From Malacoraja senta (Eukaryota), in the NCBI GenBank assembly GCA_038087875.1, contig CM075996.1, positions 2,234,001 through 2,298,000 of the forward strand: a stretch of 64,000 bases of DNA. Direction: 5' to 3'. Each line of letters begins with the position of its first letter. The stretch's first letter is position 1. The notes under the pieces were generated by a model. It made no database searches, was not told the origin of the DNA, and saw nothing but the letters and a program-made list of their open reading frames with translations. A program made the translations under genes and the position numbers. Below are positions 1 to 64,000 of this stretch, one piece after another.

Positions 1-19
1 TTAACTGATGCACAAACCG

Positions 20-190
20 GGGTGTTTACCTGTGTGCTCCTTGCTAATATTTATCTATCACTAGATCTTTTTCCCATTGCTGTTTGTGGGAGCTTCCTTG
101 TTCAAATTGGCTGTTGTGTTTGATACATCATGACTGTGGCTGCACTTTGAGCAAGACCTTCATAGCTGGCAAGATGTGGTGGGAGTCACT
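20..190 (+). mobile_element. Degenerate DeuSINE (SacSINE1/AmnSINE1-like) 3' part
   Basis: CTAATATTTATC...CATTGCTGTTTGTGGGAGCTT...AAATTGGCTG resembles the Deu-SINE 3' region. Confidence 0.5.
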
Positions 191-209
191 AAACAAGATG
201 TTTTTCATA

Positions 210-308
210 GTCCATGATCTAAATAGAAAGGAGATGCAGGAGTGGGAAATAAATTACCTGCTCTATAGTAATGGAGAACAAAGCCTTAGCAAAGTGCTCT
301 ATGACCGC
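210..308 (+). repeat. Copy 1 of a ~100 bp local direct duplication (copy 2 at 1925-2034)
   Basis: GTCCATGATCTAAATAGA...AATGGAGAACAAAGCCTTAGCAAAGTGCTC occurs at both places. Confidence 0.9.
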
Positions 309-336
309 ATAGTCATTATTTAATGTGGTGTAGATA

Positions 337-1010
337 GGGTGGCACAGTGGCATGGCGGGTACAGGCACAGCCTCAGCCTCAGAGCTCCAGGGATTCAGAT
401 TCAATCCTGATAGAGTCATAGTCATACAGTGATACAGTGTGGAAACAGGCCCTTCAGCCCAACTTGCCCACACCAACCAACATATCCCAGCTACACTCGT
501 TCCACCTGCTTGCATTTGGTGCATATCCCTGCAAACCTGGCTTATCCATGTACCTGTCTAACTGTTTCTTAAATGTTGGGATAGTCCCAGCCTCAACTAC
601 CTCCTCTGGCAGCTTGTTCCATACACCCACCACCCTTTGTGTGAAAAAGTTACACCTCAGATTCCTATTAAATCTTTTCCCCTCCACCTTGAACCTATGT
701 CCTCTGGTGCTCGATTCACCCCTTCCCTGGGCAGGAGACTCATGATGCACTCCTCTCCTGATTTTACACACCTCTCCCTGTGACCATGTGGGTTCACCCA
801 GGTGCTCCGGTTTCCTCCCACGTCTCAAAGACGCGCAGGTCGGTGGGATAATTGGCGTTTGTAAATAATCTCCAGCGTGTAGGGGAGAGGTAGACTCAGG
901 GGCAGGTTGATGGGGAAATGGGGAGACTAAAGTGTAGGATTGGTACCATTGGGTGCTGGGCGGTCGGCGTGGACTCGGAGGGCTGATGGGGTTATTTCTG
1001 TGCCACATCA
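337..1010 (+). mobile_element. HE1-like V-SINE interrupted by a CR1 fragment
   Basis: tRNA-like head 337-410; V-domain (TGTGGGTTCACCCAGGTGCTCCGGTTTCCTCCCA) resumes at ~775. Confidence 0.75.
411..775 (-). mobile_element. CR1/HER1-like LINE 3' fragment
   Basis: Minus-strand peptide TRGHRFKVEGKRFNRNLRCNFFTQRVVGVWNKLPEEVV (CR1 ORF2 C-terminus) plus 3' UTR and short repeat tail. Confidence 0.9.
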
Positions 1011-1279
1011 TCTGAGATGTCCAGCATCAACCAGCTTACAAAATAAGGGAGTCTTCACGCTCTTAATTTTAGCATTTAGCAACAACCGTTAACCACAGTG
1101 ACGGCGACTTGTAAGCCACACAGTAACGAAATGTTCAGACACAGGAAAACCGAAGCAAATATATCTGTCCCCATGGACACTGACCCCCATTAATTCTTCC
1201 TCTCAATAACAACTTGCGTGGAATAGGCATCTTTTGGCAGAGAGAAACCACTCCAAAGTAAATCGGGAGGTGACATTCG

Positions 1280-1697
1280 AGGCTGCTGATGCCAGGATCT
1301 GGAGCAAGAACAAACTACTGGAGGAGCTCAATGGACCCCGCGGGCACCCTCGTGGAGGCAGAGGCACGGTCAATGTTTTAGGCCTGGATCCAACCTCAGG
1401 ACTACAAACAACCTGGGCAGCAAGTTGACACCAGAGCAAAGGATGATATTTTTATGGAGTTTCTTAAGGGAGGAGGGAAGGAAAGGAGTTTAGGGAGGAG
1501 ATTGAAGAAGTTATGGAACCAGTCAGCAGAGGACAGGGCCATCTGAGGTGGATGTAGGGACTTGAGAATGGACATGATGGAATACAGGAGGAGTGTACAT
1601 CAGAAAAAGAGTCCCGGCCCGAAACATTATCTGTCCATTCCTTCCACAGATGCTGCCTGACCCATTGAGTTCCTCCATCACTTTGTGTTTTGCTCAA
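1280..1697. mobile_element. Penelope-like pLTR fragments in opposite orientations
   Basis: CCCGAAACATTATCTGTCCATTCCTTCCACAGATGCTGCCTGACCC at 1618-1663; diverged inverse copy at ~1280-1400. Confidence 0.6.
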
Positions 1698-1924
1698 TCA
1701 GGAGAAGTGTAGACCACAGCCCAGAGATCGGGCTTGTTCAATGCCAACCAACTTCTATTCTTTCATGCTGCTGAACAAATGCTGAGTGACGATGCCTTAC
1801 AAACCTGTGCACTGATTGATTCCCTCTGACCTTACGGAACCAAAACACTTTGTAGCAAGAACCTTTGGTACATGAGGTAGTAGATCTAAAGATTAATCTC
1901 AGCCTCCACAACCAGGTCAGTAAG

Positions 1925-2034
1925 GTCCATGATCTAAATAGATAGGAGACTTTGTGGGGATGCAGGAGTAGGAAAGAAATGACCTGCTCTATAATAATGG
2001 AGAACAAAGCCTTAGCAAAGTGCTCCATGACTGC
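1925..2034 (+). repeat. Copy 2 of the local direct duplication
   Basis: Matches 210-308 with an extra 11 nt (ACTTTGTGGGG) and a few substitutions. Confidence 0.9.
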
Positions 2035-2039
2035 TGCCA

Positions 2040-2370
2040 GTGCAGAGCCTTGATTGGCAAATGGTAGGACAAAGGCCAGAGATGAAAAGATTAAATATGA
2101 GATAAGGATAGAAGAGGCACAAAGTGTGAAGCCAGAGCAAGGAGTAGTACAGGTGGAGAGCAATGGGCAGAGGGGGAAAGGGAAAAGCAGCTAAACATCA
2201 AGTTGGGGCACAGGGTAGGGAGGGGAAAAAGGAGGGAAGGGGGATGTTTGTAGGTTAGATCAATAACACCTCATATTACGCTTGGGTAATGGACAACCCA
2301 ACTATGAACATTGAATCCTCCAATTTTAAGTAACTAATCTACAAACAGTCCATCCCCGCTTTCCCTCTGT
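2040..2370. mobile_element. Penelope-like fragment: inverted 3' UTR plus ORF C-terminus
   Basis: 2268-2333 reads (with a frameshift) HLILRLGNGQPN..MNIESSNFK*, like the PLE GIY-YIG ORF end; preceded by reverse-oriented pLTR sequence. Confidence 0.65.
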
Positions 2371-2448
2371 TATTTAACTATTCAGCTCCAGAACTAACAA
2401 ACTATTACTGTCACAGGGACAGACTGTCGACAGACTCTCTGTGCACAG

Positions 2449-2640
2449 GTTTAGTTTAGTGCAGTTTAAACATACAGCGTGGAAACAGGCCCTTCGGCCC
2501 AACGAGTGCATGCTGACAATTGATCCCCCTTCACACCCGTTCTGACATTCCACTTTCCCATCCAGTCCCTGCACGATTCCCAGAGGCCAATTAACCTGCA
2601 AACCTGCACGTCTTTGGCATGTGGGAGGAAGCTGGAGTCT
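2449..2640 (-). mobile_element. V-SINE 3' half
   Basis: (TTTAG)n tail then GGAAACAGGCCCTTCGGCCC and GCCAATTAACCTGCAAACC. Confidence 0.8.
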
Positions 2641-2714
2641 GTTTGAAACAGAAACAGTCACAGATGCAGCACAAGTTTGCACAGTCTGCCTATCTCCCTC
2701 TCTTAGATCATTTA

Positions 2715-2878
2715 GTTATGGAGTGATACAGCGTGGAGATAGGCCCTTCAGCCTGACTTGCCCACACCGACCAACATGCCCCAGCTACACTAGTCCCACC
2801 AGCCTGCGATGGGCCCATATCCCTCTAAACCTATGCTATGCATGCACCTGTCTCAATGTATTTTAAACATTGTGATAT
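2715..2878 (-). mobile_element. CR1/HER1 3' end fragment
   Basis: Same 3' UTR as 411-560 (CCCAGCTACACTAGTCCCACC...CCATATCCCTCTAAACC). Confidence 0.8.
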
Positions 2879-2879
2879 G

Positions 2880-3165
2880 TTGCTAGAGTGGAGGTGCTGC
2901 CTCACAGCGCCAGAGACCCGAGTTTGATCCTGACTATGGGTGCTGTCTGTGTGCAGTTTGCACATTCTCCTTGTGACCGAGTGGGTATCCTCCGGGTGCT
3001 CTGGTTTCCTCCCATATCCCAAAGACAGGCAGTCTTGTAGGTTAATTAGCCTCAGTGAATTGCCCCTAGTGTGTAGGGAGTGGGATAACATAGAACTAGT
3101 GATTGATGGTCAGTGTGGTCTCGGTGGGACAAATGGCCTGTTTCCGTGCTGTATCTCTAAAAACT
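2880..3165 (+). mobile_element. HE1-like V-SINE
   Basis: GCTGCCTCACAGCGCCAGAGACCC head, B-box-like GAGTTTGATCC, V-domain, GGCCTGTTTCCGTGCTGTATCTCTAAAA tail. Confidence 0.9.
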
Positions 3166-3654
3166 AGATAGCAAACCTTCAGAACTGCTTTGGAATTTGC
3201 AACCAGTTTAAATTCCATTTGGAATATTTTGGAGGACCAAGAAACCAAGAACCAAGAACCAGTGCGTACATGAGATTAAACACAATGATAATGTAGAATA
3301 AATCTTACAGTAAGAATAATCACATTGAGGTCATAAGTAAACATAGGACCGGAAGGTTATATTGAAGAGTAAAGATATGACGGTGGAATGAAATTGCTTG
3401 GGAAATCAACCAACCTTCAAATAATTTAGCAAAGATTTGAGATAATTTTTAATATCCTGTTTAGTTATTTCATATTTTCACCAACAAGCAAAACAGTTTG
3501 GGAATAATTAACATCATAAATGCTCCACATGCAGGTTAAAGGTTTTTATTGGAGCCAATTCCTGCCAAGACCAGCTTGTGATGCATGATCACATCACGTC
3601 TGGCCCTTTCACTGACAGTTTTACTGCATGCATAACATGAGCAACAGCGAGAGA

Positions 3655-3935
3655 TTATGTGAGGGGAAGTGGGGGGTGAGGATTAGGGAGAGACAGAGCG
3701 AAAGAGGAAGTGCGAGAGAGGGGATGTGGGCAAGAGCCAAAGAGAAAGATTGGGGGAAAGAGAAATGGAAGAAAGAGTGAGGAAGAATTGGCAAGTGGAG
3801 GAGGTGTGTGTGAGAGAGAAAATGGGGCGGATAAAAAGGTGTGGGAAAGAGAGGAGGAGTGGGAAAGGAGGTTGAAGAGAGACAGAGAGGATGAATGATA
3901 TGAGCAAGGGAGAGAGGAAATGGCAGTGTGAGACC
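3655..3935 (+). repeat. Purine-rich (GA) low-complexity tract
   Basis: Almost entirely G/A over ~280 bp. Confidence 0.85.
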
Positions 3936-3993
3936 AGTATCCACTGCTCATCTCGAGTTGCCCTGTACAGATTTGGCAGTAGGAGGCAGCAGC

Positions 3994-4028
3994 ATGACAG
4001 ATAGGAATGGCTTGCATGACCACACTGT
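3994..4028 (+). CDS. Candidate first coding exon of host gene (MTDRNGLHDHT+2 nt)
   Basis: ATG with A at -3 (GCAGCAGCATG), donor GTGAGT at 4029, non-repetitive context; phase 2 matches the acceptor at 58795. Confidence 0.4.
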
Positions 4029-4159
4029 GTGAGTAGTTTGGAGTAATTGACGAGTCACATCTGGTCTCAGACAGTCACGGTGCAGGATGGGGGAGATCTC
4101 CAATCACAAATATGGGGCTTTGCAACACGCAGCTAGTCCCGCCTTGTCTCTGTAGAAAC

Positions 4160-4347
4160 AAGGAACTGCGTATGCTCGTTTACAAAGACACAAAGTGCTG
4201 GAGTAACTCAGTGGGTCAGGCAGCATCTCTGGAGAACATGGATAGGTGACGTTTCGGGTCAGGTCCTTGTCCCGACCTGAAATGTCACCTGTCCATGTAC
4301 CCCAGAGATGCTGCTTGGCCTGCTGAGTTACTCCTGCACTTTATGTC
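4160..4347. mobile_element. Fold-back (palindromic) Penelope pLTR pair
   Basis: 4187-4263 is the imperfect reverse complement of 4271-4347. Confidence 0.8.
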
Positions 4348-4384
4348 AATTTTCTCCTTTTTTCACTTCTATTGACTCCCTTTA

Positions 4385-4725
4385 CACTTCACACTGCTTC
4401 AGCAAGGCCACCAGCATAATCAAGGATGAGTTTCACCATGATCACTCTCTCTTCTCTCTCCCATCAGGCAAGAGATACAGAATTTGAAAATGCACCGCAG
4501 GTTCATGGACAGTTTCTTCCTGAACCACCCTATCACCAAATAGAGAGCGGTCCTGACCTTCCACCCACCTCATTGGAGACCCTCCGACTAGAATTGGACT
4601 TTGCCTTGTTTCCTCACCCTGTATCTGTATAATGTGGACGACTTGATTGTAATCATGCATAGTCTTTTAGCTGACAAAAAAAGCATTTCACTGTACCTCG
4701 GCACACATGACAATAATAAACTACA
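4385..4725 (+). mobile_element. Rex1/Babar-like LINE 3' fragment
   Basis: Degenerate SKATSIIKD..H..LFSLPSGKRY coding remnant; 3' UTR ending CATTTCACTGTACCTCGGCACACATGACAATAATAAA. Confidence 0.75.
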
Positions 4726-5264
4726 CTGAAGATGGCAGTCTTTTAACCCAATATTTTCAAAACTGAAATTACTGTCCCAAACCCAGTGGGCTTTGGATCG
4801 CTGGTGTGACGGGGTGCAGATTAGATCCAAAGATTCACTCTCCCGGTAGTTGGGAAAGGAAGTGACCCGCTGGTGGAGAGAGGGTGAGTGGGTCGACATC
4901 TCACTGAAGTGTGTGACTCACAGTCTGCTGAGTTCACAGCGATCACTCACCAAACTTGGCCCGCAACCTGCCACTGCTTGTGTGTAACGTGCAACTGGGA
5001 ACGAAGCACAAGTAAGCACATGGGGGTTGCAACTCAGCAGAACGGGGCTCCTGGCACACCGCTCCCTCCGCTGAAACCGCAGTGTGGATTAGAATCATTC
5101 CCATCCGCCACACAGACTTCACCACACCACCTGCTGGTGGCCGATGAAGTGACTGTCAGAGGCTGGAGGCCAGGTGCTGGCAGTTTATGCCGTCTACAGA
5201 CATCTCTCAGTAGTGGCCATCCCACCACTGAGTCAGAGGGCAAAGCCTGCTCATGGGGAACTGG

Positions 5265-5745
5265 CCTGACATTGCCCGAATTGTGGACGCAGCCCAGACC
5301 ATCACACAAACCAACCTCCCTTCCATCGACTCCATCTACAGCTCACGCTGCCTCAGCAAGGCCAGCAGCATCATCAAGGACCGGTCTCACCCCGGCCACT
5401 CCCTCTTCCCCCCTCGCCCATCAGGCAAGAGGTATATAAGTGTGAAAACGCACAGCTCCAGATTCAGAGACAGTATCTTCCCAACTGTTATCATGCAACT
5501 GAATCATCCTACCACAACCAGAGAGCAGTCCTGAGCTACTAATTACTTCATTGGAGACCTCTGGACTATCTTTGATCGGACTTTATCTTGCATTAAATAT
5601 TATTCATGTTATTCCCTTTATCATGTATCTGTACACTGTGGTTGGCTCGATTGTAAACATGTATTGTCTTTACACTGACCGGTCAGCATGCAACATAAGC
5701 TTTTCACTGTACCTCGGTACAAGTGACAATAACTAAACTAAAACT
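5265..5745 (+). mobile_element. Rex1/Babar-like LINE 3' fragment
   Basis: RIVDAAQTITQTNLPSIDSIYSSRCLSKASSIIKDRSHPGHSLF..SGKRY..SRFRDSIFP, plus 3' UTR and (TAAAC)n tail. Confidence 0.85.
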
Positions 5746-5906
5746 CAATGCAGTGTTGCTGAGGATCTTACATTCTTCCTAAGGAAGCTTTGAGAACATC
5801 TTTGACACTTCCTACACCATGAAGAGGTCCACAAGAGTGGTGTCAGTAATGGGGTCACAGGAACAGCTGAGGATCATTCTCCTCCGAGTAGCGATAGTTC
5901 AGATTT

Positions 5907-6230
5907 TGGGCAGCATTGTGTTGCCGCTGGTAGAACTGCTACCTTTCAGTCCCAGGTTCAATCCTGACCTCTGGTGCTGTCTGGGTAGAGTCTGCAATTT
6001 ACCCCGGCAAGTTTCCTTAGGACATTCCAGTTTCCTCCCACGTCTACATTTGGTAGGTTGATCAGCCATTGTGAACTACACCTAGTGTGTTAAGTGGCAG
6101 AATCTGGGGAGAGTGGAGGGGAGTGTGCGGAGAATAAAATGGGGTTTGTGTAGGATTATTGTGAATGGTTGATTGATGGTTGGCATGGACTTAGTGGGCT
6201 GAAGGCCCCGTTTCCATTCAGCATGACTTT
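5907..6230 (+). mobile_element. Diverged V-SINE
   Basis: GGTTCAATCCTGACCTCTGGTGCTGTCTG head, GTTTCCTCCCAC, GGGCTGAAGGCCCCGTTTCC tail. Confidence 0.7.
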
Positions 6231-7319
6231 ATTTTACAGAAGTCTTCTAAATTATGAATGGGTTTAGGAGGATGAGAGGAACTGTTGCTACTAATATGTG
6301 ACATCCTCAGATAACGCAGACACGCGTTAACATGCAGAGGTCAGGCATGAAGGCTAGGACATTCCTTTTTTATGCAGCAACCTTTTGTAATCCACAGTGC
6401 TGGTCTGCATAGACAAGGGAAGCAGATTCATAGTGACATTTAAAGGTCATTCCATAAATAAGGGAAGGAAATAATTCCAGGGAAATACAGTATTGAAATA
6501 CAACTACTTGGAGAGGTCTTTGAAGGGCTATCATGGGCACAATGGACCGAACAGCCTCTGTCCATATGATTCTACGGGCAGGAGGAAAGACCATTCACCT
6601 ATCTAGACCATAAGCACCTCCCCCCCTCCGCCCTGCCACCCCCAAAACCCAACGCAATCAATCTGAAGAAGGGTCCTGGGTTACTCCTGCACTTTGTGTC
6701 TTTTTTTGTCCAATCTTCAGTCTTTTCACTTTCCAGGGGCTCCTGCTCCTTCTCTGTCCTACATTCGTACCTTTGAAGGCTTCCTGGTGTTTTGCCCGTG
6801 ACTGGAAGTATTGAAATTCTTTCACCGATCAACCACCTTAACCAGAAATAACTGGATCAGTCATATAAACTTGTACGTCAAGACCAGGGCTATCGCGGGG
6901 GGTTATGTGGTGAGTGGTTCACCTCCTGTCAACTGTTCCACAGTTTACAAGGCACAGGTCAGGAGTGCCGTGCAATGCTTGTCTGCTTTCATACAAGGTA
7001 AAAGAAGGTCATTTTGGCCAGCTTACACAGCATTCCCATTCCCCCACTAACTCTCCCTTTCATCACTTCCCCCCCCCCCCCCCCCACTGTAATGTGCACC
7101 AAGTATCTATCACTCACCTACACACCTTACAGTGACCAATTAACCTACCAACCAGCACATCTTTGTGATGTGGGAAGAAACAGGAGCGCCTGGAAGAAAC
7201 ATCTTTAGCATCCTCTCTCGTTCCCTCTCTGAATCTTAAATGTTTCAATAAGATAATCATACTCTCTAATAAATAAGTCTAATAAATAAAATATTTTTAA
7301 AAAAAATGTTTTTTAAAGA

Positions 7320-7768
7320 TAGTCATACTGCACAGAAACAGGTCCTTTGGCCCAAGACGCCTCGTACAAGCTAGTCCCATTTGCCCATATCTCTCTACAC
7401 ATTTCCCACCCATGTACTAGTCCTAGACCATCTCTCATTCCGCTATACTACACGGGGCTCCGGCCCAACACGGGTTGATCTATCTCTCCCTCCTAACCCC
7501 ATTCTCCTGCCTTCTCTCCATAACCCCTGACACCCATACTAACCAAGAATCTAGCTATCTCGGCTTTAAAAATATCCATTGACTTGGCATCCACAGCCTT
7601 CTGTGGCAAAGAATTCCACATATTCACCACCCTTTGACCAAATAAATTCCTTCTCATCTCCTTTCTAAAGGAACATCCTTTAATTTTGAGGCTATGACCT
7701 CTAGTCCTAGACTCTCCCACTTGTGGAAACATCCTCTCCACACCCACTCTATCCAAGCCTTTCACTAT
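7320..7768 (-). mobile_element. CR1 3' fragments
   Basis: MKGLDRVGVERMFPQVGESRTRGHSLKIKG..FRKEMRRNLFGQRVVNMWNSLP. Confidence 0.9.
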
Positions 7769-8959
7769 TCATTGAGGGTAAATAGTTAGAGGGTAAATAG
7801 TGAGGGCTAATAGTTAGTAAATAGGGGTGTGGATTGTGCTAATGTGGTGACAGAGAAGGCCCAACAGGAATTTCATCGATTAGGCGTGCACCCATGATTG
7901 TAACAGAAATTTGGATCTACTGTTAACAAATTTAGACTTGTGAATAATTGTCATCACATTCTGTTTGTGACCTAATTAAGTTTTTCTGAGTTCCATTCTG
8001 TGGTTAAGACCTGGAGTTACTGTTAATCAAGTTTCTGAGTTATCTTGTCATCTGAGAATATAAAAAATGTTGCAAAGTCACACTTGACAAGTCAGCTTTG
8101 TCTGACCTCCTGATCACAAGCACCAGGTTAACAAATCACCCGTTCCTTCAAACACCAACTCCTCGTGGCCTTGCCATTTGGCCTCTACCGTGCCGTAAAG
8201 CATCTTACTAAGCGACCTTCCTGTGGAAAGCTCTTCCATTCTGCACGCACAACTCGGATAATTGGGCTGTGGAAATCACTTCCAGGGTGAGAGGTTGAGG
8301 GAGAGCTTTGAAACATTAGCCCCACATCCGTCTATTCTGTCTGCCCTTTAAATTATTTTCTCTCCGGGGAAGTCTGCATTGTTCCTGGGCGATCACAACC
8401 CTTTGTACTAATCCCACTCCAATCGCTGCCTGTATGTTTTGCAGAATGTGCATTGACATTTTCGATTGCGTTGTCTAGCCATATTCATCACCGATTGTCT
8501 GCCTTTATTGTGCCGTCAGCAAACACGAGCAAGCTACACATTTACCTCTGTTGTCTCCACTGAAGGAGACCGAAACACTGCCGTTGTGTTACTGTTAAAT
8601 CTGGATAATTAATGCTCTTTTGTATAATCCTTTGGCTTAATAAATATGTGCAAAGCAAACTAAACCTCATGGAAACAAAAAAATTTGCAGGGACCAGAGG
8701 TGACTGTAGAAAATCCAAATAATCTGTTTGTCTGTTTTTTGGCCTCCACTTCAGTTGTCAGTGCATTAAAGCCAAGCCCAGACTGAACCCTAATCCTAGT
8801 TCACCCTCACCTCCTCAACCACGTCGCCTTGGATGGAGTGGGGGTTCGTGGAAGGGAGGGGTGAGAAGAGGGAGAGTTTCTGTCCCTTAAACCGCAAGTC
8901 TGAAACACCACGAAAAAGTGGGTGTTCTTGGGAAAATGCAATCCTTTAATCAAACGCAT

Positions 8960-9280
8960 GGTGTAAACCAGCATCTGCAGTTCCTTTCTACGCATGGAAA
9001 ATCAACGCGCAGGAAGGAACTGCAGATGCTGGTTTACATTGAAGATGGACACAAAATTCTGGAGTGACTCAGCGGGTCAGGCAGCATCGTTGGAGAAAAG
9101 GAATAGATGACGTTTCAGGTCGAGACACTTCTTCAGACTAAGAGTCACTGGAAGTTGGGAAGGTACAGACGAAGCAGGGCCTGCATCAATGACTCAGGAA
9201 AGGTGGAGCCCACAATGGTCCCTTTCTCCAGTGCTGCTGCCTGAACCGCTGTGTTACTCCAGCATTTTGTGTCTACATGT
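8960..9280. mobile_element. Penelope pLTR fragments, inverted arrangement
   Basis: AAGGAACTGCAGATGCTGGTTTAC...GACGTTTCAGGTCGAGACACTTCTTCAGAC with inverse partial copies on both sides. Confidence 0.75.
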
Positions 9281-9702
9281 CAAATCAAGTTGTTTTGAGT
9301 GACTCAATTGGTAATGATTTCAACGATAGTAAATCTCTTTTCAAACTGCGATGCTTGGACTTTGCAAATGGTACTTGCATATGGTCTCAGTGGGCTGTTC
9401 CTACACCGTTTGTACTTGATTGTATAAATGAATGGTAATAATTTACTAAACTGTATGCAACAAAAGAATTTCACTACATTATGTGATGACATGTCCTCCC
9501 TCAGGGCCCTTCCAATCACCATCAGCGGCAGGCCCGAGAAAGCCTGCATCAGCACCACTAACAACAGCAGGAAAACACCAGCACTCTGGACCAAGCTGAA
9601 GCCATAGTCAGATGAGCCACCGCCGGCTCCATTTACTTGCTATTGGGTCAACTCACCTGCACCTCATCAGCCCAATCATTATAAATCCAGGATTTCCAAC
9701 AG

Positions 9703-9800
9703 GGGATTGGGATTGGCATTGAGATTGAGATTGGGATTGGGATTGGGGCTGGGATTGGGATTGGGATTGGGATTGGGATTGGGATTGGGATTGGGATTGG
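9703..9800 (+). repeat. (GGGATT)n hexamer microsatellite, ~16 units
   Basis: Direct reading; a few variant units (GGCATT, GAGATT, GGGGCT). Confidence 0.95.
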
Positions 9801-10000
9801 CATATGCCCTATGCCAATGACTTGGCTGCCCTACTGTCTGTAGCAATGAATTCCACAGATTCATCCTGGTCTGACTAAAGAAATTCCTCCTCATCTCCAT
9901 TCTAAAGGTATGTCCTTTTATTCTGAGGCTGTGCACTCTGGTCCTAAACTCTCCCATAACTGGAAATATCCTCTCCCTAGCCACTCTATCCAGGTCTTAT
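9801..10000 (-). mobile_element. CR1 fragment
   Basis: RIFPVMGEFRTRVHSLRIKGHTFRMEMRRNFFSQ..NLWNSL. Confidence 0.85.
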
Positions 10001-10119
10001 AGCTATAAAAGATCACACAACTCTTCAAAAAGGAAGGTTTACCTTACTCCCTGTTAACATTCCTTCTGTATATCTCAATCACAGGAAAAGGGCCTGTTCC
10101 TTGCAGATATTTTTTTTTA

Positions 10120-10505
10120 ATGCTGGCGCTGGAAGCTCTCAGAAGGTCCAGCAGCATTTGTGGAAAGAGATCTGAAGTCTGAAGAAGGATCCTGACCTGA
10201 AATGTTGTCTGTCCATTTCCTCCATGGACGCTCCCAGACCTGTTGAGTTCCTCCAGTACCTTGTGTTTTGGTTTCCAGTGTCTGCATCTGCAGTTCACTT
10301 GTGTCCCTGTGGAAAGAGAAACTGTTACGTCTCATCAGAACTCAACATTAAATGTTCCTCATCCTGCAGATGCTGCCTGACGTGCTGAATCCTCCTTAAG
10401 AAGGGTCTCAACCCAAAACGTCACCCATTCCTTCTCTCCAGAGATGCTGCCTATCCCACTGAGTTACTCCAACTTTTTGTGTCTATCTTTGGTTTAAACC
10501 AGCAT
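10120..10505 (+). mobile_element. Penelope pLTR fragments (two hammerhead-like cores, degenerate)
   Basis: CTGAAGAAGGATCCTGACCTGAAATG and TAAGAAGGGTCTCAACCCAAAACGTC, each followed by AGATGCTGCC-type sequence. Confidence 0.7.
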
Positions 10506-10620
10506 ACAGTTGAAGGAACTGGGACAATGGCAGAGGAGGGTTGTTTATTTTCACTCATTTTGTACTTCCGATTTCAGAGCTGACTCAAAAGAATACAGAA
10601 GATGAGAAGATTGATGTTTG

Positions 10621-10840
10621 CAGTCATAGAACCATACAACATGGAAACAGGCCCTTCGGCCCAACTCATCCATGCTGGCCAAAATGCCCCATCTAAGCTC
10701 GTGCCATTTGCCGGTGTTTGGCCCATATCCTTCTAAACTTTTCCTATCCATGTACCTGCCCAAATGTTGTCATTGTACCTGCCTCAGCTACTTCCTCTGG
10801 CAGCACGCTCCATACACCCACCACCCTCTGAGTGAAAAGA
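10621..10840 (-). mobile_element. CR1/HER1 3' fragment
   Basis: RYMDRKSLEGYGPNTGKW plus GGAAACAGGCCCTTCGGCCC 3' UTR. Confidence 0.85.
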
Positions 10841-11227
10841 GTGCATTTCACGTAGGCTTGGCCCAGTACTTTCAGTTAGTGTGTCATTGTCCAAGTGATT
10901 TCCCGAGGCACATCCATCACAGTGAAGCTAGTGAAGCGTGTCCCACAGACTCATCGCAACGACCTGCCTCATCATCCAAAATGTTTAACTTTTGAGAACC
11001 CATTTACCCTGAGCTCTCTTCCTGTGAATCCAGATATGTTTATATGTTTAAATAAAGTTTTATCTCTCTATAAACCAATTCCAGTATGTTTCCTGTGTTA
11101 AACAACAACATGTCCATAAGTACATATTATTGGGTGAGGCAACACTAATGGATACGTCAGCAACGACAGGATGACAGCAGATGATCGGGTTATTGGACTC
11201 AGAGGTCACAGCAATGCCCGCTGTACA

Positions 11228-11347
11228 ACAGTAAGTAGTCACTTTAATGCTCCATCTCATTCCCACACTTACTTCTCTGTCTCTGGCCTCTCGCAGTGTT
11301 CCAATGACGCCCAACACAAGCTCGAGAGGCAATGTCACATCTCATCA
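11228..11347 (+). mobile_element. Penelope-like ORF (GIY-YIG) C-terminal remnant
   Basis: VSSHFNAPSHSHTYFSVSGLSQCSNDAQHKLERQ, homologous to 28580-28743. Confidence 0.7.
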
Positions 11348-11384
11348 TGCTTCATCCCCCTAAATCTAAGACTGAATTAAGCCC

Positions 11385-11780
11385 CCTACCCACCAACGAC
11401 TCCATCTGCACTCCACCGTGCCTCGGGAAAGCAGGCAACATCATCAAGGACCACTCAGTCCCATTTCCCCCCATCCCCCACACTCCGAACATACAAAATC
11501 TTGAAAGTATGTCCCACAGATTCAGGAACTGCTGTTATCAGGCTACTGAATGTCCTGCCGTAAAATAAGGGTCTAGTCCTGATCTTCCAACCTACCTCAT
11601 TGCAGACCTTGCATCTTTCCTCTGTAACTAAATCACTGCAACGATGTTACACTATGTACTCTTGTGTTTTTTTATCTTTGCACTGTGCATGGCTTGATTG
11701 TACTCATGTATAGCATGAGTTGATTGGATAGCATTTCACTATATCTCCATACACGTGACAATATTAAACCAAACCAATAC
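11385..11780 (+). mobile_element. Rex1-like LINE 3' fragment
   Basis: DSICTPPCLGKAGNIIKDHS..HRFRN; 3' end CACGTGACAATATTAAACC. Confidence 0.7.
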
Positions 11781-11869
11781 CACTTTCAGATAACCAGGCT
11801 TTCCAGTTTGTGTCAGACTGGTTGGTTCTGGTGACTGAGCTGTGAAAGCAGGGCACGTTCGAATGGCTC

Positions 11870-12388
11870 CATGTTATAGGAAAGATGTTATCAAGCTGGA
11901 AAGGGTTCAGAGAAGATTTACGAGGATGTTGCCAGGACCAGAGGGTGTGAGCTCTAGGGAGTGATTGAGTAGGCTGGGTCTCTATTCCTTGGAGCGCAGG
12001 AGGATGAGGGGTGATCTTATAGAGGTGTACAAAATCAAGAGAGGAATAAATTGGGTAGATGCACAGAATCTCTTGCCCAGAGTAGGGAATCGAGGACCAG
12101 AGGACATAGGTTCAAGGTGAAGGGGAAAAGATTTAATAGGAATATGGTAGGTACAATTTTGCACACAAAGGGTGTGGGTGTACGGAGCAAGCTGCCAGAG
12201 GAGGTAATTGAAGATGGGACTATCCCAACTTTTAAGAAACAGTTAGACATGTACATGGATAGGACAAGTTTGGAGGAATATGGACCAAACGCAGGCAGGT
12301 GGGACTAGTGCAGCTGGGACATATTGGCCAGTGGGCACAAGTTGGGCTGAAGGGCCTGTTTCCATGCTGTATCACTCTATGACTCTAT
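11870..12388 (+). mobile_element. CR1/HER1 3' fragment
   Basis: KLERVQRRFTRMLPG...RGDLIEVYKI...SRTRGHRFKVKGKRFNRN; tail CACTCTATGACTCTATG. Confidence 0.92.
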
Positions 12389-12909
12389 GGCTGGGGAGGG
12401 CAAGGTGTTGGTTGGGAGGTCATTGTCCTCGGAGGTTTATATAATTTATATAATGATATATGGGCACACTGATCTTTGTAGTCAATGCCTTCTATGTTCT
12501 GTTGTGCTGAAGCAAAGCAAGAATTTCATTGTCCTATCAGGGATACATGACAATAAACCCTCACTTGAACTTGAGGTTAGCTCCGTTTCTCTCTGTGCAG
12601 GTGCTGCCTGGCCTGCTGAAATTTTCAAGCATTTCTGCTTTTGTTTCAGATTTCAGGCAGCTGCAGATGTTTTGTGAGGGAACTCGGAGCTGAAGCTGGC
12701 TGTCCTGCTTGCCTTTCTGCCACCGTCCTTTATTTCAGATTTTCTGCAACTGCTGTATTCTGCTTCTCATAGTTCCAGCAGATATATGTTAATAAAACAC
12801 TCAGCAAAGCAGGCAGTATCCATGGAGAGACAAATAGAGTTAATGTTTCAGATCAATGACCTTTCTTCCAGCTTCCTCAAAAAATGGATTGATAATACTA
12901 AATGTATTT

Positions 12910-13205
12910 AAGGACAGTTTCTTCCCAGCTGTTATCAGGCAACTAAACACTCCTCTCAGCAGATAGGGTGCCGTCCTGACATCCCATCTACCTCACTGAG
13001 GACCCTCAAACTATCTTTAATCTGACTTTATTGGACTTTATCTTGCACCAAACGCTGTACCCTTTATCCTGTATCTGTACACTGCGGACGGCTTGATTGT
13101 AATCATGTCTGGTCTTTTCGCTGACTGGATAGCACGTAATGAAACGCTTTTTACTGTACCTCGGTACATGTGACAATAATAAAGCAAACAAAACTAAAAC
13201 AAACT
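12910..13205 (+). mobile_element. Rex1-like 3' end
   Basis: DSFFPAVIRQLN remnant, then the same 3' UTR as 5520-5745. Confidence 0.8.
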
Positions 13206-13884
13206 AATCTATTGCACCATCCACAGCGACTGAGGTTAGAGTGAGCCCAGGTTTACTTGTCGCAGTTGACACCAGGGGAGCCACGAGATGAAAATGAAGT
13301 TAATGGAGATAAACGCAGGACCTTACAGCTGACATCAACTTTCAGTTCACACATGGTTAAGAATACCTAAGTGTGGGCAGTTGGATCAGTGACCAGCATT
13401 TCACGGCAATCTCTGGATGTACTTGATGGAATTTGTTGCCTTTTGTTTTGATTTCCGTTTATATAAAAATAAAAACTAGGGAGTTTCAGCGATGTTTCAA
13501 AAGAAATTAAATTCAGGGAAGCTGATTTCTAAAAATTTGATCTTCAGCTTTAAAAATAGAGGTGAGGTTGATTCACCAGATAGTTTCCATTGTAGTGTAA
13601 CACATTTACAATAACTTCCCAAAATAATATGTAATTCATAATAGTCATCCCCATGGTGGTTAGATAAAGTTGACAAAACAAAATGTTACAGAGCTTGGAA
13701 ATCTGAAATACAAACAGCATTTTCTGTTTCATATTACTTAGACATGACTGAGTAATTCTGTATCTATGCCAGGCACCAACTCTAACCCACTAAACAAGTT
13801 CTAATCAAAACTTATCCCCAACTGTTCCACATCAGTGGATTAGATTTCCACTTACTCTATGTCACAAAATGATTGTATATTGTC

Positions 13885-14270
13885 TATTGTCTACAGTGTA
13901 GAAGGTGGCCCATCGGCCCAACATGTACGTGCCAACCAAGATGCGCATCTAAGCTAGTCTCATTTACCTGCATTTGGCCCACAACCCACTAAACCTTTCT
14001 TATTCATGTGTCGGTGCAAATATCTTCTTCCGGGGACTGATTCCATATTTGCACCACACTCTGTTGAAAAAAGTCTTCCTGTTAAATGTTTCCATGCTCA
14101 CCTTAACCTTATGTCCTCTTGCTTCCCCAATCCTGGGAAAAAAACATGTAGATTCAACCTATCAATGTCCCTCATGATTTTATACATCTCTATAAGATCA
14201 TCCCTCAGTCTCCTATGCTCCAAGGAATATAGTGCTACCCTGCCCAACCTCTCCCTATAGCTCAGCCTCT
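13885..14270 (-). mobile_element. Diverged CR1 fragment
   Basis: CATGATTTTATACATCTCTATAAGATCATCCCTCAGTCTCCTATGCTCCAAGGAAT is the reverse complement of CR1 YSLEHRRLRDDLIEMYKIM. Confidence 0.8.
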
Positions 14271-14953
14271 TGCGCCCTCACATGCTTGTAAATTCTATTA
14301 CAGTTGTTTCTTGGCTAATTAGTTGACGTCTCTCATATTCCTCATGAGCACCTCATACTCATACACAACCCACTCTCGCCTATGTCCACCTATTACCTGT
14401 GTTGCTTTGTCTGGCCTCTTCCAGCTTTCTTCTCCCCCCGACAATCAATCTGAAGAAGGGTCTTGACCCAAAATGTCACCTATCCATGTTCTCCAGTGAT
14501 GCGGCCGGACGCACTGAGTTATTCCAGCATTCTGTGTCTTTTTTGTCACGTACATTGGGTAATGGTAAGACTAGATCTGGATCCTGTTTGCAGTATTGGT
14601 CACTTTATTGGAAGAAGTTCAGACAAGTTTATTAACTACATGGGATTGGTGGGTTGTCTAATAAGGAAAGGTTCGACAGGCTAGGAGTTAATATAGAGTT
14701 GTGGTAACTGGTAAATCTGTTCTCTTGAGAGAGAAGAGGGTTGAGAATTTTTGGAATGTTCTTACTCAAAGGAGTCTTCAGATTAATTTAATGCAGATTT
14801 TTATGAAGCGAGGGGCGGGCGGTGAGAGTGAAAAGTTGCCTGAGTTGATCAACCACCATCTTATTTAATGGCAAAACTGGCTAGAGGGGCAGACTGGCTT
14901 TCCCCTCCTCATTTGTATATTTACAAGAGAATTACTCACAGACCGGCCTCTGC

Positions 14954-15034
14954 CATTGTGGACAAGCCCATACATTGTGGACAAGCCCATTCATTGTGGA
15001 CAAGCCCATTCATTGTGGACAAGCCCATTCATTG
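14954..15034 (+). repeat. 19-bp tandem repeat, ~4.3 copies (CATTGTGGACAAGCCCATT)
   Basis: Units start at 14954, 14973, 14992, 15011; partial at 15030. Confidence 0.95.
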
Positions 15035-15419
15035 AACTGGAAATTAATTCTTGCGCTGTAAATGCAAATTACTGTTGCCTCTAGATTTGACTTTCCCAAT
15101 ACATCTCTGGCTAACTTTCCCTGTTCTTAGAAATCCTTTGAAATTCTATTGCCCGAGTCCTTACATAAGCTAAGGGTACTGTCTGATTCACCTCGACCCC
15201 ATTGTGGAAATTGGACTTTGTCTCTGGAACTGATGCGCTACAATGCTGAGAACTATACTCTGCACTGTATCTTCCTCTTTGCTCCACCTATTATACTTGG
15301 GTTTGAACTGATTGTATCTATGTATAGTATATGTGATCTGTTGGGATACCATGTAAACCAGAGCTTTTCACTGTTCCTCGGCACACGTGACAATAATAAA
15401 CCTGAGCCTCCACCTATTC

Positions 15420-16010
15420 CCCTAGACCCCTTCCACTCAAATCCTTCCCTCTGGCTTTACATTTCTCTCATTATCTGACAACCTTTTGTCTCCATTTCAT
15501 CTCTAGCCTCTGTCCATCCGTTTGTCAACCAACCTCCCCCTAACGTGTAAACTGTCACCTGTCAGGCTTTGTCCTGCCCCCACCTCTCTTTTCCAGCTTT
15601 CTCCCCACTCCCCAAATCAGCCTGAAGAAGGGTCCTGACCCAAAACGTCACCTGTCCCATTTCCCTCCACAGATGCTGCCTGGCCCATTAGGTTCCCCCT
15701 TGCTCAAGATTCAAGCTTCTGTTGTTCCTTGTGTCTCCATCAAATTACTAACTTATTTTAGACGATTGATAAAAAAGCTTGTGGAGTCAACCCTCCCCCC
15801 TTTCTCCCCCCCTCCCCCCCCCCCCACCAGAGACAAAGGAGTGGGGGGGGAGAAGGTGTTGATGAGGGGAGAGGGTGGCGGGATGTTGTTGCAGGCACCT
15901 TGCTTCTTCCAAGAGATGGACACAAAGTGCTGAAGTAACTCGGCGGGTCAGGCAGCATCTCTGGAAAACATGGATAGGAGATGTTTGGGGTTGGGACCCT
16001 TCCTCACACT
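15420..16010. mobile_element. Penelope 3' UTR/pLTR (+) followed by an inverse pLTR fragment
   Basis: C/T-rich UTR ending CTGAAGAAGGGTCCTGACCCAAAACGTCACC; inverse copy at ~15915-16010. Confidence 0.7.
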
Positions 16011-16534
16011 GAAGGTAGTGGGTGCGGAGAGCGGGTGGGAGCCAGATAAAGAGCTGGAGGAAGAAGCAGTTCCCAGGACTGTTCCTTACTCCGCGACAGG
16101 CAGCCCACAGGTGTGTGGAGAACAATGCCATGGGTCGCGTCATCCACAAACAGGAACTCTGCGGGACTGTTGAGAGTGGCTCAGACTGCCTCCTGTTGTT
16201 TATTCTACTCAGGAATGGAGGAGTGGGGGTTAGGACGCTTTAAAAAGTTGCAGCCACCTCACCATCATCTGCTCCCCCCCCCCCTCCTTCGGACATTCCC
16301 GACATCTCACACGTCCTGAAGCATAATATCCTGTTTGCATCCTGCTTTTTCGTGGTTGCTGATCTCTTGAATTGATCTCGCTCGCAGTGCTTCATACACG
16401 TTGCACTGAACCCCATCCCTTCCCACCCGGTCCTAGACAGTCGCTTTGAACTCTGTTCCTTGCACCTGGGTCAGCCGAGGCCCCATCCACGGCCTCAGTC
16501 AACAGACAGCAACGTGAGTGTCTGCAGCACCACA

Positions 16535-16820
16535 TTTAGTTTTGTTCAGAGATACAGCATGGAAACAGGCCCTTCGGTCCACCGAGTCCACGCCGACCAT
16601 TGATCACCCATTCACACTAGTTCTATGTTATCCCACTCTCTCATCCACTCCCTACACATTAGGGGCTTTTTTTTTACAGAGGCCAATTAATCTACATCTT
16701 TGGGATGTGGAAGGAAACCAGAGCACCCGGCGGAAACCCACCCGCAAGGAGAACGTGCAAACTCCGCACTTGAGGTCAGGATCGAACCCGGGTCTCTGGC
16801 GGGTGAGGCAGCAGCTCCAC
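16535..16820 (-). mobile_element. HE1-like V-SINE
   Basis: Full reverse-complement head, V-domain and tail. Confidence 0.9.
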
Positions 16821-17034
16821 CCGCTGCGCCACCGTGCCCACCTGAATTTCCAGTCCAATGAATCAGAAACACCCCAATCTGTCCCTTTCTTCACATCTCT
16901 TTTGAGTTTTTTAATACATTTATTTATCCAGATGTTATGGACAATCTCTACTTCCTTGGACCCACCTGCTTGAACCGCTGTGGTCCTTTTCATGAAGTCG
17001 CTCTCACAGTGCTATTGGGAAGATAATTCCAAGG

Positions 17035-17320
17035 ACGGCACAGTGGTGCAGCAGTTAGTGCTGCTGCCTCACAGCTATAATGATACAAGTTCGATCCTGA
17101 CCTCAAGTGCTCTCTGTGTGGAGTTTGCACGTTCTCCGGGTGCTCCGGTTTCCTCTCACATCCCAAAGAAGTACGGGTTTGTAGGTTAATTGGCCTCTGT
17201 AAATTGCCCCTAGTGTGTAGGGAGTGGATGTAAGTGGGATAACATAGAACTGGTGTGAATGAGTGATCAATAGCTGGTGTGGACTCAGTGGGCAGAAGGG
17301 CCCGTTTCTATGCTGTATAA
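17035..17320 (+). mobile_element. HE1-like V-SINE
   Basis: GGCACAGTGGTGCAGCAGTTAG A-box-like, GTTCGATCC B-box, TGTGTGGAGTTTGCACGTTCTCC V-domain. Confidence 0.9.
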
Positions 17321-17334
17321 TTCGGTCAATCAAT

Positions 17335-17660
17335 CATTCAAAGTCCTGAGTGTTCAGGACCAGGGATCACAGTGTGAGGATCAGAGTCAGCCATTTAAAA
17401 CTGAGATGATGATAACTATCTCCTCCCAAAGGATGGTGAACCTGTAGAATTCACTACCACAGAAAGCTGCTGAAGCCAAATCATTAAATATATTCAGGAA
17501 GGAATTCAATATTGATTTTGGGACTAGTGGAATGAAGAGATATGGGGAGAAAGCAGGAACGTGGGGATTGAGTTCAGATGGGCAGCTAGGATGAGTAATG
17601 TGGTGGAGCGGGATAGAAAGGCTGAATGGCCTATCTCTGCTCCTAACTTCTATATTTAAG
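17335..17660 (+). mobile_element. Diverged CR1 3' fragment
   Basis: CAGGACCAGGGATCACAG...GGTGAACCTGTAGAATTCACTACCACAGAAAGC...TATGGGGAGAAAGCAGGAAC. Confidence 0.75.
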
Positions 17661-18422
17661 ATTATGACCAGTCTTCCTTCCTGGAGCAGATGGGCTTCCT
17701 TTAGACCACTGTTGGGTCTTGATCACTCTTGGTTCAGGCCCACCATTGCTCGGCCTCAATTGCCTGCAGTTGGATCCTTTCCGGGTCTTGATTGGATTTA
17801 ATTTGTGGCTCTTGTTGGGCTTGGTTTGGGCCATGAATATGCCTTACTCTGGTCTACTCCCGGCCTCTTCTCTCCCTCCTCCCAGGCAGGAGGGGGCAGC
17901 AGCACTTGGTGACTGGCCTGGCGTCCACAGGTGCCTTTAAGTATCTGCATTGTAGCCTGGGAACCAGTTGCTTCCCAACGGGGGTTGAAGGGTGCGTGGC
18001 GTGGGAGCAGAGAGACCTATGGACCAAAATAATTTATAAAGGGAAACTAACTCAAGAAAGACCTTCATTGAGGCTCCTGCACAGAGTCTGGCAAATGTTA
18101 CATTTCCTATTGCTTTTAATTTTTTTCAAGGCTTATTTTTGGCAGGGATGGGATGGAATGTTCTAGTTAGGGTTTGAAGGTCTCTGGTGTCTTTGCCAGT
18201 GGCCACTCCTCCATTCAAGTCTCACTCGCTGTGAATATGAGAGTGAATTTGTCCACAAAATACCTGGTAACAAACTGAGGGATAACATTTCTTGTTGGAT
18301 CAATAAACATCGACATGTGGAAGATTTCCATGCTCAACAGATTGTTTTCAAAACAGTGTAACCATAAACCTTTTGTTATGGAGACACTCGCTCTTGCCTG
18401 GAAAGATCTCTGAATGTAGGCA

Positions 18423-18600
18423 TAAGGAACTTCAGATGCTGGAATCTTACGTAGAACACAAAGTGCTGGAGGAACTCAGCGGGTCGGGCAACGTCTGTGG
18501 AGGATGTGGATAGGCTACGTTTTGGGTTAACCAAAACATCGCCTATTCATTCCCTCCACAGATGCTGCCTGACCCGCTGAGTTCCTCCAGCACTCTGTGT
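18423..18600. mobile_element. Fold-back Penelope pLTR pair
   Basis: ACACAAAGTGCTGGAGGAACTCAGCGGGTC...TTTTGGG TTAA CCAAAAC...GACCCGCTGAGTTCCTCCAGCACTCTGTGT. Confidence 0.8.
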
Positions 18601-19069
18601 TCTCCCTCAGTGAAGAGAAGGTGGAGGTTACAGAATCAGTTTCAACAGAGGGATAATATTGAAGAGATTCTCTGCCGCCTTGAACCATCTTGTTAATGGA
18701 TTTTCTCCCCAAGTGCTACGGAAGATACTGTAAGTGCAGCACACACAGAAAGTGCAGCACACACACAGGAATCGTCTTTCGAACAGGCAGTTAACAAGGC
18801 TGCTGTTCATTGTTGGGTGATCATTGGAAATTATTTTGGAGAGGAGCAAACTATCCTGATTCCTCACCCCTCACCAAAACAGCTCTTCTGCCCATCATTA
18901 CCTGGTTATCAATGCACTGGAAAAAACCATCAGGACAGGCAGCATCTGTGGAAGGGGTACCAGAGGCAATGTTTCAAGTTGCAGACCCTACATGAGATTT
19001 CTAGCATCAGCAGTGTATGGACTTGTCCTTCAGAGATTAACCATTTTACTTCGGAGTCACGTGAGTGAC

Positions 19070-19104
19070 TACGTGAAGAAGCCCGTCAGTGCGCCTGCGC
19101 GTCA
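19070..19104 (+). repeat. DIRS left ITR core (35 bp)
   Basis: Exact reverse complement of 23696-23730. Confidence 0.95.
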
Positions 19105-19230
19105 TTACGTCAGACGCCTTGACGCAAACGGACGTGAGGAGCAGTGCTCCTCGAGTGGTTTGTAGTTTTCCAACTACAAGGTAAGTAAAAACTTTTTTAC
19201 AGGTTTTCCAGGTCCGTTTACTGTGGGTCT

Positions 19231-20450
19231 ATGGCGATTTTTTCCACAGACGCCATGGGAAAAAACGGACAGGGGGAAGAGGCGAGCGACATAGCCGACA
19301 GAAGTCGGGAAAGTCGGGAGTCCGCGGTTAGAGACCAACCGCCTCTAAACCCCGGTACAGTCGCCAGCGGTGAGCATAGCGACTGTGGACCTGGGGCTGG
19401 TGAAAACACAGTCAGTGCCTGTCGGGCAAAAGACAAAGTTTAAATCCCAACGGAGGGAGTCCCAGGCAATGAAGAAGCTCCAGGGCTAGATACTGCTTTA
19501 GAGCGTATTGCCCAAATAGAAAGCCTTTTACACAGGCTGTTGGAGCAACGTTCACTCAGTGAGGAGTGTTCTGAAAGCCAAGCTGCTGGAAACAGCTCAA
19601 ACAGCTCCTGGTACAGGGCTAGATACTGCTTTCGAGCGTATTGCCCAAATAGAAACCTTTTTCACAGGTTGTTGGAGCAAAAGTTCACTCAGGAAGGAGT
19701 GTACTGTAATCCAAGCTGCAGGAGCAGCTTAACAGCACCTGGCTCAGGGCTGATGGAATGCACCCTCAGGAATGAGGAGCGTGCTACGGGTCATGAGATT
19801 TCAGACCCCGACTCTGACGGTGAGGCTGTACAAGGCGATGAAAGGCAGCTGCCAGATGTTCCAACCCTGGTAGTAGGATTCGCTGCCCCGTCAGGGTCAG
19901 GAGAGCCATTAGGAAGAACTGGCCTCCTTAATAAATTACTTGGTTTACCATTAGCTGGAACAGCATGAAATGGATGAGACTGCAAGAGTATCTGGAATCA
20001 GTTGCAGAGAATATTAAAGCTGCTGGGTTCTGGAATAACTGCTTTTACCAGAATAGCAGGTAACAACCAAAAGATGACGAAGTTGCATCAGCAAGCACTG
20101 GGGTTGCTATGCAGCACCCACTTTGAGAAGTGCTATACGGTCTACTATGAATCCGAAATTCGCAGCACTCTGCAAACCAAGTAAGATACAAATTACCCAA
20201 CTTACTCTTTGGAGAGATCTCGGGAGACGTATTAAAGAGTTGGAAGATGAAGCGAAAACAGGATTGATGAAGACATCAATGGTTGTGAAGTCTGTAAAGA
20301 GGAAGTATCCTTTCAGACGTCATACGGATCCTGGACCAAGTCGCTCATCAACGCAAGGACGTAGTTGGCGGCCTGCAGCGGGAGCAAGAACCAGTGGGCA
20401 TGCTTCCGGGAGAACCCAGGAATCTCAGGGTACTGAAATGACTCAAGAGG
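19231..20450 (+). pseudogene. DIRS ORF1 (gag-like), frameshifted
   Basis: Broken frames upstream of RT, with LQRILKLLGSGITAF and MRSAIRSTMNPKFAALCK..LWRDLGRRIKEL segments typical of DIRS ORF1; end approximate. Confidence 0.65.
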
Positions 20451-20489
20451 TAGGTGGACCTGGTTCTCATGGGAACATACTAACTGGAT

Positions 20490-21930
20490 TAAGTCCAAAA
20501 GTTGGAGGCAGGTTACATTTCTTCTATAATAATTGGAAGAAAATTACTTCAGATGTGGTAATCCTGAATAATATACAAGGATTTCGAATTGAATTCAATC
20601 CAAATTATGATTTGCCTATTCAGCATGTTCCTAGCCGAACTCTGCACTTTGTACAAAAAGAAGTGATGGAGGTTCAGGTTGCAATTGAAACCCTATATAA
20701 AAAAAGGGGTTATTGAAAAATCAGTCTACCAAAGTCACCAATTTGTGTCAAAAATATTCCCTCGATCAAAAAAGGATGGAGGATGTAGGATTCTTGTAGA
20801 TTTGATAAATCTGAATCCTTTTGTGCAATTTAGACATTTTAAAATGGAAACATTTGTGACTGCCAAACAGCTTATTTCAGAAGCATGTTATATGGCAACT
20901 ATAGACTTGAAAGATGCATATTATTCAGTGTCTGTTCATTCAGAAGATAGGAAGTATCTTAAATTTAAATGGATGAACCAGTTGTGGCAGTTCAAAGCTC
21001 TGCCTAATGGGTTAATATCTGCACTCAGAATATTCACAAAAATTGTTAAAACCAATTCTGGGCTTGCTGAGTAGCTAGGGGCATGTACTAATGGCATATT
21101 TGGATGATGTCTTGATTATAGGAAAGACAAAACAGTCAACAGAAGTATCTGTTGCAGTTGTGAAATCAACTTTTGAAAAGTTGGGGTTTCTAATTCATCC
21201 ACAGAAATCTAGGTTAACACCATGTACCTCTTTTAATTATTTGGGGTTCACAATTGATTCAGTCCAAATGAATATCACTTTGCCCAGGGAAAAGGGTGGA
21301 TTTGATTAAAGATTGCAGTAATCTCATAAACGAGCAAAAACCTTCAATTAAACAGGTGGCTCGTGTACTGGGAAAATTAGTAGCAGCATTCCCAGCAGTC
21401 CAATTTGGACCATTACATTATCAACAGCTGCAGAGACTTAAAGAACAGGCACCGAGAATGCATGTTGGTCATTTTGATAGAACCATGCAACTAACAACAA
21501 ATGCTGTTTCTGGTCTGCAGTAGTGGATTCTACATGTCTCAAGCAGTTCCAGCAAAGTGCTGATTGAACAACCTTCCATGATATTACAAACTGACTTAAC
21601 GTCTAGCTGAGGAGGCAGATGGAATCAGGAAGAGTCATTGTTACTGCAGACATGGGGAATTAACTATTTGGAGCTTCTAGGATGTTTCTATGGGCTCCAA
21701 GCTTATTGTTCTAACACAACTAATAAGCATGTTCAACTTCAAATTGATAACACAACAGTAGTTGTTTATATTAATGATATGGAATTAAGTCGGTGTCTTG
21801 TGACAAAATGTTTAATCAACTTTGGGCTTGGTGTATTGAAAAGAACATTTGGATTTCAGCTATCTATCTACCAGGTAGAATGAACGATAGCAGACACCAA
21901 GTCACGAAAAGTTCCATGATAATAAAGAAT
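20490..21930 (+). pseudogene. DIRS reverse transcriptase + RNase H, several frameshifts and stops
   Basis: VGGRLHFFYNNWKKIT, KKDGGCRILVDL, DLKDAY, LPNGL, YLDD (21097-21108), YLGF; RNase H INYLELL and QIDNTTVVVYIN. Confidence 0.93.
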
Positions 21931-21932
21931 GG

Positions 21933-22313
21933 ATGTTGAATCAAGAGGTATTCAATGATATAGTCATCAGATTTGGAATGACCGACATCGACTTGAATCA
22001 TCAGCTATCGAGATATGTCTCATGGAAACCAGATCCAGGAGCAGTGGCGATTGATGCTTTCTCGCTACATTGGGGTGGTATGTTTTCATATATATTTCCA
22101 CCTTTCTGCCTCATAAGCCAATGTTTGCTTAAAATCAGGCAAGATGCTGCTTCAAGGGTATTGGTAGTACCAGATTGGCCTACACAGCCATGGTATCCGT
22201 TGATATTAGAATTAACAACACAAATGTTGATGAAAGTCCCAAAAAAGAGTAATTTATTGCTGCTCCCTGTACAGGGGAACAACATCCATTATATGATCGT
22301 TTGGATTTGTTGA
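21933..22313 (+). pseudogene. DIRS Dam-like N6-adenine methyltransferase domain
   Basis: DIDL..YVSWKPDPGAVAIDAFSLHW..YIFPPFCLI..LVVPDWPTQPWYP. Confidence 0.85.
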
Positions 22314-22329
22314 TTTGCAGGTTTTAAGA

Positions 22330-23290
22330 ATGCCTTTTCTGGGACGAGGACTGTCTGAGCATACTGTGGACATGCTTACGGCAGCCTGGAGGAAGAGCAC
22401 TCAAAAACAGTACCTTTCTTATATTAAGAAATGGGAAAAGTTCTGGGTACAAAAGAATGTGCAATAAAGTACTGCAGATATTTCAAATGTTTAGAATTTC
22501 TGTCAAAACTTTATTATGATGAAGGTCTGAGTTATAGTGTAATTAATTCAGCCAGAAGTGCATTGTCCTCATATTTGGTTCTGGATTCAGAAAGAAACTC
22601 AATTGGGTCACACCCAATTGTTCCCAGACTAATGAAAGGAATCTTTAATTCCAAACCACCGAAACCTAGGTACGTGACAATCTGGGATGTAAGTGTGGTA
22701 CTGAAACTACTTCGTGATGGTTATCAAGTGTCTTTACCTTTGGTCAAGCTCAGTATGAAAGTATTCATGTTTATGGCATGAGTGACAGCACAATGAGTGC
22801 AAACACTTGGAAAATTACAAATAGATAGTATGGAAGTAACTGAAGACAAGGTTACATTCTATATCTATGACCTAATAAAGCAAATTAGGCCAGGTGTGAC
22901 AGGATTTAAAATTATGCTGGCAGCATATCCAAATGATCCATGTCTTTGTATTAAGACATATTTATTACAATACATTGAGGTCACAAAGAATTTGAGAATA
23001 CGGAAACTGGGTTTTTGATCACACACAAGAAACCACACAAGAGAGTTTCAATACAGACTATTTCCAGATGGATAAAAGAAGTCTTAACAGCTGCTGGTAT
23101 TAACACTTATGTTTTTACGTCTCACTCGACTAGGGCAGCAGAAATGTCGGCGGCCAGGGCAAAAGACGGCCCCGTCGACCATATCCTCGCAGCCGCCGGG
23201 TGGTCCAATGAGTTGATGTTTCAACATTTTTACCATCGGCCTATTGTTAATGCGGGGTTGTTTGCAGAAACTATTTTAAGTTCTGTGTAA
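22330..23290 (+). pseudogene. DIRS tyrosine recombinase, disrupted
   Basis: GLSYSVINSARSALS, PRYVTIWDV, TISRWIK, HSTRAA, ILAAAGWS..FQHFY; stops at ~22779 and ~22794 plus frameshifts. Confidence 0.92.
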
Positions 23291-23458
23291 ATTCCTCTGG
23301 TTTAAAGGGGATCTGATTCATTTCATTCTTGAAATGAATTACTGCATTTGTGGTACAAATGTTATTATGAATGCATGATTGATTATTCTCGTTCCGAGTC
23401 AATCTATGCAGTGAGAAGCCGGGATTGATCCACGGCATGAAATCACAAAGCTTTAAAA

Positions 23459-23572
23459 TCTTCACGTAGTCACTCACGTGACTCCGAAGTAAAATAGTAA
23501 GATTAAACGAGAACTTACCTAAGTTTGAAGTTTGGTCTTTATTTTATGAGGAGTTACGTAGGTGATTACGTG
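23459..23572 (-). repeat. DIRS internal complementary region (ICR)
   Basis: 23459-23495 is the reverse complement of 19043-19079 (37/37); 23493-23572 is the reverse complement of 23725-23804 (79/80). Confidence 0.97.
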
Positions 23573-23695
23573 CCCGCCACGACCCTACCCTCTATCATAA
23601 AGGTCAGATGGAAGTTCTTGTATTACTCGTTTTAGTATGAGACTATATTACTTCGGTTCTTGTTTTTTGTGATTTCACACCGCTGCTTTGAAGAT

Positions 23696-23804
23696 TGACG
23701 CGCAGGCGCACTGACGGGCTTCTTCACGTAATCACCTACGTAACTCCTCATAAAATAAAGATCAAACTTCAAACTTAGGTAAGTTCTCGTTTAATCTTAC
23801 TATT
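23696..23804 (+). repeat. DIRS right ITR plus right extension
   Basis: ITR 23696-23730; extension to 23804 complementary to the ICR. Confidence 0.95.
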
Positions 23805-24189
23805 CATCATTAATTATTGGGAAGTCTTGATTACATGAGATGATAAGGAGATTTCTATTCATTTTAACTATTTTAAAATCCTGGATTTAACGGAAAGGAG
23901 TAACAAGTCAAGAGTCAAGATGTTTGATCGTGATATGTACTGAAATGGAATAATGAAATTCTTACTTGCAGCAGCATGGCAGGTTTGTAAACACAGTGTC
24001 AGACACAAAATGCTGGAGTAACTCAGCAGGACACGCAGCATCTCTGCAGAGAATGAATGGGTGATGTTTTGGGTCGAGCCTCTTCTTCAATACTCAATAG
24101 ATAATATAATAAACAAACATAAAGAAAATAAGTTCAATAAATGGAAAAAATAATAATATTATGCAAAAAACCCCAAAGTCTAATTCCTT

Positions 24190-24450
24190 AGTGCATTCAA
24201 GGCAGTTCGTAGTTTGGAGATTAGTTGGAGTTTGTGGTATTTAATAGCCTGATGGCTGTGGGGAAGTAGCTGTTCCTGAACCTGAACGTTACAGTTTTCA
24301 GGTTCCTGTACCTTCTTCCCGATGGCAGGAGTGAAATGAGAGTGTGGTCAGAGTGGTGTGGGTCTCTGACGATGCTGGCTGCATCTTTGAGGCAGCGACT
24401 CCTGTAGATCCCTTTGATGGTGGGGAGGTCAGTACCTGTGATGGACCGGG
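24190..24450 (-). mobile_element. Rex1-like LINE 3' fragment
   Basis: ITGTDLPTIKGIYRSRCLKDAASIVRDPHHSDHTLISLLPSGRRYRNLKTVTFRFRNSYFPTAIRLLN. Confidence 0.85.
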
Positions 24451-24879
24451 GCTCTGACAGTGCAGCACTCCATTGGTACTGCACAGGAGTGCCTTCGGTT
24501 AGGGACTCATAGCTCTGTCACGGGATTTGAACCTACAGATTCAGAGCATGAACAGCCCCACTGCAGATGGAGGAAATTATCTAGGGGCCACGTGTACAAC
24601 AGCAGTTCTCAGCTTTAATTGCACTAATTTCTTCCTCTTACATGTCTCGAGAGTAGGATTAGTAAAATTCTTAGTTGGATATCTTAGAAGGGTGTTTATG
24701 ATCTCAATGCAGGATAAATAACTTTACTCAGGATCAAAACAACGTTACATAATGGAGCTACCAGACTGCAAACATGTCTGATGCTTTTACTTAAAGTGAT
24801 ATTTCTAACTCACTTGTAACTCTGTGTCCATCTTCTTGAACTCCAAAGTACCACATGGTCAATGAAGAACCTTTTGAAG

Positions 24880-25286
24880 TGTTGAAGGGGGATCTTATAG
24901 AAACTTACAAAATTCTTAAGGGGTTGGACAGGCTAGATGCAGGAAGATTGTTCCTGATGTTGGGGAAGTCCAGAACAAGGGATCACAGTTTAAGGATAAC
25001 GGGGGAGTCTTTTAGGACCGAGATGAGAAAATCATTTTTTACACAGAGAGTGGTGAATCTGTGGAATTCTCTGCCACAGAAAGTAGTTGAGGCCAGTTCA
25101 TTGGCTATATTTAAGAGGGAGTTAGATGTGGCCCTTGTGGCTGAAGGGATCAGGGGGTATGGAGAGAAGGCAGGTACAGGATACTGAGTTGGATGATCAG
25201 CCATGATCATATTGAATGGTGGTGCAGGCTCGAAGGGCCGAATGGCCTACTCCTGCACCTATTTTCTATGTTTCTATGTTTCTATG
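24880..25286 (+). mobile_element. Young CR1 3' fragment
   Basis: LKGDLIETYKILKGLDRLDAGRLF..TQRVVNLWNSLPQKVVEA; (TTCTATGT)n tail; closely similar to 49408-49810. Confidence 0.95.
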
Positions 25287-25439
25287 TTGTTCAAAACTGT
25301 GGACATTAAATATTGCCACAGCTGGTAGACCTACTGGCTCACACTGCCAAAGACCCAGGTTCACTCCTGACAAGTGCACGTTTGCACATTCTCCCTGTGG
25401 CTGTGTGGGATTCCACCAGTTGCTAACTTGTCCAATCTG

Positions 25440-25700
25440 ACCAAGCTACCCCCTCTCCACTAGTCCCACCTGTCTGAGTTTGGCCTCTATCCTGCTAAAC
25501 CTTTCCAATCTATGTACATGTCTTAATATCTTTTCAATATTGCTATAGTATCTGACTCAACTACCTCTTCTGGCAACTCGTTCCAGACACCCACTGCCCT
25601 CTGTGTGAAAAAATTGTCCCTCAGGTTCCTATTAAATCTATCCCCTCTCACCTCAAACCTATGTCCTCCGATTCTTGATTCCTCTTCTCTGGGTAAAATA
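25440..25700 (-). mobile_element. CR1/HER1 3' fragment
   Basis: Homologous to 480-730. Confidence 0.8.
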
Positions 25701-26654
25701 CATTCGCTCTCTCCATTCGCCTTTGTTTGGGAGGACAGAAGTACCTCAGTTTAATATCCCATTCAAAGCACAGAAACTCAACAGAAGGAGGTGACTGTAA
25801 CAGGTTCATGCGTTGGCATTGATTTGATGCTGAAAGTTTACTTCAACTATACATTGGCCCAACTGACATAAAGGACCAGCTGTAAATACTCACACTACAT
25901 CATTACAGGCTGCATGTGGTGTGGGTATTTAATGATCCTTTTGGTAACTGCATACATTTATGGATATTCCCTCAATACAGTTGAGATGAGTATTTTCTAA
26001 AATTAATGTGTCAGCTGACATGAGTCTGACTTTAAGGCTGGAGTGCACTTGAACCCATAATCTTCATGTTCATTTATTTATCGCTCTCATATTTTCTTGC
26101 AATATAAGAGGCCTTTTGACCCGTTGGGGCCATGCTAGCTCTCAAATCATTTCTCTCTCTCATGCACATTGATTTTGCCCTGATTCTCCCACCGCTTTGG
26201 GGGGAAATCAAAGTATTCGGTGAAAACACATTTCGTCACAGGAAGAACATGCAAACTCCTCACAGACAGCATCTAAGGACAGGATCAAACCCAAATAGAG
26301 TCGTAGAGTCATTCAGCAGAGACAGGCCCTTCAGCCCACCATTAACGCCCACTGCCACTAATGCTACGCTAATTCCATTTTATTTTCCCCACAGATTCTA
26401 ACACTGACCTATGGCAGCAGTTTACAACAGCCAATTAACCCAACAATCTGTACATCTTTACGACGGAGGAGGATCCCGCAGCACCTGGCAAAGCCTATGT
26501 CACAGGAAAAACTTGCGAACTGCACACAGACAGCAGCAGAGGTTAGGATTAAACCCGGGGATAAGGGAAGGGGGCGTGAGACATCTGCACTACCCGCTGC
26601 TGCAATCCCAGCAAATGAATGTTTACGCTTACTGAATTACAGGAGTAACCTATA

Positions 26655-26925
26655 CAGTGGCGCGGGTGGTAGCGCTGCTGCCTCACAGCGTCAAAGACCT
26701 GGGTTCCACCCTGACGTCGGGTGCTGTCTGTGCTTAATTTGCATGTTCTCCCTGTGACCACGTGGGTATCCTCTGGGTGATCTGGTTTCCCCCTACTTCC
26801 CAAAGATGTGCGGGTTTGTAGATTATTTGCCCCTGAGTGTATAGGTAGTGGGTACAAAAGTTGGATAACATAGAACTGGTGTGAACGGATGGTCAGTCTT
26901 TCCATGCTACATCTCTAAACTAAAC
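26655..26925 (+). mobile_element. HE1-like V-SINE
   Basis: Head, V-domain (TTTGCATGTTCTCCCTGTGACCACGTGGG) and CTCTAAACTAAAC tail. Confidence 0.88.
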
Positions 26926-27129
26926 AGTGCGTCACACGGTAAACCCATCTGCCACTTCTTGTTTAGTCTGGGTTTTCATTGACTCGTAAAAGATTTATGA
27001 CCACTCAAGGTTGCCTCCCTGACCCCATCAAGAGAATTCCTCCTCTGGGCATCTCCATGGTGTGGCTGTGGCTGCTGCCTGAAACTCTCACGTTTCTTCC
27101 CCTTCTCTTCACTGTGCCACACCTGGATG

Positions 27130-27455
27130 CACACCCATTTCTCCCACTGTCCAGCCCACTTTTTTCCTTTCCCCAGTCCCCTTCCTCTGGCTTCACATTT
27201 TATGTATCTTCTCTCCTTACCTCACAGCCTTTTGTCTTCTTTTCATCTCTGTCCTTTGTCCACCCATCAGGCCACCTCCCCTGTATCCACCTGTCACTTG
27301 CTAGACTTTATTCTGCCCCATCACTCTTCCAGCTTTCACTCCCTGACTACAATTCGTCTGAAGAAAGATCCCAACTAGAAACATTGCCTATTCATGTCCA
27401 CCAGAGATGCTGCTCGCCCCACTGAGTTACTTCAGCACTTTATGTTTTGTTTTTT
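27130..27455 (+). mobile_element. Penelope 3' UTR/pLTR
   Basis: Homologous to 15420-15700; ends GTCTGAAGAAAGATCCCAACTAGAAACATTGCC...AGATGCTGC. Confidence 0.7.
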
Positions 27456-27849
27456 TCAAATCAGTTGGGGCCAGTTATTGTATCTGCTGTTTCAGACAAC
27501 CTGGGACTTGGACACATCCTGATCTTGGCCACTATCTGTGTGAAGTTTGCATGTTCTCCATGACCAGGTGGCTTTCCTCCCTCATCCCAAACATGTGCAG
27601 GTTGGTCAGTTGACTGGTCTACCATCGGCATGAGTAGGAAAGATTTAGAGGGATACAGGCCAAATGGGACTGCCTTATATAGGTTATCTTGGTCTGCATG
27701 GGCCAGTTTGGCCAAAGTAACAGCTTCTGTGCCATATGACTCTATGACATTGGAAATTGCTCAAATGCAGGACGGTGGTGGGAGAATCGCAGGGAGTTGA
27801 TGGGAATGTGGGAGAAGGAAATAGATAAGCAATTACATAGTTCCCTGAA

Positions 27850-28405
27850 AGTGGTGACACAGGTATGCTGGGAGGTGACAAAGGCGCTTGGCACGCTTGG
27901 CTTCATCAGACAGGGCAATGAGTACAATAGTTGGACGTCATGTTTCAGCCGTACAAGATGTTGATGGGACTGCACTTGGAAGTATCGTGCGCTGTTCAGT
28001 TCTGGTCGCCCAGCTGTAGGAAGGGTGTGATTAAACTGGAAAGGATGCAGAAAACGTTTACAAGAATGGAGGGCTTGAGTTATAAGGAAAGGCTGGAGAA
28101 GCTGTAATATTTCCCCCTGGAGTACAGAAAGTTGTGGGGTGATTTTATATAGAATGTAAAAACCTAAGGAGCATAGACAGATGTATGGTCACAATCTGTT
28201 TCTTAGGGTAGGTTAAACTGGAGGGAATAGGTTTAAGGTGAGTGGAGCAAGATTTAAAGTAGTTTCGAGGGGAATGGTTATCCCACAGAGTGTATGGAAC
28301 AAACTGCCAGAGGAAGTGGTAGAGGCAGATACGATTACAATGTTTAAAATACATTTAGACAGGTACGTAGATAGGAAAGGCTTAGAGGGATATGGGCCAA
28401 GCATT
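27850..28405 (+). mobile_element. Diverged CR1 ORF2 3' fragment
   Basis: CAGTTCTGGTCGCCCAGCTGTAGGAAGG (QFWSP..RK) through GACAGGTACGTAGATAGGAAAGGCTTAGAGGGATATGGGCC. Confidence 0.85.
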
Positions 28406-28474
28406 GGTTAATGGAAGGTACACAAAAATGCTGGAGAAACTCAGCGGGTGCAGCAGCATCTATGGAGCGAAGGA

Positions 28475-28513
28475 AATAGGCAACGTTTCGGGCCGAAACC
28501 CTTCTTCAGACTG
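28475..28513 (-). ncRNA. Candidate minimal hammerhead ribozyme in a Penelope pLTR
   Basis: Minus strand CAGU-CUGAAGA-A-GGGU-UUCG-GCCC-GAAAC-GUU-GCCU: CUGANGA box, stem II with UUCG loop, GAAA box, palindromic ACGU in place of helix III. Confidence 0.6.
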
Positions 28514-28579
28514 ATAGGGGGTGGGGAGAAGAAAGGAAAAAAGGAAAAGCATGGTTAATGGATGCTGCCTGACCTGCTG

Positions 28580-28743
28580 AAATTGGAGAGTACAATGTTC
28601 ATACCATTGGGATGTAAGTTATCCAAGTGGAATAAGAGGTGCTGTTCCTCCAGTTTATGTGTGGCCCTGGTCAGGCAGTGGAGGAGACCCAGGACAGACA
28701 AGTCGGTATGGGAATGGGAAGAGGTGTTAAAATAGCAAGCAAC
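28580..28743 (-). mobile_element. Penelope-like ORF C-terminus (GIY-YIG endonuclease end)
   Basis: VACYFNTSSHSHTDLSVLGLLHCLTRATHKLEEQHLLFHLDNLHPNGMNIVLSNF. Confidence 0.85.
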
Positions 28744-29615
28744 AGGGAGATGCAGCTAGCCCTCCCTGGTGGACAGAGGGCAAGCAGTTGCCTGATCTAT
28801 TCTAGATCTTGCCGATACATTGGCTGCTTCATAATTTAATAACCTTTTGGCTGATAGAAGACCTCACTGCACAACTTTTATATCTACTAACATATTCAAA
28901 TAATGAAACTCTATCGATCGCATATATATCATTGACATTTGTCATGGTCTCCATTGCTGTTTGAGGAAGTAGTTTATTTACTGCTTGATTATTTGTAACA
29001 TTATATGGTCAGAGGTCTGGCAGTTCATGCGTTGTCAGACAGACAGTAGCAGAGACTGATACTGTTCATAAGCTTTGCATTAGTGGAAATATTTCGGTAG
29101 CTCAATCAGCCTAAATAGCCGCAGGCATTTCCTGCATGCTGGAGCCAAGTCCTTGCAAGGGTCCTGGAATACATTTCCCGAGGTCAGAGCTCCGCTGAAG
29201 ATATGTATACATCGAGGTTTTTTTGTGAACCGGGACAAGCATGGGGACCAATTGCAGAAGCAATGGGAAAGATAAAAACATCAGAAATAGGAGTCGGCCA
29301 TTCAGTCCCTCAAGCCTGGTCTGCCGTTCAGTTCAATCGTGGCTGACCTGTACATTTCTCCTGCACTAGCTCCATATCTCTTGGTTCCCTCAGCATCTAA
29401 AAATTTAGCCATCTCATATCCTGCTTGGGTAGCTGAATATCTTCAGTTATGGAGCCGCTTGCATTGCATCCACCCTCTGGAATCTTGGAAATTCTTCCCA
29501 TCTCCAAGCTAATTGAGCAACATGATTTTGATGCCATGACCTCCTGCTTTAGATACCCCAGCAAGGGGAAACATCAACTCTCGTGTCAACTTTATCAAGT
29601 CCTGCAAGAATGATC

Positions 29616-30049
29616 TGTGTGTGTGTGTGTGTGCGCGCGTGTATGTGCGTGTGTTTGTGTGGGGGGGGGGGGGTGCGTGAGTGCATGATTCCGGGTATGA
29701 GACAGTTGGGTGTGTATGCATGAGGGATTATCAAATATCTGTACACTGTGGACGGCTCGATGGTAATCGTGTATTGTCTTTCCGCTGACTGGTTACCACG
29801 CAACAAAAGCTTTTCACTGTACCTCGGTACACGTGACAATAAAATAAACTGAATTATGGGTGTGTTTTGTTTGTGTGTGTGTATATGTGAGCATTTGAGT
29901 ATTGAGTATGCATGTGTGAGATTGTATGATTTGCTAGTACGTCAGAGTATTTATGTCTTGTGTGGTAGTATTTGTGAATGTGTGCAAGTGTCTCTTAATA
30001 CTTATGTGAGAGTGATGTATGGTTTTTCACATTCATGTCAGTGTCTGTG

Positions 30050-30084
<35 letters not shown>

Positions 30085-30452
30085 AGATTTTATTGTCATT
30101 TGAACCTCAAAGAGGCTCAAACGAAATTCCATTTCCACAGCCTATATATGAGCACGTGAGTGCCTATATATAAGCATGTGTATCTGTCTTTGTGTGTGAG
30201 ACAATAAGCTTGCCCATGTGAGTATGTGTATGTGAGTGTACATGTGTATGACTGTATTTGTGAGTGTGTGTGAATATGCTTGTGCAGGAATGTGTGTGTA
30301 AGAGTGTCTATGTGAGTGTGCCTGTGGGGGGGGGGGGGTATGTGTGTTTGAGTGTGCATGTGTGAGTGTGCCTGCAAGTATCTGTAAGAATGTGTGCATG
30401 AAAATGTGAGTATGTGTGTGTTAGAGATAGTGTATATGTTTGTGTGTGTGTA
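29616..30452 (+). repeat. Degenerate (GT)n tract with (GATT)n at ~30051-30084 and a Rex1 3' UTR at ~29735-29853
   Basis: Direct reading. Confidence 0.85.
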
Positions 30453-30649
30453 TATACGAATACTGGTTTCTTTCAGGTATGATTCACCCTTTACAACAAA
30501 CCCAAAGTCTCCCCCCTAGGAAGTGGCATCTTCCACATGGTCAGTGTTCATCTGCCTCAGGACAGGGTGTTTTTTTTAACATCCTCGTGCAATGTGACGT
30601 CGACCACAGAACTCCATCTCACTGCATCGACCAGTCCCAGTTGGATAAA

Positions 30650-30902
30650 TATAAGATTGGAATTGTTAAAAGAAAAGTAACTTCTGTGACAATGACCAGA
30701 CCACTGAGTTGTTGTACACAGTTTAGTTCACCCATGCCCTTCAGGGAAGGGAAGCTGCTCCTCCTACCTGGTCTGGGCGATACATGACTCCAGCGCACAG
30801 CAGTGCCGTCGTTTCTTCACTACAAAGAGCAATTGCACTCACATCGATGTGGGTAGTGGCAGAGGGTGTTAAATGCTGGTGATATCCACATCCAGTGATT
30901 AA
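30650..30902 (+). mobile_element. Old SINE-like repeat (related inverse copy at ~52320-52565)
   Basis: CCCTTCAGGGAAGGGAAGCTGC..CCTACCTGGTCTGG..ACATGACTCCAG; the other locus has TTCCTTTCCCTGAAGGATG on +. Confidence 0.5.
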
Positions 30903-31009
30903 ACTGAAGAACACAACATGTCCTGTCAGGTTCGACACACGATTTCCAGATTAATCCCTCCGATTTGCAAATTTACAGCATCCAATTATCCCTTTATGAA
31001 AGAGTAGAT

Positions 31010-31730
31010 ATAAGGAAGGAACTGCAGATGCTGGTGTATCAAAAAAAAAGATGCAAAGTGTTGGAGTTACTCAGCGGGTCAGGCAGCATCTCTGGAGAAC
31101 ATGGATAGGCGATGTTTGGGGTCGGGACCCTTTTTTAGACTGATTGTAGAGGGGAGAAGAGAAAGTTGGAAGAGAGGGGGAGCGGGACAAAATCTAGCAA
31201 GTGATCGGTGGATACAGGAAAGGGAGATTTTTGATTGGCAGATGGTGGACAAAGTTTAGTTTTCATTTAGTTTAGAGATACAGCGCGTCCTCCACAGGCC
31301 CTTCGGTTCACCGCGTTCACACTGACCAGCAATACCCGCATATTAACACTATCCTGCACACACTAGGGACAAATTAAATTTATACCAAGCCAATTAACAT
31401 ACAAACCTGTACGTCTTTGGAGTGTGGGAGGAAACCGGAGCACCCAGAGGAAACCCACACGGTCACAGGGAGAAAGTATAAACTCCGCACAGACAGCACC
31501 CATGGTCAGGATCGAACCCGGGTCTCTGGCGCTGTAAGGCAAGAACTCTACCGCTGTACCACCGTGCCGCCCACGGCCAAAGGCCAGAGATGAAAAAACA
31601 AAACGTCTCTTCCAGCTTTCTTCCTCCCTACAATCAGTCTGAAAAAGGGTCTCAACCCAAAATGTTACCTATCCATTCTCCGGAGATGCTGCCTGACCCG
31701 CTGAGTTACTCCAGCACTTTGTGTCTTTCA
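31010..31730. mobile_element. Inverted Penelope pLTR pair with a V-SINE (31255-31572, -) inserted
   Basis: Inverse pLTR 31010-31250, SINE, then forward pLTR 31608-31730. Confidence 0.8.
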
Positions 31731-33759
31731 AAAAAAAAATTATGGAAGTTGCCATTGAATCTCCTCCGAGTGTAATTCAACCAAAAGCTCACTGTCAAAA
31801 AAATAAACTTTCCATACAGAATCACAGATATGTACAGCACAGAAACAGGCCCTCAGCCCACCATGTCCACTCCGGTCATTATATATTCTGGTCACATTTT
31901 ATCCGTAGACCTTCAAATTCTTGGCAATTCAAGTGATTGCCTGAAAACTTCTTAAATGTTATGCGAGTTGGCTAGATCACCTGTCTCCAACTCATTTGCC
32001 AGATGCCTTCAAGTATTTTTTTAAATTCATGATTCATTCCAGGGAATTATGTATCATTGATATGGTTGGTTGGTTTTCATTGATATGGTATATTGCCCAT
32101 TATTCATTATCTTTGAACTGAATGGCTCGCTCATCATGGAAAGTCATTCGGCGGCCCAACTCGTTCACGCTGACCAAGATGCCCCATCCAAGCAGGTCTC
32201 ATTTGGACTCATTTACCCGCCCCTGGCACATATTTCTCTAAACCTTTCTTAGTCATGTACCTGTCCAGAAGTCTTTTAAATGTCCATTTCAGAGGGAGTG
32301 TCAATCATAAGAAATCATAAGAAAATTACAGATGTTGTAAATCTGAAGTTCCAATGCAAAATGTTGGAAATATCCAGCAGATCAGGCAGCATCAGTTGAG
32401 AGAGAGAAGGTATCAATGTCTCAAGTTGATGACTATTCATCAGACCATAAATATTGAGGGGAAATAGAGGACCAGAGGCAAGCTCTATGAAAGGGTGTGA
32501 TACAGAATAGATTCAATAATGAATAGGGTGATGCTGTGAAGTAAAAAATGTCTAAAAGTCGTGAAAATGCAGAATTGTTCTCTGGAATTACCAAAGGAGA
32601 TTGGAGAATAAAAATGGTAGGAAACTGGAGTTAGGAGTCGCACCTGTGGACAGTTCCAATGTTGTTTAGTTCCAAAGCTTTGTTGGTTAATTTTTATTGC
32701 AATAAAATCCAGTATAGTGTAGCTCTGGCTTCCTGCAGCCTAGTTTCAGTTTGTTGCAGTTCTAGTGCAGTGCAGTTCCAGTTTAGTGCGTTTCCAATGC
32801 ACATTCCCAATCCCATCCGTTTTTGGTGCAGTTGACTTCCTGAATAGTATGCTTCCAGTACAGTACTCCACCTGGCTATTACAGCTTCTTCTCTTCTTCC
32901 CCTCTGTTATCAGGCTTCTGAAAGGTCCTTCCTTAAGTTAGGGTATTGTCCGATTCACCTCTACCCCACTGCAGACATGACTTTGTTTTTGGTACTGATA
33001 CACTACAATGCTGAGAACTGTTTTTGACGCCTTCGTTGTATCTATTATACTTGAGTTTGACTTGATTTTATTTATGTATAGTATATTTGATCAGTTTGGA
33101 TAGCACGCAGTCTAAAGTTTAAACAATGCTTTTCACTGTAATTTGGTATGACAATAATCAACCTAAACTTATTTTCAAAATATTGGATTTACTGTGTAGT
33201 GCAATCCAAATATAACATAGTCCCAATATAATACCAGCATTGTTCCATTTCCACTGCAATGTATTTGCCATTCAGGCAAGTTTCAATGCAATGCATTTCA
33301 GTGTCATGAAGAGCATTGCAGGGACCATACAGTGACATTTATCTTCACTAAAACAAACATCTGTGTCCAGGGTTATGAATTTCCAATGTTACATAATTCT
33401 CTCATCTTCCAAAAAAAAAGTATACTTTTGCATTCCAATCAGCAAGAGAGATTCTAAGGAGCAGCTTGCTGTAATTTCCTGGCATGTTGTGGATTTGACC
33501 TGGAGATCAGCGCAAGTGGAAACATGACCAAGAAACATCTGCAGCTGGGGTTGTTTCCAGATTAACTAAAATTGCAGGAGGTAATAATTGCTGGATTAAA
33601 CACAATTATAGACATCTATAAAATGTAACAGTCGGCTCTTAACCTACTCCATCCACTATCAGAGCCTCAGCATGTTTAAGTTCCTTCCTGGCCCATCTGC
33701 AGCGTAGATTTAATTATTGTTGATCTTCTGTCTGCTCTCTCCAACACATCAGGATATTT

Positions 33760-34146
33760 TCCTTGGGCAGCTTACAACCCAACAGCAGGATTTTGATTTC
33801 TCTAACTTCAAGTAACCCTTGCATTCCCTCTCTCTCTCTGTCCCTCCCCCACCCTAGTACTCCTGCTTATTTCACCATTTTGTATCCCTTTGTTATCACC
33901 TCATCCGCAGTCAACAATACACCATTGTGGGCTCCACCTTCCCTGAGTCATTGATGCAGGCTCTGCTTTGTTCCGTGCCTTCTCATGCTTCTGGTTTCTC
34001 CCTCCCTGACTCTCAGTCTGATGAAGGGTCTCGACCCAAAACATCACCAATTCCTTTTCTCCAGAGATGCTGCCTGACCCGCTGAATTACTCCAACATCT
34101 TGTGTCTTTCTTTGGTGTAATCCAGCATCTGCAGATCCTTCTTCTA
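33760..34146 (+). mobile_element. Penelope ORF end + 3' UTR + pLTR with CTGATGA core
   Basis: LGSLQPNS..DFSNFK* (frameshifted), then CAGTCTGATGAAGGGTCTCGACCCAAAACATC and CCAGCATCTGCAG end; physically links the abundant repeat to the PLE ORF. Confidence 0.85.
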
Positions 34147-34440
34147 CATCAGGACATGCCACATATTCCATCCCCAGCTGTTAGGTCCAAGAAAGAGTGC
34201 AGGACAGATCTCAGGTTGAGGGATTTCAGCTCCAAGATTGGACTGGAGAAGACCGATTGAGAATTGATAGAGGTGTAGAAGACCACGAGTGGCTTTGTGT
34301 GCTATCCAATCAAACCTTATAAAACTACACATACTATAAATACAATCTAGCTGAACTCAAGTACTAAAGATAGAGCAAAGACAAAATTAGAGTGCAGAAT
34401 ATAGTTCTCAGGACTGCAACGTAACAGTTTCAAAGAAAAT

Positions 34441-34665
34441 GTCCCAGCTACACTAGTCCCACCTGCCTGCGTTTGGTCCATATCCCTCCAAACCTGTCCT
34501 ATCCATGTACCTGTCTAACTGTTTCTTAAATGTTGGGATAGTCCCTGCTTCAACTACCTCCTCTGGCAGCTTGTTCCATACACCCACCACCCTTTGTGTG
34601 AAAACGTTACCCCTCAGATTCCTATCAAATCTTTTCCCCTTCACCTTAAACCTATGTCCTCTGGA
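34441..34665 (-). mobile_element. CR1/HER1 fragment
   Basis: RGHRFKVKGKRFDRNLRGNVFTQRVVGVWNKLPEEVVEAGTIPTFKKQLDRYMD. Confidence 0.92.
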
Positions 34666-36099
34666 CTTTTGAAAGGAGGTTTTACAAGCACAAGGAAGAA
34701 TAATATGGAAGAAATAACTGCCAAATGGGACTGGATACAAAATAGTCAAGAGTGTTTTATTGTCATATGTCCCAGATAGAACAATTATATTTTTATTTGG
34801 GACATATGACTATAAAACACTCTTGACTCGATTTGTGGGAAATGACCATTTGTAGTTACTTCGTTCAGAGTTACCAGCAAGGTGAGAGAATGCAAATGGA
34901 GAACTAGGAAATAGTACCTAGTAGAAGAAAAGCCAGAAATAAAAGCAGGAAATGCCAGAAACACTCAGTTGATCAGGCAGCATCTGTGGAGAGAGAAACA
35001 TTTAGGTTCCAGGTCCAGGAACCTTTGTCAGAATTTGGAAAGGAAAAAAAAAAACAAGTCCGTTTTCTGTTTTCTGGAGAGGTGAAGGTTGGAGAGGTTT
35101 GCATAGAACAGGGGAATCGTGTGGTCACAAAACAGAAAAGCTACATTAAACTTAAGAAGGAATTTAAGAACCTTTGTTAAAGTACAGTGTACCCTTCATG
35201 TCTCAATATATCAGAGAGGTACAGAAGCACTAGAAAAAATATATAAAGAACGTTCAAGTCTTTTACCAGAATTCAGATGCCAACTTCTCTCTGCAAAACA
35301 GGTATAGGATACATATACATCCTTTTCTAGTTCCATGGACACACTGGCATCTTCTAGCTCCAAGTTACAAACGATTACAGTGAGGGTTCGGTGAGAGAGA
35401 GGTCAACCAATAAAGGGGCAATTATATTGAGGCTGTGATCATTATCTTGTCTCACCACCTGCGTTAGGACAGGATCAAAGAGCAATGCTTGAAGGCATAT
35501 AATGTGTTTGCTATTTGAATGCAATAAGTTGATGGACAGGCCACTGTTAAAACAACCAGGTAGATGAATTTCACTTGAATGTAAAAAGGGTCCAGCTGGA
35601 GTTTCCACAACTGTATTTGGATACCACGACTTTCCTTATCATTATTCCACAGGGCCAATCCTGGAAGTGATGTGGAATTCTTTGCTGGCTGTTTTCCTTC
35701 CAACTTTTAGAAGGAAAACAAAGGCTAAGAATAGTATTTCTTTCTTTGACATTGTTTCCCCACTTCTTGAAAGAATAGACTAGTTTCCGTCAACAGTATA
35801 CCGACCTTGCAGCCTCACAGGCCATGATGTGTGGTTATAAATACCATGAACAGGAGTGTGTTACTGACTTCCAAATGTTAACTCATTCATCCTGTGGCCC
35901 AGTCATTGTCCAGCTGATGGGGTGAGGTGTGCGCAGTTGGGATACGTACGTGCATGGTGAAAGAGCTATTCAGAAATGTGTCAGAAATGGCAAGATCCAA
36001 TATTCTCACCCAAGAAACTATCCTTTTCCCCAAGTCAAGAGTTTCCATCCTTGACATTAAGGGGACTCATCGATTCATGCCCATGTCACTTGCTATTGT

Positions 36100-36500
36100 C
36101 ATCACTTAAGCCCAAGCTGAAGGGCACCAATAAATCCATAATGCAGGGCAAAATCGGCAAGTAGCTCCATTATCACTAACTAAGTCCACCATCACCAACT
36201 AAGCCCACAATGCAAGGCACCATCGCCATCCAAATCCAAGGAAGACTATCACCAACTGATTCCCCAGTGAAGGGTATCTTCCTCACCCAGGGTGTAGGAA
36301 ACCATCACTATCACCCCCAATAGCAGGGTATCTCCACCATGACTCCAGGGTCTGGGACACCATCATCAACTTGGGTGTGGGAAACCATCACCATCTGCCT
36401 CCCAGGGTGTACCTTGCATCAGTGGATGACCTCACAGTGTAGGACACTAGCACCAAGTGATCCCAGGCTGCACAGCGCTTGAGTCCAGGGTATGGGCCGA
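36100..36500 (+). repeat. Degenerate minisatellite-like tract
   Basis: Recurring ACCATCACC and CCAGGGTGT(A/G)GGA(A/C)AC motifs. Confidence 0.55.
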
Positions 36501-36624
36501 AACTTAACCTAGAAAGTCAAAGGTTAAATCTAGCGAAAGATTGTATGATATCTGGGAGGGTAGAGGGGACCACAGTCTGAGATCTTATCATGTAGCCTTC
36601 AATACTCAAAGGCACAAGAAACGT

Positions 36625-37045
36625 TATAATGTTGCCAGGACTTGAGGAGGTGAGCTATAGGAAGAGGTTCGACAGGCAGGAGGCTAAGAGGTAATCTTGT
36701 AGAGTCGTATAAAATCATGAGGGGAATAGATAGGGTGAATGCGCAGAGTCTTTTACCCAGAGTAAGGGGATCAAGAACCAGAGGACATAGATTTAAGGTG
36801 AGGGGAAAAAATTAAAAGGAATCTGAGGGACAATTTTTTAACACAGAGGGTGGTGGGTAAATGGAAGAAGCTGCCAGAGGAGGTGGTTAAGTCAGGTACT
36901 ATATCAACATTTGAAAGACATTTAGGCTGGTATATGGTAGGAGAGGTTTAGAAGGATATGGCCCAAACAAAGGCAGGTGGGGCTAGTGGCGCATCTTGGT
37001 TGGCAAGGGTAAGTTGGGCCGAAGGGCCTGTTTCCATGCTGTCTG
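36625..37045 (+). mobile_element. CR1/HER1 3' fragment
   Basis: Homologous to 11925-12370. Confidence 0.88.
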
Positions 37046-38044
37046 ACTGTAACTGGAGATGCTGGAATCGCGAGCAAAACACAAAATGCTAGAGGAACTC
37101 AGCAGGTCAGGAAACATCTGTGGAGGGAATAGACTAACAGACTTCAGTGCTCCCTCAGATCTGCACTGGGTGGCAGTCTGCAAATCTATGCCCCAGTCCT
37201 GACGAACCAGCAATCTTCTGTTGTAGAGGTGAGCATGCAGCCTACTCAGCCAGTGCAGGTGGGTGAACTCGTTCCACACCAGCTGCTTTATTTTGGATTC
37301 CTCCTCGTTTCAGCAACTTTGTCGACTTTTGCAAGCTAACACAGTGAACGTCTGACTCTGCAACAGCACGGTTAATAACATAACCTCTTGCTTATTTTAC
37401 CAATGCCCAATAATACCTAATATAGCCCAGGGTAGCAAACAATGCATCTTCATTGTCCGTTTGAAGGCTCTGCCAGTTAATGGGTCCCTGTTGGCTGCCA
37501 CTGATGAATGTATTGTAGGCCTGTGTGAAGCTGACATGGACAAAGGTTCGGGACACTTTCGGCAATAACTTTTCGACTCTGTGAGAATTTGCCGTTTCCC
37601 AGAACAAATGGAACAAAGTGTCTATTTATAAAATTAGCTGCAACCTTGCATCGCAGGCTGCGAAAGAATTCCGAGCCTTCTGCCTTCCATGAATACCTTT
37701 CCAATGAGTTGGGCTGCAACCTGTGATACTTGATCTTTCAGGAGAAATTTTCTAAAGGGAGATGACCTTTGGAGCTGGTGACTGCCTGTATAATAAGCAT
37801 AATAAATTGGAATAGAGAAATAAAGATACATGATATCTGCATGTGTGGGAATGGGCAGGTGCAGTTTTTGGGTTGAGACCCTTTTCCCACCTTCCCCCCA
37901 ATGCTGGCTTCAGTTCCACTCTTCTGTGCCTTTCACATAAGCTGGTCTCAGGTCCTAACTGCTTGCCTTCCATCGTGAGCTTGTAGAAGCCATTCAGCAA
38001 CAGTAATCAACACAATCGAATCTCGCCTTGTGCTCAGCTGAAGA

Positions 38045-38270
38045 TAAATGCAAAGTGCTGTAGTAACTCAGCTGGTCAGGCAACATCTTTGGAGAAAAGG
38101 AATAGGTGACATTTTTGGTCAGAACCCTTCTTCAGCCACGAGCCGACCCAAATCGAACCAAAATGTCAACTATTCCTTTTCTCCAGAGAAGCAGTCTGAT
38201 GTGCTGAGTTACTTCAACACTTTCTGTCTATCCTCGGTATAAACCAGCATCTGCAGTTCCTGCCTACACA
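38045..38270. mobile_element. Fold-back Penelope pLTR pair
   Basis: 38050-38135 is inverse to ~38145-38235. Confidence 0.75.
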
Positions 38271-38489
38271 TTGTGCTCAGTTGTCGTGGCCTGCACAGAT
38301 TGGTACACAAGTTGAATGGCCTTTCTCTCCACGTTTCCTGCACCAGGCCAATGTTTGTACTCCTACATCTGAGGAGACACAACTCAACACACAATAGCCT
38401 CTACACCTGGACTATCCTGCTCCATGTGGTCTTGCATTTTACCATGTGTAGACAGTGGAAGGAATATGTGTTGTGTTTCCTGAGGAAAA

Positions 38490-38870
38490 AAGGCTGCACC
38501 AGCGGGGACTTGATTGAAACAGACAAGATCATGAGGGATCTTGAAAGGATGAATGTAAAGAGGAAGATTCCTCTTGTTGATTTAGAACTTGGCGGCATTG
38601 TTTAAAAATGAGGGAAAATGAAAATAAACTGGAGATGAGGTGATTTTATAAAATATTTCACAAGTCCATGCACTCTCTTCCTCGAAGGGTGATGGAAGCA
38701 GTCTCTGAATATTTTTAAGGCAGAGATAGGTAGATACTTGAAAAGATAAGGGAGTGATGAGCCATTGAGGTGATGTGAGAATGTGGAGTTGATGTTACGA
38801 ACAGCCGCAATGTTATGAAATGGAGGAACAGGCAGGAGAAGTACAGTGGTCTATTCCTGTTCCTAATCCG
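38490..38870 (+). mobile_element. Old CR1 fragment
   Basis: GDLIETDKIMRDLERMNVKRKIPLV plus 3' UTR remnants. Confidence 0.7.
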
Positions 38871-39924
38871 TGGCTATGCATGAACAAGCAAGTGGAGTTC
38901 TGCGGAAGTGTCCTGGAATGTTGACTGTTCTTCCTCCCACAGATGCTACCTGACCCGTTGAGTGTTTCCAGCATTCTCTGTTATTGCCTCGAATTTCCAG
39001 TGTCTGCAGCTTTCATTTACACCTCTAATACGTGGGCTCTGGCCTTCAAACCTCTTGTTCCTAACACTATCTGGTGAAGATGTGACCATGCAGAAAAATT
39101 ATAGAGCAGAGGATGAAACAGGTTCAGGAAAAACATTTATTGGAAACCTCGGGGCTGCTTACTGCTCCTTGAAATTGGCTTGACAGCTTCAATCTGTGTG
39201 CAGCAGGTGTATGATGTGAAACAAAGCCATCTCATTAATTTCTAATGCATAAACGTATTACCCTCCTTTTGTTAAACCTTCCATCAATGTAATTTAACAC
39301 CAGATCTGGCTTGACGCTCGGTAATTAAAGGATTCAGATATTTAGATGGTTGAAAAAACAAACTGAATTGCATGGACATATGTGGACGGTTGTAATTGTT
39401 GGTTAATTACGAAACTAAGATGAAAAGTAGGAAAATGTCATTGGCAAAAAAAAAAGCTAGCAGTGGGAAACATTTATTCACAGAGTTCAAGGAAAATAAA
39501 TCTCACTAACAAAAACAAGGAAACAATGTGAATGAGGTTAGAGTTAAGATGAAACCAAAAAAATATACAGGCATAAAATGACCAGCCAGCAAAGGAGAGG
39601 GTTGACACTTGGGAATATCAATGGGCTAGGAAAAAAAGCCAAAACAAATGGTTAGGAAGGCAAACAGAAAATGCAAAACTAAATATTAAAAAATATAAAA
39701 GAGAAAAAAAAGAGGTCCCAGATGGACATAGAGTTTACAAACCGTATGGATAATGACAATTGGAATCATTATTGTATTCCTTAGTAGTTGGTGATATACC
39801 CAGGAAATTAATGTGGTGGCAATGGCATCAGAAAACATAAAGACATTTAACATTGAAAAGAAACATATATTTGGTAAGCTATTAATCTAAGAGGAAAATA
39901 GCACTGGCATGGATATTAGAATAG

Positions 39925-40120
39925 AGTCACAACGAACTGTAGATACTGCAATCTTGTGTAGAACACAAAGTGCTAGAGTAACTCAGCGGGTTAGGCAGCA
40001 TCTCTGGAGGACATGGACAAGGGAAGCTTCGGGTCAGGACTCTTCTTCAATCTGGAATATTGCCGATCCATGACCTCCAGAGATGCCGCCTGACTCATTG
40101 AGCTATTCCAGCACTTTGTA
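39925..40120. mobile_element. Fold-back Penelope pLTR pair
   Basis: CACAAAGTGCTAGAGTAACTCAGCGGGTTAGGCAGCATCTCTGGAGG vs CCTCCAGAGATGCCGCCTGACTCATTGAGCTATTCCAGCACTTTGT. Confidence 0.78.
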
Positions 40121-42307
40121 CAGATAATAGAAAATGTTAGGAGTGATGTAGTTGATAGTGAGATGACTTGAGATGGCATGCTGAAGGTTAATGTGATTCC
40201 GACATATTCAAAAAACATAAACAGAATAAACTTGGGACCAACAGATCATTTGGTTTTACATTAAAGATGAATGGCTTTGCCTCATTTACACAGAAGTATT
40301 CAATAATGTGGAGAAACCTGTATTGGTGCATGAAAAGGGGAGGAGTGGAAGGACATATGGAATATTAAAGGCTATGGTGAAGAGAGATGGGAAGAGACTC
40401 ATAATCTGGAATGGCCCAAGAACCATGAGTAGAAGCAATACTATTCGCAGGTATTTGTGGAGTAGGAGACATTTCTTCAAAAGGTAACCAAGGTACCATC
40501 TCAACTGACCTGAGAGCTAACGTGGTGTCAGTGAGATGCAGAACTCCTCACTGTTATATCTGGGGCTCGGACCAGACATGGGATCCAGGGCTCCACAGCC
40601 TCACCCAATATCTAGGCGCACACTCCATGAACAGCAGCCTGGCACACTGGGACCAGTTACGGGCTTTAGCGCAGATTTGGAAAGTTGCCAAAATTCATGC
40701 TTTTGCAGCTTCAAGGCGACAGAGATGAGACTCCAGACTAATAGCGCTGAAAGCTGACTCACGGCCCCTGACGTGATTGAGGGTCTCAAGAACTGCCAAG
40801 ACAAATATCAAAATCCAAGCGGCAGTGAAATGGACTGATCCCATAACTTGTGTTACAGATTTGAACTCGCACTGATGGTCTGTAATCCTAAACCGTGCAT
40901 ATATTTATCTTCCAGCTTCTCGCTGACCATGTCACTGCTCATGCTGGTGGTGAGTGACCTTTGTGAGTTGTGGGCCTGTGGAAATTAAACTTAATGGAAC
41001 AAGTAACAACTTCCACATCTTGACGATGTTCAAAGTACATGAAAATGGGGGGGAAAAAATCACGATTCCTTGAATGTCAAGATTTTTTTTTCAATTGTGT
41101 TTGCTCAAAGAACTGAATCATGGAAAGTTTACCACACCAGCTATTCAGCCCTACATGACCCTGCAGTTGAGAAAGACCTCCCAGCACTGGGTCATAGAGC
41201 TGTACAGCACGAAAACATGCCCTTCGGCCCACCTTGTCCTTGCTGCCCAAGTTGGCATACTGATCTAGTCCTAATTGCATGCATATGGCTCATAGACTTC
41301 TAAACCCTTATTATCCATATATCTGTCCAAATGCCTTTTAAAAGTCATAATTGTATCCACTTCCTCTGGCCTGTAGTAAAGATAAGTTAATTATTGGGCA
41401 GTTGGTTTATCTACTTCTTTGTACATCTGTAGGTTTATGTCAAGATGACTGAACTTTATTACCTTCCATCACAGTGAGGAATGTTGATTCCACTGTGGTG
41501 GATGTTTATGTTCAATATATTGTGTATTGTGTTTTTTTTTTAACTTGTATGGCTTTATGGTAACTCAAATATCACTATACCTTAATTGGTGCATGTGACA
41601 ATAAATGTGAGCTTGAACTTGAAGAACTTGAACTTGAGTTTGCTTCCTCCCACTAAGCCAATTTTGGATTTAATTTGTCACGTTAGATCCAAAGTGTTTA
41701 ACTAGCCTCCCATGTGGAACTTTGTCAAAACATCCACATCTTGAGGATATGCTCCAAAGACGTGCAGGTTTGTAGGTTAATTGGCTTCTGTAAATTGTTC
41801 TTAGCTTGTGGGATAGAATGGCGTTGGTTGGCATGGACTCAGTGGGCCGAACGGCCTGTTTCCACACTATATCTCTCAACTAAACTAAACAGCTTTGCTG
41901 CAATCACTGTATTCTACATCAAAGCAATGCCCTCATTGGTAGTCCTTGTTACCATTGCAAAAAAGATCAACCAACTGTGTCATCTGTCCATTCCCTTTGC
42001 AAATGCTGCCTGAATCTGCTGAGTTCCTCCAACATTTTGTCTCTTCATCGAACTGTACTTGGTATCCACATAAAAAATAGAGCTTCCAGTACCAAATCCA
42101 CACTGACTGTCAGTCTGAAGGGGCCCGACCCAAAACGTCACCTATTCCTTCTCTCCATAGATGCTGCCTCACCCGCTGAGTTCCTCTAGCATTTATGTCT
42201 ACCTTCGATTTTTCCAGCATCTGCAGTTCTTTCTTAAACAAACGTCCCTGATTAATCTGTCCTTTTCTACGTGAAAGCTTATTTTCTCCCATGGAATTGA
42301 TTCCAAG

Positions 42308-42610
42308 ACACAGTAGCAGTTAGTGGAGTTGCTGCCTCACAGCTCAGAAGAATGTGGTTCAATCTTGCTCTCTGGTGCTGTTTGTGTGGAGCTTGCACAT
42401 GTTCTCTCAGGCCACATGTGTTGCCTCTGAATGCTCCAGTTTCCTCCCACAACCCAAAGACATCTGGGTTGGCTGGTTAATTGGCCACCGTAACTTGAGA
42501 ATGTGAGGAGAATAAAATAGGTTGGGTTAAGATTAGTGTAGACGGGAGTTTGATAACTAGTGCACACTCAGTGGGCCAAAGGGCCAGTTGCCATGCTGCG
42601 TCTCTCTCAG
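42308..42610 (+). mobile_element. Diverged V-SINE
   Basis: GCTGCCTCACAGCTC..GGTTCAATC..TGTGTGGAGCTTGCACATGTTCTC..GGGCCAAAGGGCC. Confidence 0.75.
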
Positions 42611-43014
42611 TCTCGAACTTGGCTCTGTATGAAACCCTGTTTACTGCTGCTGCCTCAGGCCACCAAGGGACCTGGTACAATGCAGCAGCTTCTGGTCTAC
42701 TCCACACCAAACACTAGCAGATCCACAAACAAATACAAAAACGATGATAATCACTTCTTCCAATACAAACAGGAGGAAATGTCCCCCTTTGGCATGTTTC
42801 TTTCCATTTGATTCCAGTCTCAAAGGAACACATTACTGAGCGATAAAGTCAGCAGAATTAGCACAGGTGGTCTGGAAGCAGAGCCTTACTTCATTAGCTT
42901 TGCTTATTCTTGATAAAAAGTGATAGTTTCTTAAAACATCTCCACACAGATCTCAGGGTGGAGTGAGAATGCGTGCCTGTATTTGAATATGTGCAAATGT
43001 GTGTGTGTGTGTTT

Positions 43015-43680
43015 TAGAACATAGCAAAGGAACGGGCCCTTTGGCCTACAATGTCCATGCCGAACATGATGGCAGGCTAACCTAATCTCCTCTGTCTGCA
43101 TGTGCTCCATATGCTCCGTATATATGTGTCTACCTAAAATCTCATAAACGCCACTATCATATCTGCCTCCACCACCACCCCTGGCAGTGAGTTCCAGGCA
43201 CCCACCACCCTCTGCATAAAAACTTGCCCCGCACATCTTCTTTGAACTCTGCCCCTCTCACCTTAAATCTATGCGTGCTAGTTTAGTTTAGTGTAGTTTA
43301 GAGATACAGGTGGAACAGGCCCTTCGGCCCACCGGGTCCGCGCCGACCAGCGATCCCCGCACATTAACACTATCCTACACACACTAGTGACAATTTTTAC
43401 ATTTACCAAGCCAATTAACCTACAAACCTGTAAACCTGTACGTCTTTGGGGCGTGGGAGGAAACCAAAGATCCCGGAGAAAACCCACGCAGGTCACGGGG
43501 AGAACGTGCGAACTCTGTACAGACAGCACCCGTAGTCGGGATCGAATCCAGGTCTCCGGCGCTGCATTCACTGTAAGGCAGCAACTCTACCGCTAGTCCT
43601 TGACATATCAGTCTTGGAAAAAAGGTTCTGACTGTCTACCCTATCTATGCCTCTCATAATTTAATATACTTCCATCAGAT
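43015..43680 (-). mobile_element. CR1 fragment split by a young V-SINE (43279-43594, -)
   Basis: CR1 3' UTR/ORF end 43015-43277 resumes at 43595; SINE has (TTTAG)n tail and intact CpGs. Confidence 0.88.
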
Positions 43681-44304
43681 CTCCCATATGGCAGATATCT
43701 GGAATACTATGTATGTGCTATGACAGAGATAGGCACTTGTCATTCCTCCAAACACCCCAATACCTCTGTGAGCCCAGGGGCTGGCTGGGAAGGCAACAAA
43801 GATTGGTGATGGTACATGAGAGCGGAAGCAAGGGTCAGGTGGGGGTCTGATGAAAGGAGATGGGTGGACGGAGAGGGAAAGATATAATAAAATAAACAAT
43901 GTCGCAAAGAAGCTTTCTGCCTCAACAATTCCAGAAAAGTCAGGAGTTGTGTACACCAGGGACTTTACCACGTCATTATGTGCATGATCACTTGGACCCG
44001 CTGACAAGCAAAAGATCATCAGCCTCACAGCCCCACTGACAAGCACAGAACATGTTCCCTGCTTTATTACTGACCTCCCAGTGAGGTCACCTCTTTGGGG
44101 AACCAGTGACCTGCAGTTATGTCAACATCATTAAGCCGGAGCAGTTCAGCCATTTCCCAGAGGGAACATCTCTCGAAACTTGGGCTGGAATATGAAAAAC
44201 ATATCTCCCCCATCTTTATGTGATTTTGATAAACATAATTGACCTCAGGGCAAGACACAATAAAATGGCAGATGCTGAAAATCTGAATTAAAAACAGAAA
44301 ATCA

Positions 44305-44655
44305 AGAGGCATAAATGCTGCTCCAAGACAGATAATTGTGAAATTTCTTGATATCTCTTCAGTGGAAACTATACTGAAGAAGATTGTTCATGGTGAAAAT
44401 TTGATATATCGTGGGGAAAAGATCCGATTTTTCCGTGATTATCCTCCAGAGATTGTCCAGAGAATGAACCTGTTTACACCGACAAGAAACATATTGAGGG
44501 GTATTTCTAAAGTCAGATATGGTATTGTTTTTTCTGCAAAAATGAAAATTACATATAAGGAAATTGAGCGCTCATTTACGGACCCAGAAAAAGCATTTAA
44601 ATATGCAGAAGATATCATGAGGAAAGCATCCGAAACTTCAGAAGAAGACGACTAA
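44305..44655 (+). CDS. L1 ORF1 C-terminal portion (truncated)
   Basis: PRQIIVKFL...YRGEKIRFFRDYPPEIVQR...YGIVFSAKMKITY...FTDPEKA. Confidence 0.88.
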   Translation, partial: RGINAAPRQIIVKFLDISSVETILKKIVHGENLIYRGEKIRFFRDYPPEIVQRMNLFTPTRNILRGISKVRYGIVFSAKMKITYKEIERSFTDPEKAFKYAEDIMRKASETSEEDD

Positions 44656-45615
44656 AGGAATGAACATGGAACTTTTTAATTTCTAAGATGGAGCTGGAAC
44701 CGGCGGATTTCTCAGACAGTTACTGAGCTTATCTGTCTGGAATGTATTGGACAATATTGTTTAACCTTGAATGAAAAGCTCTCGTACAAAGAACGAGATA
44801 ACCTGAGTATTTAACTATGATATGCTAATTACAATTAACTAACTAACTTTAACAAAACTAATGTGAGTGTGTGTAGTAAATATGAATATTCATGAATAAA
44901 CCATTGCTTATAAATTGTAATTAACCAAAATGTCTATAACATTACTAACATTTTCTTTCTTTCTTTTTGAGTGGGAACGCAACATAAACTTGGAAAAAAG
45001 CCAGGAATGAGGTTAACCCCTCGGTACCTGCTTGTAGGGTAGCTGGCTAGATAAATTGGTACAGTACAAATACTTATAAAAATTAGAATAGGTTGTGGTT
45101 TATATTTGGATTTGGGGTTTAATTACATTAATGTTTTCTTTTTTTTTAACTCTTTAATATTTTATCTTTGCATATTTTTGTTATTATTATTATTATTATT
45201 ACTAATTTTTTTTTTTTAATTAATTTTTTGGGGGGCATTTTACTAACGCTAGTTTGATAAAGTTATACAAGAATAAACGAGACGGTTTGTAGGTTTTTTT
45301 TTTAAATTATTTTTTACGAGGTGTTAATAAGGGATTGGGGCTCACTGTAAAATAACATCAATGGAAGTCTATAATTCTTTCGCCACCTTAGGTGGCTATT
45401 TGTCTTTAAGGTACCTGCTTTTAGATACCTTAATTTCACTTTTTTTTTTAAATCACTTAATTAATTGTAAATCACAACTTTTCTTGCTTTATCTAAGGCA
45501 CTTTTGGAGATGGAGATGTAATGTAAACTTAAAAATTTGGAATGACCACCCAACGTCCAGAACACGGAGGTATTTGTTTGCACCATATGTTTCAAGAACA
45601 TCACTTTGATATACA

Positions 45616-48600
45616 ATGCAGGACGATAGGCAAATAAAGAATGGAGGAATCACATTCTGTAGTTGGAATATAAGGGGTGCCAATGAACCAATAAAGAGGG
45701 GTAAAATTTTTGCTCACCTAAAATCTTTGAAAAGCGACATAATCTACTTGCAAGAAACTCACATGAAACAGGAAACACAAATGAGATTAAAGGCGAAGTG
45801 GATAGGCCAAACATATTATTCGTCATTAACTTCTAAATCTAGAGGTACGGCTATTCTTATTCGAAAAGGTATACCGTTCAAATTAAAGAATACTATATCA
45901 GATAAAGAGGGAAGGTATATTATAGTTTCGGGAGAAATTTATGCTACCCCAATAACTATGGTAAATATTTACGCTCCGAATTTTGATAACCCTCAATTTT
46001 TTGAGAAAATTATAGATATAATACTGGAGTTTAATTATCAAAATGTCATAATAGGAGGGGATTTCAATTGTGTTTTAGATCCTTACTTAGACAAATCAGC
46101 AAAACAAAGAAGGAGTAATACAAAATCTAAGACTAGTGAATTTCTAAATACATATATAAAAAATACTAACATAACAGATGTATGGAGATCTGCTAACCCA
46201 GCAGGAAGGGAATACTCGTTTTACTCTTCGGTACATAAAACATACTCAAGAATTGATTATTTTTTAGTGGATAGGAAATTAATGCCATATATAATTAACC
46301 CAACTTACCATATTAGTAGTATTTCTGATCACTCTCCATTGACTTTTTTAGTAAAATTTGAAGGAATGCCAGGAAAGAATTTTTTTTGGAGGTTTAACAC
46401 ATATATATTAAATGACCTACAGGGTTATCAATATTTGAAACAACAAATGATATCATTTCTTGAGATAAATGATACACCAGGTACCTCACCTTCTTTAATA
46501 TGGGAAACTTTTAAAGCATTTATTAGAGGAATTATAATTTCATATGAAATTTTTCAAAATAAGAAGAATAAAACTGAACAGATGCTGTTAGAACAAGAAA
46601 TAAGACAGTTAGAGTTAGATAATGCTAAAGATCCCACTATAGATAAACATAATAAGATAATACTACTGAAATTTAAACTTAACCGAATTCTCTCGGCAAG
46701 AGTAATAAGATTATTCCAAATTACAAAACAGGAACATTTTGAGTTTGGTGACAAACCACATAAGCTGTTGGCGCGTCAATTGAAAAAACAGGAAAAGGAA
46801 AATACTATAAATAAAATTAAATCTGAGAATGGTGAATTACTAACACTACCTAAAGATATCAATAAAAGATTTGTTCAATTTTATCAGAATTTATACACAT
46901 CAAAAACCAAAACAGAAGATAGTAAAATTACAAATTTTTTAGATAAATGTAATCTACCAAAACTTGACCTTTTGGAACAAGAAGAACTAGGAGCGCAAAT
47001 TACAATCGAAGAAATAGGTGAAACAATAAAATTGCTGAAAAATGGTAAGACACCGGGACCAGATGGTTTTAGTAATGAATTTTATAAAAAGTTTCATGAG
47101 ATAACGACCCCCTATCTATTTAATTTATATACTCACGTTTTTAAAGAAAATAAATTACCTGAAACATTAGCAGAATCAACTATTACGCTTATTCCAAAGA
47201 AAGATAAAGATCTAGAGGAACCGTGTTCATATAGAGCTATATCACTTTTAAATACCGACCAGAAAATTCTAGCAAAGACCTTAGCTAGAAGACTAAGCAA
47301 ATATATTAGTAAATTGATAAACCCTGATCAAACGGGGTTTATACCCAAAAGATATTCATTTAATAATTTGAGACGCCTGTTTAATATAATGTACTCACAT
47401 AAAAAGGAAGAAAAAGACTTAGCAATTATTTCTTTGGACGCAGAGAAAGCATTTGATCAGGTAGAATGGCAGTATTTATACATAGTATTACAAAAATTTA
47501 ATATGGGAGAGAATTTTATTGCATGGGTGAAATTATTATATGATAAACCGATGGCAAGAATATTAACTAACAGCATGTTATCTCAAAAATTTCAATTATC
47601 AAAATTACCCCTGCTATTTGCCCTTATGATAGAACCTCTGGCTGAAAGTATAAGAAGCCATCCGAATATTCAGGGTTATAATACTAGGGACTCAAATAAT
47701 AAAATTTCATTGTATGCAGACGATATTTTGTTATATATAACAAATTCACATACGAGTATACCAAATTTATTAAATTTAATAGAGGAATTTGGGTCCTTTT
47801 CAGGATATAGAATAAATTGGAACAAAAGTGAAATTATGACGTTAAAACCTCAAGAATCCACACACTTATTGAAATTCCCCTTTAAAATAGCAACAGAAAA
47901 ATTCAAATATCTGGGTATACAGATTACTAGAAAACATAAAGCTTTATTCAATGCTAATTTTATACCCTTAATAAATAAACTTAATATAATGATAAAATTT
48001 TGGAAAACACTCCCTTTATCATTAATAGGCAGAATAAATGCTATTAAAATGAGCTTCTTACCACAGTTATTATACTTATTTCAATCTATACCAGTATATA
48101 TACCAAAATATTTCTTCTCTAAACTGAATGCTAATATTACTAATTTTGTTTGGGATTACAAATCACATAGAATTAAAAAAGAACACTTATGTAAACCAAA
48201 AGATGTCGGGGGACTTTCACTCCCTAATTTTTTGTATTACTATTGGGCAATACATATTAAGAATATAATTTACTGGTTGGATAGTTCAACTCAACAGACA
48301 GAATGGATAAAAATGGAGAAAGAGGATTGTTATCCTTGTAATATAGGAACAATCCTCTTCTCCCCGAAAAAAATGAACAATACAATATATAAGAAAAACC
48401 CAATTATACAAGATACAATAAGAATATGGAAACAAATAAAACTATCCTTAAAATTAAGAAACCTATCATTGTTAACACCGATAGCGAATAATCCTTTATT
48501 TAAACCATCTATGATGGATAAAATATATAATCAATGGGAAAGTTTAGGAATTAAAAGGATCGGGGATATGTATGAAATGGGAGATTTATTATCATTTCAA

Positions 48601-49401
48601 CATTTACAATTAAAATTTAAACTGAAAAACACTCATTATTTCAAATATTTTCAGATTTGTAATTTTTTGAAGACATACATACAGGGATATCAAAAAATAA
48701 CTCCTGATTTACTAGAAGAAGTAATGAATATAAAAGCTGATACACAAAAATTAATAGCATATTTATATAATAGTATCTTAAATATAGATTTACCTGTGAC
48801 CGAGGTAATTAGAGAAGAGTGGGAACGGGAATTATTGATAAAAATTACGAAGGCTACATGGGAAAAGTATTTGACATACATTCACAAGTGTTCGATTAAC
48901 GCAAGACATAATCTAATCCAATTTAAAATTTTACATAGATTATATTACTCAAAAATAAGATTAAATAAATTTTATCCAAATATATCACCCATTTGCGATA
49001 AATGTTTAATCCAAGAAGCAACTATAACACACTCTTTTGTTTCTTGTATAAAACTTCATGGATTTTGGAGTGATATTTTCGAAATATTTACAAAATTATT
49101 TAAGACAAAAATGGAACCCAATAATGAATTGATTATATTTGGGGTAATGGAAGACGGGAACAAATTGAGCTCATCTCAAAAGTCAATTTTTAATTATGGT
49201 TTAATAATAGCAAAAAAATTAATATTGAAATTTTGGAAAAATACACCAATACCAACGCTCAAAATGTGGATTGCAAGTATGTTGGATACCGCACATCTTG
49301 AGGAAATGCGATTCCTCCTAATAGATAAATTTGACCAATTCATAACGAGTTGGTCTCCATTTGTCGTCTTTTTGGAAACGTATGGTGCAAAACAGGTGTA
49401 A
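45616..49401 (+). CDS. L1 ORF2 (APE endonuclease, RT, CCHC), open 1261 aa but missing one RT motif
   Basis: SWNIRG, LQETH, GGDFN, SRIDY, SDHSP; PGPDG, YRAISLLN, DAEKAFD, YADD, YLGI; CDKC-x8-H-x4-C. Confidence 0.96.
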   Translation: MQDDRQIKNGGITFCSWNIRGANEPIKRGKIFAHLKSLKSDIIYLQETHMKQETQMRLKAKWIGQTYYSSLTSKSRGTAILIRKGIPFKLKNTISDKEGRYIIVSGEIYATPITMVNIYAPNFDNPQFFEKIIDIILEFNYQNVIIGGDFNCVLDPYLDKSAKQRRSNTKSKTSEFLNTYIKNTNITDVWRSANPAGREYSFYSSVHKTYSRIDYFLVDRKLMPYIINPTYHISSISDHSPLTFLVKFEGMPGKNFFWRFNTYILNDLQGYQYLKQQMISFLEINDTPGTSPSLIWETFKAFIRGIIISYEIFQNKKNKTEQMLLEQEIRQLELDNAKDPTIDKHNKIILLKFKLNRILSARVIRLFQITKQEHFEFGDKPHKLLARQLKKQEKENTINKIKSENGELLTLPKDINKRFVQFYQNLYTSKTKTEDSKITNFLDKCNLPKLDLLEQEELGAQITIEEIGETIKLLKNGKTPGPDGFSNEFYKKFHEITTPYLFNLYTHVFKENKLPETLAESTITLIPKKDKDLEEPCSYRAISLLNTDQKILAKTLARRLSKYISKLINPDQTGFIPKRYSFNNLRRLFNIMYSHKKEEKDLAIISLDAEKAFDQVEWQYLYIVLQKFNMGENFIAWVKLLYDKPMARILTNSMLSQKFQLSKLPLLFALMIEPLAESIRSHPNIQGYNTRDSNNKISLYADDILLYITNSHTSIPNLLNLIEEFGSFSGYRINWNKSEIMTLKPQESTHLLKFPFKIATEKFKYLGIQITRKHKALFNANFIPLINKLNIMIKFWKTLPLSLIGRINAIKMSFLPQLLYLFQSIPVYIPKYFFSKLNANITNFVWDYKSHRIKKEHLCKPKDVGGLSLPNFLYYYWAIHIKNIIYWLDSSTQQTEWIKMEKEDCYPCNIGTILFSPKKMNNTIYKKNPIIQDTIRIWKQIKLSLKLRNLSLLTPIANNPLFKPSMMDKIYNQWESLGIKRIGDMYEMGDLLSFQHLQLKFKLKNTHYFKYFQICNFLKTYIQGYQKITPDLLEEVMNIKADTQKLIAYLYNSILNIDLPVTEVIREEWERELLIKITKATWEKYLTYIHKCSINARHNLIQFKILHRLYYSKIRLNKFYPNISPICDKCLIQEATITHSFVSCIKLHGFWSDIFEIFTKLFKTKMEPNNELIIFGVMEDGNKLSSSQKSIFNYGLIIAKKLILKFWKNTPIPTLKMWIASMLDTAHLEEMRFLLIDKFDQFITSWSPFVVFLETYGAKQV

Positions 49402-49407
49402 AAGCTA

Positions 49408-49946
49408 ATAGATACATAGATACATAGAAAATAGGTGCAGGAGTAGGCCATTCGGCCCTTCGAGCCTGCACCGCCATTCAATATGATCATGGCTGATCAT
49501 CCAAATCAGTATCCCGTACCTGCCTTCTCTCCATACCCCCTGATCCCTTTAGCCACAAGGGCCACATCTAACTCCCTCTTAAATATAGCCAATGAACTGG
49601 CGTCAACTACCCTCTGTGGCAGAGAGTTCCAGAGATTCACCACTCTCTGTGTGAAAAAGTTTTTCCTCATCTCGGTCTTAAAGGATTTCCCCCTTATCCT
49701 TAAGCTGTGACCCCTTGTCCTGGACTTCCCCAACATCGGGAACAATCTTCCTGCATCTAGCCTGTCCAACCCCATAAGAATTTTGTACGTTTCTATAAGA
49801 TCCCCTCTCAATCTCCTAAATTCTAGCGAGTATAAGCCAAGTCTATCCAGTCTTTCTTCATATGAAAGTCCTGACATCCCAGGAATCAGTCTGGTGAACC
49901 TTCTCTGCACTCCCTCTATGGCTATAATGTCCTTCCTCAGATTTGG
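49408..49946 (-). mobile_element. Young CR1 3' fragment nested antisense in the L1 3' UTR
   Basis: VQRRFTRLIPGMSGLSYEERLDRLGLYSLEFRRLRGDLIETYKI..; (TCTATGTA)n tail on minus strand. Confidence 0.95.
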
Positions 49947-50406
49947 ATGGTCAAGATTATAAATGATCTCCTATTTTCTTTTCTTCTCTTCTTTTCATTT
50001 ATTCTCTTTCTTCTATTTTCTATGTCTCAACTTTCTTATTTCATTCTTTATTTTTATTTTTCACACACTATATATCTCACATTTTTCTATTTTTCATTAT
50101 CTAACTTTTTTCTTTTTCTTCTTTATTTCAAAAAAATTTAAAAAATAAGAAGCTGTACATAAAAGGTATTATGAAAATATGATTGTATACAATTGTACTT
50201 ACTTCTAATAAAATAAAAATAAAAAAAATAAAAAAACAGAAAATGCTGGAAACAGCCAGTAATTCTGGCCACAGCTATGGGGAGGGAATGAGGGTTCAGT
50301 TGATGCTGAGTGTTAGCAGCATCTTGTTTTTGTGTCTCCTCGGGGTGACTTTGTCTGTACCAGACTTTGTACTCTTTTGTTATTTGTTCTTAGGACCTGG
50401 CAAGAG

Positions 50407-50735
50407 TTTATTGTCCATCCCTAATCGCCTATGAGAAAGTGTCAATCTGATGCCTCCTTAAACCCTAGCAATCTGCATGGTGAAGGGGTTTCCTCAGTGC
50501 TGTTGGGTGGGTGTTGCTGGATTCAGACCCAGCAGTGATGAAGGAACAAGCTTACATTTCCAAATTGTGACGGGGTGTAACCTGGAGGTTAAACCTGCAG
50601 AACACAGTGTCTCAATGTTTCTCTGCCCTTCTTAATGGGTTTGGGTGGAGCTGCTGAAGAAGTCTCATTGAGTTTTGGCAGTACACCTTGTGGTTAGTAT
50701 ACAGTGCCGAGATGGTGTGTCGGTGATGGAGGCAA
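50407..50735 (-). mobile_element. Old LINE 3' fragment (same family on + at ~59545-59915)
   Basis: TTTATTGTCCATCCCTAATCGCC tail; + copy ends CAGTTCAAAAAGGTGGCTCAGCACCATTTTCTCAAGGGGCAATT. Confidence 0.55.
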
Positions 50736-51519
50736 AGAATGACCATTATAGGAGCACAAAGGCAAGGGGCCTATTTTGCCCTGGATGGCTTGTGCTTTAC
50801 CATCTCTCCTTTAATTGAATGGACTCCATTCAAGTCAACAATCAAGAATGCTTAATTGCCTCATGCATTGTGAACGAAACAATGAAATTCTTATTTCCTA
50901 GCATCACTTGCTAGTTCTTGCCTCACTCCTTCCCCTCACCTACTCCAACAGTCTGAAGATGGGTCCGGAACCGAAATGTCATCTATCCTTTTACTCCAGA
51001 AATGCTGCTTGACCCGCAGAGTTACTCAGCATTTTGTGTCTATTTTTAGTATAAACCAGCATCTGTCTGCTATTCTTTGTTTTTCCAAAGAATTGTCTGT
51101 CCATTTCCCTCCTCAGATGCTTCCTGACCCACTGAGCTCTTCCCACAGTTCGTTTTTTGCTCGATATCCCAGCATCTGCAGATTTTTTGTGGCTCCACGA
51201 GTCTTCTGCCAGTCAACTTGAATGAACAGTTCATCTGCCACGTATATCCTCAACCAGATTGGATAACATTTTTCCGGGCAGGAAGGATACTGGGTGCCAA
51301 GAAGGCAAATGTGTGGGAAGAATTCTCATGTTACTGCAATCCCACAATCCTTACATGTCAGTACAAGTGTGCAAGCATTTCCAGATTCAGGGAGAGTTTG
51401 TTCAACTTAACGTGTCACGAGACCAATACACCAAAACCTAGTGGTGAGTCACAGGTTGCAGAGCTCTGAGTCATGAAGGGACTGACTTCCAAAGACTTGA
51501 GCACAAATCCTTTTGTCAA

Positions 51520-52012
51520 TGAAGACACAAAGTGCTGAGTAACTCAGCGGGTCAGACAGCATCGCTGGAGAACATGGATGGGTGATGTTTCTGGTCAGGA
51601 CCCTTCTTCAGACTAATTGTAGGGGTGGGTGGGGTGGAAGAAAGCTGGAAGAGAAAAGGAGGACAAAGCCTGGTAGGTTATAGATTGATGCAGCTGATGA
51701 GGGGTTTTGATAGGCAGATGGTTGGACGAAAGACAGAAAGTTCTAGCTGGTTGTGGTCCTCTCATCTGGTCTACCCATTTCCTTCCCAGCTGTATGATTG
51801 GCTCTTAAATACCCTAGCAACCCAATCATTTCAAGGTGAATTCCGGATGCACAAAAAAATGCACCTTCTTCACCACCTTGATACCACTGTTACTGTTACC
51901 ACTTTCAGCAAACTAGATTTTGTCTGAAGAAGGATTCCGACCTGAAACGTTACCTATCCATGTTCTCCAGAGATGCTTCCTGACCTGTTGAGTTACTCTA
52001 ACATTTTGTCCT
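51520..52012. mobile_element. Inverted Penelope pLTR pair
   Basis: Inverse pLTR 51520-51730; forward GTCTGAAGAAGGATTCCGACCTGAAACGTTACC at 51922-51954. Confidence 0.75.
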
Positions 52013-52759
52013 TTTTTGCTGGAAATACTTAGTAGGCCAGGCTGAATGAGAGATGATGATCTAGAGTAAGAATATGTATCATGGGCTGAATAGCCTGCCC
52101 TCATTGAATTTTTGGATATCTGGAGTGGAACTTGAACTCACAGCTTCTGGCTCTGAAGTAAGGGTCACAGTTGATGTCCACATACAGGTGTCTGCAAACT
52201 TTCTTGACAAAAGAGAGAGCGATTGAGAAGCTGGGCAGATATTGGGACTGCATCCTTCTCCCCAACCCCACATGGGCAAAATTCAGAAGGATTTAACATT
52301 TTTTGTTGATGTTATTACTGCATCCCTAACAACCAAACACTTGCTGTAACATTTTACAGGGTTTGTTGACTGTGCAACTGGGCATCACATGCAGGGTAGT
52401 TTCCTTTCCCTGAAGGATGTAAGTAAACGAGTTTGGTTTTTCTCACACTCCAGCAGCTTCCCTGGATAATATCCTCAAGTACCAGGCCACAAATTACCGT
52501 TCACATGCGCAACTTGGCACCGAGGGATTTGAACCCACGGCCTCTGGCCCTGTACCATAACCACAAAACTAATATACACATTCAGGGGAAAATTGTAGGT
52601 TGAAATTGACCAAAATGCTTTGAGATTAATCCTAAAATTCTCTGTGACCTCAGGGTAATCTTTAAAGGAGCCACTGCCTGATATCAAACAGGGAAATGGG
52701 GCTGCTGCCCAGGACAGAAAATCAGACATCGACAAAGTCTTTCAAAAAAAGAAAACAGA

Positions 52760-54430
52760 AACAGAAGTAGGTCACCATGCCACTAAACCTGCCCCACCAT
52801 ATAATAAGCTGCCCTTAACTACCCTTCTGCCTTCAATCGCCATAACCGTCACTTCCCTCATCTTGCAAATTCTTATCTATCTCCACCTTAAACATCTCTG
52901 ATGATCGGGCCTCTAACACTTTCGGGAGCCGAGAATTCAAGTGATTTCCTACTAACTGAGAGCAGATTTCTATTTTAAATGATAGGCCTGCTATTTTGTG
53001 GCCATGTCCCCATGTTTACGTTTTTCCCACGAGTGGAAACATCTCATCATCTATCCTGTCAATTCCCCTTAGAATCTTATAGGTTTGAATAAAGTCACCC
53101 TTCATTCTTTTGAACTACAAGGAATACGGACCAAAACTGTCTGGCCTCTCTTGATAGGATACCCCCTCCCATCCTAGGAATTCGCCTGGTGAATCTCCTT
53201 TGGACTACATCAAATATTACCATATCCTTTCTTTGGTAAGATTTTAACCAAGAGATGAATGGTTCTCTTCTGCGTAAGAGACCCATGTGCAGTTCTCCAG
53301 GTGTGGTCTCGCCATCACCTTTTCCAGCTTTAACAAAACCTCCCAATTCATAAACGCCAATACTTTTCAATAAAGGCTAAGGTGGCGTTAGCCTTCTTGA
53401 CCATTTGTTGGACCTGCCTGCTAACGTTTGGCGATTTATACCCAAGAACACCTCTCATTTGCAGTCTCCCTCGGATGGCATGGTAGAGATGCTGCCTCAC
53501 AGTGACAGAGACCCGGGTTCGATCCTGACTATGGGTGCTGTGTGTACAGAGATAGCATGTTCTTCCTGTGACCGCGTGGGTTTTCTCCGGATGCTCTGGT
53601 TTCCTCCCGACTCCAAAGATGTACAGGTTTGTAAGTTAATTGGCTTGGCAAAATTATAAATTGTCCCTACTGTGTGTAGGATAATGTTAGTGTGCGGGGA
53701 TCGCCAGTCGGCGCATACTCGATGAGCCGAAGCGCCTGTTTCTGCACTGTATCTCTAAACTAAACTAAACTAAACTAAACTCTCCATTTAGACAATAGTC
53801 TGCCTTTTGATTCTGTTTATTGAACTGCATGACGTCACACTCCCCCTCATTAAAGTCTAGTTCCCAGGTTTTCAAATAATCACTCAATCTATCTGCATCC
53901 CATTGCAGAATCATTGTCCGTGACATAACACCCCCTTCCATCTATTTTCATATCATTGGCAAACTTAGAAAGCTTACATTTCAATCCCTCATGCAGGTCA
54001 TTAATGTAGATACACTGTATACAATTGTGGGCCAAGAACCGATCTCTGGTATACTTGATCAGATTTATTACTCAATTCATTTATTCCAACTCTTTGTTTT
54101 CTATGTGACGGCTAGATTTTAATCCATGCTATAATAAGTTTGGCTCTTAATTAATGCACCTTGTCAAAAGAATTTGGGAAATCGAAATATGCTACATCTG
54201 TAGGCCCCCCTCCATCAACTCCCCATGTCACATCTTCAAAGAATTCCAAAGAAGACACAAAGTGCTGGAGTAATTCAGCGGGTCAAGCAGCATCCATGGA
54301 GAACATGGATAGGTGATGTTTTGGGTCAGGATCTTCTTCAGACTCCTAGTTCAAAGAATTCAAGCACATTTGTCGAACGTGATTGACCTTTCATTAAACT
54401 ACGTACACTAGGTTTGATTAAATTCAGCTT
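52760..54430 (-). mobile_element. Long diverged CR1 ORF2 fragment, interrupted by a V-SINE (53474-53780, +) and a pLTR (54250-54345)
   Basis: DVVQRRFTRRIPRM; AAGTTTGCCAATGATATGAAAATAG (KFADD-like RT motif remnant) on minus near 53945-53965. Confidence 0.8.
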
Positions 54431-54579
54431 TCCTAAGTAATGAGTTCATTTTTAGTCATTGTCTGTAGCATATTTTCATCAATAGATGTTAAACTTCCTT
54501 GTTTTTTTAAATGAGGGAGCAACATTAGTTGTAATCCAATCTGATCTTCTGGTATATCCCACACAAGGGAGTTAATGCA

Positions 54580-55076
54580 GGAGTCACATTGGCCAGGACA
54601 CTGCAATAAACCTTCCCCATTCTTTGAAGCACTGCCAGGGATGCTCTTACATCCACCCGAGAGATGGTGGCAAGGTGGTGCAGCTGGTGTGCTGCCACCT
54701 CACATTCTCCCGATCCGGGTTCAATCCTGACCCCAGGTGCTGTATATGTAGAGTTTGCACGTTCTCTCTGTGTTTGCTCTGGGTTCTCTGGTTTGCTCAC
54801 ACATTCCGTAAGTGTGCTGGTAAGTTAACTGACCACTGTAAATGACCACTTAGTGTAGTTTACTGGCATGGAGAATCAAAGGGGAGATGTTGGGCATGCA
54901 TGAAAGAGAGAGTGAATTGTAGTGAATTCAGCCGAGGGGACAATGGAATTGCTCCCCGGGAGTCAGCATAGATCTGATGGCCAGAGTGGCCTGTTAATTT
55001 GTGGTTATGAGTATAAAATAAGAAAAGAGACGGGGCCTTGCTTAGTGGCTCATTTGCAAGACAGTGCAGCACTGCA
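54580..55076 (-). mobile_element. DeuSINE fragment split by a V-SINE (54665-55000, +)
   Basis: Minus: GTGCTGCACTGTC..AGGCCCCGTCTC [insertion] CTCTCGGGTGGATGTAAGAGCATCCCTGGCA..GTGTCCTGGCCAAT. Confidence 0.65.
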
Positions 55077-56689
55077 TTAAACAACAGTCTGTGAAATCAT
55101 TCCAATAAAATCAAACTAGCAATAAAATAAAATGGATTGTTTATGTGGGAAGGGAGGGATGGTGGAGCTGGCCAAGATGGAAATCATGAATTGTCAATGG
55201 CGTCATGCAGGCAGAGAGATTATACCATGCGGTTAATTTACGTGGTCAAGCTTTGCAGAGTGTAAACATGAATAGTAAATGTGTCAGGAAAATTTCCCAG
55301 AGAAATTTCAATTAGTTAAATTACTTTTGCCTCATTGTAGGGACTGGGTAAACATGTGGAAGAGGGGGGTGGAAGGACATGCCAATGAGATTAGATGGGG
55401 AGGGTGGGAGAAGGGTTGCTTGGGGCATGAATTTGTCACTGCCAGATTTTGCCCTGTGGGTTTCATCCGTCAGAACGATATCTTTGCCATAAAACCCCTG
55501 ACTTGTTAAACAATGATTGAAGCAGATTTTACAGGGACATTTAAAAAGGTGCATTTGACCCTCTTGCATGGGAAAGTGCCAGGAAGCACACAAAGTGGGC
55601 CAAATGGCCTCCTACTATGGAGTGTGATTCTATCGCTAGCTGCCACAAACTCAGCCAAAGCAACAAACTGACATAACTCCCAGATCTTTAAATATTACCC
55701 GTTTGATGTTGTCGCTGTTTTGTAAGTTGCTGCCTTCCACTGTTTGTGATTCAGCTTCTAACAAAACAGCAGCTGGGTATGCAGGAAGGGAACAACAGCA
55801 AGCCCACTGTCCCATGTAGCGGATTCATGCTGCTGCTGTGAGGGTCCCCGGCTGTTTATCAGGAACTGTCTCTCTGCGGAGTCCACTGACAATCCCTGGC
55901 CACGGATCCCTGCAGAGTCTTTCACAGAGAAATGTACAGTCACTTACAGAGCAGTGCCTGTCCCCTCTCCCTACCTTACCTCCCATTGCCACCCAAACCC
56001 CACCAATTAAATCAATCCTGTTGGGTTGCCAACTCACCTGGAATCTCCAGGGATAAAAGATTAGACATGGAAACAAACAATCGCTTTTTCACCCCGATTA
56101 TTCCCTCTTTTCTTCTATACCACTGGGCAGGAGACACGATTGCTTGAAAGTACATTCCACCAGGTTCAGGAACAGCTTCTTTCAAGCTGTTTTCAGATTT
56201 CTGAACAGTCCTCTCTTAAACTAGACTGTAGACCGAATCTTCCATCCTACCTCACTGCGGACCTTGGACTTTTTCACTGTTTTTGCTGTATCCCAACAAA
56301 CGTGATCAATACCAAGAATAACAATTGTGAGAGTAAAAAAAATGGAATAGCTTTCTTTGTGTTTTCTTTTGAATACAGTTGATTATTTGTTGTGAAATAG
56401 TGGGGAAGGAGAGACATTACTATTTGGCTAGGGTGGGATGATTGGATTTTGGAGACAATGAGATGGAAACTTCAGGAAACTGCCCAAGCCGGCATGACAA
56501 CTCCCAGTCAGTGATGCTCCCTGGCAAAATAGAAAATGCAATGTTAATCTAATGTAAAGCTTCCAGGAACGGGATTAGTGAAATAACATGATTGTGAGAA
56601 GGTAGGGTGGGGTGGTGAGAGGCCATCACAGATGAGGACAGAGAAGGTTATCCCGTACAGTATGAAGATAATGTTTTGGTGGTCTTGGT

Positions 56690-57075
56690 CGTTACTGATG
56701 ATAATCAGTATGAAGAGGAGAGTAACGATGCCATGATCACGTTGATAATATTTATAGTGATGCTGATATTGACGCTCATGATCACAATGTCATGATAACA
56801 CCGATGTTATTGTCGATTATGATAAGTGGAGGATGACGATGATATTGATGCAAGTAATATTAATGAGGATATTGATGGATGAGATAGACAATATTAATGA
56901 TGATATTGATAAGATTGGTGATGAAAAAATAAATACCAATGAAGAAGATTGGTAATAACGATGACATTCATGACAATAGTGATGATAATGATGAGGATGT
57001 GGGTTACATTGATGATACTGAGTGTTGATGATGTTTATGATAATATTGATACTAATGTTGATATTAATGATGAGG
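56690..57075 (+). repeat. Degenerate (GAT)n tract
   Basis: Direct reading. Confidence 0.85.
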
Positions 57076-58164
57076 GAAGGGAGAGGAGAAGAAAAATGTG
57101 AAGAGGAGAAAGATAAAAAACAGAAAGAAAAACATAACAAAGTTTTGGAATTGATGATGGTCCTATAACCTCAGACTGTCCCGTGAAGCTTGTGGCATGG
57201 TCACTCTTGTAATGCATGAAATCATTAAGATGATTCATCCCAAAATAGCCATGCCCCATGGAAGAGCCTCTTCTGTAGTTGTGTGCTGGCACCACAGTGC
57301 AGTTAGAAAAAGGGAAGTTGAGACCCGTATCCCTCTCATTTTTCCACCATGTTGATTTCCTGTCATGATGTGTGGCAGAAGCGAGCATCTCCCTCTGGCT
57401 GTGTGGCACAGCAGCGGAGGGGCATCCTGGTTCCCTGAGGATCCACAGGCTCTTCCTCCCTCTGGTCATCTCGGAAATGTTGCATTAACCAGAAAGCACC
57501 AGGGAGTTGGTAACATCAGAGACCACACATGCTGTGCCCATTCCAGTGGTTTACCCTTGTTCCTAACTCGACTGTCTCCGTTAATGTTAACATTCAGGGA
57601 ATCCCAGGAGACATCACCAAATCTCCACCACCAGATTCACTTTGACCCTCTTGGCATCGCTTGTACTCCCAGCGGTTGAGATAATCTACATTCCCACAAT
57701 CAACATTTAGGCTGAAGCCTCACAAAATACAGATTACAATCTCCAGCCAGAATCTCCTACGTACGCTACAAATTACTTGCAGACTGGGATGGAAGACCTA
57801 GCCTTCACTAGCACATTGACCAGAGCTGACCAGAGCCTAACTCAACCATCATCATTATCACCACAAGTGCTTTTAGAGAATTGCTTAAGACAGTGAAATG
57901 TCGAAAGAAGTTTAATTTTTTTTTTACATTGAATGATATAATAAAGAATTTGATGGAAACACTCAGCAAGTTAGGTAGCATCTTTGGAGAGAGTGACAAT
58001 GCAAATGTTTCAGGTTAAAGACTGTCAGAATTGTGAAAGAGAGAGTTTGGTTACAGAGAGGTTGGGGAAGAAATGTATAGTCAAAGGAAATATCTGTGAT
58101 TGAGCAAGGCCAGGGTCGACGTGTTGATAACATGTTGATGAAGCCATCTAGATGATAACTAATG

Positions 58165-58231
58165 AGGGGAGAGGGAGAGAGGGAGAGAGGGAGAGATAGA
58201 GAGAGGGAGAAGGAGAGGGAGAGGGAGAGGG
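58165..58231 (+). repeat. (GAGAGG)n simple repeat
   Basis: Direct reading. Confidence 0.9.
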
Positions 58232-58794
58232 AAAACTACAAAGGAGCATATAAAACTATGAAATGCAGACAAGGACTGTAGAAAATGCTCACAGGTCAGG
58301 CAGAGAGTAAAACAAAGTTAATGTTACAATAGGCAGTAATTTCTTATATAAAAAGAGAATACAAGTTATCTAAAATTGTTGAATTAGATATTGACGGCAT
58401 GTCCCGGAAGAAGATGCGGTGCTGGTCCTCAAGATTAATCTGAATCTCATTAGAACAGTGAGGAGACCACCGACAGATAGCTCAGAGTGGGACTGGGATG
58501 GAGAATAAAGTCTGTCTGCAGCCCTCCTGCATTGTTCTCATGAGGCACAATATATTCTTGAGAACCACAACGTTTCTTCCTTCTGGGGTGTAGTAGCCTT
58601 TGGGACTTAAAATTGAATTCAATAATTTTAGATAACTTAGTGAAAGAGTTAAACAATTGTAGTGGATGTTAGTAAATCCTCTTCTGGGACAGCACAAGAA
58701 GAGGACCATCTTGCAACTTTCAAATCTCAAGTCTCTGAAATCAAATCCGATCTTGGCGTAAGGTGACGGCACATTTTATTTTCTCACTTTAAAG

Positions 58795-59089
58795 CCTGGT
58801 GCCCTGGCACCAATGGATCGATGAAGTAGGGCTCAGCAGTTCGATGATGTTGTCTCCTTCCACCGCTGCTCCATGCAGCCGCCGCATGCTGCGCTCGATC
58901 CGCTTGCGCATCCCGCCGCTAAAGAGCCTCCAATGGCCACCTCCACCAACACCACGGCCCGCAACCACTGCACCCCCGCCATTTGTCTCTCTCCTGCAGC
59001 CGCCCCTCTGCTTCAGTGCTCTGAGATCGCCGTGTCCTGCTTCCCAAATGGACCATGAAACTTTAGAGTGCTTTCCAAGGGCACAGGAG
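58795..59089 (+). CDS. Candidate 295-nt host coding exon (LVPWHQWIDEV...SLLQPPLCFSAL...DHETLECFPRAQE); possibly an Rbfox-family N-terminal extension, unverified
   Basis: Acceptor TTTTATTTTCTCACTTTAAAG|C, donor GAG|GTAAGC, one frame open end to end, GC/CpG-rich unique sequence. Confidence 0.55.
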
Positions 59090-60265
59090 GTAAGCTTGCG
59101 GACCATTCACAGGCACTAACTTTTACCTACGCCTTCTACTGCTACCATTTTGTTACAGGTTTTGTTATGCTGAAGGAGGTTATAGAGGTAGGGAGGTCAG
59201 AGCCGAGGGAAGGAGCTGAACATAAGAATGGGAATCTGAGACATTGTGGGAGCCACAACAGTGTAGTCTCAGTGAGCCATGACATGCACCGCAGAATTAT
59301 GAGAGTAGGCACTAACAAGAGCATTGGAAGAGTCAACTCAGTTGGAAACAGGAACATTTCAATCTTTTCAACAAAGGTTGATTCAGGAATCAAGTTATTT
59401 AGTATGCTGGAGATGGTAATACGAAGAGACAGTCTTGGGAGATGTTGAGGCCACAGTCAATTAGAGCAGGCAAAATCTCAATATCTCAGCTCCTGGCCTC
59501 TCGAATGTTCTACATCATTTACAAAACAACAATCAGGTCAAGAACAGCTGCTCCTTTACTGGAAGCACAGGAAGCTGGATACCGTCCAGCACAAAGTGTT
59601 GAATTTGATGGATAGTTGTAACACTCCCTCCACTGATGGTCTACTGGCACTATTGCCCATTGCATCTGCCTGGTATACAGTAGCAAATTACTACTACATG
59701 ACAGAAACTCCTTCCATTGTAAACATGACCATCAAGAATGTGAAGAGCAATGGTGGTGTGGGAACAACAGCACCTACCAACCTCAACTTTCCAGCCTATT
59801 AATCTTTTGGGTTGAAATCCAAGAACATACCAAGATCATCAGAAGATCTGCAACAGTTCAAAAAGGTGGCTCAGCACCATTTTCTCAAGGGGCAATTAAA
59901 AAATGCTGGCCTGAGAATAAACATTTACGTGAATAATTTGTAACTCCTTCAATTGAAGCTGAGAAATAATTGCAAACCTACAAAGCAATCTGCTGTAGGA
60001 ATTTGTCTCTGGTCTACAGAAGGAAAGGAGTTTCACTCACTGGTGGCTGTTGCCTCTGCTGTGGAGCTGAAGATGTGGGATTTGAGTTCAACTGATGTTC
60101 GATTCTTGCAAACAATGCTGGCCACCGAGAAGGAGTTTGTCTCCCTTTGAGTCTTACGCTGGAGCTCCTGACTTTCGACAGAGAACGGCATCTGTATTTG
60201 CACTGATTAGTGTGAGGAACCCAATCATTGGCAAACCAACAAATGCACCTTAACACATGCAATCA

Positions 60266-60575
60266 ATAGACAATAGACAATAGGTGCAGGAGTAGGTCAT
60301 TCGGCCCTTCAAGCCAGCAACGCCATTCAATCCCCAATCAGTACCCCATTCCTGCCTTCTCCCCATATCCCCTGACTCCGCTATCTTTAAGAGCCCTATC
60401 TAGCTCTCTCTTGAAAGCATCCAGAGAACCGGCCTCCACCGCCCTCTGAGGCAGAGAATTCCACAGACTCACAACTCTTTGTGTGAAAAAGTGATCCTCG
60501 TCTCCATTCTAAATGGTTTACCCCTTATTCTTAAACTGTGGCCCCTGGTTCTGGACTCCCCCAACATCAGAAACA
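60266..60575 (-). mobile_element. CR1 3' fragment
   Basis: (AATAGAC)n tail, TAGGTGCAGGAGTAGG 3' UTR, GAATTCCACAGACTCACAACTCTTTGTGTG. Confidence 0.9.
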
Positions 60576-61289
60576 ATCATTGACTAATTGCTGGGGCCTC
60601 TGGCCAAAGAACTGCAGGAGACAATGAATAGACCACACCGCTCACGACATAACCTTCTTACTGTATGTCCAGCCTTAGAGCGGTTTTGAGGAGAGTAGGG
60701 CTTGGCAATTGAAATAAGACACCTGCTTGTTTTGGGCTTCAAGGAGAGAACAGCAGTGTAGGATCAACCCTACTTTCAGAGGCCAGTTTTAGCTACCTCA
60801 GCACTGGCCTTGTTACCAAGAGAGTGATATGTCACAACTAACATATCCTGCATCTCCAAAGCATATTAGGGGAGCGCAGTGCACTGAAGGAGCTGTGTTA
60901 TGGGTTCAGCACAACCAGAATCCATGAGAAAGTAATCTCTGTTCCCATCTCTGTTCCTAGTCTTTTTCCTACCCTTTGTCCCCCTTACTCAATCTCAATC
61001 TTTCCTCACCTGACCACATTCTCAACTCCTCCACTCCTCATCCCAAATCTCTGGACAAGTTCGGCCACTTCCAGTGAACTCTTCCTCACCACAGACCCCT
61101 TTCCCTTCTCCAAACTCTTCATTGCCTTGACTCCCTCCTCAATTCAACCCCTTCTTCACTCTGACCTCTTCCTCAAGTCCAACCCTCTGCATGGCCTGGA
61201 TGATTGGCAAACCTTTTAAATGAAGCTGACTGATCCAAGGGTGGTTTTAACCAATAATAACCACATCCTATACTCAGCATAAGATTAGT

Positions 61290-61692
61290 GGTTGGAAGAT
61301 TCACAAGGCTGGTTCCAGGGATGTGGGTTAACTCTCTGAGGAGAGATTGCGTAGGCTGGGACTGTATTTTCTGGAGCTTGAAAGAATGAGAGGAGATGTC
61401 AGCAAAACCTACAAAAACCTTCATGAGCTTGACAGACTCGATGCAAGGAGGATACTTCCCCTGACTGAGGAAGCCCCATTTGAGAATGAATAGGCTATTT
61501 AGGACTGAGTTGAGGAAACATAACTTCATCAAAGAGTGGCAAAACTTTCAATTCCACATCTCGGAGGGTTGTGAAGGTTCAGTTATTTTGTTCATTCAAA
61601 ATGGATATTGATAGATTTCTACTCATTAAAGGAATCAAGATATATGTGGAGAGTGCAGGAAAATGGCATAGAGGCAGTAGATCAACCATGAT
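61290..61692 (+). mobile_element. Old CR1 fragment
   Basis: AGATTCACAAGGCTGGTTCCAGGGATG..TTTTCTGGAGCTTGAAAGAATGAGAGGAGATG. Confidence 0.75.
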
Positions 61693-62132
61693 ATCTAAGT
61701 CATAGGACAATAGAGTCACACTGCACATCTTTTGTTTGGAACACCGGAGGGAAACTCACGCAGACAGGAGGAGATGCTACTCCACACAAACAGCATAGGA
61801 GGTCAGTATCGAAGCCAAGGTGAAGCAGCAGCTCTACCTTCGGCACCACTGTGCTGCTGAGTATGATGGAAGATCCTTGGTCTCAGTCCCAGTTTCCCTC
61901 ACAATTAAAATAGTAAGATTAAACGAGAACTTACCAGTTTGAAGTTTGATCTGTATTTTATGAGGAGTTACGATGAGGGATTACGTGAAGACCCCGTTCA
62001 GCACGCATGCGCGACATTCTTCAAAGCAGCGGTGTGGAATCACAGGAAACACAATAATTGAAATAAACATAGTAAAGAAAAGGAGAACTAAGATACCTGT
62101 TGATCTATATATTTGAGGGTGGGAGCGGAGGG

Positions 62133-62245
62133 CACGTAATCCCTCATCGTAACTCCTCATAAAATACAGATCAAACTTCAAACTGGTAAGTTCTCGTTTA
62201 ATCTTACTATTTTACTTCGGAGTCACGTGAGTGACTACGTGAAGA
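62133..62245 (+). repeat. ICR of the second DIRS
   Basis: Complementary to its own right end; 62209-62245 is identical to 19043-19079. Confidence 0.95.
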
Positions 62246-62419
62246 CTTCAAAGTTCTGTGATTTCAAACCGTGTAACAGTTCATACTTCACTCGCTGCCG
62301 AAGTCATTCAAGGGAGGAAGTATGTTATTGTAATCAACCATAATCTGTTTGTAAACAATAATGGTATCTATTAAACAATAACAAAAGACAAAATGCTCCC
62401 CCGGGCTTAAATTATATAA

Positions 62420-63400
62420 TTTTGCAGATTTTAAAACTCTTTCTGCAAATAACACAGGTTCTGCTAGCGGCTTGTGGGAGAACGTTTGGAACGTTTTCTC
62501 CATGTTCATTCTTTTAGCCGCCGATGTGGATGCTGCCCTGGTGGAGTGAGATGTATATACATCAGTATCTACTCCAGCAGCTCCCAGTGCCTGCTTGAGC
62601 CATCTCGAGATGGTTTGGCTCGACACCCAACCATGAGGTTTCTTGTGGCTGACCCATAAGGCTTTTTTTTATTTATTTATTTATTTATTTATTTATATAT
62701 TTTTAATTTTTTTTTCCTTCTCCCTCGAGAATCTCTTGTTGTGTTGATGTAAGTGAATAAGTGAGTCATGACACACAACCGTAGGTCAGGTGGGTATGCC
62801 CGGAAATCCATAACTAGGACTCAAGTTCCTGGCTTGCTCTGCTTTAGCAGCTCCTGAATGGTGAATGAGACCCGGTCTGGTGTTATAACCATGTTGTCCA
62901 GTCGCAGTAAGTGGAGGGACTGGACTCTATGTGCTGAGACTAGTGGCATCAGCATGACCGTTTTGCAGGGTTAGCTTTTCCAGGGTGAGAGACCTGGCTG
63001 GGGACCATCCCCTTAGGTATGTCAGGACCACACTGACATCCCAGATTTGTGTATACCTAGGTCTAAGAGGGTTGGAGTTGACGATACTCCTCATGAGTTT
63101 GATCACCAGCGGGTGAGACCCTATGGCCTGTTGTCCTGGCACCTGTTTTAAGTAGGCTGACAGCGCACGTCTGGCAGTATTGATGGCGCTGTAGCTCAAT
63201 CCTTCATTATGGTGAAGGCCCCCCAGGAACTCCAGTACATTGGTTATGGTTGCAGATGAGTACGTTGTCCCAGTAGTCGAGCAGTATCTTTCCCACTTCC
63301 TGATGCTCGATAGGTATTGTTTCATGGTGGACATACGGTGTCATCATGTTGATGGTCCTGTCAGACAATCCCAGTCCCAGCAGTGGTCTTTTGATAATCT
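62420..63400 (-). pseudogene. Tyrosine recombinase of the second DIRS, disrupted
   Basis: EGLSYSAINTARRALSAYL, PRYTQIWDV, TISRWLK, HSTRAA; GW segment deleted and FY read as FS. Confidence 0.9.
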
Positions 63401-63409
63401 GCAACCCAG

Positions 63410-64000
63410 TAGGTTAATTTTGGCATGGCATGGATGACTTATGCCTGATACAGGGTGCGTCAATAGGTCTGGGCTACTGGGAAAGGTCATAGGAGTTTCG
63501 ATGACCATGTCGAGGACCACTGGGAATCATGGCTGTGTAGGCCAGTTGGTACTATCAAAATACCTGAAGCAGAGTCCATCTGTATTTTGCGTAGTACCCT
63601 ACAGATTAAGGCAGAAGGGGAAAAAGCATAGAAGAAATCTGTCCCCCAGTTCAGCGCGAATGCATCTATCGCTGCTGCCTCAGGGTGTGGTTCCCAAGGG
63701 ACATACATTGGTACGTGGTGATTTAGTCTGGATGCAAAGAGATCGATATCTGGTGTGCCATATTGGTTTGTAATTTTAGCAAAGCTCTAGGATTTAACAT
63801 CCATTCGGTGTTTATCATTGAATTTGCATGACCTGGCACTGTATTTAGCTTACCTGGTAGGTAAGTTGCTGATAGCCAAATATGTCTATCGACCCACCAT
63901 TACCAGATTGTGTTGACCCAATTGTCACATGATATCGATTTTATTCCAGCCATATGGTTAATATAGGCCACCACCGTGATATTATCAATTTGTAAATGAA
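63410..64000 (-). pseudogene. RNase H end and methylase domain of the second DIRS
   Basis: WLSATYLPGKLN, NTEWML, GTPDIDLFASRLNHHVPMYVPWEPHPEAAAIDAF. Confidence 0.88.

Follow-up and report, generated by a model that had tools for sequence, protein, structure and literature searches.

Probable long-range pairing between the start and the end of ORF2 in L1 retrotransposons of Malacoraja senta, and its possible role in licensing ORF2 translation

How ORF2 of an L1 retrotransposon is translated from behind an AUG-rich spacer of up to 1 kb is an open question. Vertebrate long-spacer L1s are described as having a short 5′ UTR, a spacer of 250–1000 nt, AATAAA, and an A-rich tail (PMC5381506). The models proposed for mammalian L1 ORF2, termination-reinitiation (Alisch 2006) and an IRES (Li 2006) (PMC5381506, PMC4072516, PMC5972666), share the problem of starting ORF2 behind ORF1, but they concern elements with no or short spacers, and no 3′ end is involved in the models as these papers describe them. 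For Yang et al. 2014, the hardest point to reconcile was that a long spacer persists although it is inhibitory; their elements were synthesized as ORF1-plus-spacer and ORF2 blocks, and the passages on their construction name no cognate 3′ UTR (PMC4072516). Here, we address the question through an L1 copy in a 64,000-nt stretch of Malacoraja senta DNA (contig CM075996.1, positions 2,234,001 to 2,298,000; hereafter the window).

The copy belongs to a young L1 family, an AT-rich element of ~6 kb (Table 1). It is dead. Its homology to full copies begins 1329 nt upstream of the ORF2 ATG, its ORF2 is 8 codons shorter than in whole copies and has lost sequence in frame near 47600, within the RT region, and an insertion splits the outer helices described below. 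The inserted LINE fragment, which gave no Pfam match, is presumably a CR1-like C-terminus. Sister copies carry a full ORF1 of 341 aa with a weak Pfam match to Transposase_22, and ORF2 matches Exo_endo_phos (APE endonuclease) and RVT_1 (RT); ORF1 followed by such an ORF2 is the organization of long-spacer L1s. The spacer is 952–975 nt long, with 18–19 upstream ATGs in two sister copies, the 5′ UTR is ~150 nt, and AATAAA and an A-rich tail are present. None of the datasets listed as containing the element was RNA. Spacer hairpins were predicted at comparable places in families A–G. An out-of-frame upstream ORF running from 45545 across the ORF2 start was set aside; its ATG is missing in family B.

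Table 1. Features of the L1 copy, in window coordinates. P1, P2, and P3 are the predicted inner, middle, and outer helices.
Feature	Position	Strand	Remark
3′ remnant of L1 ORF1	44287..44655	+	copy 5′-truncated; ORF1 stop 44653-44655
ORF1-ORF2 spacer, AT-rich	44656..45615	+	about 960 nt
Two predicted local spacer hairpins	45382..45433	+	upstream of the clasp; from folding
P3, 5′ strand	45506..45517	+	6 bp in the window family, 8-13 bp elsewhere
P2, 5′ strand	45543..45568	+	middle helix
P1, 5′ strand	45570..45598	+	includes repeat arm 45577-45598
L1 ORF2 (endonuclease and reverse transcriptase)	45616..49401	+	1261 aa, open
P1, 3′ strand	49370..49399	+	final ORF2 codons; includes repeat arm 49370-49391
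Start of 3′ UTR	49402..49409	+	following ~10 nt of P2 3′ strand missing in this copy
Inserted fragment of another LINE, splitting the 3′ arm	49410..49944	-	presumed CR1-like C-terminus
Displaced P2 (49945-49953) and P3 (49966-49971), 3′ strands	49945..49971	+	beyond the insert
Remaining 3′ UTR	49972..50240	+	pyrimidine tract followed by AATAAA repeats and an A-rich tail

The sequence-only reading of this locus reported a 22-nt inverted repeat bracketing ORF2 and proposed that it could loop the start of the frame to its stop. Our recount confirmed the pairing of the two arms at 21 of 22 positions (19 Watson-Crick and 2 G-U pairs, with one A-G mismatch), as well as the gaps of 17 nt between the 5′ arm and the ORF2 ATG and 7 nt between the 3′ arm and the stop. 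The repeat is the top inverted 22-mer match within 44340–50240. A match of at least 19/22 arose somewhere in 85 of 185 block-wise resamples of the whole 6280-nt element (61 of 185 when low-complexity matches were left out), indicating that the repeat length is ordinary. The position is not, since none of 600 shuffles exceeded 16/22 when the search was confined to 60 nt preceding the ATG and 60 nt spanning the stop. Chance is thus not excluded for a lone 22-mer element-wide, but it is excluded at the ORF2-flanking position. Both arms were unchanged in 19 of the 20 copies compared, the 20th lacking the 3′ part.

The repeat constitutes only the inner of three predicted helices; the two outer ones, which reach the 3′ UTR and are interrupted in the window copy, had been missed. 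Over helices P1–P3, together referred to as the clasp, the last ~110 nt of the spacer would pair with the end of ORF2 and the first ~60–90 nt of the 3′ UTR. The pairing totals 40–70 bp and is kept, with differing sequences, in eight L1 families of this genome (the window family and seven sisters), although silent-site identity to family A is 0.28–0.48, near saturation, in six of the seven other families. The complementarity at these fixed positions exceeds chance: the predicted duplexes range from −37 to −65 kcal/mol, and 8 of 10 representatives were more stable than all 300 dinucleotide shuffles. The antisense duplex was at least as stable as the sense duplex in 3 of the 10.

The fit between a spacer and the 3′ end of its own family ranked first of 47 in all eight families, and first among the eight relatives in seven of them (0/20,000 permutations). 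We observed compensatory double changes in P1 (U-A to G-C, C-G to G-U, and C-G to U-A), while the sequences of P2 and P3 differ from family to family with complementarity retained. These family matrices and visible double changes, the basis used here in place of tree-aware covariation, show that the two strands have co-evolved. The sequence-level outcomes that would have counted against the sequence-only reading, namely complementarity missing from other copies and sister families and a lack of compensatory changes, were not observed, and its interpretation is supported in part. The G-U pairs, from which an RNA duplex on the sense strand had been argued, are too few in the window repeat alone, but the argument was upheld by the eight families together (43 G-U vs 17 A-C; p = 0.004 against a shuffled background). 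Relative to the P1 3′ strand, the position of the stop codon varies between families (ahead of it, within it, or past it); this strand is therefore not maintained by its coding role, and coding constraint on the 3′ arm was ruled out. P1 always lies within the last ORF2 codons or ~10 nt of the stop, and the long-range helices of the window-genome clade end 10–27 nt upstream of the AUG.

When the whole 4.4-kb stretch was folded, P1 was not part of the minimum-energy structure; imposing P1 and P2 cost 4.5 of 845 kcal/mol. Two-part folds with local competition retained at least one helix in 7 of 8 families, with family F losing all helices and family A retaining P1 and losing P2.

Complementarity between the start and the end of ORF2 was also present, as a group signal, in 36 distant long-spacer L1s (median 42% aa identity among them), with a mean z of 0.96–1.29 (0/20,000 permutations). 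The wide 3′ window behind this result was picked after the first results on the same elements, and the narrow window gave p = 0.046. Proteins from searches served as queries only, as those relatives came without DNA, and a scan of genome and viral contigs yielded no further element with both ends usable. The signal was maximal at ORF2 start by ORF2 end (Z 7.1, or 9.4 with simple repeats masked), and nine control windows were null (p 0.06–0.99). Individually, under half of the elements were positive: 10 of 36 took the top rank and 14 of 36 one of the top three. No clear signal was seen in L091, the closest outside relative, and two short-spacer L1s were without signal (ranks 27 and 29 of 36). 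In several distant families the pairing overlaps the AUG and first codons, an arrangement that fits repression of ORF2 equally.

These comparisons bear on whether the complementarity has any function, or is an ancestral chance repeat, a segment copied between the ends at retrotransposition, or a match of base composition. Such an origin could account for a 19/22 match, which often turns up somewhere in an element of this kind, and for the simple repeats that make up some of the distant-family matches. It is at odds with pairing that persists near silent-site saturation, with the better fit of own-family arms, with the G-U bias, and with a signal that repeat masking strengthens while direct-repeat and parallel-complement controls are null. 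We regard it as highly improbable and already largely refuted.

The location of the signal within the RNA argues against another role. By folding back, the RNA might be shielded from nonsense-mediated decay, with the poly(A) tail and PABP brought nearer to the ORF1 stop, itself followed by ~5 kb of sequence; in human cells, a poly(A) tail folded near a premature stop suppresses decay (PMC2689704). The ORF1 stop region of the distant L1s, however, showed no complementarity (Z −1.4 to 0.6, vs 7.6 at the ORF2 start; n = 22–25), and the arm lies 300–900 nt away, at the ORF2 start. This makes a shielding role very unlikely.

What, then, might be done by a complementarity that keeps a fixed register, co-evolves across families, is biased toward G-U, and sits at the ORF2 start and not at the ORF1 stop? 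The clasp likely loops ORF2 and would help to set when ORF2 protein is made. More specifically, and with about even confidence, we propose that the spacer end and the ORF2 end with the early 3′ UTR form a three-helix duplex that would bring the poly(A) tail to the ORF2 start, licensing ORF2 translation on full-length RNA only. A ribosome leaving ORF1 would hardly scan 350–1000 nt with 7–22 upstream AUGs and then a duplex of 40–65 kcal/mol, so ORF2 would require another entry. P2 and P3, past the stop and beyond elongating ribosomes, would keep the poly(A)/PABP end close to the AUG. As P1 lies in the last codons or near the stop, each terminating ribosome would open it, exposing the 20–45 nt upstream of the AUG and thereby setting the rate of ribosome re-entry. 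RNAs ending early at poly(A) signals within ORF2 (13 AATAAA in the ORF2 of one family A element) would lose the 3′ arm, and hence no truncated ORF2 protein would be made. The sequence-only reading had suggested control of ORF2 initiation, ribosome recycling, or restriction of ORF2 protein to one round (cis preference); the last is the least supported of the three, because the poly(A) tail would be ~300 nt from the stop whether looped or not.

The same duplex could instead repress ORF2 by blocking the scanning 40S subunit or hiding the AUG, which would keep ORF2 protein scarce or limit it to one round. A helix of −37 to −65 kcal/mol directly upstream of the AUG, the overlap of the pairing in several distant families with the AUG or the first codons, and the inhibition of human L1 by long structured spacers (PMC4072516) are all consistent with this role. 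Nonetheless, the 7–22 spacer AUGs would already block scanning, a local hairpin would suffice, and in the window-genome clade the helices stop short of the AUG. Repression is therefore quite unlikely in our view.

Alternatively, the duplex might act after translation by compacting the RNA for RNP assembly or by shaping reverse transcription and copy ends. Across 182 copies of four families, including 14 that an identity filter had first removed, one 5′ end or break fell inside the 5′ arm (ATG−112 to −22), against 5.8 expected (p = 0.02). Ends of family A clustered on both flanks of the arm (10 vs 2.1 just outside and 10 vs 3.4 just inside), in two DNA runs contig depth, a weak measure, fell 3–5 fold immediately before the ORF2 start, and a twin-primed copy and a deletion copy (one of each) lack exactly the arm region. 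This pattern is post hoc with small numbers, and the outer cluster was not repeated in families C, D, and G (2, 0, and 0 ends vs 0.9, 1.0, and 0.2 expected). The gap might also be a by-product, as cDNA stopping in the arm could fold back on the 3′ arm that it has already copied, and packaging offers no reason for the arm to follow the ORF2 start. A post-translational role is thus possible but rather unlikely. A single truncation point common to three copies was rejected; these copies belong to a subfamily marked by a 30-nt insert, and their ends are independent. One narrow pattern for ORF2-less derivatives joined across the stem gave 0 matches, and the joints listed from DNA contigs included no arm-to-arm one, which is a weak test.

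Licensing by the clasp can be compared with known systems; in the literature searched, we found no description of ORF2 start-to-end pairing in L1. Long-distance pairing is established in plant viruses: in tombusviruses and BYDV, a 3′-CITE pairs with the 5′ UTR, for which factor delivery, a complete-message check, and ribosome recycling have been proposed (PMC5893793). As in those viruses, the segments that would pair lie ~4 kb apart, one in a 3′ region and the other upstream of a start codon. In the viruses, however, an uncapped RNA carries a factor-binding element, and the contact with its 5′ end is made by a short kissing loop. The clasp, as predicted from sequence, comprises 40–70 bp in three helices at an internal site of a bicistronic RNA, ~2 kb from the element 5′ end, with an A-rich tail and no known factor-binding element.

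Boissinot and Sookdeo 2016 (PMC5381506) predicted a cripavirus-like IRES beside ORF2 in a long-spacer vertebrate L1, pointing to the same region, the last part of the spacer, ~10 nt or less from the ORF2 start. That work folded spacers in isolation, saw no pattern common to them, and was based on IRES prediction programs; 'inverted' is absent from its main text. Our Rfam search of the spacer returned no family at gathering score, and neither of the two matches at E <= 1 in 44600–45750 was to an IRES family, that of the dicistrovirus-type intergenic IRES included. Among non-LTR elements, SART1 shows translational coupling (Kojima 2005, via PMC5972666), with an RNA structure required for ORF2 translation, but this structure is local and 3′ of an overlapping stop-start, with no long spacer and no 3′ UTR partner. 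The possible loop mentioned in PMC5972666 joins the ORF1 stop to the ORF2 start, not the two ends of ORF2.

Long-range pairing in mobile or viral RNAs also includes genome cyclization in Ty1 and flaviviruses and the Min Jou interaction of MS2, a pairing opened by the ribosome. Cyclization in Ty1 and flaviviruses pairs both RNA ends for replication, whereas the clasp encloses the second cistron only.

The clasp would give a cellular-type RNA an internal closed loop for translation, and the conserved duplex between spacer and 3′ UTR supplies named nucleotides for disrupt-and-compensate work. It also predicts that L1 assays need a matched spacer and 3′ UTR. Tentatively, and with less than even confidence, we suggest that in long-spacer L1s across non-mammalian vertebrates, probably the ancestral form, the clasp puts the poly(A) end at the internal AUG in place of reinitiation, such that only full-length RNA would yield the endonuclease-RT. 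If so, mammalian short-spacer L1s would have lost clasp and spacer together, and this scheme would explain why long spacers persist despite their inhibitory effect in assays without their own 3′ UTR.

The sequence-only reading had described a 22-nt inverted repeat (45577-45598 and 49370-49391) bracketing L1 ORF2. Both arms were found at these places, 17 nt from the ATG and 7 nt from the stop of a 1261-aa ORF (45616-49401; endonuclease and RT domains), with 21 of 22 positions paired (19 Watson-Crick and 2 G-U) and one A-G left. Judged alone across the element, the match is ordinary, as an equal one occurred somewhere in 85 of 185 resampled elements, but at its position 16/22 was exceeded in 0 of 600 shuffles. 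In family A, to which the window copy belongs, the arms were unchanged in 19 of 20 fetched copies, the remaining one lacking the 3' part.

Family A is very young: 45450-45750 was identical in 40 of 40 scored matches drawn from 1760 candidates. Whole copies carry a 5' UTR of ~150 nt, an ORF1 of 341 aa, a ~960-nt spacer between ORF1 and ORF2 with 18-19 ATGs, an ORF2 of ~1269 aa, and a 3' UTR of ~300 nt. The window copy is 5' truncated within ORF1, its RT region has lost sequence in frame, and an inserted LINE fragment displaces its remaining 3' UTR by 535 nt. Selection on the pairing, whatever its role, concerns the active lineage and not this copy. A subfamily of A (A2; L262 and L275-L311) carries a 30-nt spacer insert 159 nt before the ATG, beyond the paired region. 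The 1.9-Gb genome holds at least three L1 families (A, C, and D) with near-identical copies, and family C has numerous open frames of 1271 codons in the 150 matches listed; L1 activity is recent and parallel across these families.

Seven sister families (B-H), with ORF2 identities to A of 65-87%, were found via sister L1 fragments adjoining the fetched copies. Their agreement with A at fourfold-degenerate sites was 0.28-0.48 for C-H and 0.71 for B. In all eight families, the final ~110 nt upstream of the ATG were complementary to ~120 nt starting at the C-terminal WxPF codon of ORF2, forming three predicted helices (P1-P3), which we refer to as the clasp. The repeat noted first corresponds to P1 of this larger arrangement, and the sisters keep its pairing through double changes. 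Families C and H, whose P2 and P3 are strong, retain only a 5-6 bp core of P1. The register of P1 is fixed: in 12 of 13 rows, ATG-33 to -36 faces WxPF+35 or +38. The distance from the WxPF codon to the stop codon is 30, 39, 48, or 57 nt, which places the stop before, inside, or after the 3' strand of P1. Duplex energies ranged from -37 to -65 kcal/mol across representatives, and 8 of 10 beat all of their 300 dinucleotide shuffles, the other two being matched by 1 and 8.

Coordinates of the clasp helices (relative to the ORF2 ATG) and of the insertion in the window copy
Feature	Position	Strand	Remark
P1	ATG-46 to -18 (5' strand)		helix of the sequence-only reading
P2	ATG-75 to -46 (5' strand)		middle helix
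P3	ATG-120 to -90 (5' strand)		outer helix
Reversed LINE fragment	49410-49944	-	inserted in 3' UTR of window copy; ~10 nt of UTR removed

Conserved local hairpins (CCACC/GGTGG-type stem) were also predicted at 45382-45433 and at the like place in B-G, and a short CGGAAG motif occurs near them, ~200-250 nt before the ATG; together these may act as a module partnering the clasp. Most families also show predicted pairing between a purine-rich run in ORF2 codons 9-12 (45640-45651) and the 3' part; its partner may be the pyrimidine tract and the pairing generic.

When the spacer end of every family was paired with every 3' end, the own 3' end ranked top of 47 for 8/8 families and top among the eight relatives for 7/8, with the mean reached by 0 of 20,000 permutations. 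Compensatory changes between sisters were seen in P1 (U-A/G-C, C-G/G-U, and C-G/U-A). P2 joins a CACCC-rich to a GGGTG-rich strand in most families and an unrelated but complementary pair in D, while P3 differs in length and sequence yet stays paired. Strand-neutral scoring gave 43 G-U vs 17 A-C (p = 0.004 against 0.53 in shuffles), and this excess of G-U favors an RNA duplex on the sense strand, although total energies favored that strand in just 7 of 10 representatives. These comparisons indicate that the long-range complementarity enclosing ORF2 is real, conserved, and co-evolving. In the eight-family clade the duplex is very probably a selected RNA structure, and one without function is the least probable reading of all.

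When the two parts were folded together with 300 nt of context, at least one helix exceeded 0.9 probability in 7/8 families, and none did in F. P1 was absent from the minimum-energy fold of the 4.4-kb stretch; forcing P1 and P2 cost 4.5 of 845 kcal/mol, which is inside the error of folds that long. The case for the duplex is carried by the evolutionary evidence.

For distant L1s, a metagenome scan gave 80 loci, 37 with both ORF2 ends and flanks. Once three near-duplicates were removed, 32 elements with long spacers and two with short spacers remained; the proteins of the latter two look rodent-like. Four distant families from the skate genome brought the long-spacer set to 36; a fifth, L189, a 5'-truncated sister of L193, was left out. 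Median amino-acid identity among these elements was 42%. The narrow window gave a weak signal (4/32 first both ways, p = 0.046); a 3' window widened after inspecting pairings gave a mean z of 0.96 (0 of 20,000 permutations; 1.29 under strand-neutral scoring), against p = 0.06-0.99 in nine control windows that were shifted or re-oriented. Over a grid of 63 window pairs, the signal was highest for ORF2 start by ORF2 end (Z 7.1) and had an antiparallel tail; with simple repeats masked, Z was 9.4 (n = 34). Windows anchored at the ORF1 stop gave Z of -1.4 to 0.6 vs 7.6 at the ORF2 start. Individually, the own partner ranked first in 10/36 and in the top three in 14/36 elements, and it ranked 27 and 29 in the two short-spacer elements; L091, the nearest relative outside the clade, gave no clear pairing signal. 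The clasp is firm in the eight-family clade and probably general to long-spacer L1s.

At the protein level, the metagenomic L102 shares ~76-87% identity with an old family in the skate genome (L187-L189 and L193), far over the median, and horizontal transfer is possible; the paired arms of L102 and L193 are homologous and altered on both sides. L1-like RT matches (L181-L183, 45-47% identity) lay within 186-211 kb viral contigs, in which neither a long open ORF2 nor usable ends were found.

Long spacers contain 7-22 AUGs (26 rows). Because of these and the strong duplex before the ORF2 AUG, scanning from the ORF1 stop to the ORF2 start looks unworkable. Boissinot and Sookdeo 2016 (PMC5381506) describe spacers folded alone, without a common pattern, and an IRES predicted adjoining ORF2; Yang 2014 (PMC4072516) describes a long spacer as inhibitory yet co-adapted and leaves its persistence unexplained. 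Repression by the duplex appears rather unlikely. The position of the 5' arm follows the ORF2 start, and the partner strand is no more than a few hundred nt from the poly(A) tail; protection from decay is a highly improbable role. By analogy with plant-virus 3'-CITE pairing (PMC5893793), P2/P3 would tether the PABP-bound tail close to the ORF2 AUG, P1 would be opened by terminating ribosomes, and RNAs ending at poly(A) signals within ORF2 (13 AATAAA in family A) would be unable to initiate. We give this scheme about an even chance.

A post-translational action, in the RNP or RT, is also unlikely, if slightly less so than repression. Across 182 copies from families A, C, D, and G, 1 break fell within the 5' arm vs 5.8 expected (p = 0.02), a pattern found post hoc with slightly unequal entry conditions between samples. 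Family A ends were crowded beside the arm (10 vs 2.1 expected just outside, 10 vs 3.4 just inside), the outer cluster having no repeat in C, D, or G; avoidance of the arm by copy ends is a lead only. Among the family A copies L225-L314 (45450-45710), three independent ones share the end base ATG-148. Twin-primed inversions (L274, L321, and L400) and an internal deletion (L259) were also seen, the arm region being lost in L274 and L259.

The clasp is larger and more widespread than the 22-nt repeat from which it was recognized. No pairing of an L1 spacer with its own 3' end was found described in the literature searched, most subscription journals lying outside its coverage. The clasp would bring to L1 a known kind of RNA device, whose inferred function is directly testable.
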